A DNA stretch of 64,000 bases, from the NCBI GenBank assembly GCA_963727505.1, contig CAVSGP010000006.1, positions 96,001-160,000 on the forward strand, written 5' to 3'. Positions 1-64,000 of this stretch are shown in pieces (within the stretch, counting starts at the first letter, position 1; each line of letters begins with the position of its first letter). The position numbers were made by a program, and so were the translations under genes. The stretch is from an uncultured Trueperaceae bacterium (GTDB lineage Bacteria > Deinococcota > Deinococci > Deinococcales > Trueperaceae). Under the pieces are notes generated by a model. The model did no database searches and had not been told where the DNA came from. It saw only the letters and a program-made list of their open reading frames with translations.

Positions 1-317
1 GACAACACGCCGACGGTGTACGTGGGCGAAAGGGTAGCGAGCAGGGCCAGCATCGGTTCGCGCCAGCGCACGGCGCCCAGGAAGGTGCTCCGGAAGGTGG
101 TCTCGTCGGTGTGGAGGCCGGTACGCGCCTCCAGCCGGCGCTGGAACTCGGGTAGGTCGAACGCGCCGTCCTCGAACGTCCCCATCAGCTCGAGGTAGGG
201 CTCCTTCAGGCGGGACTCGGGCACGCTGTGAAGCGCAGCCAGCGCCGTCACGGCGCTGCTGTCGAAGGTGCCCTCGGTGAAGACGCCGCCCCAGTCGAAG
301 GCGATCGCGCGGATCAC
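1..317 (-). CDS. HAD-family hydrolase/phosphatase (N-terminal part; runs off window start)
   Basis: Manual translation from GTG at 317: MIRAIAFDWGGVFTEGTFD...TYTVGVLS; HAD motif I-like FDWGGV; start overlaps the TGA of the upstream gene (GTGA). Confidence 0.85.
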   Translation of the reverse strand, partial: MIRAIAFDWGGVFTEGTFDSSAVTALAALHSVPESRLKEPYLELMGTFEDGAFDLPEFQRRLEARTGLHTDETTFRSTFLGAVRWREPMLALLATLSPTYTVGVL

Positions 318-679
318 GAGCGCACGCCCGACCATGGCGCCGCTGCCGCTGCGCTGCTCAGCTCGTGGTGCACCAAGGCGATGCCCTCCGGCACCAGGAC
401 CGCCGCCGTGAAAACGACGAAGACGGCCAGGCCAACCAGCGTCGCGCGGTGGAAGAACACCGAGTAGACGTCTTCGCTCCGGCGCACGCGGCGGTACAGC
501 ATGCCCACCAGGAGGACCTGCGAGGCGCCGAGCACGGCCAGGGCCGCAAGGGTACCCAGCGTCCCGAGCCACGGCAACGGGTACTCCAGCAACGCGGACA
601 GGAGATAGGTAGCGGTGAACAGGGCCGCGGCGGTGGCCGCGAGCGCTGCGGTGGGGGGTCGGAGGATCACGTCAGCCAT
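314..679 (-). CDS. Small membrane protein (about 3 TM segments), unknown function
   Basis: MADVILRPPTAALAATAAALF... hydrophobic stretches; ATG at 679; stop coupled to HAD start. Confidence 0.7.
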   Translation of the reverse strand: MADVILRPPTAALAATAAALFTATYLLSALLEYPLPWLGTLGTLAALAVLGASQVLLVGMLYRRVRRSEDVYSVFFHRATLVGLAVFVVFTAAVLVPEGIALVHHELSSAAAAAPWSGVRS

Positions 680-959
680 AGTGCCTTCATCGATGCCCGG
701 CGTCGCCCGGCAGGCGCGTGCGCGATGCCTGTTCGCGACGGGGCGGTGGTGTAGCGCGCGGCGCGGCCGGGTCCCCGGTCCGGAGCGACCGATCGGCGCC
801 GCCGCCGCACGCATGATACAGGGGAGCCGCCACACCGTGGGGCCAGCAACGAACGGGCCGCTGCGCCGGCCGCGGGACCCGCCGTCGCGGGGCCGCCGGT
901 CGCAGGCTCGGCCGCAACCGTCAGCCGCCACCGTCAGCCGCCACTGTCACCCGTAACCG

Positions 960-2447
960 TCAGCCATCACGGTAGGCGGCGGCCTCTGCCAGGTGCGGCT
1001 CGCCCACGACCGTCTCTCCTGCGAGGTCGGCCAGCGTGCGCGCAACGCGCAGCACCCGTTCGTAGCCACGTCCCGTCAAGCGCAACCGATCGATCAGCTC
1101 GCGGGCCAGGCGCCGCCCGCCCGCCGAAAGCGCCGCCGCCTGGCGCAGCTCGGCCCCGCCGAGGACGGTGTTGAGGGTGGCCTGACGCTCGAGCATGCGC
1201 CGGCGGGCGGCCAGCACGCGTCGGGCCACCGCCTCCGAGGGCTCGCCCGACGCCCGGGCCAGCACCTCGTTCGGCGTCAGGCGAGGGATCCGGACGCGCA
1301 GGTCGAAGCGGTCGAGCAGCGGGCCGGAGATGCGGCGCCGGTAGCGCTGGCGCTCGCCCGGAGTGCAATGGCAGGGCTCGTGCGGGTCGCCGTCGTACCC
1401 GCAGGCGCAGGGGTTTCGCGCCGCCACCAGCAGGAAACGAGCGGGGAAGGTGACGCTTCCGCCGACCCGCGAGATGCTCACGCGCCCCTCCTCGAGGGGC
1501 TGCCGCAGGGCTTCGAGGGTGCGCCGGTCGAACTCGGGCAGTTCGTCCAGGAAGAGCACGCCACGATGGGCGAGGCTGGCCTCGCCGGGACGCGGCGGGG
1601 AGCCGCCGCCGATCACGCCGCCCTGCGAGCTGCTGTGGTGCGGGCTGCGCATCGGAGGGTGGCGGATCAGGCCGTGTCCGGCCAGCAGCCCCGCGCTCGA
1701 GTGGATGCGGGTCACCTCGATCGCCTCGTCCTCGGTGAGCGGCGGGAGGACCCCGGCCAGCCGGCGCGCCAGCATGGTCTTGCCCGCGCCCGGAGGGCCG
1801 GTGAGGAGCAGGTTGTGCGCGCCGGCCGCGGCGATCTCCAATGCCCGTCGGCCGCCCGCCTGACCGCGAACGTCGCCCAGGTCGGGCACGGGGGGTGCCG
1901 GCGCCGGCGGGCCCGGGGCGCACGGCGCCAGCGCGAGGCGACCGCGCAGGTGATCGACGGCCTCGGCCAGCGTGTGGGGCGCCAGCACGCGCAGGCCCCT
2001 CACGGCCGCGACCTCGGCGGCGTTCAACGGCGGCGCCAGGACCGTGTGGTGCCCGCGCTCCGCTGCCAGCAGGCCGATGTTGATGGCGCCGCGGACCGGC
2101 CGGATGGTGCCGTCGAGCGCCAGCTCCCCGAAGGCCAGCGCGCGTTCGAGGGCGCGCGCCGGCAGGCGGCGCTCGGCGGCGAGCAGGGCCAGCGCGATCG
2201 GCAGGTCGAAGGCGGGCCCCTCCTTGCGCACGTCAGCGGGCGCCAGGTTGACCGTGATGCGGCTGGGCGGCAGGGCGGCCCCGAGGTGCTTCAGGGCCGC
2301 GCGCACGCGCTCCCGCGACTCCTGCACCGCGGCGCCCGGCAGTCCGACCACCGTGAACGACGGCAGACCGCCGCTGACGAACACCTCGACCCGGACCTCC
2401 AGCGCGTCGACGCCAACGACGGTTGCGGAGAGAGCGTGGGCGAGCAT
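960..2447 (-). CDS. comM: YifB/ComM family Mg-chelatase-like AAA+ ATPase
   Basis: [34 protein letters not shown], Walker [30 protein letters not shown] -10 box 7 nt before ATG 2447. Confidence 0.93.
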
Positions 2448-2629
2448 CGGGGCCACGCTAGCGCCGTTCGCCGACCCCGTCCCCACCGGGCGCGGCACCT
2501 GCCCAGAAGACGGCGGCCGGCGACCCGTCGTGAGCGCGGCCCCATGAAGGTGGCCGGAATCCTGCTACACTCGCGCGGTCGGCACGACGTTGACACGTCA
2601 GCTTTGCCCTAACGAGGAGGCCGTCCCGT

Positions 2630-3319
2630 ATGAGAACCTTCCGAACCGTCATCATCGTGGGAGCACTCGGGTTGCTGGTGAGCGCGTGCAGTGCGCTCAT
2701 CCCCGACCAGACGCTCAACAATCCGCTCGGTCTGGACAACCAGACCATCGCCCTCAACAACGTGGGTACTGCCGGGCTCGCCCAGCAGGCCACGGGTTCG
2801 ACCAGCTTCTCGGGGAGTACGACGACGCATTTCCCGGACCAGGACCTGAGCAGCAAGCCGAGCTGGGCCAACCCCAACGGCTTCACCTCCGACATCGCGG
2901 CCACCAGCGTCACGATCAAGCCGGGCGACAGCACCACCCTGCCCTCGACCTTGAACGTCACGCAGGTCACCTTGGGCCTGACCGTCACGGACGGTTCCGG
3001 GACGCCCTCGTTCAACTGGAGCTACGATTCCGGCACGAAGTCGCAGATCCTCGTGCTGACGCGCGACACCTGTGGCGCCACGGCCGCCGACGGCTGCACC
3101 TATACGGTCGCCGCCGGTTCGGACCTGAGCGACGTCGGTAAGCTCATCGTCGTGAGCTTCTCGCAGAGCCAGGTCGGCACATTGATGGACATCATCGGTA
3201 AGGGCACCAGCCCCAACGACGTCACCGCCAACGCCGGCGTGACGGTCGACCAGGCGTTGACGGGCGTCAGCGAGATGGACGTCACCCTCGGCAATGCCAC
3301 GGGAACGTTGAAGTTCTGA
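2630..3319 (+). CDS. Putative lipoprotein, Thr/Ser-rich beta-strand protein
   Basis: Signal peptide with lipobox LVSAC; SD GAGGAGG upstream. Confidence 0.8.
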   Translation: MRTFRTVIIVGALGLLVSACSALIPDQTLNNPLGLDNQTIALNNVGTAGLAQQATGSTSFSGSTTTHFPDQDLSSKPSWANPNGFTSDIAATSVTIKPGDSTTLPSTLNVTQVTLGLTVTDGSGTPSFNWSYDSGTKSQILVLTRDTCGATAADGCTYTVAAGSDLSDVGKLIVVSFSQSQVGTLMDIIGKGTSPNDVTANAGVTVDQALTGVSEMDVTLGNATGTLKF

Positions 3320-3372
3320 TCCACCTGGCGTAGGAAGCGTCGACGACGTCTCCCGGTCCCGAGCGGCCGGTG

Positions 3373-3412
3373 CATCGGGCTCCTGAGCGCGGCAGCGTGC
3401 AGGAGCCCGATG
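3373..3412. terminator. Hairpin between convergent genes (probable bidirectional terminator)
   Basis: CATCGGGCTCCTG ... CAGGAGCCCGATG, a 13-bp inverted repeat. Confidence 0.6.
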
Positions 3413-3440
3413 TCGTGACGCGGTTCCGAACGGCCGGGCC

Positions 3441-4298
3441 CTAAGCCGGCTCGCTCCGCGCGATCAGCCCGAACGTGCCCGGCCCGACATGGCTGGTGAG
3501 CACGGCCCCGATCTGGTAGACGCCTTGGAAGGTCGCGTCGATGCCGGCGGACTCCACGGCTGCGCGCAGGCGCTCCACCGCTTCCTCGTCCTGGATGTGG
3601 ATGTAGTCGACGGTGATGCGCCCGCCGGGATGCTCGTCGACGAAGGTGCGGAAACGATCGACCATCTCCTGCAACGCCTTGCGCATGCCGCGAACGCGGG
3701 TCAGGGGCTCCAACAGCCCCTGCTCCAGGGTGAGGAGGGGCTTGATGTTGAGCAGGCTGCCCACCAGCGCGCTCGCGCGGCCGATGCGTCCGCCCTTCTG
3801 CAGGTAATCGAATGACGCGACGGTGAAGACGATGAAGGTGTTGTCGCGCATGTGCTCGAGCCCGGCCAGGATCTCCTCGAGCGAGGCTCCGCGGTCGCGC
3901 AGGCGCGCGGCGGTGCGCGCCATGGCGCCGTGCCCGAGGCTCGCCACGCGGCTGTCGAAGACCGTTACCGGCGCGTCGACCGCCTCCCTCGCTGCCACGG
4001 CCGACTGGTAGGTGCCCGACAGCTCGGAGGTCAGCGTGACGACGAGGATGGTGTCCGCCCCGTTCTCGACGGCCGCACGGTAGGTGGCGGCGTAGTCTTC
4101 CGGGCTCGGCTGGCTGGTGGTGGGGAGGGCGGCGCCGTCGGTGACGCCGGCGATGATCGTCGATGGCTGGATGTCGAGCCAGTCCCGATAGGTCTCGCCC
4201 TTGAACCGCACGTAGAGCGGAACGCGGAGGATGCCCAAGCGTTCCAGCTCGTCCTCCTGCAGATCGGCGGTCGAGTCGGTCACGATGGCAAGGTTCAT
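3441..4298 (-). CDS. DegV/FakB family fatty-acid-binding protein
   Basis: IVTDSTADL, PTTSQPSP, SELSGTYQSA, YLQKGGRIG, SHVGPG. Confidence 0.95.
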   Translation of the reverse strand: MNLAIVTDSTADLQEDELERLGILRVPLYVRFKGETYRDWLDIQPSTIIAGVTDGAALPTTSQPSPEDYAATYRAAVENGADTILVVTLTSELSGTYQSAVAAREAVDAPVTVFDSRVASLGHGAMARTAARLRDRGASLEEILAGLEHMRDNTFIVFTVASFDYLQKGGRIGRASALVGSLLNIKPLLTLEQGLLEPLTRVRGMRKALQEMVDRFRTFVDEHPGGRITVDYIHIQDEEAVERLRAAVESAGIDATFQGVYQIGAVLTSHVGPGTFGLIARSEPA

Positions 4299-4437
4299 AC
4301 TGCTCCCTCATGGGACCGCTCCGCGGTCGGGTCGGTCTCGGTGCGCGTCGTGGCTGTCGCCGCAGTCTACCGCTCCTGCTCCGGCCTGGCGGCCGGCGGG
4401 CGGGGCCGTCGTGCCCTGCCGGTCAGCGAGGCAGCGC

Positions 4438-5460
4438 TCAGGCGGAGGGGAGCGCGTCGAGCGCCCCCTGCGCGATGAGGTGCTCGGCGATCTGCACGGC
4501 GTTGAGCGCCGCGCCCTTGCGGATCTGGTCGCCCGCAACGAAGAGCGCCACGGCGCCATCCAGGCTCGCGTCGGCCCGGATGCGGCCTACCAGCACCTCG
4601 TCGCCGCCCGAGGCATCGAGCGGCATGGGGAAGGTGTTGCGGGCGCGGTCGTCCACCACCCGCACGCCGGGTGCTGCGGCGAGCGTCTCGCGTACCTCGT
4701 CGGCCGAAACGGGCCGCCGGAACTCGGCGTGGATGGCCTCGCTGTGGGCGCGGAAGACCGGCACTCGCACACAGGTCGCGCTGAGGCGAAGGTCCGGCTC
4801 CGCAAGGATCTTGCGGGTCTCCAGGACCAGCTTGCGTTCCTCGACGTTGTAGCCGTCCTCGCCGACGTCGCTGTCGTGGCTGAAGAGGTTGAACGCGATC
4901 CTGTGCTGGAACTTCCTGGGTCTCGGGTCGCTTCCGCCGAGCACCGCTCGCGTCTGCTCGCGCAACTCTTCGATGCCGGCCGCGCCGGCGCCGGAGACGG
5001 CCTGATAGGTGGCGATGGTGGCCCGCTCCAGGCCGAAGGCGCGGTGCAGCGGCGCCAGCGCCATCAGCGCGATGATGGTCGAGCAGTTGGGGTTGGCGAT
5101 GATGCCGCGATGGTTCAGTGCCGCCTCGCCGTTGGCCTCCGGCACCACCAGGGGGACGCGTTCGTCCATCCGCCAGGCGCTGGTGTTGTCGATGACGACC
5201 GCGCCGTGCTCAGCCCAGCGCCAGGCGTGCTGCTTGGAGACCTGACCGCCCGCCGACGAGAAGACCACGTCGGCGTCGAGGTTGCCGTCCTCGGGTAAGG
5301 GCAACACGGGCAGCTCCGTATCGCGGAAGGGGAGGCTCCGCCCCGCCGACCGGGGGGAGGCGTACAGCGCCAGCGCCGTGAGCGGGAACCGCCGCTCGTC
5401 GAGGATCCCCAGGAATTCGGTCCCGACGGCGCCGGTGGCACCCACGATCGCTACTCGCAT
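4438..5460 (-). CDS. asd: Aspartate-semialdehyde dehydrogenase
   Basis: VAIVGATGAVG, IDNTSAWRM, IANPNCST, YQAVSGAG, CVRVPVFRAHS, RKGAALNAVQIAE; SD GAGGAGG. Confidence 0.96.
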   Translation of the reverse strand: MRVAIVGATGAVGTEFLGILDERRFPLTALALYASPRSAGRSLPFRDTELPVLPLPEDGNLDADVVFSSAGGQVSKQHAWRWAEHGAVVIDNTSAWRMDERVPLVVPEANGEAALNHRGIIANPNCSTIIALMALAPLHRAFGLERATIATYQAVSGAGAAGIEELREQTRAVLGGSDPRPRKFQHRIAFNLFSHDSDVGEDGYNVEERKLVLETRKILAEPDLRLSATCVRVPVFRAHSEAIHAEFRRPVSADEVRETLAAAPGVRVVDDRARNTFPMPLDASGGDEVLVGRIRADASLDGAVALFVAGDQIRKGAALNAVQIAEHLIAQGALDALPSA

Positions 5461-5599
5461 GCTTCCTCCTCGGCCCGGCGTCGATGCCGGCTGGCGCGTC
5501 CCCGCACGGGGCTTCAGGTGTCGGAGTCTAGCATGCGCCCCGTCGCGCTCCGGCCCCCCTCCCGGTTTTGCGGCGGCTCCAAGCCTTAGCATGGGGATC

Positions 5600-5887
5600 A
5601 TGACGCCGACACCGTGCGCGCCCGTTCGTGGGGGGAAGGTGGACTGGCAGGCGCTGGAGAGTTGCATCCCGCTCGACGAGCTGCCCGCGTTCCACCGCGC
5701 CTTCATGCAGAGGCTCGAGCCCGGCGAGGACTGGCAGAATGCCTTCCTCCGCCGGGTCCAGGGCAAGGTGCAGGCGTCGCTCAAGCGGCTCCTGCGCGAA
5801 GGCGCCGCAGGTTACGAGGACGGGCGTTACTGGCTCGATGCCGCGCTGGTCCCCGATGCGTTCCGGGTCTACCTCATGGAGGAGTGA
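5600..5887 (+). CDS. Small hypothetical protein upstream of proB
   Basis: MTPTPCAPVRGGKVDWQALESCIPLDELPAFHRAF...; TAGCAT -10 box 7 nt before ATG 5600; ends 2 nt before proB. Confidence 0.75.
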   Translation: MTPTPCAPVRGGKVDWQALESCIPLDELPAFHRAFMQRLEPGEDWQNAFLRRVQGKVQASLKRLLREGAAGYEDGRYWLDAALVPDAFRVYLMEE

Positions 5888-5889
5888 GA

Positions 5890-6993
5890 GTGGAGCAGCG
5901 CCTCCGGCGCTTCGTCGTCAAGGTCGGCACGAGTTCCCTCACGGACCACAGCGGCCGCATCGCACCGCCCCTGATGTGGGCCATCGCCCGGGGCGCCAGC
6001 GTGCTGGCCGACGAGCATGGGGCGCGCTTCGTGCTGGTCTCGTCGGGCGCCGGCGCGGCAGGTCGCGAGCGCCTGGGCCTCGACCTGCCGCTGACGCTTC
6101 CCGACAAGCAGGCGGCCGCCGCCGTGGGTCAAACGCTGCTCATGCTCGACTGGTCGAGGGCGCTGGCGCCACGGCCGGTGGCGCAGCTGCTGCTGTCTGC
6201 GGGCGATGTGCGCGACCGGGAGCGGTACGTCAACGCCAAGCACGCGCTGGAGGCATCCCTACGCCTGGGGGCGGTGCCGGTCGTCAACGAGAACGACAGC
6301 GTCGCCACCAGCGAGCTGAAGCTCGGCGACAACGACACCCTGTCGGCCTGGGTCTCCTACCTGGTGGACGCCGATGCCTTGATCATCCTCACCGATGTGG
6401 ACGGCCTCCACGAGGCGGACCCGCGCCGGCAGCCGGACGCGCGTCGGATCGACGTGGTACGCGACGTCGTGGAGGTCGAGGCGCTCGCGGGACGGAGCGG
6501 AGACCCGCGGGGAACGGGCGGCATGGCCACCAAGCTTCGAGCCGCGCGGATCGCCACCGAAGCGGGGATCGAGACCCTCATCATCGGTGGCGGCGGCGCA
6601 GGGCTGGAGGCGCTGGCAGGCGGCACGGTGCGGGGCACGCGCTTCCTCGCCCGGGCGCGAACGCCGGCTCGCAAGGCGTGGATCGCGCAGCAGCCGGCGC
6701 GCGGAACAGTCGAGGTCGACGACGGCGCGGCCGCGGCCCTGGAGCGCGGGCGCAGCCTGCTCCCGCGCGGCGTGGTGGCGGTGCGGGGCCGCTTCGATTT
6801 CGGCGACGCCGTCTCCGTGACCCATGGCGGCGAGGTGCTGGGCGTCGGACTCAGCAACTTCGCCAGCGACGCGCTGGCGCGCATCCAGGGGCGCCACACT
6901 TCCGAGATCGCAGCGATCCTGGGCGTCAAGGACTTCGACGAGGTGATCCATCGCGACAATCTGGCGCCGGTGGAGGGCGCGAACCGCCGCTGA
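5890..6993 (+). CDS. proB: Glutamate 5-kinase with PUA domain
   Basis: VVKVGTSSLT, VSSGA, AAVGQ, VNENDSV, GDNDTLSA, GTGGMATKL, C-terminal SLLPRGV...IHRDNL. Confidence 0.96.
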   Translation: MEQRLRRFVVKVGTSSLTDHSGRIAPPLMWAIARGASVLADEHGARFVLVSSGAGAAGRERLGLDLPLTLPDKQAAAAVGQTLLMLDWSRALAPRPVAQLLLSAGDVRDRERYVNAKHALEASLRLGAVPVVNENDSVATSELKLGDNDTLSAWVSYLVDADALIILTDVDGLHEADPRRQPDARRIDVVRDVVEVEALAGRSGDPRGTGGMATKLRAARIATEAGIETLIIGGGGAGLEALAGGTVRGTRFLARARTPARKAWIAQQPARGTVEVDDGAAAALERGRSLLPRGVVAVRGRFDFGDAVSVTHGGEVLGVGLSNFASDALARIQGRHTSEIAAILGVKDFDEVIHRDNLAPVEGANRR

Positions 6994-7021
6994 ACGGCCT
7001 CGGTGGTAGCATGGCGGCGTC

Positions 7022-7483
7022 ATGCGCGGTCGCAAGCAACTCGCCTTCCTCTCTGCCGGCCTCACCTTGGCGTGGGGGTTGCTGGGCCTGCTGAACCCCC
7101 TGCTGCTGGTGCGCATCGTGGGCCTGGACGTGGTCGACCCGCGCGGGCTCAGCGAGGCGCGGGCCCTGTTCGGCGCCTTCTTCGTGGTGATGGGCGCGGT
7201 CATGCTGTGGGCCGCTTCGGCGCGCTCGGCGCCCCCTGTCTACCTGCGCCTGCCGGGCCTCCTGATCACCGGCGAGGCTGCGGGGCGACTGGCCAGCATC
7301 GTGATCGACGGCGTTCTGTCCCCTCTGAACTTCGTGTTCCTGGTCGTGGAGCTGCTCATCGGCGTCCTTGCCCTCGTGGCCAGCTTCCCCGGCGACGGAA
7401 GCCGGGGCCCGGGTCCGCGCGGCGCGCCGGGGCCGGAATCCGACGACGACGGGCCCGACCCGCTCCGTGCCTACCGCGGATGA
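7022..7483 (+). CDS. Membrane protein (DUF4345-like)
   Basis: Four hydrophobic segments; SEARALFG and GRLASIVIDG resemble DUF4345. Confidence 0.65.
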   Translation: MRGRKQLAFLSAGLTLAWGLLGLLNPLLLVRIVGLDVVDPRGLSEARALFGAFFVVMGAVMLWAASARSAPPVYLRLPGLLITGEAAGRLASIVIDGVLSPLNFVFLVVELLIGVLALVASFPGDGSRGPGPRGAPGPESDDDGPDPLRAYRG

Positions 7484-7513
7484 ACCGCCACTGACCGCGA
7501 GGAAGCTTGCGCC

Positions 7514-8767
7514 ATGACTGGAGCCCCTCCCGACGGAACCCGTTTCGTGCCCCCCGAACTGGCGGGGGTCCGCGCCCGCACGCTCGAGCGCCTTCACGAT
7601 CTCTACCGCCGGTGGGGCTACCTGCGCGTGGAGGCCCCGTCGCTCGAGCGCTACGATCCGGCGCACCCCCGCGCCGAGCAGTCGTTCAAGCTCTCGGACC
7701 GCGATAGCGGCGTCCTGGCCCTGCGCTCGGACTTCACGCCAGCGCTCGCGCACCTGGTGCGGGCCACCTTCCCCGGCACGGCGGCGGGGCAGGGGCAGGC
7801 GCTGCGTCTTCGCTACAGCGGCACCGTATGGCAGGCCATCCATCCGGAGCTGGCGCGAACCCGGGAGTTCACCCAGATCGGCATCGAGCTGGTGGGGGTG
7901 AGCCACGCGCGGGCCGACGCGGAGCTCATCCACCTGGCGCGTGAGTCCGTTCGCGCCGTCGGGCTGGCACCGCGCGTCGAGATCGGCAACCCGGGGTTCG
8001 TTCGCGCTCTGTTCGACCTTGCGGCCGTACCCGAGCGGCGCCGGGAGCCCCTGGCCGACGCCATCGATCGCAAGGACCGCAGCGACATCGGGGTGCTGCT
8101 GTCCGAGCTTGCGCTCGACGGCCCGGTCGCTCACGCGCTGCTGGAGGTTCCCGACCTGTACGGCAGCGATGACGTGCTCGACGAGGCCCGGCGGCTGGCG
8201 CCGTGGCCCGAGGCGCGGGCCGAGATCGATCGGCTGGAGGGCGTGGTGGAGCAGTTCGAGGACGACAGCGAGTTGCTGCTCGATCTCGGGATGGCGCGCC
8301 GCCTCGCCTATTACACGGGCGTGACGTTCCGCGCCTACACCTTCGACTTCGGCCAACCGCTGTTGGGCGGCGGTCGTTATGACGGCGCACTGCTGCCCCA
8401 CGCCGCCGGGTTCTCGATCGGCCTGGAACGGTTGCTCAGCGCACTCCCCGCTCCCGAGCAGGAGATCCCGCCTCGGGTGCTGGCCACCGACGATGCCGGT
8501 GCGCGGCGGCTGCGCTCGGCAGGTGTGGCCGTGCTGCGCGCGTCCGCCGCGGCGCACGCCGAGGCGCTGGCCGAGGCTCGGGCCTTCGGCGTCCCCTACC
8601 TGCTGCACGACGGCGCCCTCGAGATCGTAGGCGTCGCTGCGGACGACGAGCTCGGTGCGCTACGGCGCCTGCTCGACGCTCCCGGCGGGGAGAGCCACGC
8701 TGTGGACGGCCACGGCGAGGACGGCCACGGCGAGGACGGCCACGGCGAGGAGGGCCACGGTGGTTGA
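7514..8767 (+). CDS. hisZ: ATP phosphoribosyltransferase regulatory subunit
   Basis: [40 protein letters not shown]; directly upstream of short-form hisG. Confidence 0.93.
8705..8761 (+). repeat. 15-nt tandem repeat (GACGGCCACGGCGAG x3 plus a partial copy) encoding DGHGE repeats
   Basis: Read directly at the hisZ 3' end. Confidence 0.9.
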
Positions 8768-9392
8768 CGCGGTGGCTGACGCTCCCTCGCTGACGCTGGC
8801 GCTTCCCAAGGGGCGCGTGATGCAGGAGGCCCTCAACGTGCTGCGGGCAGCGGGGCTGCGGCTCGAGCTGCCGGCCGACGACCGCGCGCTGCGCTTCGAT
8901 GCCGGCGACGCGGAGCTCATCGTCATGCGCAATGCCGACGTCCCCACCTACGTCGACCTGGGGGTGGCCGACGCCGGAGTGGTCGGGAAGGACGTCCTGA
9001 CCGAGGCCGGGAGCGCGCTCTACGAGCCGGTGGACCTGTGCTTCGCGGGTTGCCGGCTGTCGCTGATCCGGCCGCGGGGCGCCTCGGGCGCCGTCGCCAG
9101 GGTGGCCAGCAAGTACCCTCGCGTGACCGCCGAATACCTGCGGCGGATGGGGAGCTCGGCCGAGGTCGTGCGCCTCGCCGGGAACGTGGAGCTGGCCTGC
9201 CTCTCCGGTCTGGCCGATGCGGTCGTCGACGTGGTGCAGACGGGTGCTACCTTGGAGGCCAACGACCTGGAAGAGGTCGACGTCATCCTCCGGTCGAGCG
9301 CCCGCTTCGTGGTGAACCGGGCGGCGCTCAGGCTCAAGGCGGAGCGTCTGCGCCCGTTGATCCTCGCCCTGCGCGACGTCAGCGGGGCGTGA
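8760..9392 (+). CDS. hisG: ATP phosphoribosyltransferase catalytic subunit (short form)
   Basis: [54 protein letters not shown] start overlaps the hisZ end. Confidence 0.95.
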
Positions 9393-9455
9393 GCGGGGCC
9401 CGCGACCCTAGAACCAGCTGCGCCCTAGAACCAACCGTGGCGGGGCGCCGCGACC

Positions 9456-10565
9456 CTAGAACCAGCCTCGACGCCGGAAGATCGCCAGCATGCCGAGGGC
9501 GATCACCAGCATCAGGCCCCACAGGGCGGGGTAGGCCCACGGCAACGAGAGCTCGGGCATGTCCTTGAAGTTCATGCCGTAGACGCCGACGAGGAAGCTG
9601 AGCGGGATGAAGATGGTGGCGATGATGGTCAGCACCTTCATCACGTCGTTCATGCGGTAACTGAGCGCCGACAAGTACATATCGTGCAGGTTGGTGAGCA
9701 TGTCGCGCAGACTCTCGACGGTGTCGATGACCTGGATCGCGTGATCGTGGGCGTCGCGCAGGTAGGTGATGGCGGTGGGCGACATCAGGTCGCCCTCCTC
9801 GCGCTCGAGTCCGGCGATCACCTCGCGCAGCGGCCACACCGCCTTGCGCACCATCAGCGTCTCACGCTTGAGGTGGTTGACGCGCTGCAGGACCTCGGTG
9901 GTGGGGTTCGCCAGGATCTCGGCCTCGAGGTCCTCGATGGCGTCCCCGTAGTTCTCGACCACCGTGAAGTAGCGATCGATCACGATGTCGAGTAGCGCGT
10001 AGGCGAGGTAGTCGGCCCCGAGCTTGCGGAGCCGTCCCTTGCCCTGCCGGAGGCGCTCGCGAAGCGGCTCGAACACGTCACCGGGGCGTTCCTGGAACGT
10101 CACCACCACGCGGTCGAGCAGGATCAGGCTGAGCTGCTCGTTGTCCAGCTCGCCCTGCCCGTCCTCGACGTCGTGGGACCGGTAGGCGAGCATGCGCAGC
10201 GCCATGTAGAGGTAGCGCTCGTAGTCCTCGATCTTGGGGCGCTGTCCGAGGCTGACGATGTCCTCCATGGTGAGCGGGTGCAGGTCGAGCGCCGCGCCGA
10301 TCTGTTCGATGAACTCCGTGCGGTGGACGCCATTGACGTTGAGCCAGCGCACCCCCGGGTCCTGGCGTACGCGCTGCAGGGCCTGCTCCAGGGTGAGCTC
10401 GCGCAGCTCCTCGAAGCGCCCCTCGTCGTAGCTGATGAGCTCGAAGGTGACCGGCGCGTCGCGCGCCGGACCCGTGTAGATGACGCTCCCGGGTGAGCTC
10501 CCGACCATGCCGGGGGAGGGCGCCAGCGGACGCCGCGCGCGTCGACGGCGCGAGGAGCCCGTCAC
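9456..10565 (-). CDS. corA: Magnesium/cobalt transporter CorA
   Basis: LHPLTMEDI, QRPKIEDY, MNDVMKVLTII, signature YGMNF, MPEL; start taken as GTG 10565 (uncertain). Confidence 0.95.
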   Translation of the reverse strand: MTGSSRRRRARRPLAPSPGMVGSSPGSVIYTGPARDAPVTFELISYDEGRFEELRELTLEQALQRVRQDPGVRWLNVNGVHRTEFIEQIGAALDLHPLTMEDIVSLGQRPKIEDYERYLYMALRMLAYRSHDVEDGQGELDNEQLSLILLDRVVVTFQERPGDVFEPLRERLRQGKGRLRKLGADYLAYALLDIVIDRYFTVVENYGDAIEDLEAEILANPTTEVLQRVNHLKRETLMVRKAVWPLREVIAGLEREEGDLMSPTAITYLRDAHDHAIQVIDTVESLRDMLTNLHDMYLSALSYRMNDVMKVLTIIATIFIPLSFLVGVYGMNFKDMPELSLPWAYPALWGLMLVIALGMLAIFRRRGWF

Positions 10566-10642
10566 GCCTGCACCGCGCGAGCGGACGCGGGCCGCCGGGG
10601 AGCATGCCCCGTCAGCCACCGGGGGAAGGATGCGGCGTTCAT
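10562..10642 (-). CDS. Candidate leader peptide (26 aa) upstream of corA
   Basis: TAAGCT -10 box 9 nt before ATG; MNAASFPRWLTGHAPRRPASARAVQA*; its TGA overlaps the corA GTG (GTGA). Confidence 0.45.
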   Translation of the reverse strand: MNAASFPRWLTGHAPRRPASARAVQA

Positions 10643-10812
10643 GGCTCTTCCAGCTTACCCGGCGCGCACGGCAGGCATCGTGGCCGGTCGCTCCCGAGGG
10701 CGCGGCCCGGTGCCGATCTTGCAATCGTATTCACGAGCGCTTCCGCGTCGACATGCTCTTGCGGCCCGTCATGGAGCCGGGTTATGTTCGCTTCACCCCG
10801 TGATGGAGGTGC

Positions 10813-12354
10813 ATGTTCATGCGGAGACGCTCGTTGACAGCCTTCGTGGTCCTCGTGTTCGCCCTGCTCGCAGGCGCGGCCCTGGCCCAGCAGACCTTCC
10901 GGATCGCCATCGGGGTCGACCCCGACTCCCTCGATCCGGCACAAGGCACGACCACCACCGTCGACAACGTGCTCGACTACGTGGTGCAGCCCCTCGTCAC
11001 CATCGACGGGACGGGCAAGCTCGTGCCCGACCTCGCCACGAGCTGGAGCACCTCGGCCGACGGCAAGACGCTGACGTTCCATCTACGGCAGGGCGTCACC
11101 TTCCAGGACGGCACGCCGTTCGACGCGAGCGCGGTCAAGTGGAACCTCGATCGCCTTCTCGATCCCAAGGTCCGGGTCCCGCGGCGCGGCCAGCTCACCG
11201 TGATCGACTCCGTCGACGTGGTGGACGCCAACACGGTCCGGCTCAACCTCAAGGCGCCGTCGCCCGCGCTGGTGGGCGCCCTGTCCCAGACCACGGTGGG
11301 CATGCTGTCACCGGCTACGGTCGACAAGGACGGCAACAGCTACGAGAACATCGTTCACCCGGTGGGCACCGGGCCCTACACCTACGCCTCGCGGCAGAAG
11401 GGCAGCAACGTCGTGGTGAGCCGCTACGACGGCTACTGGGGCGAGAAGCCCTACTACGACAAGGTGGTCTTCCAGGTGGTCCCGGAAGCCACCACCCGCG
11501 AGAGCCTGCTGCTCGCCGGCCAGGTCGACCTCATCATCCTGCCGCCCACCTCCGACCTGCCCGCCCTGCAGAACAACCCCCGCGTGAAGGTGCTCTTGGG
11601 GCCCAGCGACCGCACCATCTTCATCGCCATCAACACCAGCAAGAAGGTGTTGGACAACAAGCTGGTGCGTGAGGCGCTCAACTACGCGGTCGACAAGCAG
11701 GCCATCATCAAGGGCGTGCTGTTCGGCGCCGCCGAGCCGATGGACGCCCCCATGGCGCCCAGCCTCTTCGGCTACAAGAAGATCGGCGCCTACCCCTACG
11801 ATCCGGAGAAGGCCAAGGCGCTGTTGAAGCAGGCGAACGTCGATCCCTCGCAGATCACGCTCCACATGATCTCCCCGACCGGCCGCTACGTGCAGGACTT
11901 CCCGGCCTCCCAGGCGATCGCCAACTACATCCGGGACATCGGCTTCAAGGTGGACGTGCGCACCATGGATTGGCCTACCTACGTCGGCACCATCACCAAG
12001 CCGCAGGCCGAGAACACCACCGAGCTCCACCTGCTGGGCTGGGCGCCCTCCTTCATGGACGCGTCGCAGCAGATGCAGCAGTTCGACTGCGGCCAGAGCC
12101 CGCCCAACGGCCTGGCGACCTCGTTCTACTGCAACCAGGACGTCCAGAAGCTGCTGGACCAGGCGAGCAGCGAGATCGACGTGCAGAAGCGGGAGCAGCT
12201 CTACCAACAGGCCTCTCAGATCATCTGGGACGACGCCCCCTGGATCTTCCTGTGGGTGCAGAGCTTCCCGATGGCCTACCAGGCCAACCTGGCCGGCATC
12301 ACGGGCCTGCCCAACGAGAAGTTCTACGCGCTCTACGCGCACCCCGCGAACTAG
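10813..12354 (+). CDS. Peptide/nickel ABC transporter substrate-binding protein (family 5)
   Basis: Signal peptide; DSLDP, PDLATSW, FHLRQGVTFQDGTPFDASAVKW, PVGTGPY, VREALNYAVD. Confidence 0.93.
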   Translation: MFMRRRSLTAFVVLVFALLAGAALAQQTFRIAIGVDPDSLDPAQGTTTTVDNVLDYVVQPLVTIDGTGKLVPDLATSWSTSADGKTLTFHLRQGVTFQDGTPFDASAVKWNLDRLLDPKVRVPRRGQLTVIDSVDVVDANTVRLNLKAPSPALVGALSQTTVGMLSPATVDKDGNSYENIVHPVGTGPYTYASRQKGSNVVVSRYDGYWGEKPYYDKVVFQVVPEATTRESLLLAGQVDLIILPPTSDLPALQNNPRVKVLLGPSDRTIFIAINTSKKVLDNKLVREALNYAVDKQAIIKGVLFGAAEPMDAPMAPSLFGYKKIGAYPYDPEKAKALLKQANVDPSQITLHMISPTGRYVQDFPASQAIANYIRDIGFKVDVRTMDWPTYVGTITKPQAENTTELHLLGWAPSFMDASQQMQQFDCGQSPPNGLATSFYCNQDVQKLLDQASSEIDVQKREQLYQQASQIIWDDAPWIFLWVQSFPMAYQANLAGITGLPNEKFYALYAHPAN

Positions 12355-12390
12355 GGGAGGAGCCTTGGGCACGGCGGTCCTGCAGCCTTC

Positions 12391-13320
12391 ATGAGCGGTT
12401 CACTCGGCTACCTGCTGCAGCGTCTCATCGGAGTGATGGTCACGATCCTGTTCGTGGCCATCACGATCTTCCTGATGGTGCGCATCCTGCCGGGGGACCC
12501 GGCGCGCGTCATCGCGGGGGTGCTGGCGAGCGATCAGGACGTCGCGCGCATCCGCACCCAGCTGGGCCTCGACCAGCCGCTGTGGACGCAGGCCGGCATC
12601 TTCCTGAACCACCTCGCCCACGGAGATCTGGGCATCAGCGCCCGTACCTCGGACCCCGTCACCGGGGAGATCCTGGCGCGCCTCCCCTACACGGCCTTGC
12701 TGGCGGTGGTGAGCCTGGCGGTCGCGGTAGCGGTGGGTCTGCCGCTCGGAGCCCTGGCCGCGGCCCGCGCCGGCAGCCTCGTCGACCTGGCGGTGTCGGC
12801 GCTGGTGCTCTTCGGGATCAGCATGCCCGTGTACTGGCTGGGCCTGATGCTCATCATCCTGTTCTCGATCCAGCTCCGGTGGCTGCCTGCAGCGGGCGCT
12901 TCGGGCCCTCTCTCGATCATCCTGCCGGCGTTCACGCTGGCCGCCTTCTCGGTGGCGTTCATCGCGCGCATCACGCGCTCCAGCATGCTGGAGGTGCTCC
13001 GCCAGGACTACGTGCGCACGGCGCGTGCCAAGGGGACGCACGCGCGCAGCGTGCTCTGGCGCCACGCCCTGCGCAACGCGCTGCCCCCGATCGTGACCAT
13101 CATCGGGCTGCAGTTCGGCGAGTTGCTCGGGGGCGCCATCCTCACCGAGACCGTGTTCGGGTGGCCGGGGATGGGACGGCTGCTGGTCGATTCCATCTTC
13201 GCCCGCGACTACCCCATGGTGCAGGGGCTGGTCATCGTCTTCGCGCTGATGTTCGCGCTGGTCAACCTGGCGGTCGACCTGCTGTACGAGCGCATCGACC
13301 CGCGGGTGCGCTATGGCTAG
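12391..13320 (+). CDS. Peptide ABC transporter permease (DppB/OppB-like)
   Basis: PGDPAR, GDLGIS, EAA loop DYVRTARAKG...HALRNAL, RDYPMVQG. Confidence 0.93.
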   Translation: MSGSLGYLLQRLIGVMVTILFVAITIFLMVRILPGDPARVIAGVLASDQDVARIRTQLGLDQPLWTQAGIFLNHLAHGDLGISARTSDPVTGEILARLPYTALLAVVSLAVAVAVGLPLGALAAARAGSLVDLAVSALVLFGISMPVYWLGLMLIILFSIQLRWLPAAGASGPLSIILPAFTLAAFSVAFIARITRSSMLEVLRQDYVRTARAKGTHARSVLWRHALRNALPPIVTIIGLQFGELLGGAILTETVFGWPGMGRLLVDSIFARDYPMVQGLVIVFALMFALVNLAVDLLYERIDPRVRYG

Positions 13321-14203
13321 CCCGGTTCCGGCTGCCCGCTCCAGCGACCTGCTACGACGCGTCTTCGGCGGAGAGACCCTCAAGCGCTTGCGCAGGAACC
13401 CGTCGGCCGTCGCCGGCGTCGTCATCCTGCTGGTGCTCGTCCTGGCGGCGATCTTCGCGCCGTTGCTGACGCCCTACGATCCGGCCAGGCAGTCCCTCGG
13501 CGACGTGCTGCAGCACCCCTCCCGAACGCACCTGCTGGGCACCGATCAGCTCGGCCGCGACCTGCTGGCCCGCATCCTCTACGGCGGCCGGTTGACGCTC
13601 TTCATCGGCGCCTTCGCGGTGGCGGTGGGCATCGTGGTAGGGGTGCCGCTCGGCATCGTCTCCGGCTTCTACCGGGGCGCCACGGACATGATCATCCAGC
13701 GCGTGATGGACCTGATGCTGGCGTTCACCAGCTTCCTGCTCGCGCTCACGCTGGTGTCGCTGCTGGGCGTGGGCCTCACCAACGTGATCGTGGCGGTCGG
13801 CATCAGCACCATCCCGCGTTTCGCGAGGCTGGTGAGGAGCTCGGTACTGACCATCCGCGAGATCAGCTACGTCGAGGCCAGTCGCGCCCTGGGTGCGGCC
13901 GATCAGCGGGTGTTGTGGCGGCACGTGCTCCCCAACGCCTTGGCGCCCGTCATCGTGCAGGCCACGCTGTCGATGGGGGGGACCATCCTGACGGCAGCCG
14001 GGCTGGGCTTCCTGGGTCTGGGGGTCCAACCTCCGACGCCGGAGTGGGGGGCCATGCTAGGGCAGGGGCGCAACTACATCTTCTCGAACCCTTCGGTGAG
14101 CACCTTCCCGGGGATCGCCATCTTCCTCGCCGTGATGGGCTTCAACCTGCTCGGCGATGGTCTGCGCGACGCGCTCGACCCCCAGCTCCGCGGCTCCCGC
14201 TGA
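13313..14203 (+). CDS. Peptide ABC transporter permease (DppC/OppC-like)
   Basis: HLLGTDQLGRD, YVEASRALGA, HVLPN, PPTPEWG, FNLLGDGLRDALDP. Confidence 0.93.
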   Translation: MASPVPAARSSDLLRRVFGGETLKRLRRNPSAVAGVVILLVLVLAAIFAPLLTPYDPARQSLGDVLQHPSRTHLLGTDQLGRDLLARILYGGRLTLFIGAFAVAVGIVVGVPLGIVSGFYRGATDMIIQRVMDLMLAFTSFLLALTLVSLLGVGLTNVIVAVGISTIPRFARLVRSSVLTIREISYVEASRALGAADQRVLWRHVLPNALAPVIVQATLSMGGTILTAAGLGFLGLGVQPPTPEWGAMLGQGRNYIFSNPSVSTFPGIAIFLAVMGFNLLGDGLRDALDPQLRGSR

Positions 14204-14228
14204 GCCCCCTGCCCCCGAAAGGATCCCC

Positions 14229-15419
14229 ATGCCCGATTCCCATGCCGTCGTCTTCCATGGCACGTTCATCGACCCGGTCGAGGCCGCCGCCCGCGAGGGC
14301 TGGTTGCACGTTACCGACGGGCGCATCGTCACCCTCGAGGACCGCGCGCCGGCCGCGGGCGCCGATGTGGTGGAGCTCGACGGCTGGGTGGTTCCCGGTC
14401 TCGTCGACGCCCACATCCACCTGAGCCTCGACGGCGGAACCGACCCCAGTGCACGGCTCCAGGCAGAGCGCACGACGGATACCGTGGTCCGGGCGCTGGA
14501 ACACCTGCGGGCGCACCTGCGCGCCGGCATCACCACCGTGCGGGACCTCGGCGGCCCCGGCACGCTCGCGATCGACCTCGCGCGGGCCGTCGAGGACGGT
14601 CGTATCGAGGGGCCGATGGTGGTGGCGTGCGGACGCAACATCACCATGACGGGCGGCCATGCCCACGCTTTCGGCATCGAGGCCGACGGGCCCGACGCGG
14701 TTCGCCGGGCGGCGCGCGGTCAGCTCCAGGCCGGTGCCCGGGTGCTCAAGTTCATGGCCACCGGCGGCGTGCTCACCCCCGGCGTCACGGCGGGCGCGGA
14801 AGCGCTCACCGAGGCGGAGCTGCGCGCCGGCATCGAGGAGGCACACAAGGCGGGCAAGCGTACCGCCACCCACGCCCAGGGCCTCGCCGGCATCAAGAAC
14901 GCGCTGCGCGCCGGCATCGACACCCTCGAGCACGGTGCCTTCGACAACTGGGACGAGGAGGCCCTCGGCCTCATGACGGCGGGGCCGCGCCCGGTCTGGC
15001 TGGTGCCGACGCTGGCGGCGCCCGACGGGATCCTCTCGGGAGAAGGACGGGTGCCGGAGTGGGCCGTTGCGAAGACCCGCCCCATCGCCGAGCGTCACCG
15101 TGCCAACGCACTCGAGGCCTACCGTGCCGGCGTTCGGATCGCCGCAGGCACCGACGCCGGCACCCCGCTCAACCCGCACGGCAACCTGCCGCGCGAGCTG
15201 GAGCTACTGGCCGAGATCGGGCTGCCGTTGGCGGCCGTGCTGCAGGCGGCGACCGGACAGGCGGCGGCCGCGCTCGACCTCGACGGAGAGGTGGGGTCGC
15301 TGCGACCCGGCGCGCGCGCCGACCTGCTGGTGCTGGGTGCAGACCCGCTGCACGACGCCCGGGCCTACCGAGAGGTGCGCGAGGTCTTCAAGGGTGGGCG
15401 CAGGCCGACCTTCGGTTAG
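14229..15419 (+). CDS. Metal-dependent amidohydrolase (Xaa-Pro dipeptidase-like)
   Basis: PGLVDAHIH, GITTVRDLG, KFMATGG, THAQG, LEHG, AGTDAG. Confidence 0.9.
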   Translation: MPDSHAVVFHGTFIDPVEAAAREGWLHVTDGRIVTLEDRAPAAGADVVELDGWVVPGLVDAHIHLSLDGGTDPSARLQAERTTDTVVRALEHLRAHLRAGITTVRDLGGPGTLAIDLARAVEDGRIEGPMVVACGRNITMTGGHAHAFGIEADGPDAVRRAARGQLQAGARVLKFMATGGVLTPGVTAGAEALTEAELRAGIEEAHKAGKRTATHAQGLAGIKNALRAGIDTLEHGAFDNWDEEALGLMTAGPRPVWLVPTLAAPDGILSGEGRVPEWAVAKTRPIAERHRANALEAYRAGVRIAAGTDAGTPLNPHGNLPRELELLAEIGLPLAAVLQAATGQAAAALDLDGEVGSLRPGARADLLVLGADPLHDARAYREVREVFKGGRRPTFG

Positions 15420-15477
15420 CCTAGGCCCGGGGCGGCGCCGCTTTCGGAGAGCTGGCCCGCTCCCCCTGGAGGACGTG

Positions 15478-18400
15478 ATGCAGGACGCGCAGACGACTTC
15501 GCACTATCCCGTCGAGCCCTGGGCCGTCCGCGAGACCGCCTTCGACCCGGCCGCCTGCGCGCGCAGCGAGACGGTGTTCGCACTCGGCAACGGCTACCTG
15601 GGGATGCGGGGCGCTTTCGAGGAGGGGCTCGACCCCGCCGTCGGCAGCTCGGTCCGCGGGACCTACCTCAACGGCTTCTTCGAGTCGGGACCGATCCACT
15701 ACCCCGAGGACGCCTACGGGCTGGCCCGCAAGCGCCAGACCCTTCTCAACGTCACGGACGCCCTGGGCATCGAGCTGCGGGTCGACGGTGAGCGCTTCTC
15801 CATGAGCGACGGGCGCGTGGAGGCGTACGAACGTGTGCTGGACTTCCGCCGGGGTGTGCTCGAGCGCTCGCTCACCTGGGTCTCGCCCCGCGGGCAGCGA
15901 GTGTCGGTGCGCATCGAACGGCTGGTGTCCTTGACGCGGAGGCCCGTCGCCGCCCTGCGCTACCGCGTGACGCCGCTCGACACCGAGCTCGAGCTCGAGC
16001 TGCGCTCCAGCGTCGACGGGCGGGTGGAGAACACCGTCGACGAGAGCGACCACCGCGTCGGAGGGGTGGCCGGGCGCGTCCTGGTCAGCGTCGCGTCCGA
16101 GCTCGAGGGCGAGCTGCTGGCACTGCGCCAGCGCGCGCCCCTGAGCGGCATGGAGCTCGGGTGCGCGGCCGACCATCGGGTGACCGGCGGGGAGATCCTG
16201 GAGCGCCGCGCGCTCGAGGAGGACCACCGGCTGACGCTCACCTACCGCGTCCGCGCGGGCCGGGGCGAGGCCGTCACGCTGGAGAAGAGCCTCGCCTACG
16301 TCGATTCGCGCGAGGTCGAGGTCGGCCAGCTGTTCGAGCGTTGCGCCGCCGCCGCACGGGAGGCGCGGACGGCCGGGTTCGAAGCGCTCGAGGCGGAGCA
16401 GCGCGGGGCGCTGGCGTCGTTCTGGCGCGGCAGCGACATCGAGGTCGAAGGGGACGACGCCCTGCAGCAGAGCCTGCGCTTCGGCTCTCTGCAGCTGTTG
16501 CAGGGCACCGGCAGGGACGGCCGCAGCTCGATCGCTGCCAAGGGGCTGACCGGCCCCGGCTACGAGGGGCACCTGTTCTGGGACGCCGAGGTGTACGTGC
16601 TCCCGTTCTTCCTGTACACCCGGCCCGAGGTGGCCCGTTCCATGCTCGAGCACCGCATCCACGGCTTGGACGCCGCCCGCGCCCGCGCGGCCGAGCTCTC
16701 CCACGCCGGCGCCCTCTACCCCTGGCGCACGATCGACGGCGAGGAGGCGTCGGCCTACTTCCCGGCCGGAACCGCCCAGCTCCACATCAACGCCGACATC
16801 GCCTACGCCCTGGAGCGCTACCTGGAGGCCACCGACGACGTCGACCTGCTGTGGCAGGGGGGTGCGGCGATGTTGTTCGAGACAGCCCGCTTCTGGCTGT
16901 CGCGCGGCACCTTCGTGGCGCGTCGCGGCGGACGCTTCTGCCTGCACACCGTCACCGGCCCCGACGAGTACACGGCCCTGGTGGACAACAACCTCTACAC
17001 CAATCTGATGGCGCAAGGGCATCTGCGTTTCGCGGTACGGGTCGCCGAGCGGCTCGAGCGCGAGGCGCCGTCGCGCTACGCCGAGCTCGTCCGCACCCTG
17101 GCGCTCGACGCCGGCGAGCTCGAGCGCTGGGGCCTGGCGGCGGACCGCATGGAGCTGCCCTTCGACCGCGAGCTGGGCGTGCACCCGCAGGACGACGGTT
17201 TCCTCGACAAGGAGCCGTGGGACCCCACGACCATCCCGGACGGCAAGCGTCCCCTGCTGCTCCACTACCACCCGCTCGACATCTACCGCCGGCAGGTGCT
17301 GAAGCAGGCCGATGTGGTGCTCGGGCTCTTCCTGCGCGAGGAGCACTTCAGCCGGGCCGAGGCGCGCCGCGACTTCGCCTACTACGAGCCGCTCACCACC
17401 CACGACTCGTCGCTGTCGCCGTGCGTGCACGGCCTCGTGGCCGCGCGGCTGGGCCAGGTCGACAAGGCGTACGACTACTTCGGGCGCACCGCCCGCATGG
17501 ACCTCGACGACATCAATCGGAACGTCAAGGACGGTGTGCACACCGCCGCCATGGGTGGGACCTGGCTGGCGGTGGTGGCCGGCTTCGCGGGCATGAGGGT
17601 GCGCGGCGGGCGCCTGAGCTTCGAGCCGCGCCTGCCCGCGGCATGGGAGGGGTTGCGCTTCCGGGTGGCGTTCCGCGGTGCCACCCTCGAGGTCGCGGTG
17701 CAGCGCGAGCGGACGCTCTACCACCTCGTCGAGGGCGGGCCCCTGAGCGTGGCCCACCGGTCTGACGTACTGGAGCTCGGGCCCGGCGGACAGGCGGCGC
17801 GCCCCAACACGCCCCAGTTCAAGGCGGTGCTGTTCGATCTGGACGGCGTCATCACCGACACCGCCGAGTACCACTACCGCGCCTGGCAGGCGCTGGCCGA
17901 CGACCTCGGCATCCCCTTCGACCGCGAGGCCAACGAGGCGCTGCGCGGCGTCGGTCGCATGGATTCGCTGGAGCGGATCCTCGAGCGCGGCGGCCGGAGC
18001 TACGGCGACGAGGAGAAGGCGCGCCTGGCCGACGACAAGAACCGTCACTACCAGGAGCTCATCGAGGGGATCTCCCCGGCCGACATGCTGCCCGGCGTGG
18101 GCGCCCTGCTGCGCGAAGCCCGGGAGGCGGGGCTCAAGCTCGCGGTGGCGTCGGCCAGCCGCAACGCGCCGGCGGTGATCCGCAGCCTCGGACTCGAGGA
18201 CGTCTTCGACGTGGTGGTCGACGCCGGCCGGGTCGTTCGCGGAAAGCCCGACCCGGAGGTCTTCCAGCGCGCGGCCGAAGCGCTCGGCCTGCCCGACGAG
18301 GACTGCCTGGGCATCGAGGACGCCGAGGCGGGCGTGGCTGCGCTCCGCGGTGCTTCGATGGCCACGGTCGGCGTGGGCGACGCCGCCCGCCTGGCCGCGG

Positions 18401-18531
18401 CACATCGGGTGGTGAAGGCCACCGACGAGCTCGACCTGGCGCTCCTGCGCGACGCCTTCGCGGCCGCCCACCCGGCTGCGCACCCGGCCGCGCACCCGGC
18501 CGCCCACGGGGGCGCCGACACGCCGGCCTGA
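15478..18531 (+). CDS. GH65 glycoside phosphorylase fused to a C-terminal beta-phosphoglucomutase
   Basis: ETVFALGNGYLGMRG, KGLTGPGYEGHLFWD, GPDEY, KQAD, HDSSLS; then FDLDGVITDTAEYHYRAW and GKPDPEVF in the same frame. Confidence 0.92.
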   Translation: MQDAQTTSHYPVEPWAVRETAFDPAACARSETVFALGNGYLGMRGAFEEGLDPAVGSSVRGTYLNGFFESGPIHYPEDAYGLARKRQTLLNVTDALGIELRVDGERFSMSDGRVEAYERVLDFRRGVLERSLTWVSPRGQRVSVRIERLVSLTRRPVAALRYRVTPLDTELELELRSSVDGRVENTVDESDHRVGGVAGRVLVSVASELEGELLALRQRAPLSGMELGCAADHRVTGGEILERRALEEDHRLTLTYRVRAGRGEAVTLEKSLAYVDSREVEVGQLFERCAAAAREARTAGFEALEAEQRGALASFWRGSDIEVEGDDALQQSLRFGSLQLLQGTGRDGRSSIAAKGLTGPGYEGHLFWDAEVYVLPFFLYTRPEVARSMLEHRIHGLDAARARAAELSHAGALYPWRTIDGEEASAYFPAGTAQLHINADIAYALERYLEATDDVDLLWQGGAAMLFETARFWLSRGTFVARRGGRFCLHTVTGPDEYTALVDNNLYTNLMAQGHLRFAVRVAERLEREAPSRYAELVRTLALDAGELERWGLAADRMELPFDRELGVHPQDDGFLDKEPWDPTTIPDGKRPLLLHYHPLDIYRRQVLKQADVVLGLFLREEHFSRAEARRDFAYYEPLTTHDSSLSPCVHGLVAARLGQVDKAYDYFGRTARMDLDDINRNVKDGVHTAAMGGTWLAVVAGFAGMRVRGGRLSFEPRLPAAWEGLRFRVAFRGATLEVAVQRERTLYHLVEGGPLSVAHRSDVLELGPGGQAARPNTPQFKAVLFDLDGVITDTAEYHYRAWQALADDLGIPFDREANEALRGVGRMDSLERILERGGRSYGDEEKARLADDKNRHYQELIEGISPADMLPGVGALLREAREAGLKLAVASASRNAPAVIRSLGLEDVFDVVVDAGRVVRGKPDPEVFQRAAEALGLPDEDCLGIEDAEAGVAALRGASMATVGVGDAARLAAAHRVVKATDELDLALLRDAFAAAHPAAHPAAHPAAHGGADTPA

Positions 18532-18634
18532 GCGGTCCCCGAGAGGTGTGGTGGGGGGCGCGCGGTTCCGGCGCGCGGTCGCGCCCCCGGCACGCCCGAC
18601 CCGGCAACGGGGGCCCCGGCGCTAGCATGGAGCG

Positions 18635-19930
18635 GTGAGCGTCGGTCCCGAAACTAATCCAGAAGCTGGTCCCGAAACCGGTCCTGAAACCGGCCGTGGA
18701 ACCGGCCGTGGAGCCGGCCCTGGCGCCGATACCAAAGAGGGCGCCTTCCTGGTCTCGCTGCAGGAGGGTGCCACCACGCTGAGCCGTCACCGGCGCGAGG
18801 TGGTGAGCTTCGACCTGGAGGGGCGGCCGCAGAGCTGGATGACCGAGGGGCGGACCTTCAAGCGCTCGCTGGCCTCGGAGGTGTTCGGCCGCCACACGGT
18901 CGACGGCGTGCGCCGGCGTTGGCGCGTGGAAGAAGACGACGCGGCGAGCCATTTCCGACGGGCCGCCGAGGCGGCGGCGGCAGCGCGCGAAGCGCTCGCC
19001 AGGGGCGGGCTGCGGCGCTCGGACGGGGCTCGGCTCCGCAGCCTCGAAGACGACGAAGCACGCGCGCTCGCCGGCCGCCTGGAGCAGATCCTCGCCTGGA
19101 CGCCCGAGCGCCTGCTGGGCGAGCGCCGGCGCTTCCTGGCCGCCTACCGGCCCGTCAGCATCCTTCCGCCCGACCAGTACGGCTCGGTGGTGCTGCAGGC
19201 CACCTATGGCTGCTCGTGGAACCGCTGCACGTTCTGCACCTTCTACCAGGATCGCCCCTTCCAGGTCCGCGAGCCGGAGGCCTTCGCCGAACACGTCGAC
19301 GCGGTCCGGGCGCTGCTGGGGCGCGCGGCCGAGGCTCGCCGGAGTGTCTTCTTCGGCGACGGCAACGCCCTGGTGCTGTCCAACGCGCGTCTCGAGCCGC
19401 TCATGAAGATCGTGCGCGCCGCCTTCCCGGGTCGGAAGCTGAGCAGCTTCGTCGATGTCTTCGGGGGCGAGCGCAAGCCTGCCAGCGCCTGGCGCGACCT
19501 CGCTGCGCAGGGGCTCGAGCGCGTGGCGATCGGCCTGGAGACCGGCTCCGATGCGCTGCTGGCCTACCTCAACAAGCCGGGCGGCGCCGACGAGGCGGCC
19601 GCCTTCATCGCTACCCTCAAGCAGGCGGGTCTGGCGGTCTCGGTCATCGTCATGGTCGGTGCCGGTGGCGCGCGCTTCGCCGAGGTGCACGAGCGCGAGA
19701 CCGCGGCCCTGTTGAGCCGCCTGCCGCTCGAGGCCGGCGACCTGGTTTACCTTTCGCCCTTCGTCATGCAACCCGGCTCGGCCTACGCGGCGCGCGCGGC
19801 CGCCGATGGCCTGCGGCCGCTTTCGGCTGCCGAGCGTGCCCTACAGTACGAGCGCTTGCGCGCCGCGGCGCGACGCGCCGTACCGGAAGCGCGGGTGGCG
19901 CTCTACCACATCGACGAGTTCGTGTACTGA
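18635..19930 (+). CDS. Radical SAM protein with an extra N-terminal domain
   Basis: LQATYGCSWNRCTFCTFY, FFGDGNAL, IGLETGSD; TAGCAT -10 box 6 nt before GTG. Confidence 0.88.
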   Translation: MSVGPETNPEAGPETGPETGRGTGRGAGPGADTKEGAFLVSLQEGATTLSRHRREVVSFDLEGRPQSWMTEGRTFKRSLASEVFGRHTVDGVRRRWRVEEDDAASHFRRAAEAAAAAREALARGGLRRSDGARLRSLEDDEARALAGRLEQILAWTPERLLGERRRFLAAYRPVSILPPDQYGSVVLQATYGCSWNRCTFCTFYQDRPFQVREPEAFAEHVDAVRALLGRAAEARRSVFFGDGNALVLSNARLEPLMKIVRAAFPGRKLSSFVDVFGGERKPASAWRDLAAQGLERVAIGLETGSDALLAYLNKPGGADEAAAFIATLKQAGLAVSVIVMVGAGGARFAEVHERETAALLSRLPLEAGDLVYLSPFVMQPGSAYAARAAADGLRPLSAAERALQYERLRAAARRAVPEARVALYHIDEFVY

Positions 19931-20041
19931 TCGGGACGCTGGACGTGCCAGGGAGGCGCCGCCCAGCCGGGCGGCTCGGCCTGGCTGCGAGCGCGAGGGC
20001 GGGCGCTGCCAGGGCGTGCTTCCCCTCGCGTAGACTGGCCC

Positions 20042-21232
20042 ATGGACTGGATCGAGACGGCGCAGGCCGCCCTCCTGGAGGCCGGCCTGGACGCCTGGCT
20101 CCTCTACGACTTCCGTGGCGCGAACCCCACCGCTCGCGCGCGCATCGCGCCGCTTCTGGACGGCGGCGTCGCCTCCAGACGGGTGTTCCTGCTGGTGCCC
20201 GTAGAGGGCGAGCCGGTGTTGCTGGTGCACGCCATCGAGCGCGGTTCCGTCCCGCCGCTGCCCTTCGAGGTGCGAGCCTACAGCAGCCGCGACAGCCTGG
20301 AGCGCGCCCTGCGCGCGTTGTTGGCGGGGCGCACGCGGGTGGCGATGGAGTACTCTCCCGGCGGCGACAATCCCTACATCGGCACCGTCGATGCCGGCAC
20401 CGTGGAGATGGTGCGGTCGCTGGGCGTCGACGTTCGTTCCTCCGGCGAGATCGCGCAGGCCCTCGAGGTCTGGACGCCCCGCCAGATCGAGGCTCACCTG
20501 GAGGCCGCCGAGGCGGTGCTGGCGGCCAAGGACCGCGCGTTCGGGTTCCTGGGCGAGCGCCTCGCGCTCGGCGCCGAGGTGCACGAGACCGAGGTCCAGC
20601 GGCTCATCGCGGAGTTCTTCGAGGCGCGCGGGATGGTGTTCGACCACCCGCCGAACGTGAGCTTCGGGGCTCACGCCGGCGATCCGCACTACGTGCCGCG
20701 GCCCGGCCAGGACGCCGTGGTGCGAGCCGGTGACGTCGTGCTGATCGATCTGTGGGCCAGGCTCGACGAGGAAGGCGCGCCCTACGCCGACGTCACCTGG
20801 ATGGGGGTGTGCGGCGAGCCCACCGCGGAGCTCACGAAGGCGTTCGCCGCCGTCGTCGAGGCCCGCGACGCGGCCTTCCGCGCCATCGCGGAGGCCTACG
20901 CGGCCGGGCGTCCGCCCGAGGGAGGCTCCATCGACCGGGTGGCGCGTGACCTGCTGGCGGCGCGTGGCTACGGCGACGACGTCTTCATCCACCGCACCGG
21001 ACACAGCCTTGGCTCGCGGCACACCCACGGCGACGCGGCGCACCTCGATGACTTCGAGACGCGCGAGCGACGGCGCCTGGTCCCCGGCCTGGGCATCACC
21101 ATCGAGCCCGGCGTGTACTTCCCGCACTTCGGCGTGCGCAGCGAGATCGACGTGCTGCTCGACGCCGACGGTCCGCGGGCCACGACCGACCTGCAGGGTG
21201 AGCTGGAGCGGTTGCCGGCGCCGCCGATCTGA
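20042..21232 (+). CDS. M24 family (Xaa-Pro) aminopeptidase
   Basis: WLLYDFRGAN, DPHY, LIDLWA, YADVTW, HRTGHSLG, TIEPGVY, GVRSEID. Confidence 0.92.
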   Translation: MDWIETAQAALLEAGLDAWLLYDFRGANPTARARIAPLLDGGVASRRVFLLVPVEGEPVLLVHAIERGSVPPLPFEVRAYSSRDSLERALRALLAGRTRVAMEYSPGGDNPYIGTVDAGTVEMVRSLGVDVRSSGEIAQALEVWTPRQIEAHLEAAEAVLAAKDRAFGFLGERLALGAEVHETEVQRLIAEFFEARGMVFDHPPNVSFGAHAGDPHYVPRPGQDAVVRAGDVVLIDLWARLDEEGAPYADVTWMGVCGEPTAELTKAFAAVVEARDAAFRAIAEAYAAGRPPEGGSIDRVARDLLAARGYGDDVFIHRTGHSLGSRHTHGDAAHLDDFETRERRRLVPGLGITIEPGVYFPHFGVRSEIDVLLDADGPRATTDLQGELERLPAPPI

Positions 21233-21254
21233 CGACCGGTAGGAGGGAGCCACC

Positions 21255-21623
21255 ATGGGACGGGTCATCCACTTCGAGATCCCGGCGCAGGACATGGAGC
21301 GCGCGGGGAGGTTCTACCGGGAGGCGCTCGGCTGGACGGTCACGGGCTGGGAGGGCCCGGTGGAGTACTTGCTGGTGGGCACGGGCACCGGGGAGACGCC
21401 GGGCATCGACGGCGGCATCCTCCGCGCCAACGATCTCGTCCAAGGCGTCGTCAACACCGCTTCCGTGGACGATCTGGACGCAGCGCTGGAGCGCGTGAAG
21501 GCGGCTGGCGGCACGGTGGAGCGGGGGCGCCAGCCGGTCCCCGGCGTGGGGCATATGGCGTACTGCCGCGATACCGAGGGGAACCTCTTCGGGTTGATGC
21601 AGGAGGACGCCGAGGCCCGCTGA
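21255..21623 (+). CDS. VOC/glyoxalase family protein
   Basis: VIHFEIPA, FYREALGW, GIDGG, DTEGNLFGL; SD AGGAGG. Confidence 0.9.
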   Translation: MGRVIHFEIPAQDMERAGRFYREALGWTVTGWEGPVEYLLVGTGTGETPGIDGGILRANDLVQGVVNTASVDDLDAALERVKAAGGTVERGRQPVPGVGHMAYCRDTEGNLFGLMQEDAEAR

Positions 21624-21757
21624 GCCGCGTGCTGCGGATGGGGGTGTGCGGTGGCGGTCCGGGCCGAGGGCTCTTCCGTCCGCCACGGCGGGGGCCGTGT
21701 GTCTACGTGGCCGGCGAGGCTCGCCGGCCAGCGACCACGGAAGGGTAGAGTGGGGCA

Positions 21758-23056
21758 ATGTTTGTACCGAGTCCAAGAAACGTGGCGGTGGTGGAGGGGA
21801 GCCGACTCCCCTTCCTGCGCGCAGGCGGCGGCTACGCCCGGCTGATCGCCTACGACCTGGCGCGCATGGCGATCGCCGGCATGATGGAGCGCGCCGCGCT
21901 CGACGCGACCGGGCTCGACGCCGTCATCCTTGGATCGGTGGTGCAGAATCCGGCCACCAGCAACGTGGCGCGCGACGCCGCGCTGGCGGCCGGGGTGAGC
22001 GAGCGCACGCCCGCCCACACCGTCACGGTGGCCTGCATCTCCGCCAACCGCGCCATCGCGGACGCCGCCACGCTGATCGCCACCGGACAGGCGGACGCCG
22101 TGCTGGCCGGCGGCGTGGAGATGCTGGGTGACGTGCCCATCGGCTTCACGCGCGAGGTGCGCCGCCGTTTCTTCGAGACCCGCAAGTACCGCGGCCCGCT
22201 CGACTGGCGCCGCTTCTTCGCCGGGCTCAAGCTCGCCGAGCTGATGCCCCGGCCGCCCGCGATCGCCGAGTACAGCACCGGCGAGACCATGGGCCGCAGC
22301 GCCGATCGTCTCGCCGCGGCCTTCGGGGTGACGCGCGAGGACCAGGACGCCTACGCCCTGCGCTCCCACCAGGGCGCCGCGCGCGCCCGGCGCGAGGGCT
22401 GGCTGGCCACGGAGATCACGCCGGTCACGGCGCCGGTGCGCTTCGACGCGCTGGTGCACGACGACGGGATCCGCGAGGACACCTCCGCCGATCGCCTGGC
22501 CGCGCTGAAGCCCGCCTTCGTCAAGCCCTTCGGTACGGTCACCGCGGGCAACAGCAGCCCGTTGACCGACGGCGCGGCCGTGACGCTCCTGATGAGCGAG
22601 GAGCGCGCGCGGGCCGAGGGGCGGCCGGTGCGCGCGCGCGTACGCGACTTCACGTTCGTCGCGCAGGATCCCGGCGACGAGCTGCTGCTCGGCCCCGCCT
22701 ACGCCGTGCCCAGGCTGCTGGAGCGCAACGGCCTGAGCTGGGCCGACCTGGACGTCATCGAGATCCACGAGGCGTTCGCCGGCCAGGTGCTGGCCGTGCT
22801 GGCGGCGCTCGAATCCGATGCCTTCGCGCGTGACAAGCTCGGCCGCGAGGCGCGCGTGGCGAACATCGATCTGGACCGCATCAACCCGTGGGGCGGGTCG
22901 GTCTCGCTGGGGCACCCTTTCGGCGCCACCGGCTCGCGGCTGGTCAACACCGCCGTGCACCGGCTCGAGCACGAGGGCGGCCGCATGGCCCTGGTGACCG
23001 CTTGCGCCGCCGGCGGGCAGGGCCACGCCATGTTGCTGGAACGGGGGGACGCATGA
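21758..23056 (+). CDS. fadI: 3-ketoacyl-CoA thiolase (FadI/TFE-beta type)
   Basis: TVTVACISAN, TAGNSSPLTDGA, IHEAFAGQ, GHPFGATG, ACAAGGQG. Confidence 0.9.
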   Translation: MFVPSPRNVAVVEGSRLPFLRAGGGYARLIAYDLARMAIAGMMERAALDATGLDAVILGSVVQNPATSNVARDAALAAGVSERTPAHTVTVACISANRAIADAATLIATGQADAVLAGGVEMLGDVPIGFTREVRRRFFETRKYRGPLDWRRFFAGLKLAELMPRPPAIAEYSTGETMGRSADRLAAAFGVTREDQDAYALRSHQGAARARREGWLATEITPVTAPVRFDALVHDDGIREDTSADRLAALKPAFVKPFGTVTAGNSSPLTDGAAVTLLMSEERARAEGRPVRARVRDFTFVAQDPGDELLLGPAYAVPRLLERNGLSWADLDVIEIHEAFAGQVLAVLAALESDAFARDKLGREARVANIDLDRINPWGGSVSLGHPFGATGSRLVNTAVHRLEHEGGRMALVTACAAGGQGHAMLLERGDA

Positions 23057-23084
23057 GTCCGTGCGCGCGTCCGGGGATGGCGTC

Positions 23085-25304
23085 GTGAGCCGCGTCGAGC
23101 TCGAACGTCGCGGCGACGTGGCGATCGTCTGGCTGGACCCCGAGGGCGCCCCTGTCAACACGCTGAGCACCGCGCTGCTCGAGCGTTTCGGGGAGGTCCT
23201 CGACGAGATCGAGCGTGACGACGGGGTGCGGGCGGGCGTGATCGCCAGCCGCGCGCCCGGCTCCTTCCTGGCCGGCGCCGACATCCGGGAGTTCCTGCGC
23301 TTCGCCGGTCCCGACGAGGTGCGCGCGATCATCGGCAAGGGGCACGCCCTGCTGGCGCGTCTCGAGGCCGCCCGGACGCCGGTGGTCGCTGCGGTCCATG
23401 GCGCCTGCATGGGGGGCGGGCTCGAGCTTGCGCTGGCCTGTCGCGCCATCCTCGCCAGCGATCACGCCGACACGCGCTTCGCGCTACCGGAGGTGCGCCT
23501 GGGGCTGCTGCCCGGTCTGGGCGGCACGCAGCGTCTGCCACGCCGCGTCGGCCTGCCGGTTGCGCTCGACATGGCGCTGACCGGCCGCAGCGTGTACGCG
23601 CGTCGCGCGCGACGCATGGGCCTCGTGGACGCGACCGCGCCGCGCGAGGGGCTTCTCGCCGCTGCGCTGCAGGCGGCCCGCGGGCTCGCAGGCGGCACGT
23701 GGACGCGGCCGACGCGCCGGCGCCGGCCGGTAGAGCGGCTGCAGGAGACCGCTCTGGCGCGCCCCCTGGTCTGGCGCAGCGCGCAGCGCAGCGTGGCGAA
23801 GGCGTCCGGCGGCCACTTCCCGGCGCCGCCGCGCATCCTCGGGGCGATCCGTGCCGGCGTCGAGCGCGGCCCCGCGGCGGGCTTGGAGGCCGAGGCCCGC
23901 GCGTTCTCCGAGTTGCTGTTCACGCCCGAGGCGCGCGCCCTCATCCACCTGTTCTTCGCGCAGTCTGCCGCCCGCAAGAATCCCTTCCGGGAGATCGCCG
24001 CGCCGAGGCCGGTCGAGCGCCTCGCGGTGATCGGGGCGGGCCTGATGGGTGCGGGCATCGCCCAGGTCAGCGCGCAGCGCGGCCTGCGCGTGCTCCTCAA
24101 GGACCGCGCGCTGGAGCTGGCGGCGAAGGGCAAGGGCAGCATCTACCGCGGCTTGTCGCGGCGCGTGGGCAAGGGGGTCACTCCCTTCGAGCGCGACCAG
24201 GCGGTCGAGCGGGTGGTGCTGGTGGACGACGATGCCGCGCTGGCAGGCGTCCAGCTCACCATCGAGGCGGTGCTGGAGGACGTCGAGCTCAAGCGTGAGG
24301 TGCTGCGCGCGGTCGAGGCCGCCACCGTCTCGGATCCCGCGGCGCCCCCCGTCTATGCCAGCAACACCTCGGCGATCCCCATCGCGCGGCTGGCGGAGGC
24401 CGCGGCGCATCCGGAGGCCGTGGTGGGGATGCACTACTTCTCGCCCGTACCGCGCATGCCGCTCTTGGAGGTCGTCGTCACCGACGCCACCGCCGACTGG
24501 GCGGCGTCCACGGCGGTGCAGGTCGGACTCGACCAGGGCAAGACGGTCATCACGGTCGGTGACGGACCGGGCTTCTACACCACGCGGGTGCTGTCGCGCT
24601 ACATGGCCGAGGCCATGGCCTTCCTCCAGGAGGGCGCCGATGTCACGCTGATCGACGCCGCCATGCGCCACTTCGGCTTCCCGATGGGCCCGTTCGAGCT
24701 GCTCGACGAGCTCGGCATCGACGTGGGCGCCAAGATCCAGGTGGTGCTGCAAGGCGCCTTCGCCGGCAGGGAGGTGCCTGCCGACGACATCCTGCAGCGG
24801 CTGGTCGCCGCTGGCTACCGGGGGCGCAAGGTCGGCAAGGGCTTCTACCGTATCCAGCGCGGCAAGCGCACCCACGAGGTCGACCGAGGCGTGTACGCCG
24901 CGGCGGGGCTCGGCGCGCGCCGCTCGGTGCCCCAGGCCGACGTGGTCGAGCGGCTGTCGCTGGCGATGCTGGACGAGGCGGTGCGCTGCCTGGACGAGGG
25001 CGTGCTGCGCTCGCCGGTCGACGGCGACGTCGGCGCGGTCTTCGGGTTCGCCTACCCGCCATTCCTGGGCGGTCCCTTCTTCCACGCCGATGCCGTCGGC
25101 GCCGCGGCGCTGGTGGAGCGCCTGGGCGCGCTCGAGGGCCGCTACGGCAAGCGCTTCGCGCCCGCCGACGGGCTCGTGCGGCGCGCGGGCAGCGGCGAGC
25201 GCTTCCACGCGGCCCCGAGCACTTACGCGAGCACCGACGCGAGCACCGACGCGAGCACCGACGCGAACGCGCCTGGGGGCGGCTCGGAGAGGGGCACGGG
25301 CTGA
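23085..25304 (+). CDS. fadJ: Fatty-acid oxidation complex alpha subunit (enoyl-CoA hydratase/3-hydroxyacyl-CoA dehydrogenase)
   Basis: FLAGADI, GGGLELAL, PEVRLGLLPG, GAGLMG, SNTSAIPI, GMHYFSPV; start GTG 23085 (or 23061). Confidence 0.9.
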   Translation: MSRVELERRGDVAIVWLDPEGAPVNTLSTALLERFGEVLDEIERDDGVRAGVIASRAPGSFLAGADIREFLRFAGPDEVRAIIGKGHALLARLEAARTPVVAAVHGACMGGGLELALACRAILASDHADTRFALPEVRLGLLPGLGGTQRLPRRVGLPVALDMALTGRSVYARRARRMGLVDATAPREGLLAAALQAARGLAGGTWTRPTRRRRPVERLQETALARPLVWRSAQRSVAKASGGHFPAPPRILGAIRAGVERGPAAGLEAEARAFSELLFTPEARALIHLFFAQSAARKNPFREIAAPRPVERLAVIGAGLMGAGIAQVSAQRGLRVLLKDRALELAAKGKGSIYRGLSRRVGKGVTPFERDQAVERVVLVDDDAALAGVQLTIEAVLEDVELKREVLRAVEAATVSDPAAPPVYASNTSAIPIARLAEAAAHPEAVVGMHYFSPVPRMPLLEVVVTDATADWAASTAVQVGLDQGKTVITVGDGPGFYTTRVLSRYMAEAMAFLQEGADVTLIDAAMRHFGFPMGPFELLDELGIDVGAKIQVVLQGAFAGREVPADDILQRLVAAGYRGRKVGKGFYRIQRGKRTHEVDRGVYAAAGLGARRSVPQADVVERLSLAMLDEAVRCLDEGVLRSPVDGDVGAVFGFAYPPFLGGPFFHADAVGAAALVERLGALEGRYGKRFAPADGLVRRAGSGERFHAAPSTYASTDASTDASTDANAPGGGSERGTG

Positions 25305-25382
25305 GGCTCGCCGGCCGGCCACGGTTGGAACAGCGGAAGCGGCGTCGCACGCGGCGCCTTCGAACACCGGGCCAGGAGGCGC

Positions 25383-26144
25383 ATGCTCGTCTACCTCGAC
25401 CAGAACTACGCCTCACGCGTCGCCAAGTATCTCCTGGGGCAGAAGGGCCACGAGCCCTTCGGTGAGTTGTACCGGGTGCTGCACGCGGCGCGAGCGCGTC
25501 CCCCGCGCCTGCGGCCACGCATCCCGCCGAGCTCCTTCCACGTCCTGGAGACCCGTGGCGGCTACTTGCTGCCGGTCCTGAAGGACCTCTACGCCGAGTT
25601 CTCCGACGGCCTGTGGGTGCGGCCCTGGCAGGAGGTGGTGGCGCGACAGGCGCGGCGCCTCGACGCGCGCTCCGAAGGCCGGGGTTCCGGCGCCGGGCTC
25701 GACCGGCGCGACCTTCTGCACACGCGGGCCGACTGGGAGACGCCGGCGGACCTGCGCTCGCTCCGTGACCTGCTCGAGGAGCCGCTGTCGGGAGGCTTCT
25801 TCGACCGCTGCCAACGCCTTCGCGCCACGCTGGCGGCCGGCCTGGGGATCACCCCCGCGATGGCCCGGGCGCTCCCCTTCGTACAGCTGCTCGTGCGCAT
25901 GGTGGCGTTCCGCTCGCTCGACCGGGACCGGGACCCGCGGCCCAGCGACCTGACCGACCTGATCATGGCGGCCACGGTCGGCCCCTACGTCGACGTGCTC
26001 GCGACCGATCGTTACCTGCGTGAGACCCTGCAGCGCGTGGGCTACCGCACGCCGGTGTTCTCGGGGCGGCGCCACGAGGTGTTGCGCCTGTCCGCCCTGG
26101 TGGAGAACGGTGCGCTGCGGCCGGACCGTCACCTTTCGGCCTAG
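25383..26144 (+). CDS. Hypothetical protein with PIN-domain-like acidic motifs
   Basis: N-terminal VYLDQN, central HVLE, C-terminal SDLTDL and VDVLATD; SD AGGAGG. Confidence 0.65.
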   Translation: MLVYLDQNYASRVAKYLLGQKGHEPFGELYRVLHAARARPPRLRPRIPPSSFHVLETRGGYLLPVLKDLYAEFSDGLWVRPWQEVVARQARRLDARSEGRGSGAGLDRRDLLHTRADWETPADLRSLRDLLEEPLSGGFFDRCQRLRATLAAGLGITPAMARALPFVQLLVRMVAFRSLDRDRDPRPSDLTDLIMAATVGPYVDVLATDRYLRETLQRVGYRTPVFSGRRHEVLRLSALVENGALRPDRHLSA

Positions 26145-26156
26145 GAGGCCCCGCGC

Positions 26157-26831
26157 CTAGGGGTCCGCGCGCTCGCGCTCGGCCCGCTCACGGTCCGCGG
26201 CCGCAGCCAGCGACTCCCGCACCTCGGCGTCGGAGGTCTGCGGGAAGTCGCGGTACCAGCGACCGACGGCCAGGAAGTCGTCGGGTGTGCCCAGGCAGAC
26301 CACCTCGTCGGCCTCGCGGCGCAGTGCCTCCGCCGCTTCGGGCGCGGCCACCGGCGTCGCGACCACCACCCGCGCGGGCGGACCGTTGCGGAGCGCAGCG
26401 ACCGCCGAGCGCATGGTGGCGCCGGTCGCGATGCCGTCGTCGACCAGTACGACGGTCTTGCCTCGGAGATCGGGAGTGGGGCGCTCACCGCGGAACAGGC
26501 GCTCGCGGCGGGCCAGTTCGGCGCGCTCCTCGCGCTCGACGCGCTCGATGGCGTCGTCATCGAGGCCCAGGTCGCGCACGATGGAAGCGTTCAACACGCG
26601 CGCGCCCCCGCTGGCAAGCGCGCCCATCGCCAGCTCCTCGTGGCCCGGGACGCCGAGCTTGCGGACCACCAGCACGTCGAGGGGGGCGCGCAGCGCGCGG
26701 GCGACCTCGGCCGCCACCGGCACGCCGCCGCGAGGCAGCCCCAGCACGATGACGTCGGCGCGACCGGCGTAGGCGCCGAGTTGCCGGGCGAGCTCCCTGC
26801 CGGCGTCGCGGCGGTCGTCGAACGGCATCAT
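26157..26831 (-). CDS. Phosphoribosyltransferase family protein
   Basis: FDDRRDAGRELA, LGLPRGGVPVA, PRPP-binding loop VVLVDDGIATGAT. Confidence 0.92.
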   Translation of the reverse strand: MMPFDDRRDAGRELARQLGAYAGRADVIVLGLPRGGVPVAAEVARALRAPLDVLVVRKLGVPGHEELAMGALASGGARVLNASIVRDLGLDDDAIERVEREERAELARRERLFRGERPTPDLRGKTVVLVDDGIATGATMRSAVAALRNGPPARVVVATPVAAPEAAEALRREADEVVCLGTPDDFLAVGRWYRDFPQTSDAEVRESLAAAADRERAERERADP

Positions 26832-26994
26832 GGATCAACCCCCGTCCCGGGTGCGAGGTTCAGGGGCGGGCCGCGTGCCGCGATGCCCACGCGAGGCCCG
26901 GCCCGGGGACACGGATGTCTCCTCCGCCCCCAGTGAAGCACACGCCGGGCCCCGGCGCGTCCCCAGAAGTCCGACAGGTAAGCGGGGCCGGACG

Positions 26995-28209
26995 TCAGTC
27001 CGCCAGGTGGCCCAACTTCGCGATCTTGGTGTCGAGGTAGCGCTCGTTGTAGGGGTTCTGGCCGGCGTGGAGCGGCACCCGCTCGACGATCTCCATGCCG
27101 TAGCCTTGCAGCGCTGCCACCTTGCGGGGGTTGTTGGTCAACAGCCGCAACTTCCGGACCCCCAGGTCGGCGAGGATCTGCGCGCCGATGCCGTAATCCC
27201 GAAGGTCGGCGGCGAAGCCGAGCCGCTCGTTGGCCTCGACCGTGTCGGCTCCCTCGTCCTGTAGGCGGTAGGCGCGGATCTTGTTGAGCAGGCCGATGCC
27301 GCGCCCCTCCTGGCGGAGGTAGACCAGCACCCCCCGGCCGGCGTCGGCGATCGCTTTGAGCGCGGCGTCGCGCTGTGAGCCGCAGTCGCAGCGCAGGCTG
27401 TGCAGGGCGTCGCCGGTCAGGCACTCCGAGTGCATGCGCACCAGCGCCGGCTCGTCGGTCGACACGTCGCCCAGGACCATGGCGACGTGCTCGTTGTCGT
27501 TGAGCTCGTCCTTGTAGCCCACCACCGTGAACTCGGCCCAGGGCGTGGGCAGGCGGGCGCTGTCGACCCGCCGCACGAACACCCCCTTGCGCAGCCGGTA
27601 GGCGATGAGGTCTGTGATGGCACCTACCTTCAGGCCGTGCTCCGCTGCGAAGTCACGGATAGCGGGCAGCCGCATCATCGAGCCATCGTCGTGCATCAGC
27701 TCCGAAAGCGCGGCCGCCGGCTTCATCCCGGCCAGCACGCACAGGTCGACGGCGGCCTCGGTGTGGCCCGCGCGCCTGAGCACGCCGCCCGGGCGCGCCC
27801 GCAGCGGGAACACGTGACCCGGGCGCGCCAGGTCGTTGGCGCCGACGCCGTTGCGGATCGCCGCCTGGATGGTGGTGGCGCGGTCCTTGGCGCTGATGCC
27901 CGTGGTGACGCCCTCCTTGGCCTCGATCGAGACGGTGAAGGCCGTGCCGCGGCTCGCCGTGTTGTGGGCCACCATCGGCGGCAGATCGAGTCGGTCGGCC
28001 TGCTGGTCGGTCAGTGCCAGGCACACTACGCCTCCGGTGTAGCGGATGACGAAGGCGAGGTTGTCGGCCGTCACCCGCTCGGCCGCGATGATGAGGTCCC
28101 CCTCGTTCTCGCGGTCCTCGTCGTCGACCAGGATCACCGGCCGTCCGGCGCGGAGCTCCTCGATCAGCTCCTCGACGGGAGCCAGCTCGGTACGGGGTTC
28201 GCGTTCCAT
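26995..28209 (-). CDS. ribBA: Bifunctional DHBP synthase / GTP cyclohydrolase II
   Basis: [56 protein letters not shown]. Confidence 0.97.
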
Positions 28210-28210
28210 G

Positions 28211-28936
28211 TCAGCCCTCCCCACCGGCGGTGGCCTCGACCCTGGCCCGCCCGGCCGCGCGCGTGGCGTCAACGCGCGTGCCGTCACCGCCCGCGGCACG
28301 GTCATCGACGGCGCCGTCGTCGGCGAACGCCAGCAGGCGTTCGACGTGGCGCGCCAGCACGTCGGCCTCCAGGTTGACGCGGCTGCCCGGCTCGAGCTCG
28401 CCCAGCGTGGTCACCTCCAGCGTGTGCGGGATCAGCCACAGCGTGAAATCGGTCGCCGCCAGCGCCCCGTCGCTGCCGGCGGGCCCGCCCACGTCGACGA
28501 CCGTCAGGCTCACCCCGTCCACCGTGATCGAGCCCTTGGGGATGAGGTAGCGCGCCAGTCGCTCCGGCGCTCGCACGCTCAGCACGAACGCACCCGGCTC
28601 GCTGCGCTTGGCCAGCACCTCGCCCATGCCCTCCACGTGCCCGCTCACCACGTGCCCGCCGAAACGACCGTCGGACCTCAGGGCGCGTTCCAGGTTGACG
28701 CGGCTTCCCGGCGTCCAGCGGGGCGCCGTCCTGGCGACGCTCTCTTTGGAGAGCTCCACCTCGAAAACCCCGTCCTCGACGCGGATCGCGGTGAGGCAGC
28801 AACCGGACACCGCGATCGAGTCGCCGATGCGAAGGTCCTCCAGGACCCGGTCCGCTTCGATGCCGACGCGCAGGTCGCCGCCGCCGTCGACGGCGGCGCG
28901 CACCACGCCTACTTCTTCGATGATGCCCGTGAACAT
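28211..28936 (-). CDS. ribE: Riboflavin synthase (alpha chain)
   Basis: [50 protein letters not shown]. Confidence 0.95.
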
Positions 28937-28937
28937 C

Positions 28938-30140
28938 TCAGGCCTCCTTCGTTCCATCGGTGTCGACCGCCGCGGGCTGCGGGTAGCGCACCCGGCCGGT
29001 CACCAGCAGGTCGCCGTCGAGCGTCTCGGTGGCGACATCGGACAACGTCAGGGCGTCCTCCATGCGGGCGACGCCGATGCCGCCGAGGGGGCTGGCGCCG
29101 GCTCCGCCGAGCAGCTTGGGGCCGATGAACCAGGCCACACGGTCGACGGCCTGCGCCTCGAAGAACGCCCAGGCCAGCGTGCCTCCGCCTTCAAGAAGCA
29201 GGCTGGTCACGCCGAGCTCGAGGAGCGCGGGCAGGGCGGCGCGCACGTCGGTGCGCCCCTGCGTTTCGTCGGTAGCGATGATGTCGGCGCCCCGCTCGCG
29301 CAGCGCCGATAGGCGCTCCGGCGACGCCTTGCGGGTGACGAACAGCACCACCCGGGCCGGCACGCCGGCAGCGTCCGGCTCGAACAGCCGCGCCGTCACC
29401 GGCGTGCGCGCCACCGAGTCGAACACCACCTTGACCGGGGTCCGCCCCCCGTCGACGCGGCTGGTGAGCAGCGGGTCGTCGAGCAGCACGGTGTTGATGC
29501 CGACCGCCACGCCGTCGAGCTCGCTCCGCCAGCGCTGTACGCGCTGGCGCGCGGCCTCCCCCGTGATCCAGCGGGAGCGCCCGGTCCGCGTGGCGATCTT
29601 GCCGTCGAGCGTCATGGCCGTCTTGTAGAGCACGAAGGGCCGGCGCTCGAGCTGCGCGACGCGGAACACCTCGTTCTGAGCCTCGGCCCGCTCCCGGCCG
29701 ATCCCTACCTCGACCTCCAACCCCGCCTCCCGCAGCCGGCGCACGCCGGCGCCGTCCGTGACGGGGTTCGGATCGAGCGCCGCGACCACCACGCGCCGCA
29801 CGCCGGCGTGGATCAGGGCCTCGGTGCAGGGTGGGGTGCGGCCGGTGTGGTTGCAGGGCTCGAGGGTGACGAAGGCCGTCGCACCGCGGGCGCGCTCGCC
29901 CGCCGCCGTCAGCGCCTCCACCTCGGCGTGCGGCTCGCCGGCACGGCGGTGCCAGCCCTCGCCCACGACCTCGCCCTCCCGGACCAGCACGCAGCCCACC
30001 AGGGGGTTGGGCGACACACGCCCGCGTCCGCGCTCGGCCAGGGCCAGCGCGCGCCGCATATGGCGTGCATCCTCCGCCGCCTCCGGCGGGACGGCAGAGC
30101 CCGCCCGCCTCTCGTCGATGTCGTATTCGCTTCCAACCAT
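28938..30140 (-). CDS. ribD: Riboflavin biosynthesis deaminase/reductase
   Basis: PNPLVGCV, HAE, TLEPCNHTGRTPPC, KTAMTLDGKIA, LLEGGG; start uncertain. Confidence 0.95.
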   Translation of the reverse strand: MVGSEYDIDERRAGSAVPPEAAEDARHMRRALALAERGRGRVSPNPLVGCVLVREGEVVGEGWHRRAGEPHAEVEALTAAGERARGATAFVTLEPCNHTGRTPPCTEALIHAGVRRVVVAALDPNPVTDGAGVRRLREAGLEVEVGIGRERAEAQNEVFRVAQLERRPFVLYKTAMTLDGKIATRTGRSRWITGEAARQRVQRWRSELDGVAVGINTVLLDDPLLTSRVDGGRTPVKVVFDSVARTPVTARLFEPDAAGVPARVVLFVTRKASPERLSALRERGADIIATDETQGRTDVRAALPALLELGVTSLLLEGGGTLAWAFFEAQAVDRVAWFIGPKLLGGAGASPLGGIGVARMEDALTLSDVATETLDGDLLVTGRVRYPQPAAVDTDGTKEA

Positions 30141-30179
30141 CCGAGCCCGCGCCCGGCAATCGCCGCGGCGCAGCTCACC

Positions 30180-30333
30180 TCCTTCTCTCATCCGGACTTT
30201 CACCGTCGGTACCGGAGTCGCACCGGTTCGGGCCCGCCATTCGGCGAAGGCTTCGCGGACTCGGCCGGGCGCAGCGTGGCTGCGCACCGTCCTCACCGCC
30301 GGTCGGGAATTGCACCCTGCCCCGAAGGATGTC
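30180..30333 (-). ncRNA. FMN riboswitch (RFN element)
   Basis: Minus strand ATCCTTCGGGGCAGGGTGCAATTCCCGACCGGCGGT ... CCGGTGCGACTCCGGTACCGACGGTGAAAGTCCGGATGAGAGAAGG matches the RFN consensus; upstream of ribD; TACAAT -10 box near 30385. Confidence 0.96.
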
Positions 30334-30455
30334 GAGTTGTGGAGGCCGCCGCGAACCCCTGGGGGTCGCCGGCCTCGACGTCATTGTAGGCGAGGGACGC
30401 CCGCCGGGTGTAGTGGGAACGTCCCGGCCCGCGTCCTGCGCCCAGAATCGGGGCC

Positions 30456-30620
30456 ATGACGGAGGCCGCTTCCGAAGCCCGGCCCTCCGCGCCCGTGGAG
30501 GTCGTCACCTGCTTCTTGCGTTACCGCGGCGACGTGCTGCTGGTGCGTCGCAGCGGGAGGGTCGGCACCTATCGCGGGAGTCGCGCGGCCGAGCGGCCTG
30601 GTAGCATCGCTCCACGATGA
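30456..30620 (+). pseudogene. Truncated NUDIX-hydrolase N-terminal remnant
   Basis: MTEAASEARPSAPVEVVTCFLRYRGDVLLVRRSGRVGTYRG... resembles the segment preceding a NUDIX box, then diverges and stops after 54 aa. Confidence 0.6.
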
Positions 30621-31897
30621 GCTCCAAGATGACCAACCCCGAAGCTCCGGCACCCTCCGACGACGCGGCCTTCGAGGCGCGCCTGAACACCTACGCCGAC
30701 CTGCTCGTGAAGGTGGGCGTGAATCTGCAACCCGGTCAGGGCCTGATGCTGCGGGCGCAGACCGAGGCGGCCCCGCTGGTACGGAAGGTCGTCGAGACGG
30801 CCTACCGGTTGGGCGCGCCTCTGGTCGACGTGTCCTGGTCCGACGACGCGGTGACACGCGCGCGCTTCCTGCACGCCCCCGACGACAGCTTCGAGCGCGT
30901 GCCGACGTGGCGCGCCGACGGCTACCTGGCGATGGCGCAGCAGGGTTTCGCCTCCCTCGCCATCCTCAGCGACGACCCGGACCTGCTGGCCGGCACCGAG
31001 CCGGAGCGCTGGGCCACCTACGCCCGCGCCTGGCAGCGTGCCAACCGCGCCTATCAGCAGATCGCGATGAACGACGGCATCGCCTGGAGCGTGGCCGCCT
31101 ATGGCGGGCTGGCCTGGGCCCGCAAGGCCTTCCCCGGGGTCGAGGACGTACAGGCTGTCGAGAGCCTGTGGGACGCGATCTTCGCCGCCAGCCGGGTGAC
31201 AGAGCCGGACCCGGTGGCGGCGTGGGAGCAGCACAACGGCCGGATCAAGGGCTGGGGCGAGCGGTTGAACGGTCGCCGCTACGCGGCCGTGCGCTTCCGC
31301 GGCCCCGGCACCGACCTGCGCGTCGGTCTCGCGGACGGCCACACCTGGGAGGGTGGGAGCGCCGTCACTCCCGGCGGCACGCGCTTCACGCCCAACATGC
31401 CCACCGAGGAGATCTTCACAGCACCCCACCGCGAGCGCGTCGACGGCGTCGTCAAGGCCAGCATGCCGCTGGCCAACGGCGGCTCGGTCATCGACGACTT
31501 CACGCTGCGCTTCGAGAAGGGCGCGGTCGTGGAGGCGCATGCCGGCACCGGTCAGGCGGCGCTGGACCGCATCCTCGACACCGACGAGGGTGCTCGGCGG
31601 CTGGGCGAGGTCGCGCTGGTACCGGCCTCCAGCCCCATCGCGCGCACCGGGGTGCTGTTCTTCGAGACCCTGTTCGACGAGAACGCCGCCAGCCACATCG
31701 CGCTGGGCCGCGCCTACCCGACGACCGTCGAGGGGGGCGCCGCGATGAGCGAGGAGCAAGCACGCGGCGCGGGCCTCAACGACTCGCTCGCCCACGTCGA
31801 CTTCATGATCGGCTCGGCCGAGATGGACGTCGATGGCGAGACCGCCGACGGCCGGCTCGAGCCCGTCATGCGCGCCGGGGAGTGGGTGGACGGATAG
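30617..31897 (+). CDS. M29 family aminopeptidase (AmpS/AmpT/PepS)
   Basis: YADLLVKVGVNLQPGQ, PNMPTEEIFTAP, LGEVALV, LFDENAASHIALG, HVDFMIG. Confidence 0.95.
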   Translation: MSSKMTNPEAPAPSDDAAFEARLNTYADLLVKVGVNLQPGQGLMLRAQTEAAPLVRKVVETAYRLGAPLVDVSWSDDAVTRARFLHAPDDSFERVPTWRADGYLAMAQQGFASLAILSDDPDLLAGTEPERWATYARAWQRANRAYQQIAMNDGIAWSVAAYGGLAWARKAFPGVEDVQAVESLWDAIFAASRVTEPDPVAAWEQHNGRIKGWGERLNGRRYAAVRFRGPGTDLRVGLADGHTWEGGSAVTPGGTRFTPNMPTEEIFTAPHRERVDGVVKASMPLANGGSVIDDFTLRFEKGAVVEAHAGTGQAALDRILDTDEGARRLGEVALVPASSPIARTGVLFFETLFDENAASHIALGRAYPTTVEGGAAMSEEQARGAGLNDSLAHVDFMIGSAEMDVDGETADGRLEPVMRAGEWVDG

Positions 31898-31920
31898 CCG
31901 GCGTCTCCGACCCCCACCGC

Positions 31921-34167
<2,247 letters not shown>

Positions 34168-34192
34168 GGGCGGCACACGGCAGCGCTCGCGC

Positions 34193-34924
34193 TCAACGGT
34201 CCTTGTGCACTCCCAGGTAGAGCGCTCCGATGTCTTCGCGCCTCAGGAGCTCCCGGGCGGGTCCCTCGAAGCGCACGCTGCCGTTCTCCAGCACCACGCC
34301 CCGGTCGACGTGCTCCAGGGCCTGCCGGGCGTTCTGCTCGACCATCAGTACCGAAGTCCCGGTCCGGCAGATGTCCGTGACGGTCTCGAAGATGAAGCGC
34401 ACCATGCCGGGCGAGAGCCCGGCCGACGGCTCGTCGAGCAGCAGCAGATCGGGCTCGGGCATGAGCGCGCGTGCCATGGCCAGCACCTGGCGCTGCCCGC
34501 CCGAGAGCGTCCGCGCCTGCTGTCGGCGCCGCTCGCTCAGTAGCGGGAACAGCTCGAAGAGCTCGCGGATGCGCTTCGCGGCGCCGCGGCCGAGCTGCGC
34601 CCCACCCATCTCCAGGTTCTCCTCGACAGACATCGACCCGAAGACGTTGCTGATCTGCGGGACGTAGCCGATGCCACGTCGAACGACCGCCTCGGTGGGG
34701 AGCCCGGTGACGCGGTGCCCTGCCAGCCGCGCTTCGCCTCCGGTCACGCTGGCCAGCCCCACCAGCGCCTTCATCAACGTGCTCTTGCCGGCACCGTTGG
34801 GGCCGAACACCAGCAGCTGCTCGCCCTCCAGAACGCTCAGCGACACCCCGAAGAGGATCTGCAGCGCGTCGTAGCCCGCATCCAGGGCATCCACCTCGAG
34901 TAGCGGCCGGCCGCTGGCGCTCAC
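34193..34924 (-). CDS. Branched-chain amino acid ABC transporter ATPase (LivF-like)
   Basis: GPNGAGKSTL, LSGGQRQ, LLDEPSAGL, MVEQNA. Confidence 0.92.
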   Translation of the reverse strand: MSASGRPLLEVDALDAGYDALQILFGVSLSVLEGEQLLVFGPNGAGKSTLMKALVGLASVTGGEARLAGHRVTGLPTEAVVRRGIGYVPQISNVFGSMSVEENLEMGGAQLGRGAAKRIRELFELFPLLSERRRQQARTLSGGQRQVLAMARALMPEPDLLLLDEPSAGLSPGMVRFIFETVTDICRTGTSVLMVEQNARQALEHVDRGVVLENGSVRFEGPARELLRREDIGALYLGVHKDR

Positions 34925-35760
34925 GCCGCGCCCCCCAGGTAGGCTTCGAGCACGCGCTCGTCGCGCTGCACCTCCTCGGGCGTGCCCTCGGCGAGGACGC
35001 TTCCCTGGTGCATCACGACCACGCGGTCGCACAACTGCATGATGAGGTCCATGTCGTGCTCCACCACCAGCACCGTCACGCCCCCGGCATGGACGTCGCG
35101 GATGCGCGCCATCAGGGTGCGCGTGAGCGTCTGGTTCACGCCCGCGGCGGGCTCGTCGAGCATCAGCAGGCGTGGCTCCGTCATCAACGCGCGTCCCAGG
35201 GAGAGCAGCTTGCGTTGCCCGCCGGAGAGCTCGCGTGCCGCCCGTCCGGCCACGCGCTCGAGGCCGAGGAAGGCGAGCAACTCCGAGGCGCGCGCCTGCA
35301 GCACCCGCTCACGCGTCCGGGCCGCACGCCCGAGCACCAGCCCGCCCAGCAGGGTCTCGCCGGGATGGCGCGTGCCGCCGGCCAGCAGGTTCTCCCAGGT
35401 CGACATGTCGGGGAAGATGCGCGGCGTCTGGAAGGTGCGCGCCACGCCGGCGCGGGCGATGAAGTCGGGAGCGCGCCCGGTGAGCGGCCGGCCGGCCATG
35501 CGCACCGTGCCCCGATCGGGCCGCGTCACGCCGGTCACGAGGTCGAACAGCGTCGACTTGCCCGCGCCGTTGGGACCGATCAGGCCGGTGATGGAGCCCT
35601 GCCGGACCGCGAAGCTGGCGCCGGCGACCGCCATCAGGCCGCCGAAGTGCTTCTGCAGGCCCTCGACCGACAGCAGCGCATCGGCGCCCGCGGACCCGGC
35701 GCCCGCGGGCCCGACACCCGCTTGGCGCGTGCGCGTCGGCGTCCCTGCGCCCGCACTCAC
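34921..35760 (-). CDS. Branched-chain amino acid ABC transporter ATPase (LivG-like)
   Basis: KHFGGL, GPNGAGKST, ARTFQ, LDEPAAG, VEHDM, VLEAYLG. Confidence 0.92.
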   Translation of the reverse strand: MSAGAGTPTRTRQAGVGPAGAGSAGADALLSVEGLQKHFGGLMAVAGASFAVRQGSITGLIGPNGAGKSTLFDLVTGVTRPDRGTVRMAGRPLTGRAPDFIARAGVARTFQTPRIFPDMSTWENLLAGGTRHPGETLLGGLVLGRAARTRERVLQARASELLAFLGLERVAGRAARELSGGQRKLLSLGRALMTEPRLLMLDEPAAGVNQTLTRTLMARIRDVHAGGVTVLVVEHDMDLIMQLCDRVVVMHQGSVLAEGTPEEVQRDERVLEAYLGGAA

Positions 35761-36839
35761 AGGGTACCCTTCCCGGGCGGTGCGTCGCCCGTCTCTTCGC
35801 CGCCTGTGGCGTTGGCTCCGTCGGAGTCGGCGCTGGTCGGGGCGTGGCGCCCGCGCAGCCCCGCCCGCCGCCGCGGGCGCCGTGGCCGTTCGGGCAGCAT
35901 CCCGCGCGGGAAGAAGCGCACCACGCCGATGAGTAGCAGCCCGATGAGCACGAAGCGCAGCGACGGCACGAAGCTGGGGTTGCGCCGCGTGAGCCCGGAC
36001 AGCAACGGGATGTCGCCCAGGAAGCGGGTGCCCTGGGTGATGGCCATCAGGGCGAGCGAGCCCAGCAGGGCGCCATAGGCATTGCCGGAGCCGCCCATCA
36101 GCACCGCCAGCCACACCTGGAAGGTCACGATCGGCACGAACTGGCCCACGTGCACCACACCCAGCGAGTGCGTCCACAGGCTTCCGGCGAAGCCCGCCAG
36201 GGCGCCGCCCACGGCGAACGCGCCCAGCTTCAGCGCCGGCGTGCGCTTGCCCAGTGAGCGCGCGGCGACCTCATCGTCGCGCACCGAGCGCAGCGCGCGC
36301 CCGTAGGGGGACTCGGTGAGGCGCACCGTCAGCGCCAGCAGCACCGCGACCACCACCGCCGTCGCGGCCAGGTAGGCGTACGGGTAGACCGACGCCGGGA
36401 TGACGGTGTCCTTTAGCGGTTGCGGCACGTTCGAGATGCCGAACTCGCCACGGGTCAGCCAGTCCTCGTTGGTGAGCACGCTGCGCACGATCTCGGCCAT
36501 GGCGAAGGTGGCGATCGCCAGGTAGTGCGACGACAGCCGCACGCTGGTGACGCCGATCAACAGCGCCAGCAGCCCCCCCGCCACGCCGGCGAGCAGGAAG
36601 CCCACCGGCACCGGCCAGCCCAGGCCGATCTGGTAGTGGGCGCCGGCCTGCAGGTAGGCGGCGCTGCCCTTGGGAGGCAGCGTCAGGAGCGCACTGGTGA
36701 AGGCGCCGATCGCGAAGAAGGCCACGTGCCCGAAGTTCAGCAGCCCGGTGACGCCGTACTGCAGATTGAGGCCGAGCGCCAGCAGACCGTAGATCAGCGC
36801 CAGTGTCAGCAGCCCCACCAGGAAGGGCAGCAGCGCCAT
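35757..36839 (-). CDS. Branched-chain amino acid ABC transporter permease (LivM-like)
   Basis: GLNLQYGVTGLLNFGH, YLAIAT, SPYGRALRSVRDDE, MGGSGN. Confidence 0.9.
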   Translation of the reverse strand: MALLPFLVGLLTLALIYGLLALGLNLQYGVTGLLNFGHVAFFAIGAFTSALLTLPPKGSAAYLQAGAHYQIGLGWPVPVGFLLAGVAGGLLALLIGVTSVRLSSHYLAIATFAMAEIVRSVLTNEDWLTRGEFGISNVPQPLKDTVIPASVYPYAYLAATAVVVAVLLALTVRLTESPYGRALRSVRDDEVAARSLGKRTPALKLGAFAVGGALAGFAGSLWTHSLGVVHVGQFVPIVTFQVWLAVLMGGSGNAYGALLGSLALMAITQGTRFLGDIPLLSGLTRRNPSFVPSLRFVLIGLLLIGVVRFFPRGMLPERPRRPRRRAGLRGRHAPTSADSDGANATGGEETGDAPPGKGTL

Positions 36840-37699
36840 CAGAAGGCCCCCCGCAGGATGCCGCGCGGCCTCAGCAGCAGCACCAGCACCAGGATCAGGA
36901 AGGCGAAGGCGTGGCCGTAGTCGGGCGAGAGGTAGGTGGTGCCGAGCTCGATCCCCAGCCCCACCACCAGCGATCCCAGCATGGCGCCGTAGGGGTTGCC
37001 GATGCCGCCCAGCAGCACCGCCGAGAACACGACCAGCAGGAAGCTCCAACCCATGACCGGCTGAACGGCGATCTGCGTCATGGCCAGCAGCACGCCGCCG
37101 AGGCCGCCGATGGCGGAGCTCAGGAACCAGGTCGCGGCCAGCACGCGCGCCGTGGAGATGCCCGAGGCCCGGGCCAGGGCGGGGTTGTCGCTGGTAGCGC
37201 GCATCATCTTGCCGATGCGGGTGAGCGTGAGCAGCAGGTGCACGCCGATCATCGCCAGCAGCGCCACGACCACCACCAGAACAGGCACCTTCGGCACGAA
37301 CAGGGCGCCGACGTGCCACGGGCGCATCAGCGGCAACGGGAAGCGGATGGGATTGGAGCCGGCGAACATCCTGACCACGTTCTGCAGCACGAATGCCAGG
37401 CCCACGCTGGTGACGAGCAGCGGCAGGAAGCCGCGGCTCATGAGCGGGTCGAAGAAGACCCGAGCGAGCGCGACGCCGGCGACGCCGACCGCCACCATGG
37501 CGACAACGATCGCCAGCGGCAGCGAGAGCCCCAACGCCACGCCCAGGACCGCGAAGTAGGCGCCGAGCGTGAGGAACTCGCCGTAGGAGAAGTTGATGAA
37601 GCGGGTCACGCCGTAGGACAGCGACAGGCCCACGGCACTGAGGCTGATCACGGCTCCGGTGGCGACCCCGAAGATGAGGGTCTGGAGGAAGGCGGTCAT
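36839..37699 (-). CDS. Branched-chain amino acid ABC transporter permease (LivH-like)
   Basis: GLSLSYGVTRFINFSYG, TRIGKMMRATSDN, LLGGIG, RPRGI. Confidence 0.9.
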   Translation of the reverse strand: MTAFLQTLIFGVATGAVISLSAVGLSLSYGVTRFINFSYGEFLTLGAYFAVLGVALGLSLPLAIVVAMVAVGVAGVALARVFFDPLMSRGFLPLLVTSVGLAFVLQNVVRMFAGSNPIRFPLPLMRPWHVGALFVPKVPVLVVVVALLAMIGVHLLLTLTRIGKMMRATSDNPALARASGISTARVLAATWFLSSAIGGLGGVLLAMTQIAVQPVMGWSFLLVVFSAVLLGGIGNPYGAMLGSLVVGLGIELGTTYLSPDYGHAFAFLILVLVLLLRPRGILRGAF

Positions 37700-37716
37700 G
37701 CGGGCGCGATCAGGCG

Positions 37717-37756
37717 CCAGGCAAGAGCCCCGGCCATCGCCGGGGCCCCCGCCTGG
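37717..37756. other. Intercistronic hairpin after the substrate-binding gene
   Basis: GCCCCGGC-CATC-GCCGGGGC flanked by CCAGGC/GCCTGG; typical position for an mRNA-stabilising stem. Confidence 0.5.
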
Positions 37757-37768
37757 GTGTGGGACGCG

Positions 37769-39001
37769 TTACTGGAGCGCGCTGGCCGGGAGGATGGTGA
37801 CATCCGTCCAGGCGCCGTCCTTGACCTGTCGGATGGCGAAGGGCGCGGTGATGTTGCCGTAGGCATCGAAGTCGATCGGCCCCACCAGACCCTGGTAGTT
37901 GATCTCCTTGCCGGCCTCCAACGCCTTCTTGCCGGACGTGTAGTCGGTGACCTGGACCTTGCCGTCGCCGGGGTCGGCGACCGCGCGGATGTTCTGCGTC
38001 ACCGTGGTGCGGTTGACGGCGCCGTCCTTGATCTGGGCGCGCAGCATGGCCAGCGCCAGCACGTTCATCGCGTCGTAGGTGTTGGTGCCGAAGATCTGCA
38101 CGTCCTTGCCGCTGTAAGCCTTGAAGCGCTGCTTGAAGGCGTCGTTACGGGCGGCCGATTCCGGGGAGGCGACCTCCTCCAGGCCGTAGATGCCGTTGGC
38201 GAGCTGCGGCGTCGCGAGCTTGATGAAGTCGGCGTTGGTCTGGTCCTGGGTCACGAACCAGGTGCCCTGGTAGCCGGCCTGGAAGGCCGCCTGCATGATG
38301 CGCACCGAGTCCTCGGGGGTGCCCACCAGCACGATCACGTCGGGATTGTGCGAGAGGGCGTCCTGCACCTCGGAGCGGTAGCTCGGCTTGCCCGGCGCGT
38401 ACTCGAGCGTCGCCTTCGCGGGCATGCCGTACTTCTCGAACGAAGTCTGCAGCGGGCTCTCGAACGACACCATGGCCGGCGACTTGGCGACCATCAGCAC
38501 CGGCGACGTGAAGGCCTGCGCACGCGCCAGGTACTTTGCGTCGGTGGCCGCGCGAGCGATGGCCCGCCCGCCCAGCGAGTCCGACGGAACGGTTCGGAAG
38601 AAGACCTTCGTGCCCGCCCTGTCGAGCTCGGTCGTGCCGGCCGTGGGGGAGACCATCGGCACGCCGGTGTCCTGGATGAGCTGCTTGGAGCCCGAGAACG
38701 ACAGCGAGGTCGGACCCAGCAAGGCGACGGCGTTGTCGACGTTGATGAGCTTCTGTGCGGCGGTGAAGCCGGCGTCCACGGTGCCCTCGGTGTCGCCCTG
38801 ACTGAAGACGATGTCACGCCCGCCGATGCCGCCGGACTGGTTCACCTCGTCGGCGATCATCTGGGCCACGGGCTGGACGTTCGCTCCCACCCAGTCGTAC
38901 TGACCGGTGAACGGGAGCAGGATGCCGACCTTGATCGAACCCCCCTGTGCGAGGGCGACGGTGGTCAGAACCGCAGCGAGCAACGTGATGGCGCGTCTCA
39001 T
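37769..39001 (-). CDS. ABC transporter substrate-binding protein (LivK/J-like)
   Basis: MRRAITLLAAVL signal peptide, IKVGILLPFTG, FFRTVPSD, YDAM, YQGLVGPIDFD; SD AGGAGG. Confidence 0.9.
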   Translation of the reverse strand: MRRAITLLAAVLTTVALAQGGSIKVGILLPFTGQYDWVGANVQPVAQMIADEVNQSGGIGGRDIVFSQGDTEGTVDAGFTAAQKLINVDNAVALLGPTSLSFSGSKQLIQDTGVPMVSPTAGTTELDRAGTKVFFRTVPSDSLGGRAIARAATDAKYLARAQAFTSPVLMVAKSPAMVSFESPLQTSFEKYGMPAKATLEYAPGKPSYRSEVQDALSHNPDVIVLVGTPEDSVRIMQAAFQAGYQGTWFVTQDQTNADFIKLATPQLANGIYGLEEVASPESAARNDAFKQRFKAYSGKDVQIFGTNTYDAMNVLALAMLRAQIKDGAVNRTTVTQNIRAVADPGDGKVQVTDYTSGKKALEAGKEINYQGLVGPIDFDAYGNITAPFAIRQVKDGAWTDVTILPASALQ

Positions 39002-39150
39002 GGGACCTCCTGACATCGACGTGGATACCTGGGACCTGCTGCGTGCAGGGCGGAGGGAGTGGACCTTCGCGACGGAAGGGTTTGCGTGGGAGTCTAGCAC
39101 GGCGGCCGTCCGGCGCGACGGGCTCAGCGCCGGGGGCGGGCGCGACGCGC

Positions 39151-41118
39151 TCAGCGCACTTCGCTGCCGTCGGGAAGGTCGGCCTCCAGCGTGGCCACGC
39201 TGAGGTTCCCCGCCTCGTCCTCCGCGGCCAGGATCATCCCCTCGGAGCGCACGCCGCGTAGTGTCACCGGCTTGAGGTTGGCCACCAGGATGAGCTTCTT
39301 GCCGACGAGGTCGCCGGGCGCGTAGTGCTCCCGGATGCCCGAAACCACGGTGCGGGTCTCCGGGCCCATGCGGACGGTGAGCACCAGCAGCTTGTCGGCG
39401 TTGGGGTGGGGCTCGGCCTTCTCGACGGTGACGACCCGGAGCTCGACCTGCCCGAAGTCGTGGATGGAGATCTCCGCTTTGTGCTCCAGCGGCTCGGACT
39501 CGGGCTCGGCCATGGCCTTCTCGAGGGCCTCCAGATCGATGCGTGGGAACAGCGGTTCGCCGGGAGAGGACTGCGTGCCGGCGGGCACCAGCCCCCACTG
39601 CGCCGCGCTGTCGAGTTCGAAGGGGACGCGCTTGATGCCGAGCTGCTTGCGCAGCTCGCGTGCCTTGCCCGGGATCACCGGCTCGAGCAGGATGCTGGCG
39701 CAGCGCAGCGCCTCCACGCAGGTGTTGAGCACGGTGTCGAGGCGCCCCGCCTGAGCGGGGTCCTTGGCGAGTTCCCAGGGGGTGGTCTCGCTGATGTACT
39801 TGTTGGCCTTGCGCACCGCTTCCATCACGGCCTCCAGCGCGCGGTCGAACTGGAGGTCGTCGAAGCGCTGCCGCACCAGCGCCGGCAGGCCGGTGAAGCT
39901 GGCCTTGAGTTCCTCGTCCAAGGGCTCGAGGGCGCCCGCGGCAGGGACCACCCCGTCGCGGTAGCGTGCCAGCATGCCGAGGGTGCGGTTGAGCAGGTTG
40001 CCCAGGTCGTTGGCCAGGTCGGAGTTGATGCGCTCGGCGATGCCCGCTTCGCTGAAGCTGGCGTCGAGACCGAAGTTCATGTCGCGCAGCAGGTAGTAGC
40101 GGAAGGCGTCGTTGCCGTACTTCCGTTGCAGGTCGAGCGGCCGGATGACGTTGCCCAGCGACTTGCTCATCTTGCGTTCGTTGACGAGCCAGTAGCCGTG
40201 CACGTTGAGGTGGTGGTACAGCGGGATGCCCGCCGCCTTGAGCATGATCGGCCAGAACAGGCCGTGGGGCTTGACGATGTCCTTGGCGATGAAGTGCTCC
40301 ACGTGCGGCCAGTAGCGTTCCTCCAGACCCCTGGAGGCGAGCGCCGAGTAGTAGTTGATGAGGGCGTCGAACCACACGTAGGTGACGTGCTCGTCGTCCC
40401 ATGGCAGCGGGATGCCCCAGGGCACGCGCTTGCGCGGCCGGCTGATGGAGAGGTCGCCGATCGGCTCGCGCAGCATGGCGAGCACTTCGTTGCGGTAGCG
40501 CTCGGGGCGGATCAGCTCGGGGTTCTCCTCGAGCGTCTCGCGCAGCCACGGCCGGTACTTCTCCATGCGGAAGAAGTAGTTCGCCTCGGTCCGGTACTCG
40601 GGGGGCTCGTCGGACTCCGGGCACTTGCCGTCGACGATCTCCTTCTCGGTCACGAAGCGCTCGGCGCCGACGCAGTAGAGGCCGGAGTACTCGCCGTAGA
40701 AGATGTCGCCGTTGTCGTAGACGCGTTGCAGGACGTCGCGCACGACCTTCTGGTGGCGCTCCTCGGTGGTCCGGATGAACTCGTCGTACTGGATGCCGAG
40801 TCGATCCCAGGTCGCGCGGAACTGCGCCGCCACGTCGTCGACGTACTGCTGCGGGGTCTTGCCCGCCTTCTCCGCGGCCTTGGCCACCTTCTCGCCGTGC
40901 TCGTCGGTGCCGGTGAGGAAGAAGGTGTCGTCGCCCAGCAGCCGATGGAAGCGCGTGACGACGTCGACCAGCGTGGTGGTGTAGGCGTGGCCGATGTGCG
41001 GAGCGGCGTTGACGTAGAAGATCGGGGTGGTGGCGTAGAAGCTGCCGCCTCGACGTTTCTCCTCGGCCTCGCTCTGCCGTTCGGGGCGTGCGTCCGCAGG
41101 GGTCTCGACTGTCTCCAT
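39151..41118 (-). CDS. metG: Methionine--tRNA ligase with C-terminal tRNA-binding domain
   Basis: TTPIFYVN, HIGH, TGTDEHG, YVWFDAL, KMSKS, LANDLGNL, C-terminal HPNADKL...SEGMILAA; SD GGAGG before ATG 41118. Confidence 0.97.
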   Translation of the reverse strand: METVETPADARPERQSEAEEKRRGGSFYATTPIFYVNAAPHIGHAYTTTLVDVVTRFHRLLGDDTFFLTGTDEHGEKVAKAAEKAGKTPQQYVDDVAAQFRATWDRLGIQYDEFIRTTEERHQKVVRDVLQRVYDNGDIFYGEYSGLYCVGAERFVTEKEIVDGKCPESDEPPEYRTEANYFFRMEKYRPWLRETLEENPELIRPERYRNEVLAMLREPIGDLSISRPRKRVPWGIPLPWDDEHVTYVWFDALINYYSALASRGLEERYWPHVEHFIAKDIVKPHGLFWPIMLKAAGIPLYHHLNVHGYWLVNERKMSKSLGNVIRPLDLQRKYGNDAFRYYLLRDMNFGLDASFSEAGIAERINSDLANDLGNLLNRTLGMLARYRDGVVPAAGALEPLDEELKASFTGLPALVRQRFDDLQFDRALEAVMEAVRKANKYISETTPWELAKDPAQAGRLDTVLNTCVEALRCASILLEPVIPGKARELRKQLGIKRVPFELDSAAQWGLVPAGTQSSPGEPLFPRIDLEALEKAMAEPESEPLEHKAEISIHDFGQVELRVVTVEKAEPHPNADKLLVLTVRMGPETRTVVSGIREHYAPGDLVGKKLILVANLKPVTLRGVRSEGMILAAEDEAGNLSVATLEADLPDGSEVR

Positions 41119-41157
41119 GTGGTCCTCCGAGGTTCGGCCGGGAAACGCCCGTGTGCC

Positions 41158-41188
41158 AAGAAAGAAGGGCGCCGTCCAGACGGCGCCC
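41158..41188 (-). terminator. Intrinsic terminator inside the metG leader (attenuator)
   Basis: Minus strand GGGCGCCGTC-TG-GACGGCGCCC followed by TTCTTTCTT, about 40 nt upstream of the metG start. Confidence 0.8.
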
Positions 41189-41211
41189 ATGACCCTTCCG
41201 AGCGCACCCGC

Positions 41212-41253
41212 TCAGTCGGATCCAGGGCGGCATCCCGTCATTCGCCGGTTCAT
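41212..41253 (-). CDS. Candidate metG leader peptide MNRRMTGCRPGSD
   Basis: TAGACT -10 box (41261-41266) 7 nt before ATG, the same spacing as other leaderless genes; followed by the terminator. Confidence 0.6.
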   Translation of the reverse strand: MNRRMTGCRPGSD

Positions 41254-41409
41254 GGCAACGAGTCTAGCAGACGGCGCGGGTGACCTTCGATCCACGGGCA
41301 GGTGGGCGGCGCGCGAGCCGATGCGCCCTGCCCGGCCGGTGGCGCGCAACCGGCCGGGGTCGTCGCCCGCAGTGAGGGCGTCCCGTGGTCGTGGTGGCAC
41401 AATGGGGGC

Positions 41410-44561
<3,152 letters not shown>

Positions 44562-44630
44562 GGGTGCCCTCGCCGGGCAGGTGCCGTGTGTGCACACGCG
44601 TTCGGACGACTCGCCCCGTACAATGACGGC

Positions 44631-45005
44631 ATGAGCATAGATCCCGACGACCGCGTTCTCGAGGCGCGCACCGCAGTCCTGCGGGCCGCCGTTCCGGCCG
44701 GCGTGCGGGTGAGTTTCGGTGATGGACGCCGTCGAAGCGACCTGACGCTGGCGCTGCTTCGGGGCGAGCGGCTGTCCGTCCTGATGCTGGCGCCGCGCCT
44801 GCTCGAACAGCTCCCAGCCGACATCGAGATCGTGCGTAGCGCCCACGTCGGCCAGAGCTACGAGCTGATGATGGCGCTCACCGAGAGGATCGACCAGCAG
44901 CCGCTACGTTCGCCCGAGCGGCGCGCCAAGCTGCGCCAGCTCGCCGAAGAGCCGATACCGGACGACGAGACCGCGACGCTCCTCGACGCCGGCGACCCTG
45001 CCTGA
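44631..45005 (+). CDS. Hypothetical protein
   Basis: MSIDPDDRVLEART...; TACAAT -10 box 6 nt before ATG. Confidence 0.75.
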   Translation: MSIDPDDRVLEARTAVLRAAVPAGVRVSFGDGRRRSDLTLALLRGERLSVLMLAPRLLEQLPADIEIVRSAHVGQSYELMMALTERIDQQPLRSPERRAKLRQLAEEPIPDDETATLLDAGDPA

Positions 45006-45083
45006 GGGTCGCGCGAACGGCCGATAGGCCTGTCCAGCACAAGGGTGCGTGCTTTCGGCGGCAGCCAGCGGAGAGCGCCGCAT

Positions 45084-45118
45084 AGCCTATTGCATAGGCT
45101 GCAACTCCGTGCTAGACT
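45084..45118 (+). promoter_or_regulatory. Sigma70 promoter with an operator-like palindrome over the -35
   Basis: TTGCAT (45090-45095), 17 nt, TAGACT (45113-45118) with extended TGn; palindrome AGCCTAT-TGC-ATAGGCT (45084-45100). Confidence 0.75.
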
Positions 45119-45192
45119 CCCTGCCCGGGGATGAAGTTCCCCATGCGGCGGCCCCCAGGGCCCCAGCCCATGTCATCAGGGAGGTGAGGTCG

Positions 45193-45357
45193 ATGATCCA
45201 GAACACCTGCGTGCACGTTTCGGGGCTCGCTCGTTGCGCTGTCGACCTGCGTCCCCCCGCCGACGTCGCCCGTAAGGGCACCGAGGTGGCCGGCCGGGGC
45301 GCCGGTGTGCGCCGCTCGCTCGAGGAGGGTCCCCCGCGGGACCGAGGGTCTGCCTAG
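45193..45357 (+). CDS. Candidate attenuator leader peptide (54 aa)
   Basis: Strong SD GGAGGTGA; MIQNTCVHVSGLARCAVDLRPPADVARKGTEVAGRGAGVRRSLEEGPPRDRGSA*; terminator 30 nt after the stop. Confidence 0.6.
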   Translation: MIQNTCVHVSGLARCAVDLRPPADVARKGTEVAGRGAGVRRSLEEGPPRDRGSA

Positions 45358-45386
45358 CAGACTCCCGTCCGACACCCGATGTCGGC

Positions 45387-45417
45387 CCTCGGCGAGCCCT
45401 TCGCCGAGGCTTTTTTT
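45387..45417 (+). terminator. Intrinsic terminator (attenuator)
   Basis: CCTCGGCGA-GCCCT-TCGCCGAGG-C-TTTTTTT. Confidence 0.85.
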
Positions 45418-45462
45418 GGCCCCAGTCCGCCATCACCCCATGAAGGAAACGAGGAGGTTTCG

Positions 45463-45606
45463 ATGAACAGCTTCATGCTTCTGCAACGAATCCGCGCCCG
45501 CGCCGGCCAGCTCCGGCGCGAGCCCACGGCCGAGCGTCTGCGCCGTGCCGGATATGCCGACGGCGAACGCCGGCCCCGCATCACGCGACACTGGGCCAAC
45601 CGCTAG
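45463..45606 (+). CDS. Small Arg-rich protein (47 aa)
   Basis: SD GAGGAGG 5 nt before ATG; MNSFMLLQRIRARAGQLRREPTAERLRRAG... Confidence 0.65.
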   Translation: MNSFMLLQRIRARAGQLRREPTAERLRRAGYADGERRPRITRHWANR

Positions 45607-45673
45607 CCCGCCGCACGGCCAGCAACGCGTGCGGCACGGCTCCAGAAGGCAGCGACGCCCTGAGGAGGGCAGC

Positions 45674-45925
45674 ATGAACGGATGGTATTTCGGCGCAACC
45701 GTCGCCGCACGCGAACGCATGAAGGACTTCCGGCGCCAGGCCGACGATGCCCGGGCCGCACGCAACGCACGGCACCAGGCAGGTACCCTCGGCGGCCTGG
45801 TTCTGGCCCGCCGCAGGGCCGCGACGGCGCTGTACCGGCTCGCCGACGCGCTCGCGCCACGGTCGGTCTCCGGTCCCGAGCCGATGCGCGGGGCACGTGA
45901 CGTCGGAGGACGCCCGGTCGTCTGA
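45674..45925 (+). CDS. Small Arg/Ala-rich protein (83 aa), similar to the preceding ORF
   Basis: SD GAGGAGG; MNGWYFGATVAARERMKDFRRQADDARAAR...RRRAATALYRLADALAP. Confidence 0.7.
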   Translation: MNGWYFGATVAARERMKDFRRQADDARAARNARHQAGTLGGLVLARRRAATALYRLADALAPRSVSGPEPMRGARDVGGRPVV

Positions 45926-45991
45926 TCCTTGACCGTTCGGCAACGCCTCGGCTCCCGTCCGACCGGGAGAGGGGCACCGCCGGGACGGAAC

Positions 45992-46028
45992 GGAAGGGCC
46001 CGCAGCCTCGAAGGCTGCGGGCCCTTCC
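45992..46028. terminator. Perfect 17-bp hairpin between convergent genes
   Basis: GGAAGGGCCCGCAGCCT-CGA-AGGCTGCGGGCCCTTCC. Confidence 0.75.
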
Positions 46029-46065
46029 ACGAGGGGTACGGCCGCAGGGAGTGCTCAGGGAGCGC

Positions 46066-46347
46066 TCAGCGGTCGCCTCTCATCAAGCGCTCCAACCAGA
46101 ACGAGCGCGTGGGGAAGGCGGCGAAGGGGTTCTCGATGCGGGCGGGCTCGCCGTGGAAGCGGCGCAGCATGGCCTCGACCCGCGCGACATCGAGCTCCGC
46201 AGAAGCGCGTGTCGCGGTGGCCCTCGCGGGGGCGCGCCCCGCGATCCGGCCCGGCCCGTTGTGGGGGCGCGGGCGCTCGGGAGCGCGTTCGCTCCCTGGC
46301 AGTGGCATCCCGGCCAGCGTACGGAGGACGGTGGGCAAGGACCTCAT
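46066..46347 (-). CDS. Small hypothetical protein (93 aa)
   Basis: MRSLPTVLRTLAG...ENPFAAFPTRSFWLERLMRGDR; TACCCT -10-like box 6 nt before ATG. Confidence 0.55.
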   Translation of the reverse strand: MRSLPTVLRTLAGMPLPGSERAPERPRPHNGPGRIAGRAPARATATRASAELDVARVEAMLRRFHGEPARIENPFAAFPTRSFWLERLMRGDR

Positions 46348-46455
46348 GACCGCAGGGTAGGGCTCGGTCGCTTTCGGTTCTCTTACCGGGGCAAGTGAGG
46401 CCGTCACCGACGCGCGTGCGTCGCTTCGGTCGCGATCGTCGCGGGTGCGGTCGGT

Positions 46456-46505
46456 GCGATTCCAGTCGCTGCGATTCCAGTCGCTGCGATTTCAGTCGCT
46501 GCGAT
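46456..46505 (+). repeat. 15-nt tandem repeat GCGATT(C/T)CAGTCGCT x3
   Basis: Read directly; it duplicates the stop-codon region of the ORF ending at 46492. Confidence 0.85.
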
Positions 46506-46851
46506 GTCCGTCGGTGCGGACGCGGTCGAGGATGCGTTGTACCTCGCGCCAGCGGAGGTCACGACGCATCGACCCGGTGGTGACGAACGCGAAGGGATCG
46601 CGTCCCCGGAAGCGCGCGATCATCAGGTCCCAGCTCATACGCCTGCGGCTCATGGGTCGGTAGAGCACGGCCGACGCCCCAAGGTCGTTGTCGAAGCGGT
46701 AGATGCGTTGCCGCCATTCCTCGAAGAGACGTGCGAGGTCGGCGTAGGCCCGGTCCAGGGCGTCGTCGGCCAACAGGCGGTAGGGCCCCTCGTACACCAG
46801 GTGGTCGGCGTGGCGATCCTCGAACTCGAACAGCAGCTCCGACGCTTCCAT
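46492..46851 (-). CDS. Hypothetical protein (119 aa)
   Basis: MEASELLFEFEDRHADHLVYEGPY...; TAGAAT -10 box 5 nt before ATG. Confidence 0.75.
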   Translation of the reverse strand: MEASELLFEFEDRHADHLVYEGPYRLLADDALDRAYADLARLFEEWRQRIYRFDNDLGASAVLYRPMSRRRMSWDLMIARFRGRDPFAFVTTGSMRRDLRWREVQRILDRVRTDGHRSD

Positions 46852-46962
46852 GGTCGATTCTAGGCAGGGGTGAGGGCGCGACACCGTGACATCGTCGACG
46901 CTTCGACGCTTGCCGGCGGCTGCGCCGGCGCGTACGCGGGCGCTCAGGACGGCGCTCACGAC

Positions 46963-47826
46963 TCACGACAGCGCCAGCAGTGTCACTCCCAGGACCATGC
47001 CGAACGCCCCCGCCATGCGCCGGGATCCCTGTCCCTCGGCGAGCAGGCGCGTTCCCATCAGCGTGCCCACCAGGATGCTGATCTCGCGTGCAGGCGCCAC
47101 CAGGCTGATAGGCGTGAAGGTCATGGCGGTGAGGACCAGGATGTACGCCAGCGGACTCAGTACGGCGATGCCCCAGGCCGCTCCGCGACTGTCGCGCCAG
47201 GCCTGCGCCACCGCCGCCCGGCCCCGCCATGCGACGGGGGCCAGCAGCAGCGCACGGCCGGCCTCCGAGAGGTAGCTGTACAGGAGCGGTGACGCGCCCA
47301 GGTGGGCGACGGCATATCCGTCCCAGACCGTGTAACCGCCGATGAACAGGCCGGTCGTGAGGCCGTAGACGAGCGCAGGGCGGCCGCCCCCGCTCGGCGC
47401 GCCGCGCGCGCCGCTGCCCGTGAGCACGAACACGCTCAACACGATCAGGATTCCCCCGGCGATCCCGAGGGTGCCGGGCCGCTCCCCCAGAACGGAGATC
47501 GCCAGCAGCGCTGCTAGTGCGGGTCCGCTGCCGCGGGCAAGCGGATAGACCAGCGACAGGTCGCCCACCCGATACCCGCGCTGGAGCGTGACGAAGTAAG
47601 CGACGTGGAGGACGCTGCTCACGAGCGCGAAGAGCACCGCCATGGGCCGCAGCGTCGGGTGCGCCAGCAAGAGGTAGGCGACTACCGCAGGGGCGTAGGC
47701 CACCAGCGTGAGAGTGGCGAAGAGCCAGACGAACTCGGCGCCTCCCTGCGCGCGTTTGGCGAGCAAGTTCCAGCTCGCGTGCAGCAGGGCGGCGGCGAGC
47801 ACGAGGCCCAGGGCGAGGAGCGTCAC
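46963..47826 (-). CDS. DMT/EamA family transporter
   Basis: AALLHASWN, GDLSLVYPLARG, APAREISI; about 10 TM segments. Confidence 0.92.
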   Translation of the reverse strand: MTLLALGLVLAAALLHASWNLLAKRAQGGAEFVWLFATLTLVAYAPAVVAYLLLAHPTLRPMAVLFALVSSVLHVAYFVTLQRGYRVGDLSLVYPLARGSGPALAALLAISVLGERPGTLGIAGGILIVLSVFVLTGSGARGAPSGGGRPALVYGLTTGLFIGGYTVWDGYAVAHLGASPLLYSYLSEAGRALLLAPVAWRGRAAVAQAWRDSRGAAWGIAVLSPLAYILVLTAMTFTPISLVAPAREISILVGTLMGTRLLAEGQGSRRMAGAFGMVLGVTLLALS

Positions 47827-47848
47827 GCGCCGTCGCCGCGGCCGGGGC

Positions 47849-48307
47849 CTAGGCTTCCTCCTCCAGCGTGCGGCTCAAGTACGCGTCCAGGTCGGCATGA
47901 ACCGTGCGCAGCACGGTCTCGACCCAGGCGTCGCGTTCGAAGGCCAGCAGGCGAAGATCCCAGATGTCGGCAGAGAGCTCGGAGCCGGACACCGGCTCGA
48001 GCAGGAAGCTGCCGCTCGACGGCCGCATGTAGGTCTGCGAGCGCAACTCGGTCTCGTACGCCCAATGGGCGACCGTCACGAAGTCGTAGCTCGAGCCCTG
48101 ATGCACGGAGATGAACCCGACGCCGTAGCGATCGGGGGTGGTCGCCGGCTGAGGCAGCGACGCGAGTGCGGTGTCGCGAGCGGCTTCCAACAGCGCGTCG
48201 AGCGGCTCCTTGCTGTGGTGCAGGATGTTGTAGACCTTGAGCCGCCAACCCTTCGCTTCCTTCAGCCCGACGAAGCGGATGCGGCGGGGTCGGTAGGGAA
48301 CCTCCAT
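47849..48307 (-). CDS. Conserved hypothetical protein
   Basis: GWRLKVYNI, GVGFISVHQG, IWDLRLLAFERDAW, DLDAYL; TAAGAT -10 box 6 nt before ATG. Confidence 0.78.
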   Translation of the reverse strand: MEVPYRPRRIRFVGLKEAKGWRLKVYNILHHSKEPLDALLEAARDTALASLPQPATTPDRYGVGFISVHQGSSYDFVTVAHWAYETELRSQTYMRPSSGSFLLEPVSGSELSADIWDLRLLAFERDAWVETVLRTVHADLDAYLSRTLEEEA

Positions 48308-48358
48308 GCCGCCATCTTACGGGGTCGGCCACCCTCTCCGACTGGCATACTGCGGGGC

Positions 48359-49006
48359 ATGGCTACCATCGTCGCGCTCTATGCCGGCCGGATCGAGACC
48401 AGGGAGATGGCGGGTCGCGAAGCTTCCACCGCCATCGGCAAGACGCCCGCGCATGGAGCGGTGCGGCTGGGCGCGCTGGGGTTGGAGGGCGACCAGCAGG
48501 CGGACACCAAGAACCACGGCGGTCCCGACCGGGCCGTGTGCGTCTACGCCGACGAGCGTTACGCCTACTGGCAGGAGCGGCTGGGGCGTGCGCTGCCGAC
48601 GCCCGCTTTCGGCGAGAACGCCAGGGTCGCAGGTCGGCTGGAGGAGGACGTCGTGCTGGGCGAGGTCTGGCAGGTCGGCGGCGTCCGGCTGCAGGTCACC
48701 GAGCCACGCGTGCCCTGCTGGATTCCCGCCGCGCACAACGGCGAGCAGCGTCTCACGGCGTGGATGTCGCAGACGGGCTACACCGGCTACCTGATGCGCG
48801 TGCTGGCCACGGGCATGCTCGAGCCGGGGTCGGCGATCGAGGTGGTCGAGCGCCCACCGCGCCCGCTCTCGGTCATGGAGCTCAACCGCGTGTACTTCCG
48901 CGATCGCGACGATGTCGACGGTCTGCGCCGCGCGCTGGCGTGCGACGGACTGCTCCCCGACTGGCGCGTCTCGCTCGAGGACCAGCTCCGACGCGCGGGC
49001 GGGTGA
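48359..49006 (+). CDS. MOSC domain protein (YiiM-like)
   Basis: GLEGDQQAD..NHGGPDRAV, FGEN, LQVTEPRVPCW, TGYLMRVL. Confidence 0.92.
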   Translation: MATIVALYAGRIETREMAGREASTAIGKTPAHGAVRLGALGLEGDQQADTKNHGGPDRAVCVYADERYAYWQERLGRALPTPAFGENARVAGRLEEDVVLGEVWQVGGVRLQVTEPRVPCWIPAAHNGEQRLTAWMSQTGYTGYLMRVLATGMLEPGSAIEVVERPPRPLSVMELNRVYFRDRDDVDGLRRALACDGLLPDWRVSLEDQLRRAGG

Positions 49007-49140
49007 GGCGGGCAACCGGACCCGGCCGCCCGCCTCCGCTGCGCCCGCCCCCAGCCCTGGCGCATGGGACTCCTGCTCATGGGAACGCCCCGCAGGACGG
49101 ACCTGCGGGGCGGCGCCGTTGAGGCGAGCGGAGCTCCTGT

Positions 49141-50094
49141 TCAGTCCACGTAGGTGAGCCAGGCGTCGAACTCCCCGATGCGGCCCTGGACCACGTCGAG
49201 GTAGGTCTTGCGCATGGTGAGTGCGAACTCGCCGGCCACCCCGTCGCCGATGGGGCGGCGATCGATCGAGGCCACCGGCGTCACCTCGGCCGCGGTGCCG
49301 ACCATGAACACCTCGTCGGCCGTGTACAGCTCGTCGCGCGTCGCCATGGTGTTCTGCACCTCGGTGCCCATCCACTGAGCGATGCGGATGACGCTGTCGC
49401 GGGTGATGCCGCGCAGATTGACGGAGTGCGCGATGGGGTAGAGGATGCCGTCACGGACCATGAACAGGTTCTCGCCCGAGCCCTCCGCCACGAAGCCCTG
49501 CTCGTCGAGCAATAACGCCTCGTCGTAGCCGTTGGCCCTGGCTTCCTGGTTGGCCAACACGGAGTTGACGTAGTTGCCGCCCGCCTTCGCCTTGGTGGGC
49601 ATGATGTCGCCGGAGCTGCGGCGCCACGAGCTCGTCATGAGCGCCACGCCCTTCTGCACGCCCTCGTCACCGAGGTAGGTTCCCCAGGGCATGGTGGCCA
49701 CCATGAAGTGCACGCGGTTGCGGCCGGGGTTCACGCCCAGCGACTCGGCGCCGTACCAGAGCAGCGGACGGATGTAGCAGGACTTCCGCTGGTTCGCCCG
49801 GATCGTCTCCAGGATGGCGTTGTTGATCTCGTCGGCGGTCACGGGCGAGCGCATGCCGATGATCTTGGCCGAATCGAGGAAGCGCTTGGTGTGCTCGGGA
49901 AGCCGGAAGACTGCGGCGCCGCGCTCGGTCTCGTAGGCGCGGATCCCCTCGAACACGCTGGTGCCATAGTGCATCGCGTGCGTGAGGACCGAGACCTTGG
50001 CTTCCTCGGGGGCGACCAGGCTGCCTTCGAACCAGATCAGGCCGCTGTCCACGGCCGAAGTGCTGGAAGGTGCGGGTTTGGATGGAACCGCCAT
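49141..50094 (-). CDS. ilvE: Branched-chain amino acid aminotransferase
   Basis: HAMHYGTSVFEGIRAY, YIRP, KAKAGGNYVNS, AEGSGENLF, GITR, GTAAEVTP; SD AGGAGG. Confidence 0.95.
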   Translation of the reverse strand: MAVPSKPAPSSTSAVDSGLIWFEGSLVAPEEAKVSVLTHAMHYGTSVFEGIRAYETERGAAVFRLPEHTKRFLDSAKIIGMRSPVTADEINNAILETIRANQRKSCYIRPLLWYGAESLGVNPGRNRVHFMVATMPWGTYLGDEGVQKGVALMTSSWRRSSGDIMPTKAKAGGNYVNSVLANQEARANGYDEALLLDEQGFVAEGSGENLFMVRDGILYPIAHSVNLRGITRDSVIRIAQWMGTEVQNTMATRDELYTADEVFMVGTAAEVTPVASIDRRPIGDGVAGEFALTMRKTYLDVVQGRIGEFDAWLTYVD

Positions 50095-50250
50095 GCGAAC
50101 CTCCTGGAATGCTGCTGCCATCATAAGGCTCGAGGTCGCGCCGGCCACCGCCGCCGAACGACAACCGGACACCTGCCGAGCCTGTTCTGAACGGCCCTCG
50201 ACCGAGCGCCGGACGCCCGCCCGCGGGTCGACCGCGGGTACACTACCGGC

Positions 50251-51231
50251 ATGAACCTCCTGGTGACCGGCGGCGCCGGCTACATCGGCAGCATCACGGC
50301 GGAGCGGCTGCTCGAGCGCGGCCATCGCGTGGTCGTCCTCGACAACCTCTCGACCGGGCACCGGGACGCCGTCCCGAGGGGAGCCGCCTTCGTGGAGGGG
50401 GATGTCGCCGACCCCGAGCGGGTGGGCGCCGCCCTCGAGGAGCACGGCGTGGAGGCGGTGCTGCACTTCGCCGCGGTCTCGCTGGTGGGCGAGTCGATGG
50501 AGCGCCCACTCGCGTACTTCCGCAACAACACCGCCGGTAGTTTGGCGCTGCTCGAGGCCATGCTGGCCCGCGACGTGCGGCGCTTCGTGCTGTCGTCCAC
50601 CGCAGCGCTGTTCGGTACGCCCGAGAGCGTACCCATCCCCGAGGAGGCGGAGGTTCGCCCGGAGAGCGTCTATGGCGAATCGAAGGCCCTCATCGAGCGC
50701 ATGCTCCACTGGCTGCAACGCACCGCCGGACTGGGCTACGCCTCGCTCCGGTACTTCAACGCCGCCGGCGCCAGTCCTCGACTGGGGGAGGACCACCGTC
50801 CCGAGACGCACCTCATCCCGCTGGTGCTCCAGGTAGCGGCCGGTCGGCGCGAGCGCATCGCGGTGTTCGGCGAGGACTACCCCACGCCCGACGGCACCGC
50901 CGTGCGCGACTACATCCACGTGCTCGACCTGGCCGAGGCGCACGTGCTGGCGGTGGAGACGCTGGCGCCGGGCGAGGCGCGCGCCTACAACCTCGGGAAC
51001 GGCAACGGCTTCTCGGTGCGCGAGGTCATCGAGGTGTGCCGTCGCGTCACGGGACGCCCCATCGACGACCGGGCCGCGCCGCGCCGCGCCGGCGATCCGC
51101 CGGCGCTGGTCGCCGACGCCCAGCGCATCCGCCGCGAGCTCGGCTGGCAGCCGCAGCATACGGACCTGCAGGCCATCGTGGCCTCGGCCTGGGCCTGGGC
51201 GCAGGCGCATCCGGACGGGTATCCCACCTGA
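50251..51231 (+). CDS. galE: UDP-glucose 4-epimerase
   Basis: VTGGAGYIGS, HFAAVSLVGES, YGESK, LRYFNAAGA, PETHLIP, DGTAVRDYIHV. Confidence 0.95.
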   Translation: MNLLVTGGAGYIGSITAERLLERGHRVVVLDNLSTGHRDAVPRGAAFVEGDVADPERVGAALEEHGVEAVLHFAAVSLVGESMERPLAYFRNNTAGSLALLEAMLARDVRRFVLSSTAALFGTPESVPIPEEAEVRPESVYGESKALIERMLHWLQRTAGLGYASLRYFNAAGASPRLGEDHRPETHLIPLVLQVAAGRRERIAVFGEDYPTPDGTAVRDYIHVLDLAEAHVLAVETLAPGEARAYNLGNGNGFSVREVIEVCRRVTGRPIDDRAAPRRAGDPPALVADAQRIRRELGWQPQHTDLQAIVASAWAWAQAHPDGYPT

Positions 51232-51404
51232 AGGAAGGCCCAAGATCCCGGGTGCCGGTTCTCATGCCCCCATGTGTTATGACTATCCGGTCACAGCAGA
51301 GCCCGCCGTTCGCGCCCAGGACGGGCGCCGGCTCGCGCGGGCCCGAGAACGCGGGCGCCCGCTCGCAAGGCGCCATGCTAAGCTGTGCTGATTTGGAGAA
51401 TGCC

Positions 51405-52010
51405 ATGAGACGACTCGTGTTCTCGCTCGTGCTGGTGCTGGCGTCGGCGGCGTTCGCCCAACAGAGTGCCGAACTGAGCGGCATCGTGAAGAGTGAGCAG
51501 ACGCTTCCGGACGGCACGAGGGTTGCCATCCATGTGGTCGACAACAACAACGTGTGGGGTCTCGAGGTCGCCAGCGTGGCGCCCGTCGGCGGGACCTTCA
51601 AGCTCATCGCGAAGCCCATCCCCCAGGACCAGCTCCGTCCCTTCCTCAGCGGTTCCGTTTTGCTGCCCGGCCTGCAGAACGAGTACACCGTCACCCCGGT
51701 CGACACCAACGCCGGCGACCAGGTGAACTTCGCGGTCGGGCGCATCAACATGTACGTCGACAAGAACGGTAACGGCGTGTTCGACCGCGTCACCGACCCC
51801 TGGTTCATCGGGGTGCCTAGCCTGGAGAAGCCCGTCGGCTTCTTCAGCCTGCTCTACGTCGATCGCGCCGCGGTCCTGACCGGAGGCGGCACCACGCTGC
51901 AGCTCAAGCCGGGGTGGAACGTCTTCACTGTGCGCTTCCCCGGAGACAAGCCGGTGTACGCGGTGCAGCCGAGCGTCACCGACATAGCCCTGGATGTGTT
52001 CCTGCCCTGA
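51405..52010 (+). CDS. Secreted hypothetical protein
   Basis: Signal peptide MRRLVFSLVLVLASAAFA; YVDKNGNGVFD (Ca-binding-loop-like); LKPGWN. Confidence 0.8.
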   Translation: MRRLVFSLVLVLASAAFAQQSAELSGIVKSEQTLPDGTRVAIHVVDNNNVWGLEVASVAPVGGTFKLIAKPIPQDQLRPFLSGSVLLPGLQNEYTVTPVDTNAGDQVNFAVGRINMYVDKNGNGVFDRVTDPWFIGVPSLEKPVGFFSLLYVDRAAVLTGGGTTLQLKPGWNVFTVRFPGDKPVYAVQPSVTDIALDVFLP

Positions 52011-52077
52011 CCAGCGGCCGGCGTGATGCCGTGCTCGCCGACAGTCACGGCCGAGCGCGTCCTGCTACGCTTGGTCC

Positions 52078-52548
52078 ATGAGTGTTTACGAGGGGACCTT
52101 CCAGGCTTCCGGCCTGCGCTTCGGCATCGTCGCCAGTCGCTTCAACGATCTCGTCACCCGCAGGTTGCTGGAGGGGGCCCGTGACGGCCTGAGGCGTCAT
52201 GGCGTCGACGACGCCTCGGTCGACGTGGCGTGGGTGCCTGGAGCCGCGGAGATCCCCTTGACCGCCAAGCATATGGCCGAGACCGGTCGCTACGCCGCGG
52301 TGCTCACCGTGGGGGCGGTCATCCGCGGTGCCACCAGCCACTACGACGTGGTCTGCTCCATGGTCTCCGGTGGCGTGTCGCGCGCGGCGCTCGACACCGG
52401 CGTGCCGATCGTCTTCGGCGTGCTCACCACGGACACGCTCGAGCAGGCATTGGAGCGCGCCGGGAGCAAGGCCGGCAACAAGGGCTTCGAGGCGGCCATG
52501 GCCGCTCTGGAGATGGCCACGCTGCTCGGGTCGCTGGACCAGGGGTAG
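52078..52548 (+). CDS. ribH: 6,7-dimethyl-8-ribityllumazine synthase
   Basis: [46 protein letters not shown]. Confidence 0.96.
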
Positions 52549-52593
52549 CGCGACGCGCCCGCGAGTGGGCAGCGGCGCGAGAGGAGGGTGAGG

Positions 52594-53373
52594 ATGGGAC
52601 GGTTCGGTCTGGCACAGGTGGCGGTCCTCCTGGCGTACATGGGTACCGTGGCCGTGAACGCACTGGCGGTCCTCCTACCGATCGGCGGGAGGACCACGCA
52701 GGAGGTCTCCGCGCTCTACCCGGCGTTGTTCGTGCCCGCGGGGTACGTGTTCTCGATCTGGAGTGTGATCTACCTCGGTCTGGCGGCGTACGCCGTGGCG
52801 CAAGCCGTGCCGCCGCTGCTGCGCGACGACCGGGTGCGCTCGGTGGCCTGGTGGTTCGTGCTGTCCGGCGTGCTGAACAGCGTGTGGCTGGTGCTCTGGC
52901 AGACGCTCCGCATCTACTGGACGGTACCGGTCATGCTGGCCCTGCTGCTCACGCTCATCGCCATCTACCGCGGCCTGCGTGTCGGTCGCGGCGCCGGACC
53001 GGCCGAGACCTGGCTGGTCCGCCTGCCCTTCAGCATCTACCTGGGATGGATCAGCGTCGCTACCATCGCCAACGTCAGCGACGCCCTGCTCCACGCGCAG
53101 TGGGGCGGCTGGGGGCTCTCCGACGTGGCCTGGGCCGTGATCATGCTGGCGGTCGCCACCCTGCTCGGGATCGTGATGCTGCTCCGCGAGCGCGACATCG
53201 CCTACGCCCTGGTGCTGGTCTGGGCTTTCGTAGGGATCGCGGTGGCGCAGCGCCCGGAGCCCGTGGTCGCCGGCGCGGCGCTGGCGGCGGCGGTGGTGGT
53301 CGCACTCGCCGTCTTGACCCTCGGCACGCGCAGGCGCAGCGGTGCCCGGTCGCCGGCGCGACGCGCTGCCTGA
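52594..53373 (+). CDS. TspO/MBR-like tryptophan-rich membrane protein
   Basis: PAGYVFSIWSVIY, PFSIYLGWISVATIAN, YALVLVWA. Confidence 0.85.
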   Translation: MGRFGLAQVAVLLAYMGTVAVNALAVLLPIGGRTTQEVSALYPALFVPAGYVFSIWSVIYLGLAAYAVAQAVPPLLRDDRVRSVAWWFVLSGVLNSVWLVLWQTLRIYWTVPVMLALLLTLIAIYRGLRVGRGAGPAETWLVRLPFSIYLGWISVATIANVSDALLHAQWGGWGLSDVAWAVIMLAVATLLGIVMLLRERDIAYALVLVWAFVGIAVAQRPEPVVAGAALAAAVVVALAVLTLGTRRRSGARSPARRAA

Positions 53374-53403
53374 GGGCACCTCCGGCGGTATACTTCGCTC
53401 GAG

Positions 53404-53787
53404 GTGAGCGAAGAGCCAAAGCACACCTACACCGCGCTGGAGATCGTGCAGGAGTTCTTCCCGGCGACGCCGGCGCGGTTGGTCCCCCGCGACCACGCCT
53501 ACAGGCTGGAGCGTGACGGGAGCGGCGATCTGCGTGTGATGGACGCCGCCGGGACCGAGCGGCTGCGCATGACGCCGGTGGAACGCGCCGGGAGCGATGT
53601 TGCACACGTGTGCTGCGACCTGTGCCACACAAGCTCGCCGCGCGAACACCTGCATCTGATGCGCTCCGAGGTGCCCGGCTCGGGCGGGCGCCGTTTCCGC
53701 TACCTCATGGCCTGCCGGGATACCGACGGTTGCGAGGCGCGCCGCTTCGACGACGCCAGCGTCGAGGTGCTGCTCGGCACGCGCTGA
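53404..53787 (+). CDS. Small Cys4 zinc-finger protein, similar to the FBP/FusB C-terminal domain
   Basis: CCDLCH ... RYLMACRDTDGC; TATACT -10 box upstream. Confidence 0.65.
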   Translation: MSEEPKHTYTALEIVQEFFPATPARLVPRDHAYRLERDGSGDLRVMDAAGTERLRMTPVERAGSDVAHVCCDLCHTSSPREHLHLMRSEVPGSGGRRFRYLMACRDTDGCEARRFDDASVEVLLGTR

Positions 53788-53859
53788 CCCCGGCTTCCCG
53801 TTTCCGCTCCGGCTTCGCCGATCTTCGGACGCCCCGACGCGCCGTTCGCGCGGTCTCGG

Positions 53860-54690
53860 CTACCCCTGCACGCGTTCCGAACGCAGTTGGAGCGCCTTCG
53901 TGCGCTCGGGGAAGTGGCGTGTCAGCCTCGCCTTGCGCAAGTTCTCGCGCGCGATCCAGAGCCCGTCCCCGTCGCCACTCGCGAGCAGCTCCTCCAGCAG
54001 CGCGAAGCCGGACTCCGGTCTGGCGACGATGACCACGCTCAGGGTGTAGCCCAGCGCCTGCCGCAGCGTACGGACCGCGTTCGAGGTGCGGTTGCCGGAC
54101 GCGAACAGGCGCGTCACGATCTCGCGGTGCAGCGTGACGGCTGCGTCGGCGATCTCGCCGATCGCCAGGACCGCCGGTTCGGCGAGGGCCGCCGCCACCG
54201 CGCGGAGCTCCAGCGGGCGACCTTCCTGCACCCAACTCTCGAGCGCCGTCAGGGTCGTCTCGCGGCGCGCCAGCAGCAGGCGCTGCAACCCCATCGCCGC
54301 GGCCTCATGCAGGCGCCAGCGCGGATCGGCCGCTGCGCCGCGCGCGATGTCGAGGGCGGCCGCCGTGCGGTCTTCGACGAGGCACGCCACCGCAGCGGCG
54401 CCCAGGGTGCCGCAGAACGCCACGAACTCGCCGGGATCATTCACCGGTGCGCGGTGGGCCGACAACGCCGCCAGGCTGCTGCACAGATCCCACCAGGGCG
54501 CTGGCTCCTGCGCCGCGCGGCCGGCGACCTCCTCGGCGAACGCCGCGGCCAGCTCCAGGTTGGCGCGCGGGCCCGGAAGGTGGCTGTACTCCAGGAGCAC
54601 GCTCCTCACAGGGGCGTCGGCGAGCGAGTTCCGGTAGCGGTCCAAGGCGGCGAGGAGCGCCGCGGTCTCGGGTCGTGGCCGCGTAGGCAT
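53860..54690 (-). CDS. HEAT-repeat-like alpha-helical protein
   Basis: SHLPGPRANLELA, ADPRWRLHEAAAMGLQR, LRQALGY, WIARENLRKARL. Confidence 0.75.
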   Translation of the reverse strand: MPTRPRPETAALLAALDRYRNSLADAPVRSVLLEYSHLPGPRANLELAAAFAEEVAGRAAQEPAPWWDLCSSLAALSAHRAPVNDPGEFVAFCGTLGAAAVACLVEDRTAAALDIARGAAADPRWRLHEAAAMGLQRLLLARRETTLTALESWVQEGRPLELRAVAAALAEPAVLAIGEIADAAVTLHREIVTRLFASGNRTSNAVRTLRQALGYTLSVVIVARPESGFALLEELLASGDGDGLWIARENLRKARLTRHFPERTKALQLRSERVQG

Positions 54691-54915
54691 GCCTCAGTTT
54701 GGCGCCCCGACGCTCCCCGGGGGCCTGCCCAGGTCACCGCAGGTCGCGCTCGCGGGGCCGCGCTGCGTCCCCTGGAAGTCCACGGTCGGGGCCGAAGAGG
54801 GTCCATACGCACTAAGCTGGCTCGAGGCTCGCCGCCCCGACCCACGGCGGGCCGGCATAGAAGCGGAGCGGCCGATGCGGCCGCATCCATGGGCGGGAGA
54901 GGGACGGTGCCGGCG

Positions 54916-56034
54916 ATGCCTGAGGAGCCGCCACGCGACGGAACGCGCCTGGGCCGCGAGCGCCTGCTGGAGCACTGGCAGGACGAGGGGGATTCTGCCT
55001 TCCTCTACGACCACTTGGCCCGACGCATGAAGGACGGCGAGACGCGCGCGACGCTCGAGCGCCTGGCACAGGACGAGCGCGCGCACCAGCAGGTGTTCGC
55101 GTCGCTGCTGGGCGAGGTCCCACGGTTCGCGCCCTCGGCGCGCACGCGTATGCTGCTGCTCGGTTCCCGGATGCTTGGGCCGCGGCTGGTGCTGGCGCTG
55201 GCCACCAACGAGGAGGGGGCCGAGGTCGCGCGCTTCCTGCAGGAGGCGCAGGACGGCGTCGACGAGCCGTGGGTGCAGCGGCTGGCACGTGAGTCGGCCC
55301 ACCATGCCAGCGTGCTCGCGCGCCTCAGCGGCACCTCGGGCGATCCCTGGCACCATGTCGACTCCGGCGGTCGCCTGCGGAACCTCGTCTACGGCTTCAA
55401 CGACGGACTGACCGCCAATTTCGGACTCATCGCCGGCATGCTGGGCGCCGCCATCCAGCGCGACGTGGTGTTGCTGAGTGGCTTCTCGGGGCTGCTGGCG
55501 TCTTCGCTGTCGATGGCGGCGAGCGGCTATCTGGCCTCCCAGAGCCAGCGCGAGGTCGACGCCAACGAGATCAACACCCAGCGCGCCGAGCTGATGCTCT
55601 TCCCCAGGCGTGAGGAGGACTACCTCGCAGGCCTCTACGAGGAGAAGGGGCTCACCGAGGACGAGGCGCGCAGTGCTGCGCGCCGCGTCATGGCCGACCC
55701 CGAGGTGGCGTTGCGCGAGCTGGCGCGCGAGAAGCTCAAGATCAGCGAGGAGGCCGATCCCCCACTGGTGGAGGGCGCGACGACGGGGCTGGCGACGGTG
55801 TTCGGGGCGCTGGTGCCGATCGTGCCGTTCTTCTTCGGAGGTGGGGCGGTGGCCGCCTGGAGCGCGTTCGCCCTCGCCATGGCGATGCACTTCGTGGTGG
55901 GCGCGGCGCGGAGCGTGTTCACCGGCCGGCCCTGGTTGCGCAGCGGCTTCGACATGTTCGTGGTCGGACTGGGCGTCGCCGCCTTCGGGTACCTCCTGGG
56001 CTACCTGCTGACCGGCATCTTCCCGACCGGCTGA
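54916..56034 (+). CDS. VIT1/CCC1 transporter with an N-terminal rubrerythrin/ferritin-like domain
   Basis: DEGDSAFLY, DERAH, ESAHH; then LRNLVYGFNDGLTANF, SMAASGYLA. Confidence 0.9.
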   Translation: MPEEPPRDGTRLGRERLLEHWQDEGDSAFLYDHLARRMKDGETRATLERLAQDERAHQQVFASLLGEVPRFAPSARTRMLLLGSRMLGPRLVLALATNEEGAEVARFLQEAQDGVDEPWVQRLARESAHHASVLARLSGTSGDPWHHVDSGGRLRNLVYGFNDGLTANFGLIAGMLGAAIQRDVVLLSGFSGLLASSLSMAASGYLASQSQREVDANEINTQRAELMLFPRREEDYLAGLYEEKGLTEDEARSAARRVMADPEVALRELAREKLKISEEADPPLVEGATTGLATVFGALVPIVPFFFGGGAVAAWSAFALAMAMHFVVGAARSVFTGRPWLRSGFDMFVVGLGVAAFGYLLGYLLTGIFPTG

Positions 56035-56140
56035 CGGCGGCGGCCGGGCGCGGCTGCTAGGGTGGGGCCACGATGCGAGTTCCACCCCACGTACACGCGA
56101 CTTCCGGTGCCGGCACGCGCCGCCACCGTACGGCCGCCTG

Positions 56141-56434
56141 ATGGGCCGCTTCCGCGCCTCCTCGCTGGGATCGGGCGCCATCATCCTGGCGGTGCTGCTG
56201 CTGATCCTGCACCGCAACGGCACCGGCTTGCTGTTCCTGGTCGTCGGGGGCGGGCTGTTGTGGTACGGCCGCAACCAGCGCCAAGCACAGGAGCGCTCCA
56301 CGCAGGAAGGCGAGGGCGCCGACGCCGGTGCCGAGGGTGAGGTGGTCGCCGGTGGCTCGGTTGCGGATGGCTCCGACGCGGATGGCTCCGAAGAGGACAC
56401 CGATGCGCGGCGCCCGCACGACGGCGAGGCCTGA
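56141..56434 (+). CDS. Small membrane protein with an acidic tail
   Basis: Two hydrophobic segments followed by an E/D-rich tail. Confidence 0.55.
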   Translation: MGRFRASSLGSGAIILAVLLLILHRNGTGLLFLVVGGGLLWYGRNQRQAQERSTQEGEGADAGAEGEVVAGGSVADGSDADGSEEDTDARRPHDGEA

Positions 56435-56595
56435 ACCGGGCGCGCCGAGCACCCTCCCCGCCTGTTCACCCTGGGCGCCCGTCCGCCCTGCACACCCTTC
56501 GGTCCTGCGCGCCCGTCCGCCCTGCGCGCCCGTCCGCCCTGCGCGTCGCCGGCGAGGTAAGAAGGCCGTTAGTCGGCCGCTGCTAGGCTTCTACC

Positions 56596-56865
56596 ATGAA
56601 GGAAGGGTCTCGCCCCATGAAGCGCTGCTCGGACACCGAGCTGGAGGCGATGGTGACGCGCTACGAACGCGCGCTGTTCGCCGGGACCTCCAGCCACCGT
56701 GACGTGGTGAAGCTGATCGCGGCCGAACAGGAGATCCTGCGCCGCGAGGCCAAGCGCGTCAAGCAGACGGTGAACGAGGAGCGCCGGGCCCGCACGGTCT
56801 CGAGCAGCGAGGGCTGGCTCTCGGTCACGCCCGAAGCAGCGCCCAAGCAGCGCCGGCCGAACTGA
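56596..56865 (+). CDS. Small helical hypothetical protein
   Basis: MKEGSRPMKRCSDTELEAMV...; TAGGCT -10 box 6 nt before ATG. Confidence 0.7.
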   Translation: MKEGSRPMKRCSDTELEAMVTRYERALFAGTSSHRDVVKLIAAEQEILRREAKRVKQTVNEERRARTVSSSEGWLSVTPEAAPKQRRPN

Positions 56866-56925
56866 GCGCCCGGTCCTGAAGGGCCGCCACCGGGACGTCG
56901 TTGCTTCCCGCGCCGAGCCCGCCCG

Positions 56926-58647
56926 TCAGTGCGGCGAAGTGACGCCCGAGCCCTTCTCGTTCGACAACGCCAACCCCACCACCACGGGATCGTGATCCGA
57001 CGCCCGGTAGGGCGTCCGTGGCGCCGGCACGAACGCCGGCGCGTGCCCGAAGGCGCCGACCAGGGCGGACTCGTCGGCGTCGATGTGCCAGATGGCGGAC
57101 CCTGCGAGCTGCGGCGCCAGCGCGGGGCTCGCCAGCAGGTAGTCGAGCGTCCCGGAACGGCCGGCGTAGACGTAGCTGTAGCGGTCGCGCGCGGGCAAGG
57201 TGTGCGCAGCGTCGACGAAGCCGGCGCCCTCGAACAGCCGCAGTGGCGGCTCGGCGGCGTAGCTGTTGAGGTCGCCTGCCAGCAGCACGTCCCGGTCCCC
57301 GGTGGTGCGCTGCAGGTGGGCGACGAATTCGAGGACCGCCTGCGCCTGTGCGCTGCGGCGCAGGTTCCAGCAGCCCGAGCCGCGGTCGATGTCTCCGGCC
57401 GCGGGACAGCCCCCCTTCGACTTGAGGTGCAGCGCCACCAGCGTGAACACACCGCCGCCGCGCTGCCGGAAGGTCGCGGCCACCGGCGCGCGTTCGAACA
57501 GCGGACGGGGATCGCTGGCGCTCGCCACGAGCTCGAGCGCCGACGGCCGGTAGAGCACCGCCTGCTTGATCCGGTCGCCACCCACGCCGCGGGCCGGGTC
57601 GGCGACCGCGGCATACACGTTGCCGCCGAGGCGCGCGTTGAGCGCCGCCAGGAGGGCGTTCTCGCTGCGCATGCCGTCGTTCTCGACCTCCTGCAAGGCG
57701 ATCGCGTCGGCGTCCAGGCCGGCCAGGGCGGCGACCAGCTTGGCGCGCTGCAGCGCGCGCTGGCCGGGGCTGCGCGCGCCGCGCTGGCCGAGGGTGGTGA
57801 AGTAGTTGTGGACGTTGAAGGTGGCGATCCGCAGGGTGCCCCCGACGGGCGGTGGGGCCGCGGGGCGGGGGTTGGTGGCGACGAGCCGCGGCGCGGTCAC
57901 CGGCTCGAGCCGGTAGCGGTCGATCCCCGCCGCATTCACCACCGCCGTGACGTCGCGGACGCTGTCTCCCACGCGCGGTGGACGCCCGGTCCGGAGCAGG
58001 TAGGGGACCGGCGTCGGGTCGCGTCGCCGGCTGCCGTCGTCCAGCACGATGCCTCCCGGAGTCGATGCGGCCGTGCCCGAGCCTTGCGTGGCTGCGAACA
58101 GCCTCGCGGCGGCCAGCCCGAGCTCCCCGTCGCGCGCCAGCGGGTACACGTCGGTGACGACCAGCGGCCCCGGGAGCGTCACCAGCATGCCTTCGAGCGC
58201 CTCCCAGGCGGCGGGTCCGTCGACCGGCAGGCGCACGATCCTTGGTGGCGGGAGCGCGGCGCTGCCGCAGCGCTCCAGCCGCGAGACCGAGCTGAGCTGC
58301 GTCATGCCGCCCGTCTCCCGCACGTTGCCGGCGACCCGGACCGCGTCGCCGGGACCGGGCGAACGCGCGCCGCCGGCGATCCTCACGAAGAGCCCGTCGG
58401 ACGTCGCGGGGTCGCCGTCACCGACCGCGTCCTGTAGGAAGAAGCCCTCCAGACCGTCGGCGCCGGGGAAGGCGGCGGTCACGACGCCCTGCACGGTGAC
58501 GTCCCTTCCGGCCAGGGGCGAGGACGGGCCGTCACCCTGGACGGCGGCGATGGCGGTGATGCCGGTGCCGACCGGACAGCCGGCGATGGCAGGGGTACCG
58601 GCCGCCAGCAGCGCCGCCAGCACGAGTCCCCGCAGCAGGCGTGGCAT
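56926..58647 (-). CDS. ExeM/NucH family extracellular nuclease
   Basis: Signal peptide; AVQG..SPL, GFFLQD..GDGDPATSDGLFV, ATFNVHNYF, LQEVEND, HLKSKG, GDLNSY, LDY, ASDHDPV. Confidence 0.92.
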   Translation of the reverse strand: MPRLLRGLVLAALLAAGTPAIAGCPVGTGITAIAAVQGDGPSSPLAGRDVTVQGVVTAAFPGADGLEGFFLQDAVGDGDPATSDGLFVRIAGGARSPGPGDAVRVAGNVRETGGMTQLSSVSRLERCGSAALPPPRIVRLPVDGPAAWEALEGMLVTLPGPLVVTDVYPLARDGELGLAAARLFAATQGSGTAASTPGGIVLDDGSRRRDPTPVPYLLRTGRPPRVGDSVRDVTAVVNAAGIDRYRLEPVTAPRLVATNPRPAAPPPVGGTLRIATFNVHNYFTTLGQRGARSPGQRALQRAKLVAALAGLDADAIALQEVENDGMRSENALLAALNARLGGNVYAAVADPARGVGGDRIKQAVLYRPSALELVASASDPRPLFERAPVAATFRQRGGGVFTLVALHLKSKGGCPAAGDIDRGSGCWNLRRSAQAQAVLEFVAHLQRTTGDRDVLLAGDLNSYAAEPPLRLFEGAGFVDAAHTLPARDRYSYVYAGRSGTLDYLLASPALAPQLAGSAIWHIDADESALVGAFGHAPAFVPAPRTPYRASDHDPVVVGLALSNEKGSGVTSPH

Positions 58648-58794
58648 GGCGTAGTCTACCGGCCGGCGCGGGGCGGCCGGATCCCGTTGGCGGTCGCGAG
58701 CGCGCGTTCGGGACTCCGACTCGACCCCGGTGCCGTCGCTTGCCGTTCCCGTGCCGCTCAGAAGATCGCGGGACGCGCCGCTGTAGGCTGGGGC

Positions 58795-59478
58795 ATGCCG
58801 ATCCGCGACGACTTCATCCTGCGCATGCTCGACCAGGTGGGCGAGGCGATCGCCCGCGTGCTCACCGGCCGAAGCCCGGGCGCGGAGCAGATGGCGGAGC
58901 AGGAGCTGACCAGCGCCTACCAGGAGCTCACCGGGTCCGGCCGGGCGCTGGTGGCGCGACTCTCCTCGGAGCAACTGCTGGCCATCCTGGGCGCGCCCGC
59001 GCGCTTCCATCGCGAACGCGGCTACGTGCTGGCCAGGCTGCTGGAGGTCGACGCCACGCTGATCGAAGAGAGCGGCGGGGAAGAAGATGCCGCGGCGGCC
59101 GCGCGCCTGAAGTCGCTCGACCTCTTCCTGGAGTCGGCTCGGGCCGGCCTGGACGAGGAGGACCTGGGCGAGCGTGTCGCCGGTCTGCGGGAAGCGCTGG
59201 CCGCGCTGCATCTCCCCGAGGCCAGCCACTGGCGGGTCTTCGAGTACGTTGCGGACGAGGGCCGCTACGCGGCGGCCGAGGACCTGCTCTTCGAAGGGCT
59301 CGAGCGCTTCGGCCCTGCCCACGCCGTCGCCGAGCGCGGCCGCGCCTTCTACCGCGCCCTGGACGCCCTGGCGGACGCCGACCTGGAGGCCGGCGCGTTG
59401 CCGCGGACCGAGGTGGGCGAGGGCCGGACGACGTTCGAGGCCGAGCTGGAACGCGCTCCGAGCGAGGAGACGCGGTGA
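58795..59478 (+). CDS. DUF6483-like helical protein
   Basis: MPIRDDFILRMLDQ..., GRYAAAEDLLF, C-terminal LEAGALPRTEV; TAGGCT -10 box 5 nt before ATG. Confidence 0.75.
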   Translation: MPIRDDFILRMLDQVGEAIARVLTGRSPGAEQMAEQELTSAYQELTGSGRALVARLSSEQLLAILGAPARFHRERGYVLARLLEVDATLIEESGGEEDAAAAARLKSLDLFLESARAGLDEEDLGERVAGLREALAALHLPEASHWRVFEYVADEGRYAAAEDLLFEGLERFGPAHAVAERGRAFYRALDALADADLEAGALPRTEVGEGRTTFEAELERAPSEETR

Positions 59479-60665
59479 GTGCGGCGCCGCTCGGTCGCTG
59501 GGCCTCGACGCGGGCGCGGGCGATGCCCGCCAGTATGTTCGCCACCATGGACGCCGCCAAGGCCGAGGCCCGCGCGGCGGGCAGGGACGTCATCGACCTC
59601 TCGATCGGCTCCTCCGACCTGCCGCCGCCCCGAAGCGCCGTCGACGCACTGCGCCGCACGGCGGACGACCCGTCGGCCTATGGCTACTGTCTCCAGGCGT
59701 GCACGCGGCCGCTGCGCGAGGCGGTGGTCCGCTGGTACGCGCGCCGCTACCCCGCCGCGCCCGCCCTCGATCCCGATCTCCACGTGCTTCCCCTGATCGG
59801 GTCGCAGGAGGGGCTCGCCCACCTGCTTCTGGCCGTCGCGGATCCCGGCGACACCGTTCTGATGCCCGATCCGGCGTATCCCTCGTACTTCGGCGCCGCC
59901 GCACTGGCCGGCGTGGAGCGCGTGGCGATGCCGCTGCTGGAGGAGAACGGGTTCCTGCCCGACCTCGCGGCCGTGCCCGGAGAGGCCGCCGCGAAGGCGC
60001 GTGCGATGGTGCTCAGCTACCCCAACAACCCCACGGCCGGCGTGGCGGACGCGGCGTTCTTCGACCACGCCATCCGCTTCGCGGCGGAGCGCGGGATGTT
60101 GCTGGTGCACGACTTCCCCTACGTCGATACGGTGTTCGGCGACTACCAGGCGCCTTCGCTGCTGGCGCGGCCGGGCGGGCTGGCGACCGGCATCGAGCTC
60201 TACTCGTGCTCCAAGAGCTTCCACCTGGCCGGGCTGCGGATGGGCTGGGCCGTGGGGCACGAGGATGCCATCGCCGCGCTCGCCCGCGTCAAGGGCGCCA
60301 TCGACTTCAACCAGTACCTCGGCGCGCAGCGCGCCGCGATCGCCGCGCTCGAGCAACCGCGCGAGCACCGCCGTGCCGACGCCGAGCGCTTCCGGCAGCG
60401 TCGCGACGCGCTGGTCGAAGCCTTGAACGCCTCCGGCTGGGAGACGCCCGCGCCGCGGGCCAGCATGTACGTTTGGACACGCCTGCCCGCCGGCCGCAGC
60501 GACTCCTTCGCCTTCTGCCTCGAGCTGGTGAGGGGCGCCGGCGTCGCGCTGGCGCCCGGGCGCGCCTTCGGGGAGCGTGGCGAGGGTTACGTGCGTTTCG
60601 CCCTGGTGCAGGAGCCCGAGCGCTTGCGCGAGGCGGTGGAGCGCATCCGCCGGTCGCTCGACTGA
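59475..60665 (+). CDS. Class I/II PLP aminotransferase (LL-DAP aminotransferase-like)
   Basis: VIDLSIGSSD, GSQEGLAH, YPNNPT, HDFPY, SCSKSFHLAGLRMG, GEGYVRFAL. Confidence 0.9.
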   Translation: MSAAPLGRWASTRARAMPASMFATMDAAKAEARAAGRDVIDLSIGSSDLPPPRSAVDALRRTADDPSAYGYCLQACTRPLREAVVRWYARRYPAAPALDPDLHVLPLIGSQEGLAHLLLAVADPGDTVLMPDPAYPSYFGAAALAGVERVAMPLLEENGFLPDLAAVPGEAAAKARAMVLSYPNNPTAGVADAAFFDHAIRFAAERGMLLVHDFPYVDTVFGDYQAPSLLARPGGLATGIELYSCSKSFHLAGLRMGWAVGHEDAIAALARVKGAIDFNQYLGAQRAAIAALEQPREHRRADAERFRQRRDALVEALNASGWETPAPRASMYVWTRLPAGRSDSFAFCLELVRGAGVALAPGRAFGERGEGYVRFALVQEPERLREAVERIRRSLD

Positions 60666-60672
60666 GCGGCGC

Positions 60673-61308
60673 TCACGGGGGTCCGATGCGCTCGCTCGTC
60701 CCCTCGGGAGCCGCATCTGCGGTGTCGGCGGACGCGCCCTCGCCGGCCGCGCTCTCCCTGGCGACGCGCACCGGCGGCTCTTCGTCGCGCCGACGCACCT
60801 CCCACAGCCCCTGGAGGTTGATGCCGAAGTGTGCCACCACCGCCGGCACCAGGCTGCCGGTTGTCAGGGTGAGCGCGCCGAACGTCAGGCCCGCGACCGC
60901 GGCGAACGCCGGGTAGGCCCAGGCGCGGCGCGGCACCGGGTGGAACAGCCCGAACAGCAGCGCCTGTGCCACCAGCCCCAGCAGCGGCATCAACGCACCC
61001 CGGAAGAACAGCTCCTCCGCGCCGGCGGTGGCGGCGGCCAGCAGCAGCGCCGTCCACGCCGGGAGCGCCACCGAGCGGAGCGCGCTCTCCAGCAGCCGGC
61101 TGGCGTAACGGAACGACGGCAGGGTCCGTTCCAGCAACCAGGCGGCGCCCAGAAGCAGGAGGGCGGTGAACATGCCGGCGAGGATCTGCTCGCCGAGACC
61201 GATGCGCGCGGCGTAGGGCCACGGGCGCAGCAGCAGCCAGACGCCGCCCAGGACGCCGAGCGCCAGGCTGGGCAGGAAGAGCAGGGCGCGGCGCAAGGGG
61301 CTCGTCAC
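60673..61308 (-). CDS. CPBP (Abi/CAAX) family intramembrane protease
   Basis: EELFFRG, FGLFH, VAHFGIN. Confidence 0.9.
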   Translation of the reverse strand: MTSPLRRALLFLPSLALGVLGGVWLLLRPWPYAARIGLGEQILAGMFTALLLLGAAWLLERTLPSFRYASRLLESALRSVALPAWTALLLAAATAGAEELFFRGALMPLLGLVAQALLFGLFHPVPRRAWAYPAFAAVAGLTFGALTLTTGSLVPAVVAHFGINLQGLWEVRRRDEEPPVRVARESAAGEGASADTADAAPEGTSERIGPP

Positions 61309-62651
61309 GGTCCCCACCCCTGCGCTTCGGCGTAGTGGCGCAGCAGCGCCTCGGCGTCCTCGGTCGTGGCGATGTCGCCGACCGCTTCGGCCTCGCGCAG
61401 GAGCCGCAGGGCCTCGCCCACCCGCGGGCCGGGCGGGATGCCGAGCAGGCGCATCACCGTCTCGCCGTCGAGCAGCGGCGCCGCCGCCGTTGGCTCGTCC
61501 AGGATGGCGAGCACGCGGGCCAGCGCCAGCCTGTACGCCTGCCGGCGGCCCTCGCTGGCGAGAGGACCGCGGGCGGCCTCGCGGTCGGCGATCATCAGCT
61601 TCAGGAGGTCGGGCAGGAGCGTCCCGCGGCGGTGCACGAAGCGCCGCGCCTCACGCTCGCCCCGGGGTAGCGGAAGCATGTGGTAGCGCACCAGCGACCC
61701 GACGCGGTCGGCGAGGGCGCGGGGTTGATGCAGCCGCGCCAGCGCCGTCTGGGCCAGCCGCTGCCCGAGCCGCGCGTGCCCGTAGAAGTGGATGCGCCCG
61801 TCCTCGCCGGGCCCGCGGGTGGCGGGCTTGCCGATGTCGTGCAGGAGCGTGGCCCAGCGCAGGGCGGCATCCGCTTCGGGGAAGCCCTGCACGAGCTGGT
61901 TCAGCGCCTCCAGCGCATGCCGTAGCACGTCGAGATGGTGGAAACCGCCCTGCTCGACGCCGCGGCAGGCGGCGAGCTCGGGCAGCAGCACGTCGAGCAG
62001 GCCGAGCTCGTCGGCCAGCGCCAGGCCGCGGGCGGCGGCCGGGTGGAGGAGAAGCAGGTCGAGCTCGTCGCGGATGCGTTCCCACGCAGGAAGCGGGTGC
62101 GTGCCCTCGGCCTGTCGCCGCGCCAGGCGCCGCACCGCGTCGCGCGTCGCGGGCTCGAGCGTCAGCTCGAGCGTGACGGCGAGCCGCACGCCGCGCAGCA
62201 GGCGCAGCGGGTCGTCGGCCAGCGAGGCCTCGGAGGTCATGCGCAACCGCCGCGCGCGCAGGTCGCGCACGCCGCCGAGCGGGTCGTGGACACGGCCGTC
62301 GAGCCCGGCGGCGACCGCGTTGACGGTGAAGTCCCGGCGCCGCAGGTCGGCCTCGAGGCCGACCGTCAGCGGTGCGTAGTCGCAGGTGAGCGCGCCGGCC
62401 ACCACGCGCCAGTGGCCGCGTTCGGCGTCGAGGGCGAAGGCGCTGGCGTCGATGCCGGTGGCCGCCAGGGCCTCCGCCGCGCGCCGCGCCTCGTCCTCGG
62501 GCCGCTCCACCAGCCAGTCGACGTCGCGCGGCTCGCGGCCCGCCAGGGCGTCACGAACAGCGCCCCCCACCAGGAAGCCGCGATGGGGGAGCGGCGTAGA
62601 CTGGGGCATGGCGATGCGCTCCGGGGGCGACGAGCGGCGCAGCCAGCGCAT
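61305..62651 (-). CDS. Class II tRNA nucleotidyltransferase with HD domain (probably CC-adding)
   Basis: VGGAVRD...DVD, DLRRRDFTVNA, DPLGG, DDPLRLLR, HHLDV..H, LLHDIGKP; start 62651 or 62609. Confidence 0.9.
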   Translation of the reverse strand: MRWLRRSSPPERIAMPQSTPLPHRGFLVGGAVRDALAGREPRDVDWLVERPEDEARRAAEALAATGIDASAFALDAERGHWRVVAGALTCDYAPLTVGLEADLRRRDFTVNAVAAGLDGRVHDPLGGVRDLRARRLRMTSEASLADDPLRLLRGVRLAVTLELTLEPATRDAVRRLARRQAEGTHPLPAWERIRDELDLLLLHPAAARGLALADELGLLDVLLPELAACRGVEQGGFHHLDVLRHALEALNQLVQGFPEADAALRWATLLHDIGKPATRGPGEDGRIHFYGHARLGQRLAQTALARLHQPRALADRVGSLVRYHMLPLPRGEREARRFVHRRGTLLPDLLKLMIADREAARGPLASEGRRQAYRLALARVLAILDEPTAAAPLLDGETVMRLLGIPPGPRVGEALRLLREAEAVGDIATTEDAEALLRHYAEAQGWGP

Positions 62652-62687
62652 GGCTCCAATTACAGCACGCGCGGCCGGGGGCCGCCG

Positions 62688-63317
62688 GTGAGCCTGCGCG
62701 TTGGTCTGACGGGGAACATCGGTTCCGGCAAGTCGAGCGTTGCACGCCTGCTGCGGGAGCGGGGGGCGGCGGTCATCGATGCCGACGCGCTGGCCCGCGA
62801 GGCCACGCAGGACCCGAAGGTGCTCGAGGGCATCGCCCGCGACCTCGGCTCCGAGCTGGTGCGAGGCGGGAGGCTCGACCGCGCCGCCACGGCGCGCCGG
62901 GTGTTCGCCGATCCCTCGGCGCGGAGCCGGCTGAATGCCATCGTGCACCCCTGGGTACGTCGCGCCTCGGCCGAGCGCGCTGCGGCCCTCGAGGACGCCG
63001 ATCCGGCGCCGCCGGTGATCGTGTTCGACATCCCGCTGCTCTACGAGAACGGGCTCGAGCTCGGCCTGGACGCAGTCCTCGTGGTGGACGCGGCACTGGA
63101 GGCGAGGGTGGAGCGGGTGCGGGCGCGCAGCGGCCTCGACGCCGCCGAGGTCCGCGCTCGCGACGCGGCGCAGATGCCGCTGTCCGACAAGGTGGCGCGC
63201 GCCGACTTCGTGGTGGACAACAACGCTTCGCCCGAAGCGTTGCGCGACCAGGTCGACGCCCTGTGGCGTAGGCTGCTGGCGCACGCCGGGCAGGGAGGAA
63301 CCGATCGGGACCCGTAG
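62688..63317 (+). CDS. coaE: Dephospho-CoA kinase
   Basis: VGLTGNIGSGKS, IDAD, LNAIVHP, DIPLLYE, AQMP, ADFVVDN. Confidence 0.95.
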   Translation: MSLRVGLTGNIGSGKSSVARLLRERGAAVIDADALAREATQDPKVLEGIARDLGSELVRGGRLDRAATARRVFADPSARSRLNAIVHPWVRRASAERAAALEDADPAPPVIVFDIPLLYENGLELGLDAVLVVDAALEARVERVRARSGLDAAEVRARDAAQMPLSDKVARADFVVDNNASPEALRDQVDALWRRLLAHAGQGGTDRDP

Positions 63318-63367
63318 GAGCGCGACCGTGCCGAACCCCACGCGGCCGGCTGGCTCCCTCCAGGCGT

Positions 63368-63400
63368 ACGGCCACCCCGGCGCAGTGCCGGGGTGGCCGT
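63368..63400. terminator. 14-bp hairpin between convergent genes
   Basis: ACGGCCACCCCGGC-GCAGT-GCCGGGGTGGCCGT. Confidence 0.65.
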
Positions 63401-63512
63401 GAGGCTCCGATCGAACGGGGGAACCCTCCGGTCCGGACCTGAAGGTCCGAACCTTCACGTGCCGATCATCGGGTGCGGACCCTCGTGCGGGATCCGCTGA
63501 GCGCCGACGCGC

Positions 63513-64000
63513 CTACCAGCTCACCTGGGTCAAGCCTTGCCCGGTGATGGTGCCGCCGGAGGTCTGCTGGTCGCTGTAGCTGCCGCCGAGGTGGCCTGCC
63601 ACGAAGTCGATGAACTTCTGCAAGGCGTCCGTGGCGGCCTGCACCTTGGCGATGTCGAGATTCTGCGAGCCGCTCATGCCCGCGAAGGTCTGGATCCCGG
63701 TCACCAGCGACGCGCTGCTGTTCTGCATGCTGGCCTTGGCGTCGGTCAGAGTGAAGCTGTGGGCGTCCGAGGCCACCATCGAGCGCATGCTGGCGAGGGT
63801 CGCGGGCAGGGTGCCGGTGCTCTGCGCGGCCTGCAGCACGTCGTCGAGCGCCTTGTTGCTGGTGCCGATGAAGGCCTGGCCGTTCGATACCGCGTACGAG
63901 ATCTTCACGGTCGGGGCGAGGGTGACGGTGGTGACGGTCACGTTGCCGACCTGGTGGGTGTCGGCCGGGGCCGGTGCGCTGTTGCCCGACGGGTTGGTGA
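63513..64000 (-). CDS. C-terminal part of a hypothetical (probably exported) protein, runs off window end
   Basis: Frame is open from the window edge to TAG at 63513; Thr/Ser/Gln-rich; ends ...GLTQVSW. Confidence 0.75.
   Translation of the reverse strand, partial: TNPSGNSAPAPADTHQVGNVTVTTVTLAPTVKISYAVSNGQAFIGTSNKALDDVLQAAQSTGTLPATLASMRSMVASDAHSFTLTDAKASMQNSSASLVTGIQTFAGMSGSQNLDIAKVQAATDALQKFIDFVAGHLGGSYSDQQTSGGTITGQGLTQVSW

Follow-up and report, generated by a model that had tools for sequence, protein, structure and literature searches.

A predicted leaderless, ribosome-read attenuator ahead of metG in Trueperaceae and related Deinococcota

The methionyl-tRNA synthetase gene (metG) of the Trueperaceae genome examined here is probably controlled by a transcription attenuator, in which a ribosome reading a short leader peptide would raise the level of methionyl-tRNA synthetase (MetRS) when charged Met-tRNA is short. 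The gene lies at positions 39151-41118 of the minus strand of the window, i.e., the whole stretch of 64,000 nucleotides that was analysed, with its ATG at 41118. Its product matches the Pfam families PF09334 (E 5.9e-101), PF19303, and PF01588, as a methionyl-tRNA synthetase with a C-terminal tRNA-binding domain, and it is the putative regulated gene. A leaderless attenuator with a Met codon had been proposed for this locus in an earlier, sequence-only reading, and the proposal is supported by conservation, covariation, codon spacing, and modelled ribosome positions. A short upstream ORF with the cognate codon, an intervening intrinsic terminator and a mutually exclusive antiterminator are all present.

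The extended -10 box TGCTAGACT is located at 41269-41261 of the minus strand, where all features lie unless otherwise stated, and it comprises TAGACT (41266-41261) with TGC directly before it. Seven nucleotides separate the end of the box from the ATG (41253) of a small ORF (sORF), and because of this short distance the leader transcript is expected to be leaderless. In the relatives, the motif TGCTAnAnT is kept 5-10 nt ahead of the start codon. Leaderless transcripts mapped in D. deserti show the same geometry between -10 box and start codon (de Groot et al. 2014, Genome Biol Evol, PMC4007540). The sORF itself (41253-41212) has 13 codons and a stop and encodes the peptide MNRRMTGCRPGSD, with the codons ATG AAC CGG CGA ATG ACG GGA TGC CGC CCT GGA TCC GAC TGA. 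It contains a single internal Met (Met5), and codon 6 is ACG (Thr) at a place where most relatives carry a second AUG.

The sORF is followed by an intrinsic terminator, GGGCGCCGUC-UG-GACGGCGCCC (41188-41167), as indicated by a pattern scan, by consensus pairs and by conservation. As DNA it reads GGGCGCCGTC-TG-GACGGCGCCC, followed by TTCTTTCTT at 41166-41158, which is the U-tract UUCUUUCUU of the transcript. The stem found by the pattern scan has nine pairs, eight of them G-C, plus a U-rich tail, and this independent scan showed two terminator-like sites in the interval 40900-41600, versus 0.1 expected from shuffles. The Shine-Dalgarno sequence of metG, GGAGG, is positioned at 41128-41124. The -10 box, sORF, terminator, Shine-Dalgarno sequence, and metG were all located on the minus strand exactly, base for base, where the sequence-only reading had placed them.

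The upstream neighbor of this region is a divergent ORF on the plus strand, spanning about 41410-43077 and showing a weak Usp match only, and due to its orientation no gene ends at the terminator at 41188-41158. A minus-strand ORF of 568 aa (41212-42918) has its stop in common with the sORF. It was judged a spurious frame, antisense to this plus-strand neighbor, so that the sORF is not its C-terminus.

The leader RNA from 41253 to 41167 (87 nt) folds with -49.2 kcal/mol, compared with -35.2 ± 3.2 kcal/mol for dinucleotide shuffles (z -4.36). None of 200 shuffles was as stable, the minimum-energy structure represents 69% of the ensemble, and the fold is not a product of chance. A longer fold of 157 nt reaching into the metG start gave a z of only -1.29, and the leader alone was taken as the meaningful unit. 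In the naked fold, CGCCC (nt 25-29) and GGAUG (nt 19-23) of the sORF bind the 5′ arm of the terminator, while GGCG (nt 8-11, positions 41246-41243) binds CGCC (41171-41168) of its 3′ arm. The sORF strand thus pairs with both terminator arms, and the naked RNA is predicted to be antiterminated. The GGCG/CGCC pairing lengthens the antiterminated rod, and both of its sides are nearly invariant, which places it outside the reach of covariation.

Two pairings had been claimed from the sequence. The one between CGCCCUGGAUCC and GGGUCAUGGGCG is part of the minimum-free-energy fold. The other, GACGG with CCGUC, can form in the window, but at these places the letters differ in the relatives and the pairing is not conserved.

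The antiterminator (41229-41184) rests on folds and covariation and is composed of three pairings. The outer one joins CGCCC (41229-41225) with GGGCG (41188-41184), the middle one GAUCC (41222-41218) with GGGUC (41195-41191), and the inner one CUGAGCG (41215-41209), which has the stop codon inside, with CGCUCGG (41204-41198). The five nucleotides GGGCG (41188-41184) that open the terminator are common to terminator and antiterminator.

According to the proposed mechanism, transcription would start at or beside the A of the sORF ATG, and the sORF would be translated without a 5′ leader. The naked leader would form a rod, with the 3′ half of the sORF on the terminator 5′ arm and the sORF GGCG on the 3′ arm; this rod would block the terminator and RNA polymerase would continue into metG. 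A ribosome translating to the stop codon would cover the whole sORF strand, the terminator would form and transcription would halt. When charged Met-tRNA is short, the ribosome would either stall with AUG5, after CGA, in its A site or not begin translation at the 5′ AUG. In both cases the antiterminator would persist and more MetRS would be made. The sensed step may be the Met5 stall, initiation on the 5′ AUG, or both. A search of sequencing runs covering 40700-41700 gave 20 runs with DNA contigs and no RNA run.

For the modelling of ribosome positions, 31 Trueperaceae-type leaders were folded as nascent transcripts lacking the terminator 3′ arm, with their 5′ end masked and with an assumed footprint of 12 nt, counted from the A-site codon's first base. 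Without a ribosome, at least four of the first five nucleotides of the terminator 5′ arm were held by the sORF strand in 28/31 leaders. With the conserved Met in the A site and under the assumed footprint, at least three of the five were held in 29/31 and at least four in 21/31. A ribosome at the stop codon left no nucleotide of the arm held in any of the 31 leaders. In naked full-length folds, the terminator base formed in 4/31 leaders. The modelled positions fit the logic of attenuators of the trp and pheM type. Counting against the attenuator, an A site just one codon past the conserved Met leaves at least three of the five nucleotides held in only 8/31 leaders.

The equilibrium folds had been suggested as a check in the sequence-only reading. 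The naked leader behaved as described above. With the full leader of the window masked by a ribosome stalled at Met5, the inner hairpin and the terminator were still preferred (-38.9 kcal/mol), and the same holds for many other leaders. Since the equilibrium of the stalled state favors the terminator, read-through would hinge on the antiterminator forming first. In the trp leader, it is likewise decisive that the antiterminator forms first.

The covariation of the stems was examined in successive alignments. In the first (A1, MAFFT, 23 leaders of several families), the hairpin region was badly aligned, and A1 was superseded by two others, namely a MAFFT alignment that is not structure-fitted (A2) and a model-fitted one with 41 matches and 40 distinct rows (A3). 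As A3 was fitted to the modelled structure, its counts lean towards that structure. RNAalifold on A2 recovered the terminator and the inner hairpin holding the stop codon, with 8/14 pairs compensatory. The antiterminator was tested as the outer stem GCCCUG/CAGGGC together with the middle and inner stems. On A2, 90.0% of its cells are paired, versus 24-50% when the partner is slid, and its covariation score is 0.338 versus 0.195 in shuffles, a value that 0/500 shuffles reach. On the structure-fitted A3, 89.6% of cells are paired, 10/13 pairs have changed on both sides, and the score is 0.413 versus 0.177 in shuffles (0/500), with slid controls at 0.03-0.12. The outer stem alone, which defines the competition with the terminator, has three of six pairs compensatory on A3; for instance, one of its U-A pairs is found as UA in 21 rows, UG in seven, CG in five, and GC in two. 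The mutually exclusive antiterminator claimed from the sequence is therefore borne out by the 5 nt it has in common with the terminator and by covariation on both A2 and A3.

The terminator shows less variation. Two of its seven consensus pairs are compensatory on A2, the stem GGGCGCC/GGCGCCC is near-invariant, and the compensatory changes sit at its two ends. Such near-invariance is expected for a strand with two obligatory partners.

These results bear on whether the sORF could be an independent small gene, or a small RNA, which has its own terminator and no regulatory role, with metG expressed by leaky read-through or from an unseen promoter. A hint in this direction comes from the methionine--tRNA ligase gene of D. 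deserti, for which Table S3 places one 5′ end at -182, where the leader starts, and another at -53, downstream of the leader (PMC4007540). In the window, however, neither a TAnnnT box nor a promoter from the promoter scan is present in the 39 nt separating the U-tract and the metG ATG. The antiterminator covaries and overlaps the terminator by 5 nt, and the peptide is poorly conserved outside R-M and P, unlike a functional small protein. An independent gene is thus highly improbable, and the attenuator remains the preferred reading.

MetRS was present in 41/41 related genomes. A rule-based scan was applied to the relatives' loci, requiring a TAnnnT box, an ATG or GTG 5-11 nt further on, an ORF of 5-25 codons with an internal Met, and a T-run. 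The arrangement was found ahead of metG in 23/30 loci; it was not found by these rules at seven (L009, L019, L021, L022, L024, L025, and L026). In a further 80 related loci, the scan gave 18 matches, 17 of which fall among the 30 loci considered Deinococcota-like (Deinococcota by title or ≥69% identical). By eye, seven more of these 30 carry the element. The other 50 loci gave one match and serve as a rough control for false positives. In eight extra genomes, the element was located in 4/4 of family f5 and, by eye, in 3/4 of family f2, presumably Deinococcaceae in view of its genus of 77 genomes. One sORF from this Deinococcaceae-like family (L135) has no internal Met.

A covariance model (R1) built from 23 leaders represents the Trueperaceae form. 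It found a single match in the window's own genome and one match each in 14/151 genomes sampled from the phylum. With the own genome left out, the matches are distributed as 10/12 in the window's family (f1), 1/8 in f3, 2/82 in f2, and 0/48 in f4. As the model describes the Trueperaceae form, the low counts in the other families reflect divergence and not absence. All 14 matches are directly upstream of metG on the same strand, and with one match per genome, always at metG, the element is single-copy, linked to metG, and not a repeat. The predicted sORF, antiterminator, and terminator are all retained ahead of metG in the sampled families of Deinococcota.

Several features of the alignment are indications of translation. 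The conserved Met follows the start codon at a distance of 12 nt in 34/40 distinct leaders and precedes the stop by 27 nt in 36/40. The aligned stop position is occupied by TGA (22), TAG (7), or TAA (5) among the 40 distinct leaders, and the stop-codon changes are accompanied by changes in their pairing partners (A2 pairs 63-78 and 64-77). Differences in sORF length come in threes, namely -3 (L014), -6 (L121), +3 (L023), and +24 (L016). The peptide has the form x-x-R-M-M-x3-P-x3, and the codons between its conserved residues vary freely. The alignment of metG upstream regions in Deinococcota, which had been recommended along with the sequence-only reading as a search for conserved Met codons and covarying stems, yielded both, with an AUG at the aligned internal position in 38/40 distinct leaders and a second AUG in most.

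An RNA switch independent of translation was also considered, in which GCGAAUGAUG and the hairpins would bind tRNA-Met, MetRS, or a small molecule and the reading frame would be a by-product. In E. coli, thrS is autoregulated by the binding of the synthetase to its own leader, which offers a precedent, and the conservation of CGA-AUG at the nucleotide level exceeds the needs of the peptide. The start codon fixed by the promoter, the spacing in threes, the three different stop codons at one position, and the free variation of the other peptide codons are contrary to such a switch. Moreover, a leader of about 90 nt has no room for a T-box Stem I, and no conserved CAU anticodon-like loop is present. 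A CAU anticodon mimic for MetRS binding was tried as a candidate and rejected, because the CAU in GGGUCAUGGGCG is not conserved. When 40000-43500 was scanned against Rfam with E up to 10, no family matched the element, T-box (RF00230) and SAM riboswitches included, in agreement with the sequence-only reading, which had seen neither. The only Rfam match in this interval, below threshold, was to a miRNA model and lay within metG on the plus strand; it was taken as chance. A translation-independent switch is accordingly considered quite improbable, next to an attenuator read by ribosomes.

The same set of rules (-10 box, leaderless sORF, terminator) applied genome-wide gave eight candidates, five of which are ahead of aminoacyl-tRNA synthetase (aaRS) or amino-acid genes according to Pfam. 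These genes are metG, leuS, pheS (alpha subunit), a class II D/K/N synthetase, and an acetolactate-synthase type TPP enzyme. The sORF before the class II D/K/N synthetase contains GAC GAC AAT. The leuS leader contains a CGA-ATC, unrelated to the pair described below for metG.

The number and position of the Met codons have to be weighed next. Classical attenuators have two or more regulatory codons, and the one internal Met of the window is a weak signal that counts against the attenuator. In a short form of the leader (L027, L028, and L050, with MKGMPRR and a stop), presumed to be of Thermus type, the internal AUG abuts the antiterminator strand. A stalled ribosome would mask this strand, so that in the short form only failed initiation could give read-through, and the branch of failed initiation may be more general than the Met stall.

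These properties could also be read as those of a translation-coupled attenuator whose signal is the general capacity for translation or the availability of ribosomes and not methionine; the Met codon would then be incidental or have been retained on other grounds. By default the naked RNA is antiterminated, so a shortage of ribosomes suffices for read-through; the sORF of the window has one internal Met only; and any ribosome on the short Thermus-like sORF would mask the antiterminator. Against this stand the aligned AUG in 38 of the 40 distinct leaders with the second AUG in most, the linkage of the element to metG only, and the fact that other synthetase genes of the same genome carry their own, different sORFs. 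A sensor of general translation is unlikely on these grounds, and a response to methionine is favored.

The codon pair CGA-AUG (Arg4-Met5, 41244-41239) is the presumed sensing site. Methionine has one codon only, and for this reason no rare synonymous codon is available for slowing down decoding in the leader. Ahead of the conserved Met, 33/40 distinct leaders have the codon CGA, three have CGG, and four have another one; of the 1702 Arg codons in the metG ORFs at these 40 loci, 50 (2.9%) are CGA. Some Deinococcus leaders have the CGA-AUG unit twice, and the predicted folds leave the A of CGA without a partner. This preference for CGA before the Met codon of the metG leaders was not found in the literature searched.

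The tRNA-Arg anticodons of the window's genome are ACG, CCG, CCT, TCT, and one odd GCG call of 88 nt; no TCG was found. Lacking a tRNA-Arg(UCG), CGA would be read only via tRNA-Arg(ACG), presumably as ICG, through I:A wobble. In yeast, an I:A pair that occupies the P site distorts mRNA at the A site and slows the decoding of the next codon (bioRxiv 10.1101/755652). CGA-AUG might then be a built-in sensitiser enabling a single Met codon to act as sensor and, together with the leaderless 5′ AUG, might allow the charging of both initiator and elongator Met-tRNA to be read, an idea that is offered as a speculation and is itself rather doubtful. If true, the transit of the ribosome would depend steeply on the supply of Met-tRNA. 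Genome-wide, CGA-ATG is the most depleted pair of CGA with a following codon (9 observed vs 60.7 expected), a count from uncurated ORFs, some of them probably spurious, that is suggestive only. In the other leaders of the same genome, no CGA precedes the candidate regulatory codon, with CGG before Leu in leuS and GCC before Phe in pheS.

To our knowledge, the matching of synthetase levels to demand is poorly charted outside Firmicutes and Proteobacteria, and the control of metG has no textbook mechanism. The present results point to one compact, leaderless switch, predicted to be read by translation and kept before metG across the sampled families of Deinococcota. As methionine serves in initiation and in elongation alike, a leaderless leader for Met could report on the two pools, and the near-invariant CGA-AUG provides a simple, testable idea of how one codon could be sufficient. 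The practical value is modest, i.e., a better annotation of metG leaders in the phylum and a clean model for attenuation on leaderless mRNAs.

Leaders of this kind are already known as a prediction from Deinococcus. In D. deserti, transcription starts were mapped and 14 leaderless leader peptides were proposed for attenuation; Table S9 lists Deide_09379 (MMFRFLSKMRMLRCS, 15 aa) for the methionine--tRNA ligase gene and sets the leader's transcription start on the A of its ATG (de Groot et al. 2014, PMC4007540). The claim of the sequence-only reading that nothing of the sort had been described was thus mistaken. The five aaRS and amino-acid candidates of the window's genome match that set of 14. 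In the portion of PMC4007540 available, no structure, covariation, distribution analysis, or functional test of the metG leader was found. Beyond that work, the search brought up no functional test or further description of a metG leader in Deinococcota (Lopatovskaya et al. 2010, Mol Biol 44:128, may bear on priority), and in the accessible part of PMC4833913 the phylum appears solely within a statistical survey of leader genes.

The window and D. deserti share the phylum, the regulated gene, and the proposed attenuation logic, and the window's genome has further sORFs of a similar type ahead of leuS, pheS, and a class II D/K/N synthetase. In both, the sORF is directly upstream of the aaRS gene and has the cognate residue inside. 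The two differ in that the window belongs to Trueperaceae and has the 13-codon x-x-R-M-M-x3-P-x3 form instead of the 15-aa peptide given in that source. What is new here is a predicted member from another family, together with the covariation, the fixed spacing, the phylum-wide distribution, and the CGA-AUG pair.

T-box riboswitches are the usual control of synthetase genes in Firmicutes. Like them, the metG leader has a terminator/antiterminator switch 5′ of an aaRS gene and a predicted response to tRNA charging. Unlike a T-box (RF00230), it has no Stem I or specifier loop, its length is only about 90 nt, and the evidence is for translation rather than tRNA binding.

The closest mechanistic relatives are the classical attenuators of E. 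coli, i.e., that of pheST with the pheM leader peptide and those of trpL, hisL, leuL, and thrL. In common with these, the window has a short ORF with cognate codons, an intrinsic terminator, and an antiterminator that overlaps the ORF's end as well as the 5′ arm of the terminator, and pheM is a precedent for an attenuated synthetase gene. A separate conserved 1:2 pause hairpin was not found in the 5′ half of the sORF, where the folds pair the region with the terminator arms; this hairpin is a feature of the trp model and is not common to all attenuators. In contrast to the E. coli systems, the sORF of the window is predicted to be leaderless and has no Shine-Dalgarno sequence, one or two regulatory codons take the place of a run, and both terminator arms find their partner in the sORF strand. 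With methionine as the amino acid, the start codon is a cognate codon as well.

In the genome G037, which belongs to the family f2 (presumably Deinococcaceae), a leaderless-looking sORF, MSRLPLRPTPWPPLR, is located upstream of metG at the usual place (locus L135). The internal Met codon is absent from this sORF, which is an exception to the CGA-AUG rule, that is, the placement of the rare Arg codon CGA before a conserved Met codon in 33 of the 40 distinct metG leaders.

The divergent neighbor of metG in the window is a plus-strand gene of about 555 aa (positions 41410-43077), with no more than a weak C-terminal match to Usp (E 1.8e-4), which falls under the Pfam cutoff. This gene may also be leaderless, because its likely ATG is found 6 nt past a CACAAT sequence. 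Directly 3' of metG and on the same, minus strand (37769-39010), there is a gene whose product is a periplasmic binding protein assigned to Peripla_BP_6 (E 1.5e-43), a family to which the branched-chain amino-acid binding proteins belong. On the plus strand, the pattern scan also called a hairpin resembling a terminator (41022-41053), located inside the start of metG and antisense to it, which is probably due to chance.

The tRNAs with the anticodon CAT are usually three in number, that is, the initiator, the elongator and a tRNA-Ile read as CAT. In the whole genome of the window's own organism, ARAGORN detected 47 tRNA genes, only two of which carry this anticodon. Since the assembly is 97% complete, the third gene may simply be unassembled.

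In the same genome, sORFs followed by a terminator are also found upstream of other genes. On contig C4, the sORF of 23 codons at L125:18-89 precedes an ilvB-like gene (encoding an acetolactate-synthase-type TPP enzyme) and shows no obvious enrichment in branched-chain codons. The leucyl-tRNA synthetase gene of the same contig is preceded by a leaderless-looking sORF of 22 codons, MAFRRITFVHSQTRLARARPAG (L127:16-84, plus strand), in which the single Leu codon is the rare CTA and a CGA-ATC pair is also present. On contig C9, pheS (phenylalanyl-tRNA synthetase alpha subunit) has an upstream sORF of 11 codons, MRNRAVSAFTR (L128:17-52, plus strand), with TTT as its single Phe codon. Finally, a sORF of 20 codons on the minus strand of contig C9 (L129:1357-1419), upstream of a class II D/K/N aminoacyl-tRNA synthetase gene, contains GAC GAC AAT (Asp-Asp-Asn) and is similar to the leader peptide of the aspartate--tRNA ligase of D. 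deserti, MFAALANNNDNDPH (Table S9 of de Groot et al. 2014, PMC4007540).

Follow-up and report, generated by a model that had tools for sequence, protein, structure and literature searches.

We analyzed a window of 64,000 nucleotides from the genome of an uncultured Trueperaceae bacterium (assembly GCA_963727505.1, contig CAVSGP010000006.1, positions 96,001 to 160,000) and studied an apparent intergenic gap at 45084–46028, interpreted in a preliminary description as a self-contained small-protein operon. All the elements listed there were found by reading the sequence: the promoter, the leader, the terminator, two ORFs equipped with Shine–Dalgarno (SD) sequences and the closing hairpin are all located in 45084–46028. 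The features of the module and its upstream neighbor, in window positions, are the following.

44586–45005, + strand: up139, a conserved hypothetical protein directly upstream and a linked neighbor of the module
45080–45100, no strand assigned: operator-like element across the −35 box, with the direct repeat GCATAGCCT/GCATAGGCT and the palindrome AGCCTAT-TGC-ATAGGCT
45090–45118, + strand: promoter, with −35 TTGCAT (45090–45095), a 17-nt spacer and −10 TAGACT (45113–45118)
45127–45164, + strand: hairpins P1 (45127–45142) and P2 (45147–45164) in the minimum free energy (MFE) fold of the 5′ leader RNA
45180–45357, + strand: SD GGAGGTGA (45180–45187) and the leader upstream ORF (uORF), with ATG at 45193, 54 codons and TAG at 45355–45357
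45312–45329, + strand: predicted antiterminator 5′ strand A, formed by the RRSLEE codons and able to pair with the terminator 5′ arm at 45386–45397
45328–45343, + strand: hairpin H1, GGTCCC/GGGACC, encoding GPPRD; 94% of cells paired
45346–45364, + strand: hairpin H2, carrying the leader stop codon in its loop
45369–45385, + strand: hairpin H3, CCGACA/TGTCGG, abutting the terminator; 91% of cells paired, with little variation
45387–45417, + strand: intrinsic terminator, with a 10-bp stem (45387–45409), a 3-nt loop and T7 to 45417
45463–45606, + strand: orfA, 47 aa, basic, SD GAGGAGG
45674–45925, + strand: orfB, 83 aa, SD GAGGAGGG
45991–46029, no strand assigned: 17-bp GC hairpin without a T run, between the convergent orfB and a 113-aa gene (46066–46407, − strand)

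The promoter had been called a consensus one, which overstates the match: only three of six positions agree with TTGACA and four of six with TATAAT, and a consensus promoter scan of 44400–46600 returned zero promoters, leaving TTGCAT-N17-TAGACT undetected. We take the promoter to be real because its hexamers and spacing are conserved in relatives, both being kept in the nine genome loci of alignment A1 and in seven further loci from other genera; the own-type motif has a single occurrence in its own genome. The proposed operator is borne out by a perfect 7+7 palindrome at 45084–45100 that spans the −35 box, in addition to the direct repeat. Five bases 5′ of TTGCATA, the pattern G-N-ATA is invariant in the nine genome loci of alignment A1, and low-GC genera again have an upstream GNATA, frequently arranged as an inverted repeat of the form GAATATGC-N4-GCATATTC. 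When the dyad AATATGC-N4-GCATATT was searched as a regulon signal in five genomes, allowing at most three mismatches and using the reversed pattern as a control, the counts were near or below the control in three genomes and above it in two (6 vs. 2 in G002 and 48 vs. 22 in G085). An own promoter 3′ of 45417 had been named as evidence that would speak against the proposed attenuation, and no recognizable promoter for orfA or orfB was found: the terminator-to-orfA spacer is of variable length (38–132 nt) and, read by eye across loci, has no conserved promoter hexamers.

On the upstream side, a homologue of up139 is found directly before the module in the own-type loci and in L026/27/29, L030/31, L033 and L011. 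Its AlphaFold model (pLDDT 79) has a helix-strand-strand repeat fold; a fold search of the Protein Data Bank (PDB) gave only weak generic alpha/beta matches and none at E ≤ 0.001, and there was no match in Pfam, NCBIfam, PHROGs or PADLOC. On the downstream side, the 17-bp hairpin is kept on both strands in four genomes of the same genus, and the neighboring 113-aa gene matched no family in Rfam, Pfam, NCBIfam, PHROGs, PADLOC or PDB sequence searches. The possibility that the upstream transcript belongs to a known sRNA family, raised earlier, received no support from the Rfam covariance models, which gave no family match; the best hits, mir-2070 (29.8 bits; gathering threshold, 95) and Pxr (22.5 bits; threshold, 80), were chance matches to the 17-bp hairpin.

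The leader uORF is constant as a frame and variable as a sequence. An SD, an ATG and an open frame of 46–62 codons are present in all 15 distinct own-type leaders and likewise in L087, a uORF with its own ribosome-binding site is also found in L026–31, and the stop codon lies 33–35 nt 5′ of the terminator in nine of nine loci. The 54-aa peptide is not conserved, and its variable part evolves almost neutrally: substitutions are even over the codon positions and mostly nonsynonymous, with 2/9/5 substitutions at positions 1/2/3 and three synonymous against nine nonsynonymous changes in an example pair; orfA in the same pair has 3/5/13. We dropped the idea of the leader as a functional protein due to this nearly neutral evolution; the peptide matched no family in Rfam, Pfam, NCBIfam, PHROGs, PADLOC or PDB sequence searches. 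Reading across leader types by eye, we found no regulatory codon run or shared residue enrichment. Two proline motifs had been pointed out in the peptide. LRPP (residues 19–22) is not conserved among the leaders, and EGPP (residues 45–48) is kept in 13 of 16 own-type leaders but in none of the six low-GC leaders read. As two of the three own-type leaders lacking EGPP retain the H1 stem sequence, EGPP looks largely like a by-product of this hairpin rather than a dedicated polyproline sensor.

A single terminator-like site in 2.2 kb is what shuffled sequences produce (one observed, shuffle mean 0.7), and the evidence for the terminator is therefore its conservation: an intrinsic terminator was present between the uORF and orfA in the 27 loci read. 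Covariation among homologous leaders, suggested earlier as a check, favors the predicted folds. Of the cells in the terminated structure, 90.5% are paired, compared with 30–48% when the partners are slid, and the stems of H1 and H2 vary with pairing kept. The top pair of H1 is UA in six, CG in five and GC in three sequences, while H2, for which about seven different stem sequences are in use, forms in all 15 leaders and has the in-frame leader stop in or at its loop in every one of them. The P1 and P2 stems, examined by eye in alignment A1, likewise change in sequence while keeping their pairing. Hairpins of the form CCGAC...GTCGG, as in H3, recur in L030/31, and the same stem is the terminator itself in L083 and L090.

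The antiterminator was the part of the preliminary description that had to be revised. The 9-bp pairing between 45342–45350 and 45384–45392 does exist, but it ranks only third among the terminator-arm partners here (−21.2 kcal/mol), and the 45342–45350 segment does not reach the four best-listed partners in any of the eight other genome loci. A mutually exclusive antiterminator does overlap the leader; the conserved segment, however, is RRSxEE at 45312–45329, the best terminator-arm partner in seven of nine loci and the second best in the other two. The alternative pairing with GCAGACTC corresponds to a conserved hairpin and was identified as H2, whose loop has the stop in all 15 leaders. When the terminator 3′ arm is kept from pairing, the most stable fold in 14 of 15 leaders is a four-way junction closed by RRSxEE around three hairpins. 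The junction fold and the terminator fold differ by −0.3 to 9.1 kcal/mol, and the antiterminated fold is the unconstrained MFE structure in L005, L008, L027 and L029. The comparisons show which parts are present and in what order, that the frame stays open, that the stop is placed in a hairpin loop and that two alternative folds exist as computed structures.

We compared the antiterminator complementarity with dinucleotide shuffles and counted those doing as well out of 300: none in L083 and L085, 2 in L090, 10 in the own locus, 19 in L030, 32–33 in L087, L026 and L084, 63 in L086 and 95 in L092. The support is strong in five of ten loci, weak in three and absent in two. In independent leader types, the terminator arm pairs best with G-rich sequence in the final third of the uORF, as seen in three of five loci of one set and five of seven of another. 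An upstream anti-antiterminator (region 1) was not seen in the leader folds, and due to this the untranslated leader RNA is predicted to read through. In an equilibrium model, the terminator has a probability of 0.98 without a ribosome and at least 0.3 at every modeled ribosome position; as the terminator wins almost everywhere at equilibrium, the read-through state rests on a kinetic argument. A riboswitch reading was dropped, as the loops and linkers vary.

The same plan was found in 16 own-type loci and 11 loci with diverged leaders, counts that overstate the independence of the loci as the leader sequences are mutually related. The shared order is a promoter with GNATA, a strong ribosome-binding site, a uORF of 30–62 codons, a terminator, orfA and orfB. 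In the diverged leaders, too, the uORF stop codon lies in or beside a hairpin and the peptide drifts freely, and independent leader types keep the plan with different sequences. The named relatives are Trueperaceae or Deinococcales MAGs. In about 11 loci with long UTRs (such as L009, L028 and L032–38) the uORF is present and the T-run terminator absent, and one genus (L082 and L089) has neither uORF nor terminator; these loci make the attenuation dispensable for the module.

A glimpse of the transcripts came from one metatranscriptome, in which a 257-nt contig of a relative (∼92% identical) covers 45175–45423 and a separate contig covers 45471–45770, with word depths of 11 and 2.5, respectively. 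These contigs come from a single run, with a stretch share of 0.07, and show neither ends nor levels, and parts lacking coverage are uninformative; the separate leader contig is no more than a weak hint.

In the two downstream ORFs, substitutions fall mainly at third codon positions. The C-terminal motif of orfA, LRRAGYADGERxPRxxRHWANR, is near-invariant in alignments A2 and A6. Within Trueperaceae, orfA was detected in 68 of 128 genomes and 18 of 36 genera, and it was found only there, with no occurrence in 181 genomes of four other Deinococcota families. orfB (alignments A4 and A7) matches 147 representative proteins at E ≤ 0.001, of which 145 are 50–94 aa long, and is a member of a wider Deinococcota family of small helical proteins; one of the Deinococcota families with homologues is, we assume, the Thermus/Meiothermus group. 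AlphaFold predicts for orfB one long helix over residues 3–60 (pLDDT 78) and a disordered tail, and the N-terminal helices of orfA and orfB may be related. Both proteins are hydrophilic, basic and arginine-rich, and the leader peptide is hydrophilic and basic.

The description of the cargo as uncharacterized basic mini-proteins agreed with the family searches: neither orfA nor orfB matched a family in Pfam (E ≤ 1), NCBIfam, PHROGs, PADLOC or PDB sequence searches, the nearest ESM Atlas clusters were below 0.9 and unnamed, and longer or fused versions of orfA, when sought, amounted to three proteins of 95–98 aa, with no multidomain form. Several candidate identities were tried and rejected. DUF1127 gave no Pfam match, neither with 15 orfA members at E ≤ 10 nor with low-GC members. 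RMF (PF04957), a lead taken from an RGYxAG-like motif, had its sole genome match at E ≤ 10 elsewhere, on contig C9, and no RMF chain appeared in the PDB profile search. A type I toxin, considered in the preliminary description as a competing identity, was discarded as all three peptides (leader, orfA and orfB) are hydrophilic and lack a hydrophobic span, leaving no small hydrophobic membrane toxin among the peptides of the module. An RiPP precursor was rejected as no modifying enzymes are encoded nearby.

We consider it probable that the module is a ribosome-mediated transcription attenuator that reports leader translation and gates the two small basic proteins. The comparative folds agree with the earlier proposal that two small ORFs are controlled by a translated leader together with an intrinsic terminator and an antiterminator that exclude each other, and they fit its polarity, with a ribosome at the end of the leader giving termination and its absence read-through; the polarity and the signal of the switch are what we infer from them. 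Transcription from the conserved promoter, with its operator-like dyad over the −35 box, would yield a leader RNA of ∼290 nt. On naked RNA, the RRSxEE codons would pair with the terminator 5′ arm once it is made and close the four-way junction around H1, H2 and H3, blocking the terminator and allowing read-through into orfA–orfB. A ribosome on the last ∼15 leader codons would cover the antiterminator strand and melt H1 and H2, and the freed terminator 5′ arm could pair with its own 3′ arm, ending transcription at 45417. The operon would stay off as long as leader translation keeps up with transcription, and would come on once ribosomes fail to initiate or elongate on the leader; ribosome shortage, translation inhibitors and starvation are conceivable causes. 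A ribosome waiting at the stop codon leaves the antiterminator strand physically uncovered in the own leader type, and for that position the model needs steric or entropic blocking or an upstream pause.

Other explanations give the constant parts of the leader a different role. The promoter-to-terminator unit might be mainly a stand-alone, possibly dual-function, trans-acting sRNA, with orfA–orfB expressed via incidental read-through or from an unseen start. The strong terminator of the leader RNA, its conserved 5′ hairpins and its separate and deeper RNA-library contig would suit such a role, and attenuator-derived trans-acting RNAs exist, rnTrpL being an example in the available part of one report (PMC7298713). 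We regard this reading as unlikely: orfA–orfB always lie immediately 3′ of the leader, the leader is single-copy in the genome, the variable spacer before orfA is free of conserved hexamers, and a pure sRNA needs neither frame-keeping nor the stop-in-loop geometry. An sRNA role and an attenuator role are mutually compatible. The junction could also set the switch by binding a protein or small molecule, with the uORF secondary; orfA or orfB, arginine-rich as RNA binders often are, could bind the CCGAC/GTCGG hairpin in feedback. The very strong conservation of the stems and H3 and the repetition of CCGAC...GTCGG hairpins in L030/31 point this way, but the loops and junction linkers vary freely, no Rfam family matched, and the most constant parts are those of the uORF, its SD, frame and stop position, making a binder highly improbable.

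A third possibility is that the switch is specific for a codon or motif and is set by a stall at Pro-Pro (EF-P-dependent) or at the Arg codons of RRS. GPP is found seven codons 5′ of the stop in 13 of 16 own-type leaders, its Pro codons change synonymously only while the pairing partner makes the following residue R, Q, E or P, and RR is invariant in the own leader type; arrest peptides of the RAPP/RGPP type are known, as the accessible text of PMC12992588 describes. However, a ribosome held at RR or PP would cover the antiterminator strand, which should raise termination instead of inducing the operon. PP gives way to PS, PIP and GIP in L051, L064 and L013, of which the first two fold a clean H1 stem without it and L013 does not, and the leaders of L083, L084, L085, L086, L090 and L092 lack PP near the end of the uORF. 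The CGCCGCUCG of RRS shows zero synonymous variation, as expected for a constraint on the RNA, and no residue is enriched across leader types by eye. A motif-specific stall appears quite unlikely in light of these patterns, and we return to the attenuator that reports leader translation in general.

What the cargo does is a matter for conjecture. That orfA and orfB are RNA- or ribosome-associated stress factors is a guess. More specifically, and doubtfully, they could be a lineage-specific pair of translation-stress effectors, made only once ribosomes no longer trail RNA polymerase along the leader, and acting directly on the ribosome or RNA in hibernation, rescue or mRNA protection. If true, this would be a new stress response of Trueperaceae, and the leader a "ribosome-absence" sensor with a four-way-junction antiterminator. 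The literature covered, most subscription journals being outside its scope, contained nothing on the module or on small proteins of Truepera.

Antibiotic-responsive attenuators usually depend on a drug-stalled ribosome that exposes the antiterminator. In vmlR (PMC9226507) and whiB7 (PMC10274678), a uORF couples the state of the ribosome to terminator read-through, although the genes under control there, in Firmicutes and Actinobacteria, reportedly encode resistance factors or a transcription factor, and no resistance gene is present here. The analogy with whiB7 and ABC-F leaders drawn in the preliminary description holds for the functional logic; the host belongs to Deinococcota and is not an actinomycete, and the likeness is a functional one only. 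RAPP-like arrest peptides have R-(A/G)-P-(P/G) where the ribosome arrests and are encoded ahead of protein-localization genes. The module resembles the RAPP/RGPP peptides, as far as the available text goes (PMC12992588, PMC10987492), in having G-P-P near the C terminus of a regulatory uORF. It differs in that G-P-P follows E or G instead of R, that orfA and orfB stand downstream in place of genes for Sec or YidC components, and that three of 16 leaders have lost the motif.

Like the module, the classical trp, his and leu attenuators combine a uORF and an intrinsic terminator with an antiterminator that excludes it; unlike them, the module has no run of codons for a single amino acid and no region 1, and its cargo is nonbiosynthetic. 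Within the phylum, leader-peptide attenuation has already been proposed for aminoacyl-tRNA synthetase and amino-acid genes of Deinococcus deserti (PMC4007540); most of those leaders are leaderless, while the uORF of the module has an SD. A closer parallel is duf1127-1 of Sinorhizobium meliloti, a uORF-dependent attenuator considered by its authors a sensor of translation status, in which the failure of uORF translation under tetracycline or ribosome shortage relieves the transcription stop (PMC12218461, accessible text). In both systems a translated uORF is needed, here by prediction, for the stop before a gene for a small arginine-rich protein; the Sinorhizobium system is, as far as that text goes, Rho-dependent and alphaproteobacterial, with its element at uORF codons 3–10 (PMC12218461), and the cargo here, having no Pfam match, is not DUF1127.

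The logic of the module resembles that of the Sinorhizobium DUF1127 attenuator. uORF attenuators sensing the general capacity for translation, as opposed to a single amino acid or drug, have been described only recently, with an arginine-rich mini-protein as unexplained cargo there too. The same logic in a different build in Deinococcota suggests a recurring solution, in which small basic proteins are made on demand when translation falters. Distinct here are the intrinsic terminator, the junction-type antiterminator and the stop codon displayed in a hairpin loop, and the module offers a compact, mutable test system that points to two small-protein families.

The 945-bp interval at 45084–46028, an apparent intergenic gap, contains every element that the preliminary description had listed for it. 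The features of the module and its neighbours are as follows.

43113–44561, + strand: prolyl-tRNA synthetase of archaeal/eukaryotic type with a ProRS-C_1 domain, upstream of the module
44586–45005, + strand: up139, a hypothetical protein of 139 aa carrying the motif GDGRRR...VRS and accompanying the module in several leader types
45084–45100, no strand: perfect palindrome AGCCTAT-TGC-ATAGGCT, spanning the –35
Across the –35, no strand: direct repeat GCATAGCCT/GCATAGGCT (sequence reading)
45090–45095, + strand: –35 hexamer TTGCAT (sequence reading)
45113–45118, + strand: –10 hexamer TAGACT, 17-nt spacer from the –35
45193–45357, + strand: leader ORF of 54 codons (ATG at 45193, TAG at 45355–45357), preceded by the SD GGAGGTGA
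45387–45417, + strand: terminator, a 10-bp stem–loop and a T7 run (terminator scan)
45463–45606, + strand: orfA, 47 aa, with a GAGGAGG-type SD
45674–45925, + strand: orfB, 83 aa, with a GAGGAGG-type SD
45991–46029, no strand: 17-bp hairpin common to the module and the convergent 113-aa gene
46450–46518, no strand: 15-nt tandem repeat GTCGCTGCGATTCCA, 4.6 copies with 89% matches

The promoter had been called a consensus one, which did not hold: the hexamers do not match the consensus, and a promoter scanner detected none in 44400–46600. The single terminator-like site in 2.2 kb is likewise no more than expected from shuffles (mean 0.7). Judged from the window sequence alone, the case for attenuation would be weak, and its support comes from the comparison with relatives.

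A scan with the orfA alignment, using one genome per species, gave 19 true loci, and all named hosts were Trueperaceae or Deinococcales MAGs, which places the host in Deinococcota and not among the actinomycetes. By the orfA profile, the gene was present in 68 of 128 family genomes (including one unpublished genome, G118), in 18 of 36 genera, and in 47 of the 79 family genomes of good quality. In a phylum-wide sample, the same profile matched 39 of 69 Trueperaceae genomes and none of the 181 genomes of four other Deinococcota families. Within the module's own genome (3.26 Mb, 15 contigs), one match was found for the promoter motif and one for a covariance model of the leader 3' domain.

We compared 15 distinct leaders of the window's type, 9 genomic and 6 metagenomic, with locus L087 as a sixteenth; a metagenome scan with the pattern of hairpin H3 and the terminator found the leader in 13 of 30 matches, several of them duplicating genome loci. 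All own-type leaders compared retain an SD, a start codon and an unbroken frame of 46–62 codons. The distance from the stop codon to the terminator is 33–35 nt in nine of nine loci, and a hairpin loop contains or touches the stop codon in all 15 leaders, with about seven distinct stem sequences among them. In the uORF before the RRS codons, closely related leaders differ about equally at the three codon positions, mostly by nonsynonymous changes. Between the window's own locus and locus L047, this part shows 2/9/5 substitutions at codon positions 1/2/3 (3 synonymous vs. 9 nonsynonymous codons), while orfA (3/5/13) and orfB (14/10/24) show a third-position excess. By these patterns, orfA and orfB evolve as selected proteins do, and the leader is probably translated with selection acting only on translation as an act and on its endpoint, not on the peptide. 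The LRPP motif of the leader peptide, singled out earlier, is not conserved.

The terminated structure, consisting of the leader hairpins H1 (45328–45343), H2 (45346–45364) and H3 (45369–45385) and the terminator, had 90.5% of cells paired, against 30–48% with slid partners, and the top pair of H1 varies (UA, CG and GC). The segment CGCCGCUCGnnCGAGG, encoding RRSxEE (here at 45312–45329), was the top partner of the terminator 5' arm in seven of nine loci and second-ranked in the other two. The segment originally proposed as the antiterminator, the last leader codons, ranked third in its own sequence and fell outside the best four in the other eight loci. When the terminator 3' arm was blocked in the folds, mimicking the state before its transcription, the MFE fold of 14 out of the 15 leaders joined the RRSxEE segment to the terminator 5' arm, closing a four-way junction that encloses H1, H2 and H3. 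The energy gap between the junction and terminated folds is only –0.3 to 9.1 kcal/mol, and the unconstrained optimum is the antiterminated fold in L005, L008, L027 and L029. Against dinucleotide shuffles, the antiterminator complement was convincing in only some of the loci: it was equaled by 0 of 300 shuffles in L083 and L085 and by 2 in L090, while 10 of 300 were as good in the window's own leader and 19 in L030. Support was weak in L087, L026 and L084 (32–33 of 300) and absent in L086 (63 of 300) and L092 (95 of 300).

No conserved upstream segment able to sequester the antiterminator was found in the leaders examined. Because such an anti-antiterminator is missing and the antiterminator strand precedes the terminator 3' arm, transcription of an untranslated leader would read through. 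A ribosome positioned within the final ~15 leader codons would cover the antiterminator strand, and one reaching the stop would have to melt H1 and half of H2, removing the scaffold that unites the antiterminator strands and letting the terminator form. We infer this polarity from the fold comparison and a kinetic argument, and it agrees with the logic of the preliminary description, in which full translation hides the antiterminator and stalling exposes it. The argument is kinetic because equilibrium calculations preferred the terminator at nearly every ribosome position.

A Pro-Pro motif in the leader could alternatively act as an EF-P sensor. G-P-P is retained in 13 of 16 own-type leaders and lies at a site where pausing would place the ribosome over the antiterminator, but the sensor reading is not favored, as the motif is replaced in L013, L051 and L064 and was not found near the uORF end of low-GC leaders. 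A clean H1 stem still folds in L051 and L064 and is absent in L013. We consider G-P-P mainly a by-product of the stem sequence GGUCCC that may also provide a useful pause. The closeness of the prolyl-tRNA synthetase gene, whose type is the usual one in Deinococcota, looks like a coincidence, since the leader lies downstream with its own promoter.

Contigs from one rhizosphere metatranscriptome, which contains a close relative, weakly hint at a discrete terminated leader RNA. A 257-nt contig (21 differences) spans 45175–45423, from just upstream of the SD to just past the T run, although the ends of a contig are uninformative. A separate 308-nt contig covers 45471–45770, from orfA into orfB. 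Word depth was 11 for the leader contig and 2.5 for the other, but contigs are uninformative on levels, and the library may also contain DNA.

Other leader types have uORFs of 30 codons (L026, L027 and L029), 33–34 codons (L030 and L031) or, by eye, about 34–43 codons (the low-GC genera, L083–L086, L090 and L092). In all of them, a promoter bearing the G-N-ATA element and an AGGTG-type SD precede a uORF, which is followed by a T-run terminator, orfA and orfB. Their terminator arms differ in sequence from the own type, and the best terminator-arm complement in most loci is a G-rich segment within the final third of the uORF (3/5 and 5/7 in two sets). The stop lies mostly in a small hairpin loop, in L085 between two hairpins. 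In about 11 loci (e.g., L009, L028 and L032–L038), a 23- to 27-codon uORF is followed by GC hairpins that extend over ~250 nt and lack a T run, and L082 and L089, of one genus, retain the promoter and dyad but lack uORF and terminator. By these comparisons, attenuation is an add-on to a promoter-controlled module, differing in form among lineages. Separately, L009, L028, L032 and L034–L038 carry a conserved word GGCATCATATA(Y)GA about 100–150 nt upstream of the –35.

No protein-family library searched assigned a function to orfA or orfB. In alignments, the N-terminal half of orfA is variable and its C terminus near-invariant (LRRAGYADGERxPRxxRHWANR); orfB is modeled as a single long helix (residues 3–60, pLDDT 78) plus a disordered tail. 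Profile comparison aligned the orfA and orfB families over their N-terminal 28 columns (probability 49%, E 1.7e-4), and in low-GC genera both N termini share a hydrophobic-A-K-D-R-x-x-D-L-R-R-x-A pattern, suggesting that they may be paralogues. At E ≤ 0.001, the orfB profile matched 147 representative proteins, of which 145 measure 50–94 aa and the other two are longer (158 and 947 aa); the sole name among ten looked up was "hypothetical protein [Deinococcota bacterium]". In the phylum sample, it matched 42 of 69 Trueperaceae genomes and 23/61, 9/103 and 1/12 in a second, third and fourth family.

Stand-alone orfB-like genes of about 60–75 aa in other Deinococcota genomes (L093–L099) form a second, distinct genomic context. 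They directly precede genes for proteins with an N-terminal SHOCT-like domain (matches to Pfam PF22746 at E 8e-6 to 6e-3, short of the cut-off, in four of four tested), and their promoters are markedly AT-rich, with recurring ATGTAAAAC/ATATAAAAC-like words. L010 and L084 have a tandem pair of orfB-like genes behind orfA. In genus g12 (L081 and L091), orfA has an ~18-aa basic C-terminal extension past the WAN motif, no orfB follows, and the upstream region looks unlike the other types. The 139-aa protein, modeled as a helix-strand-strand repeat fold without a clear solved relative, may belong to the functional unit. The GTCGCTGCGATTCCA repeat starts 43 nt upstream of the 113-aa gene start (46407) and overlaps the last 27 nt (3' end) of a 155-aa ORF (46492–46959); its CRISPR-DR20 Rfam match is a chance match.

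We found no published description of the orfA–orfB module in the literature searched, and its interest lies partly in these two uncharacterised protein families. For Deinococcus deserti, leader-peptide attenuation of the amino-acid type has already been put forward (PMC4007540). Of the described systems, the S. meliloti duf1127-1 leader (PMC12218461) is the closest: there, termination before an arginine-rich small protein needs uORF translation and is relieved by tetracycline or ribosome shortage, and the leader was interpreted as sensing translation status. That attenuator is Rho-dependent with its element at the uORF start, whereas the Trueperaceae leader, in another phylum and with unrelated cargo, has an intrinsic terminator and a putative junction-type antiterminator at the uORF end.
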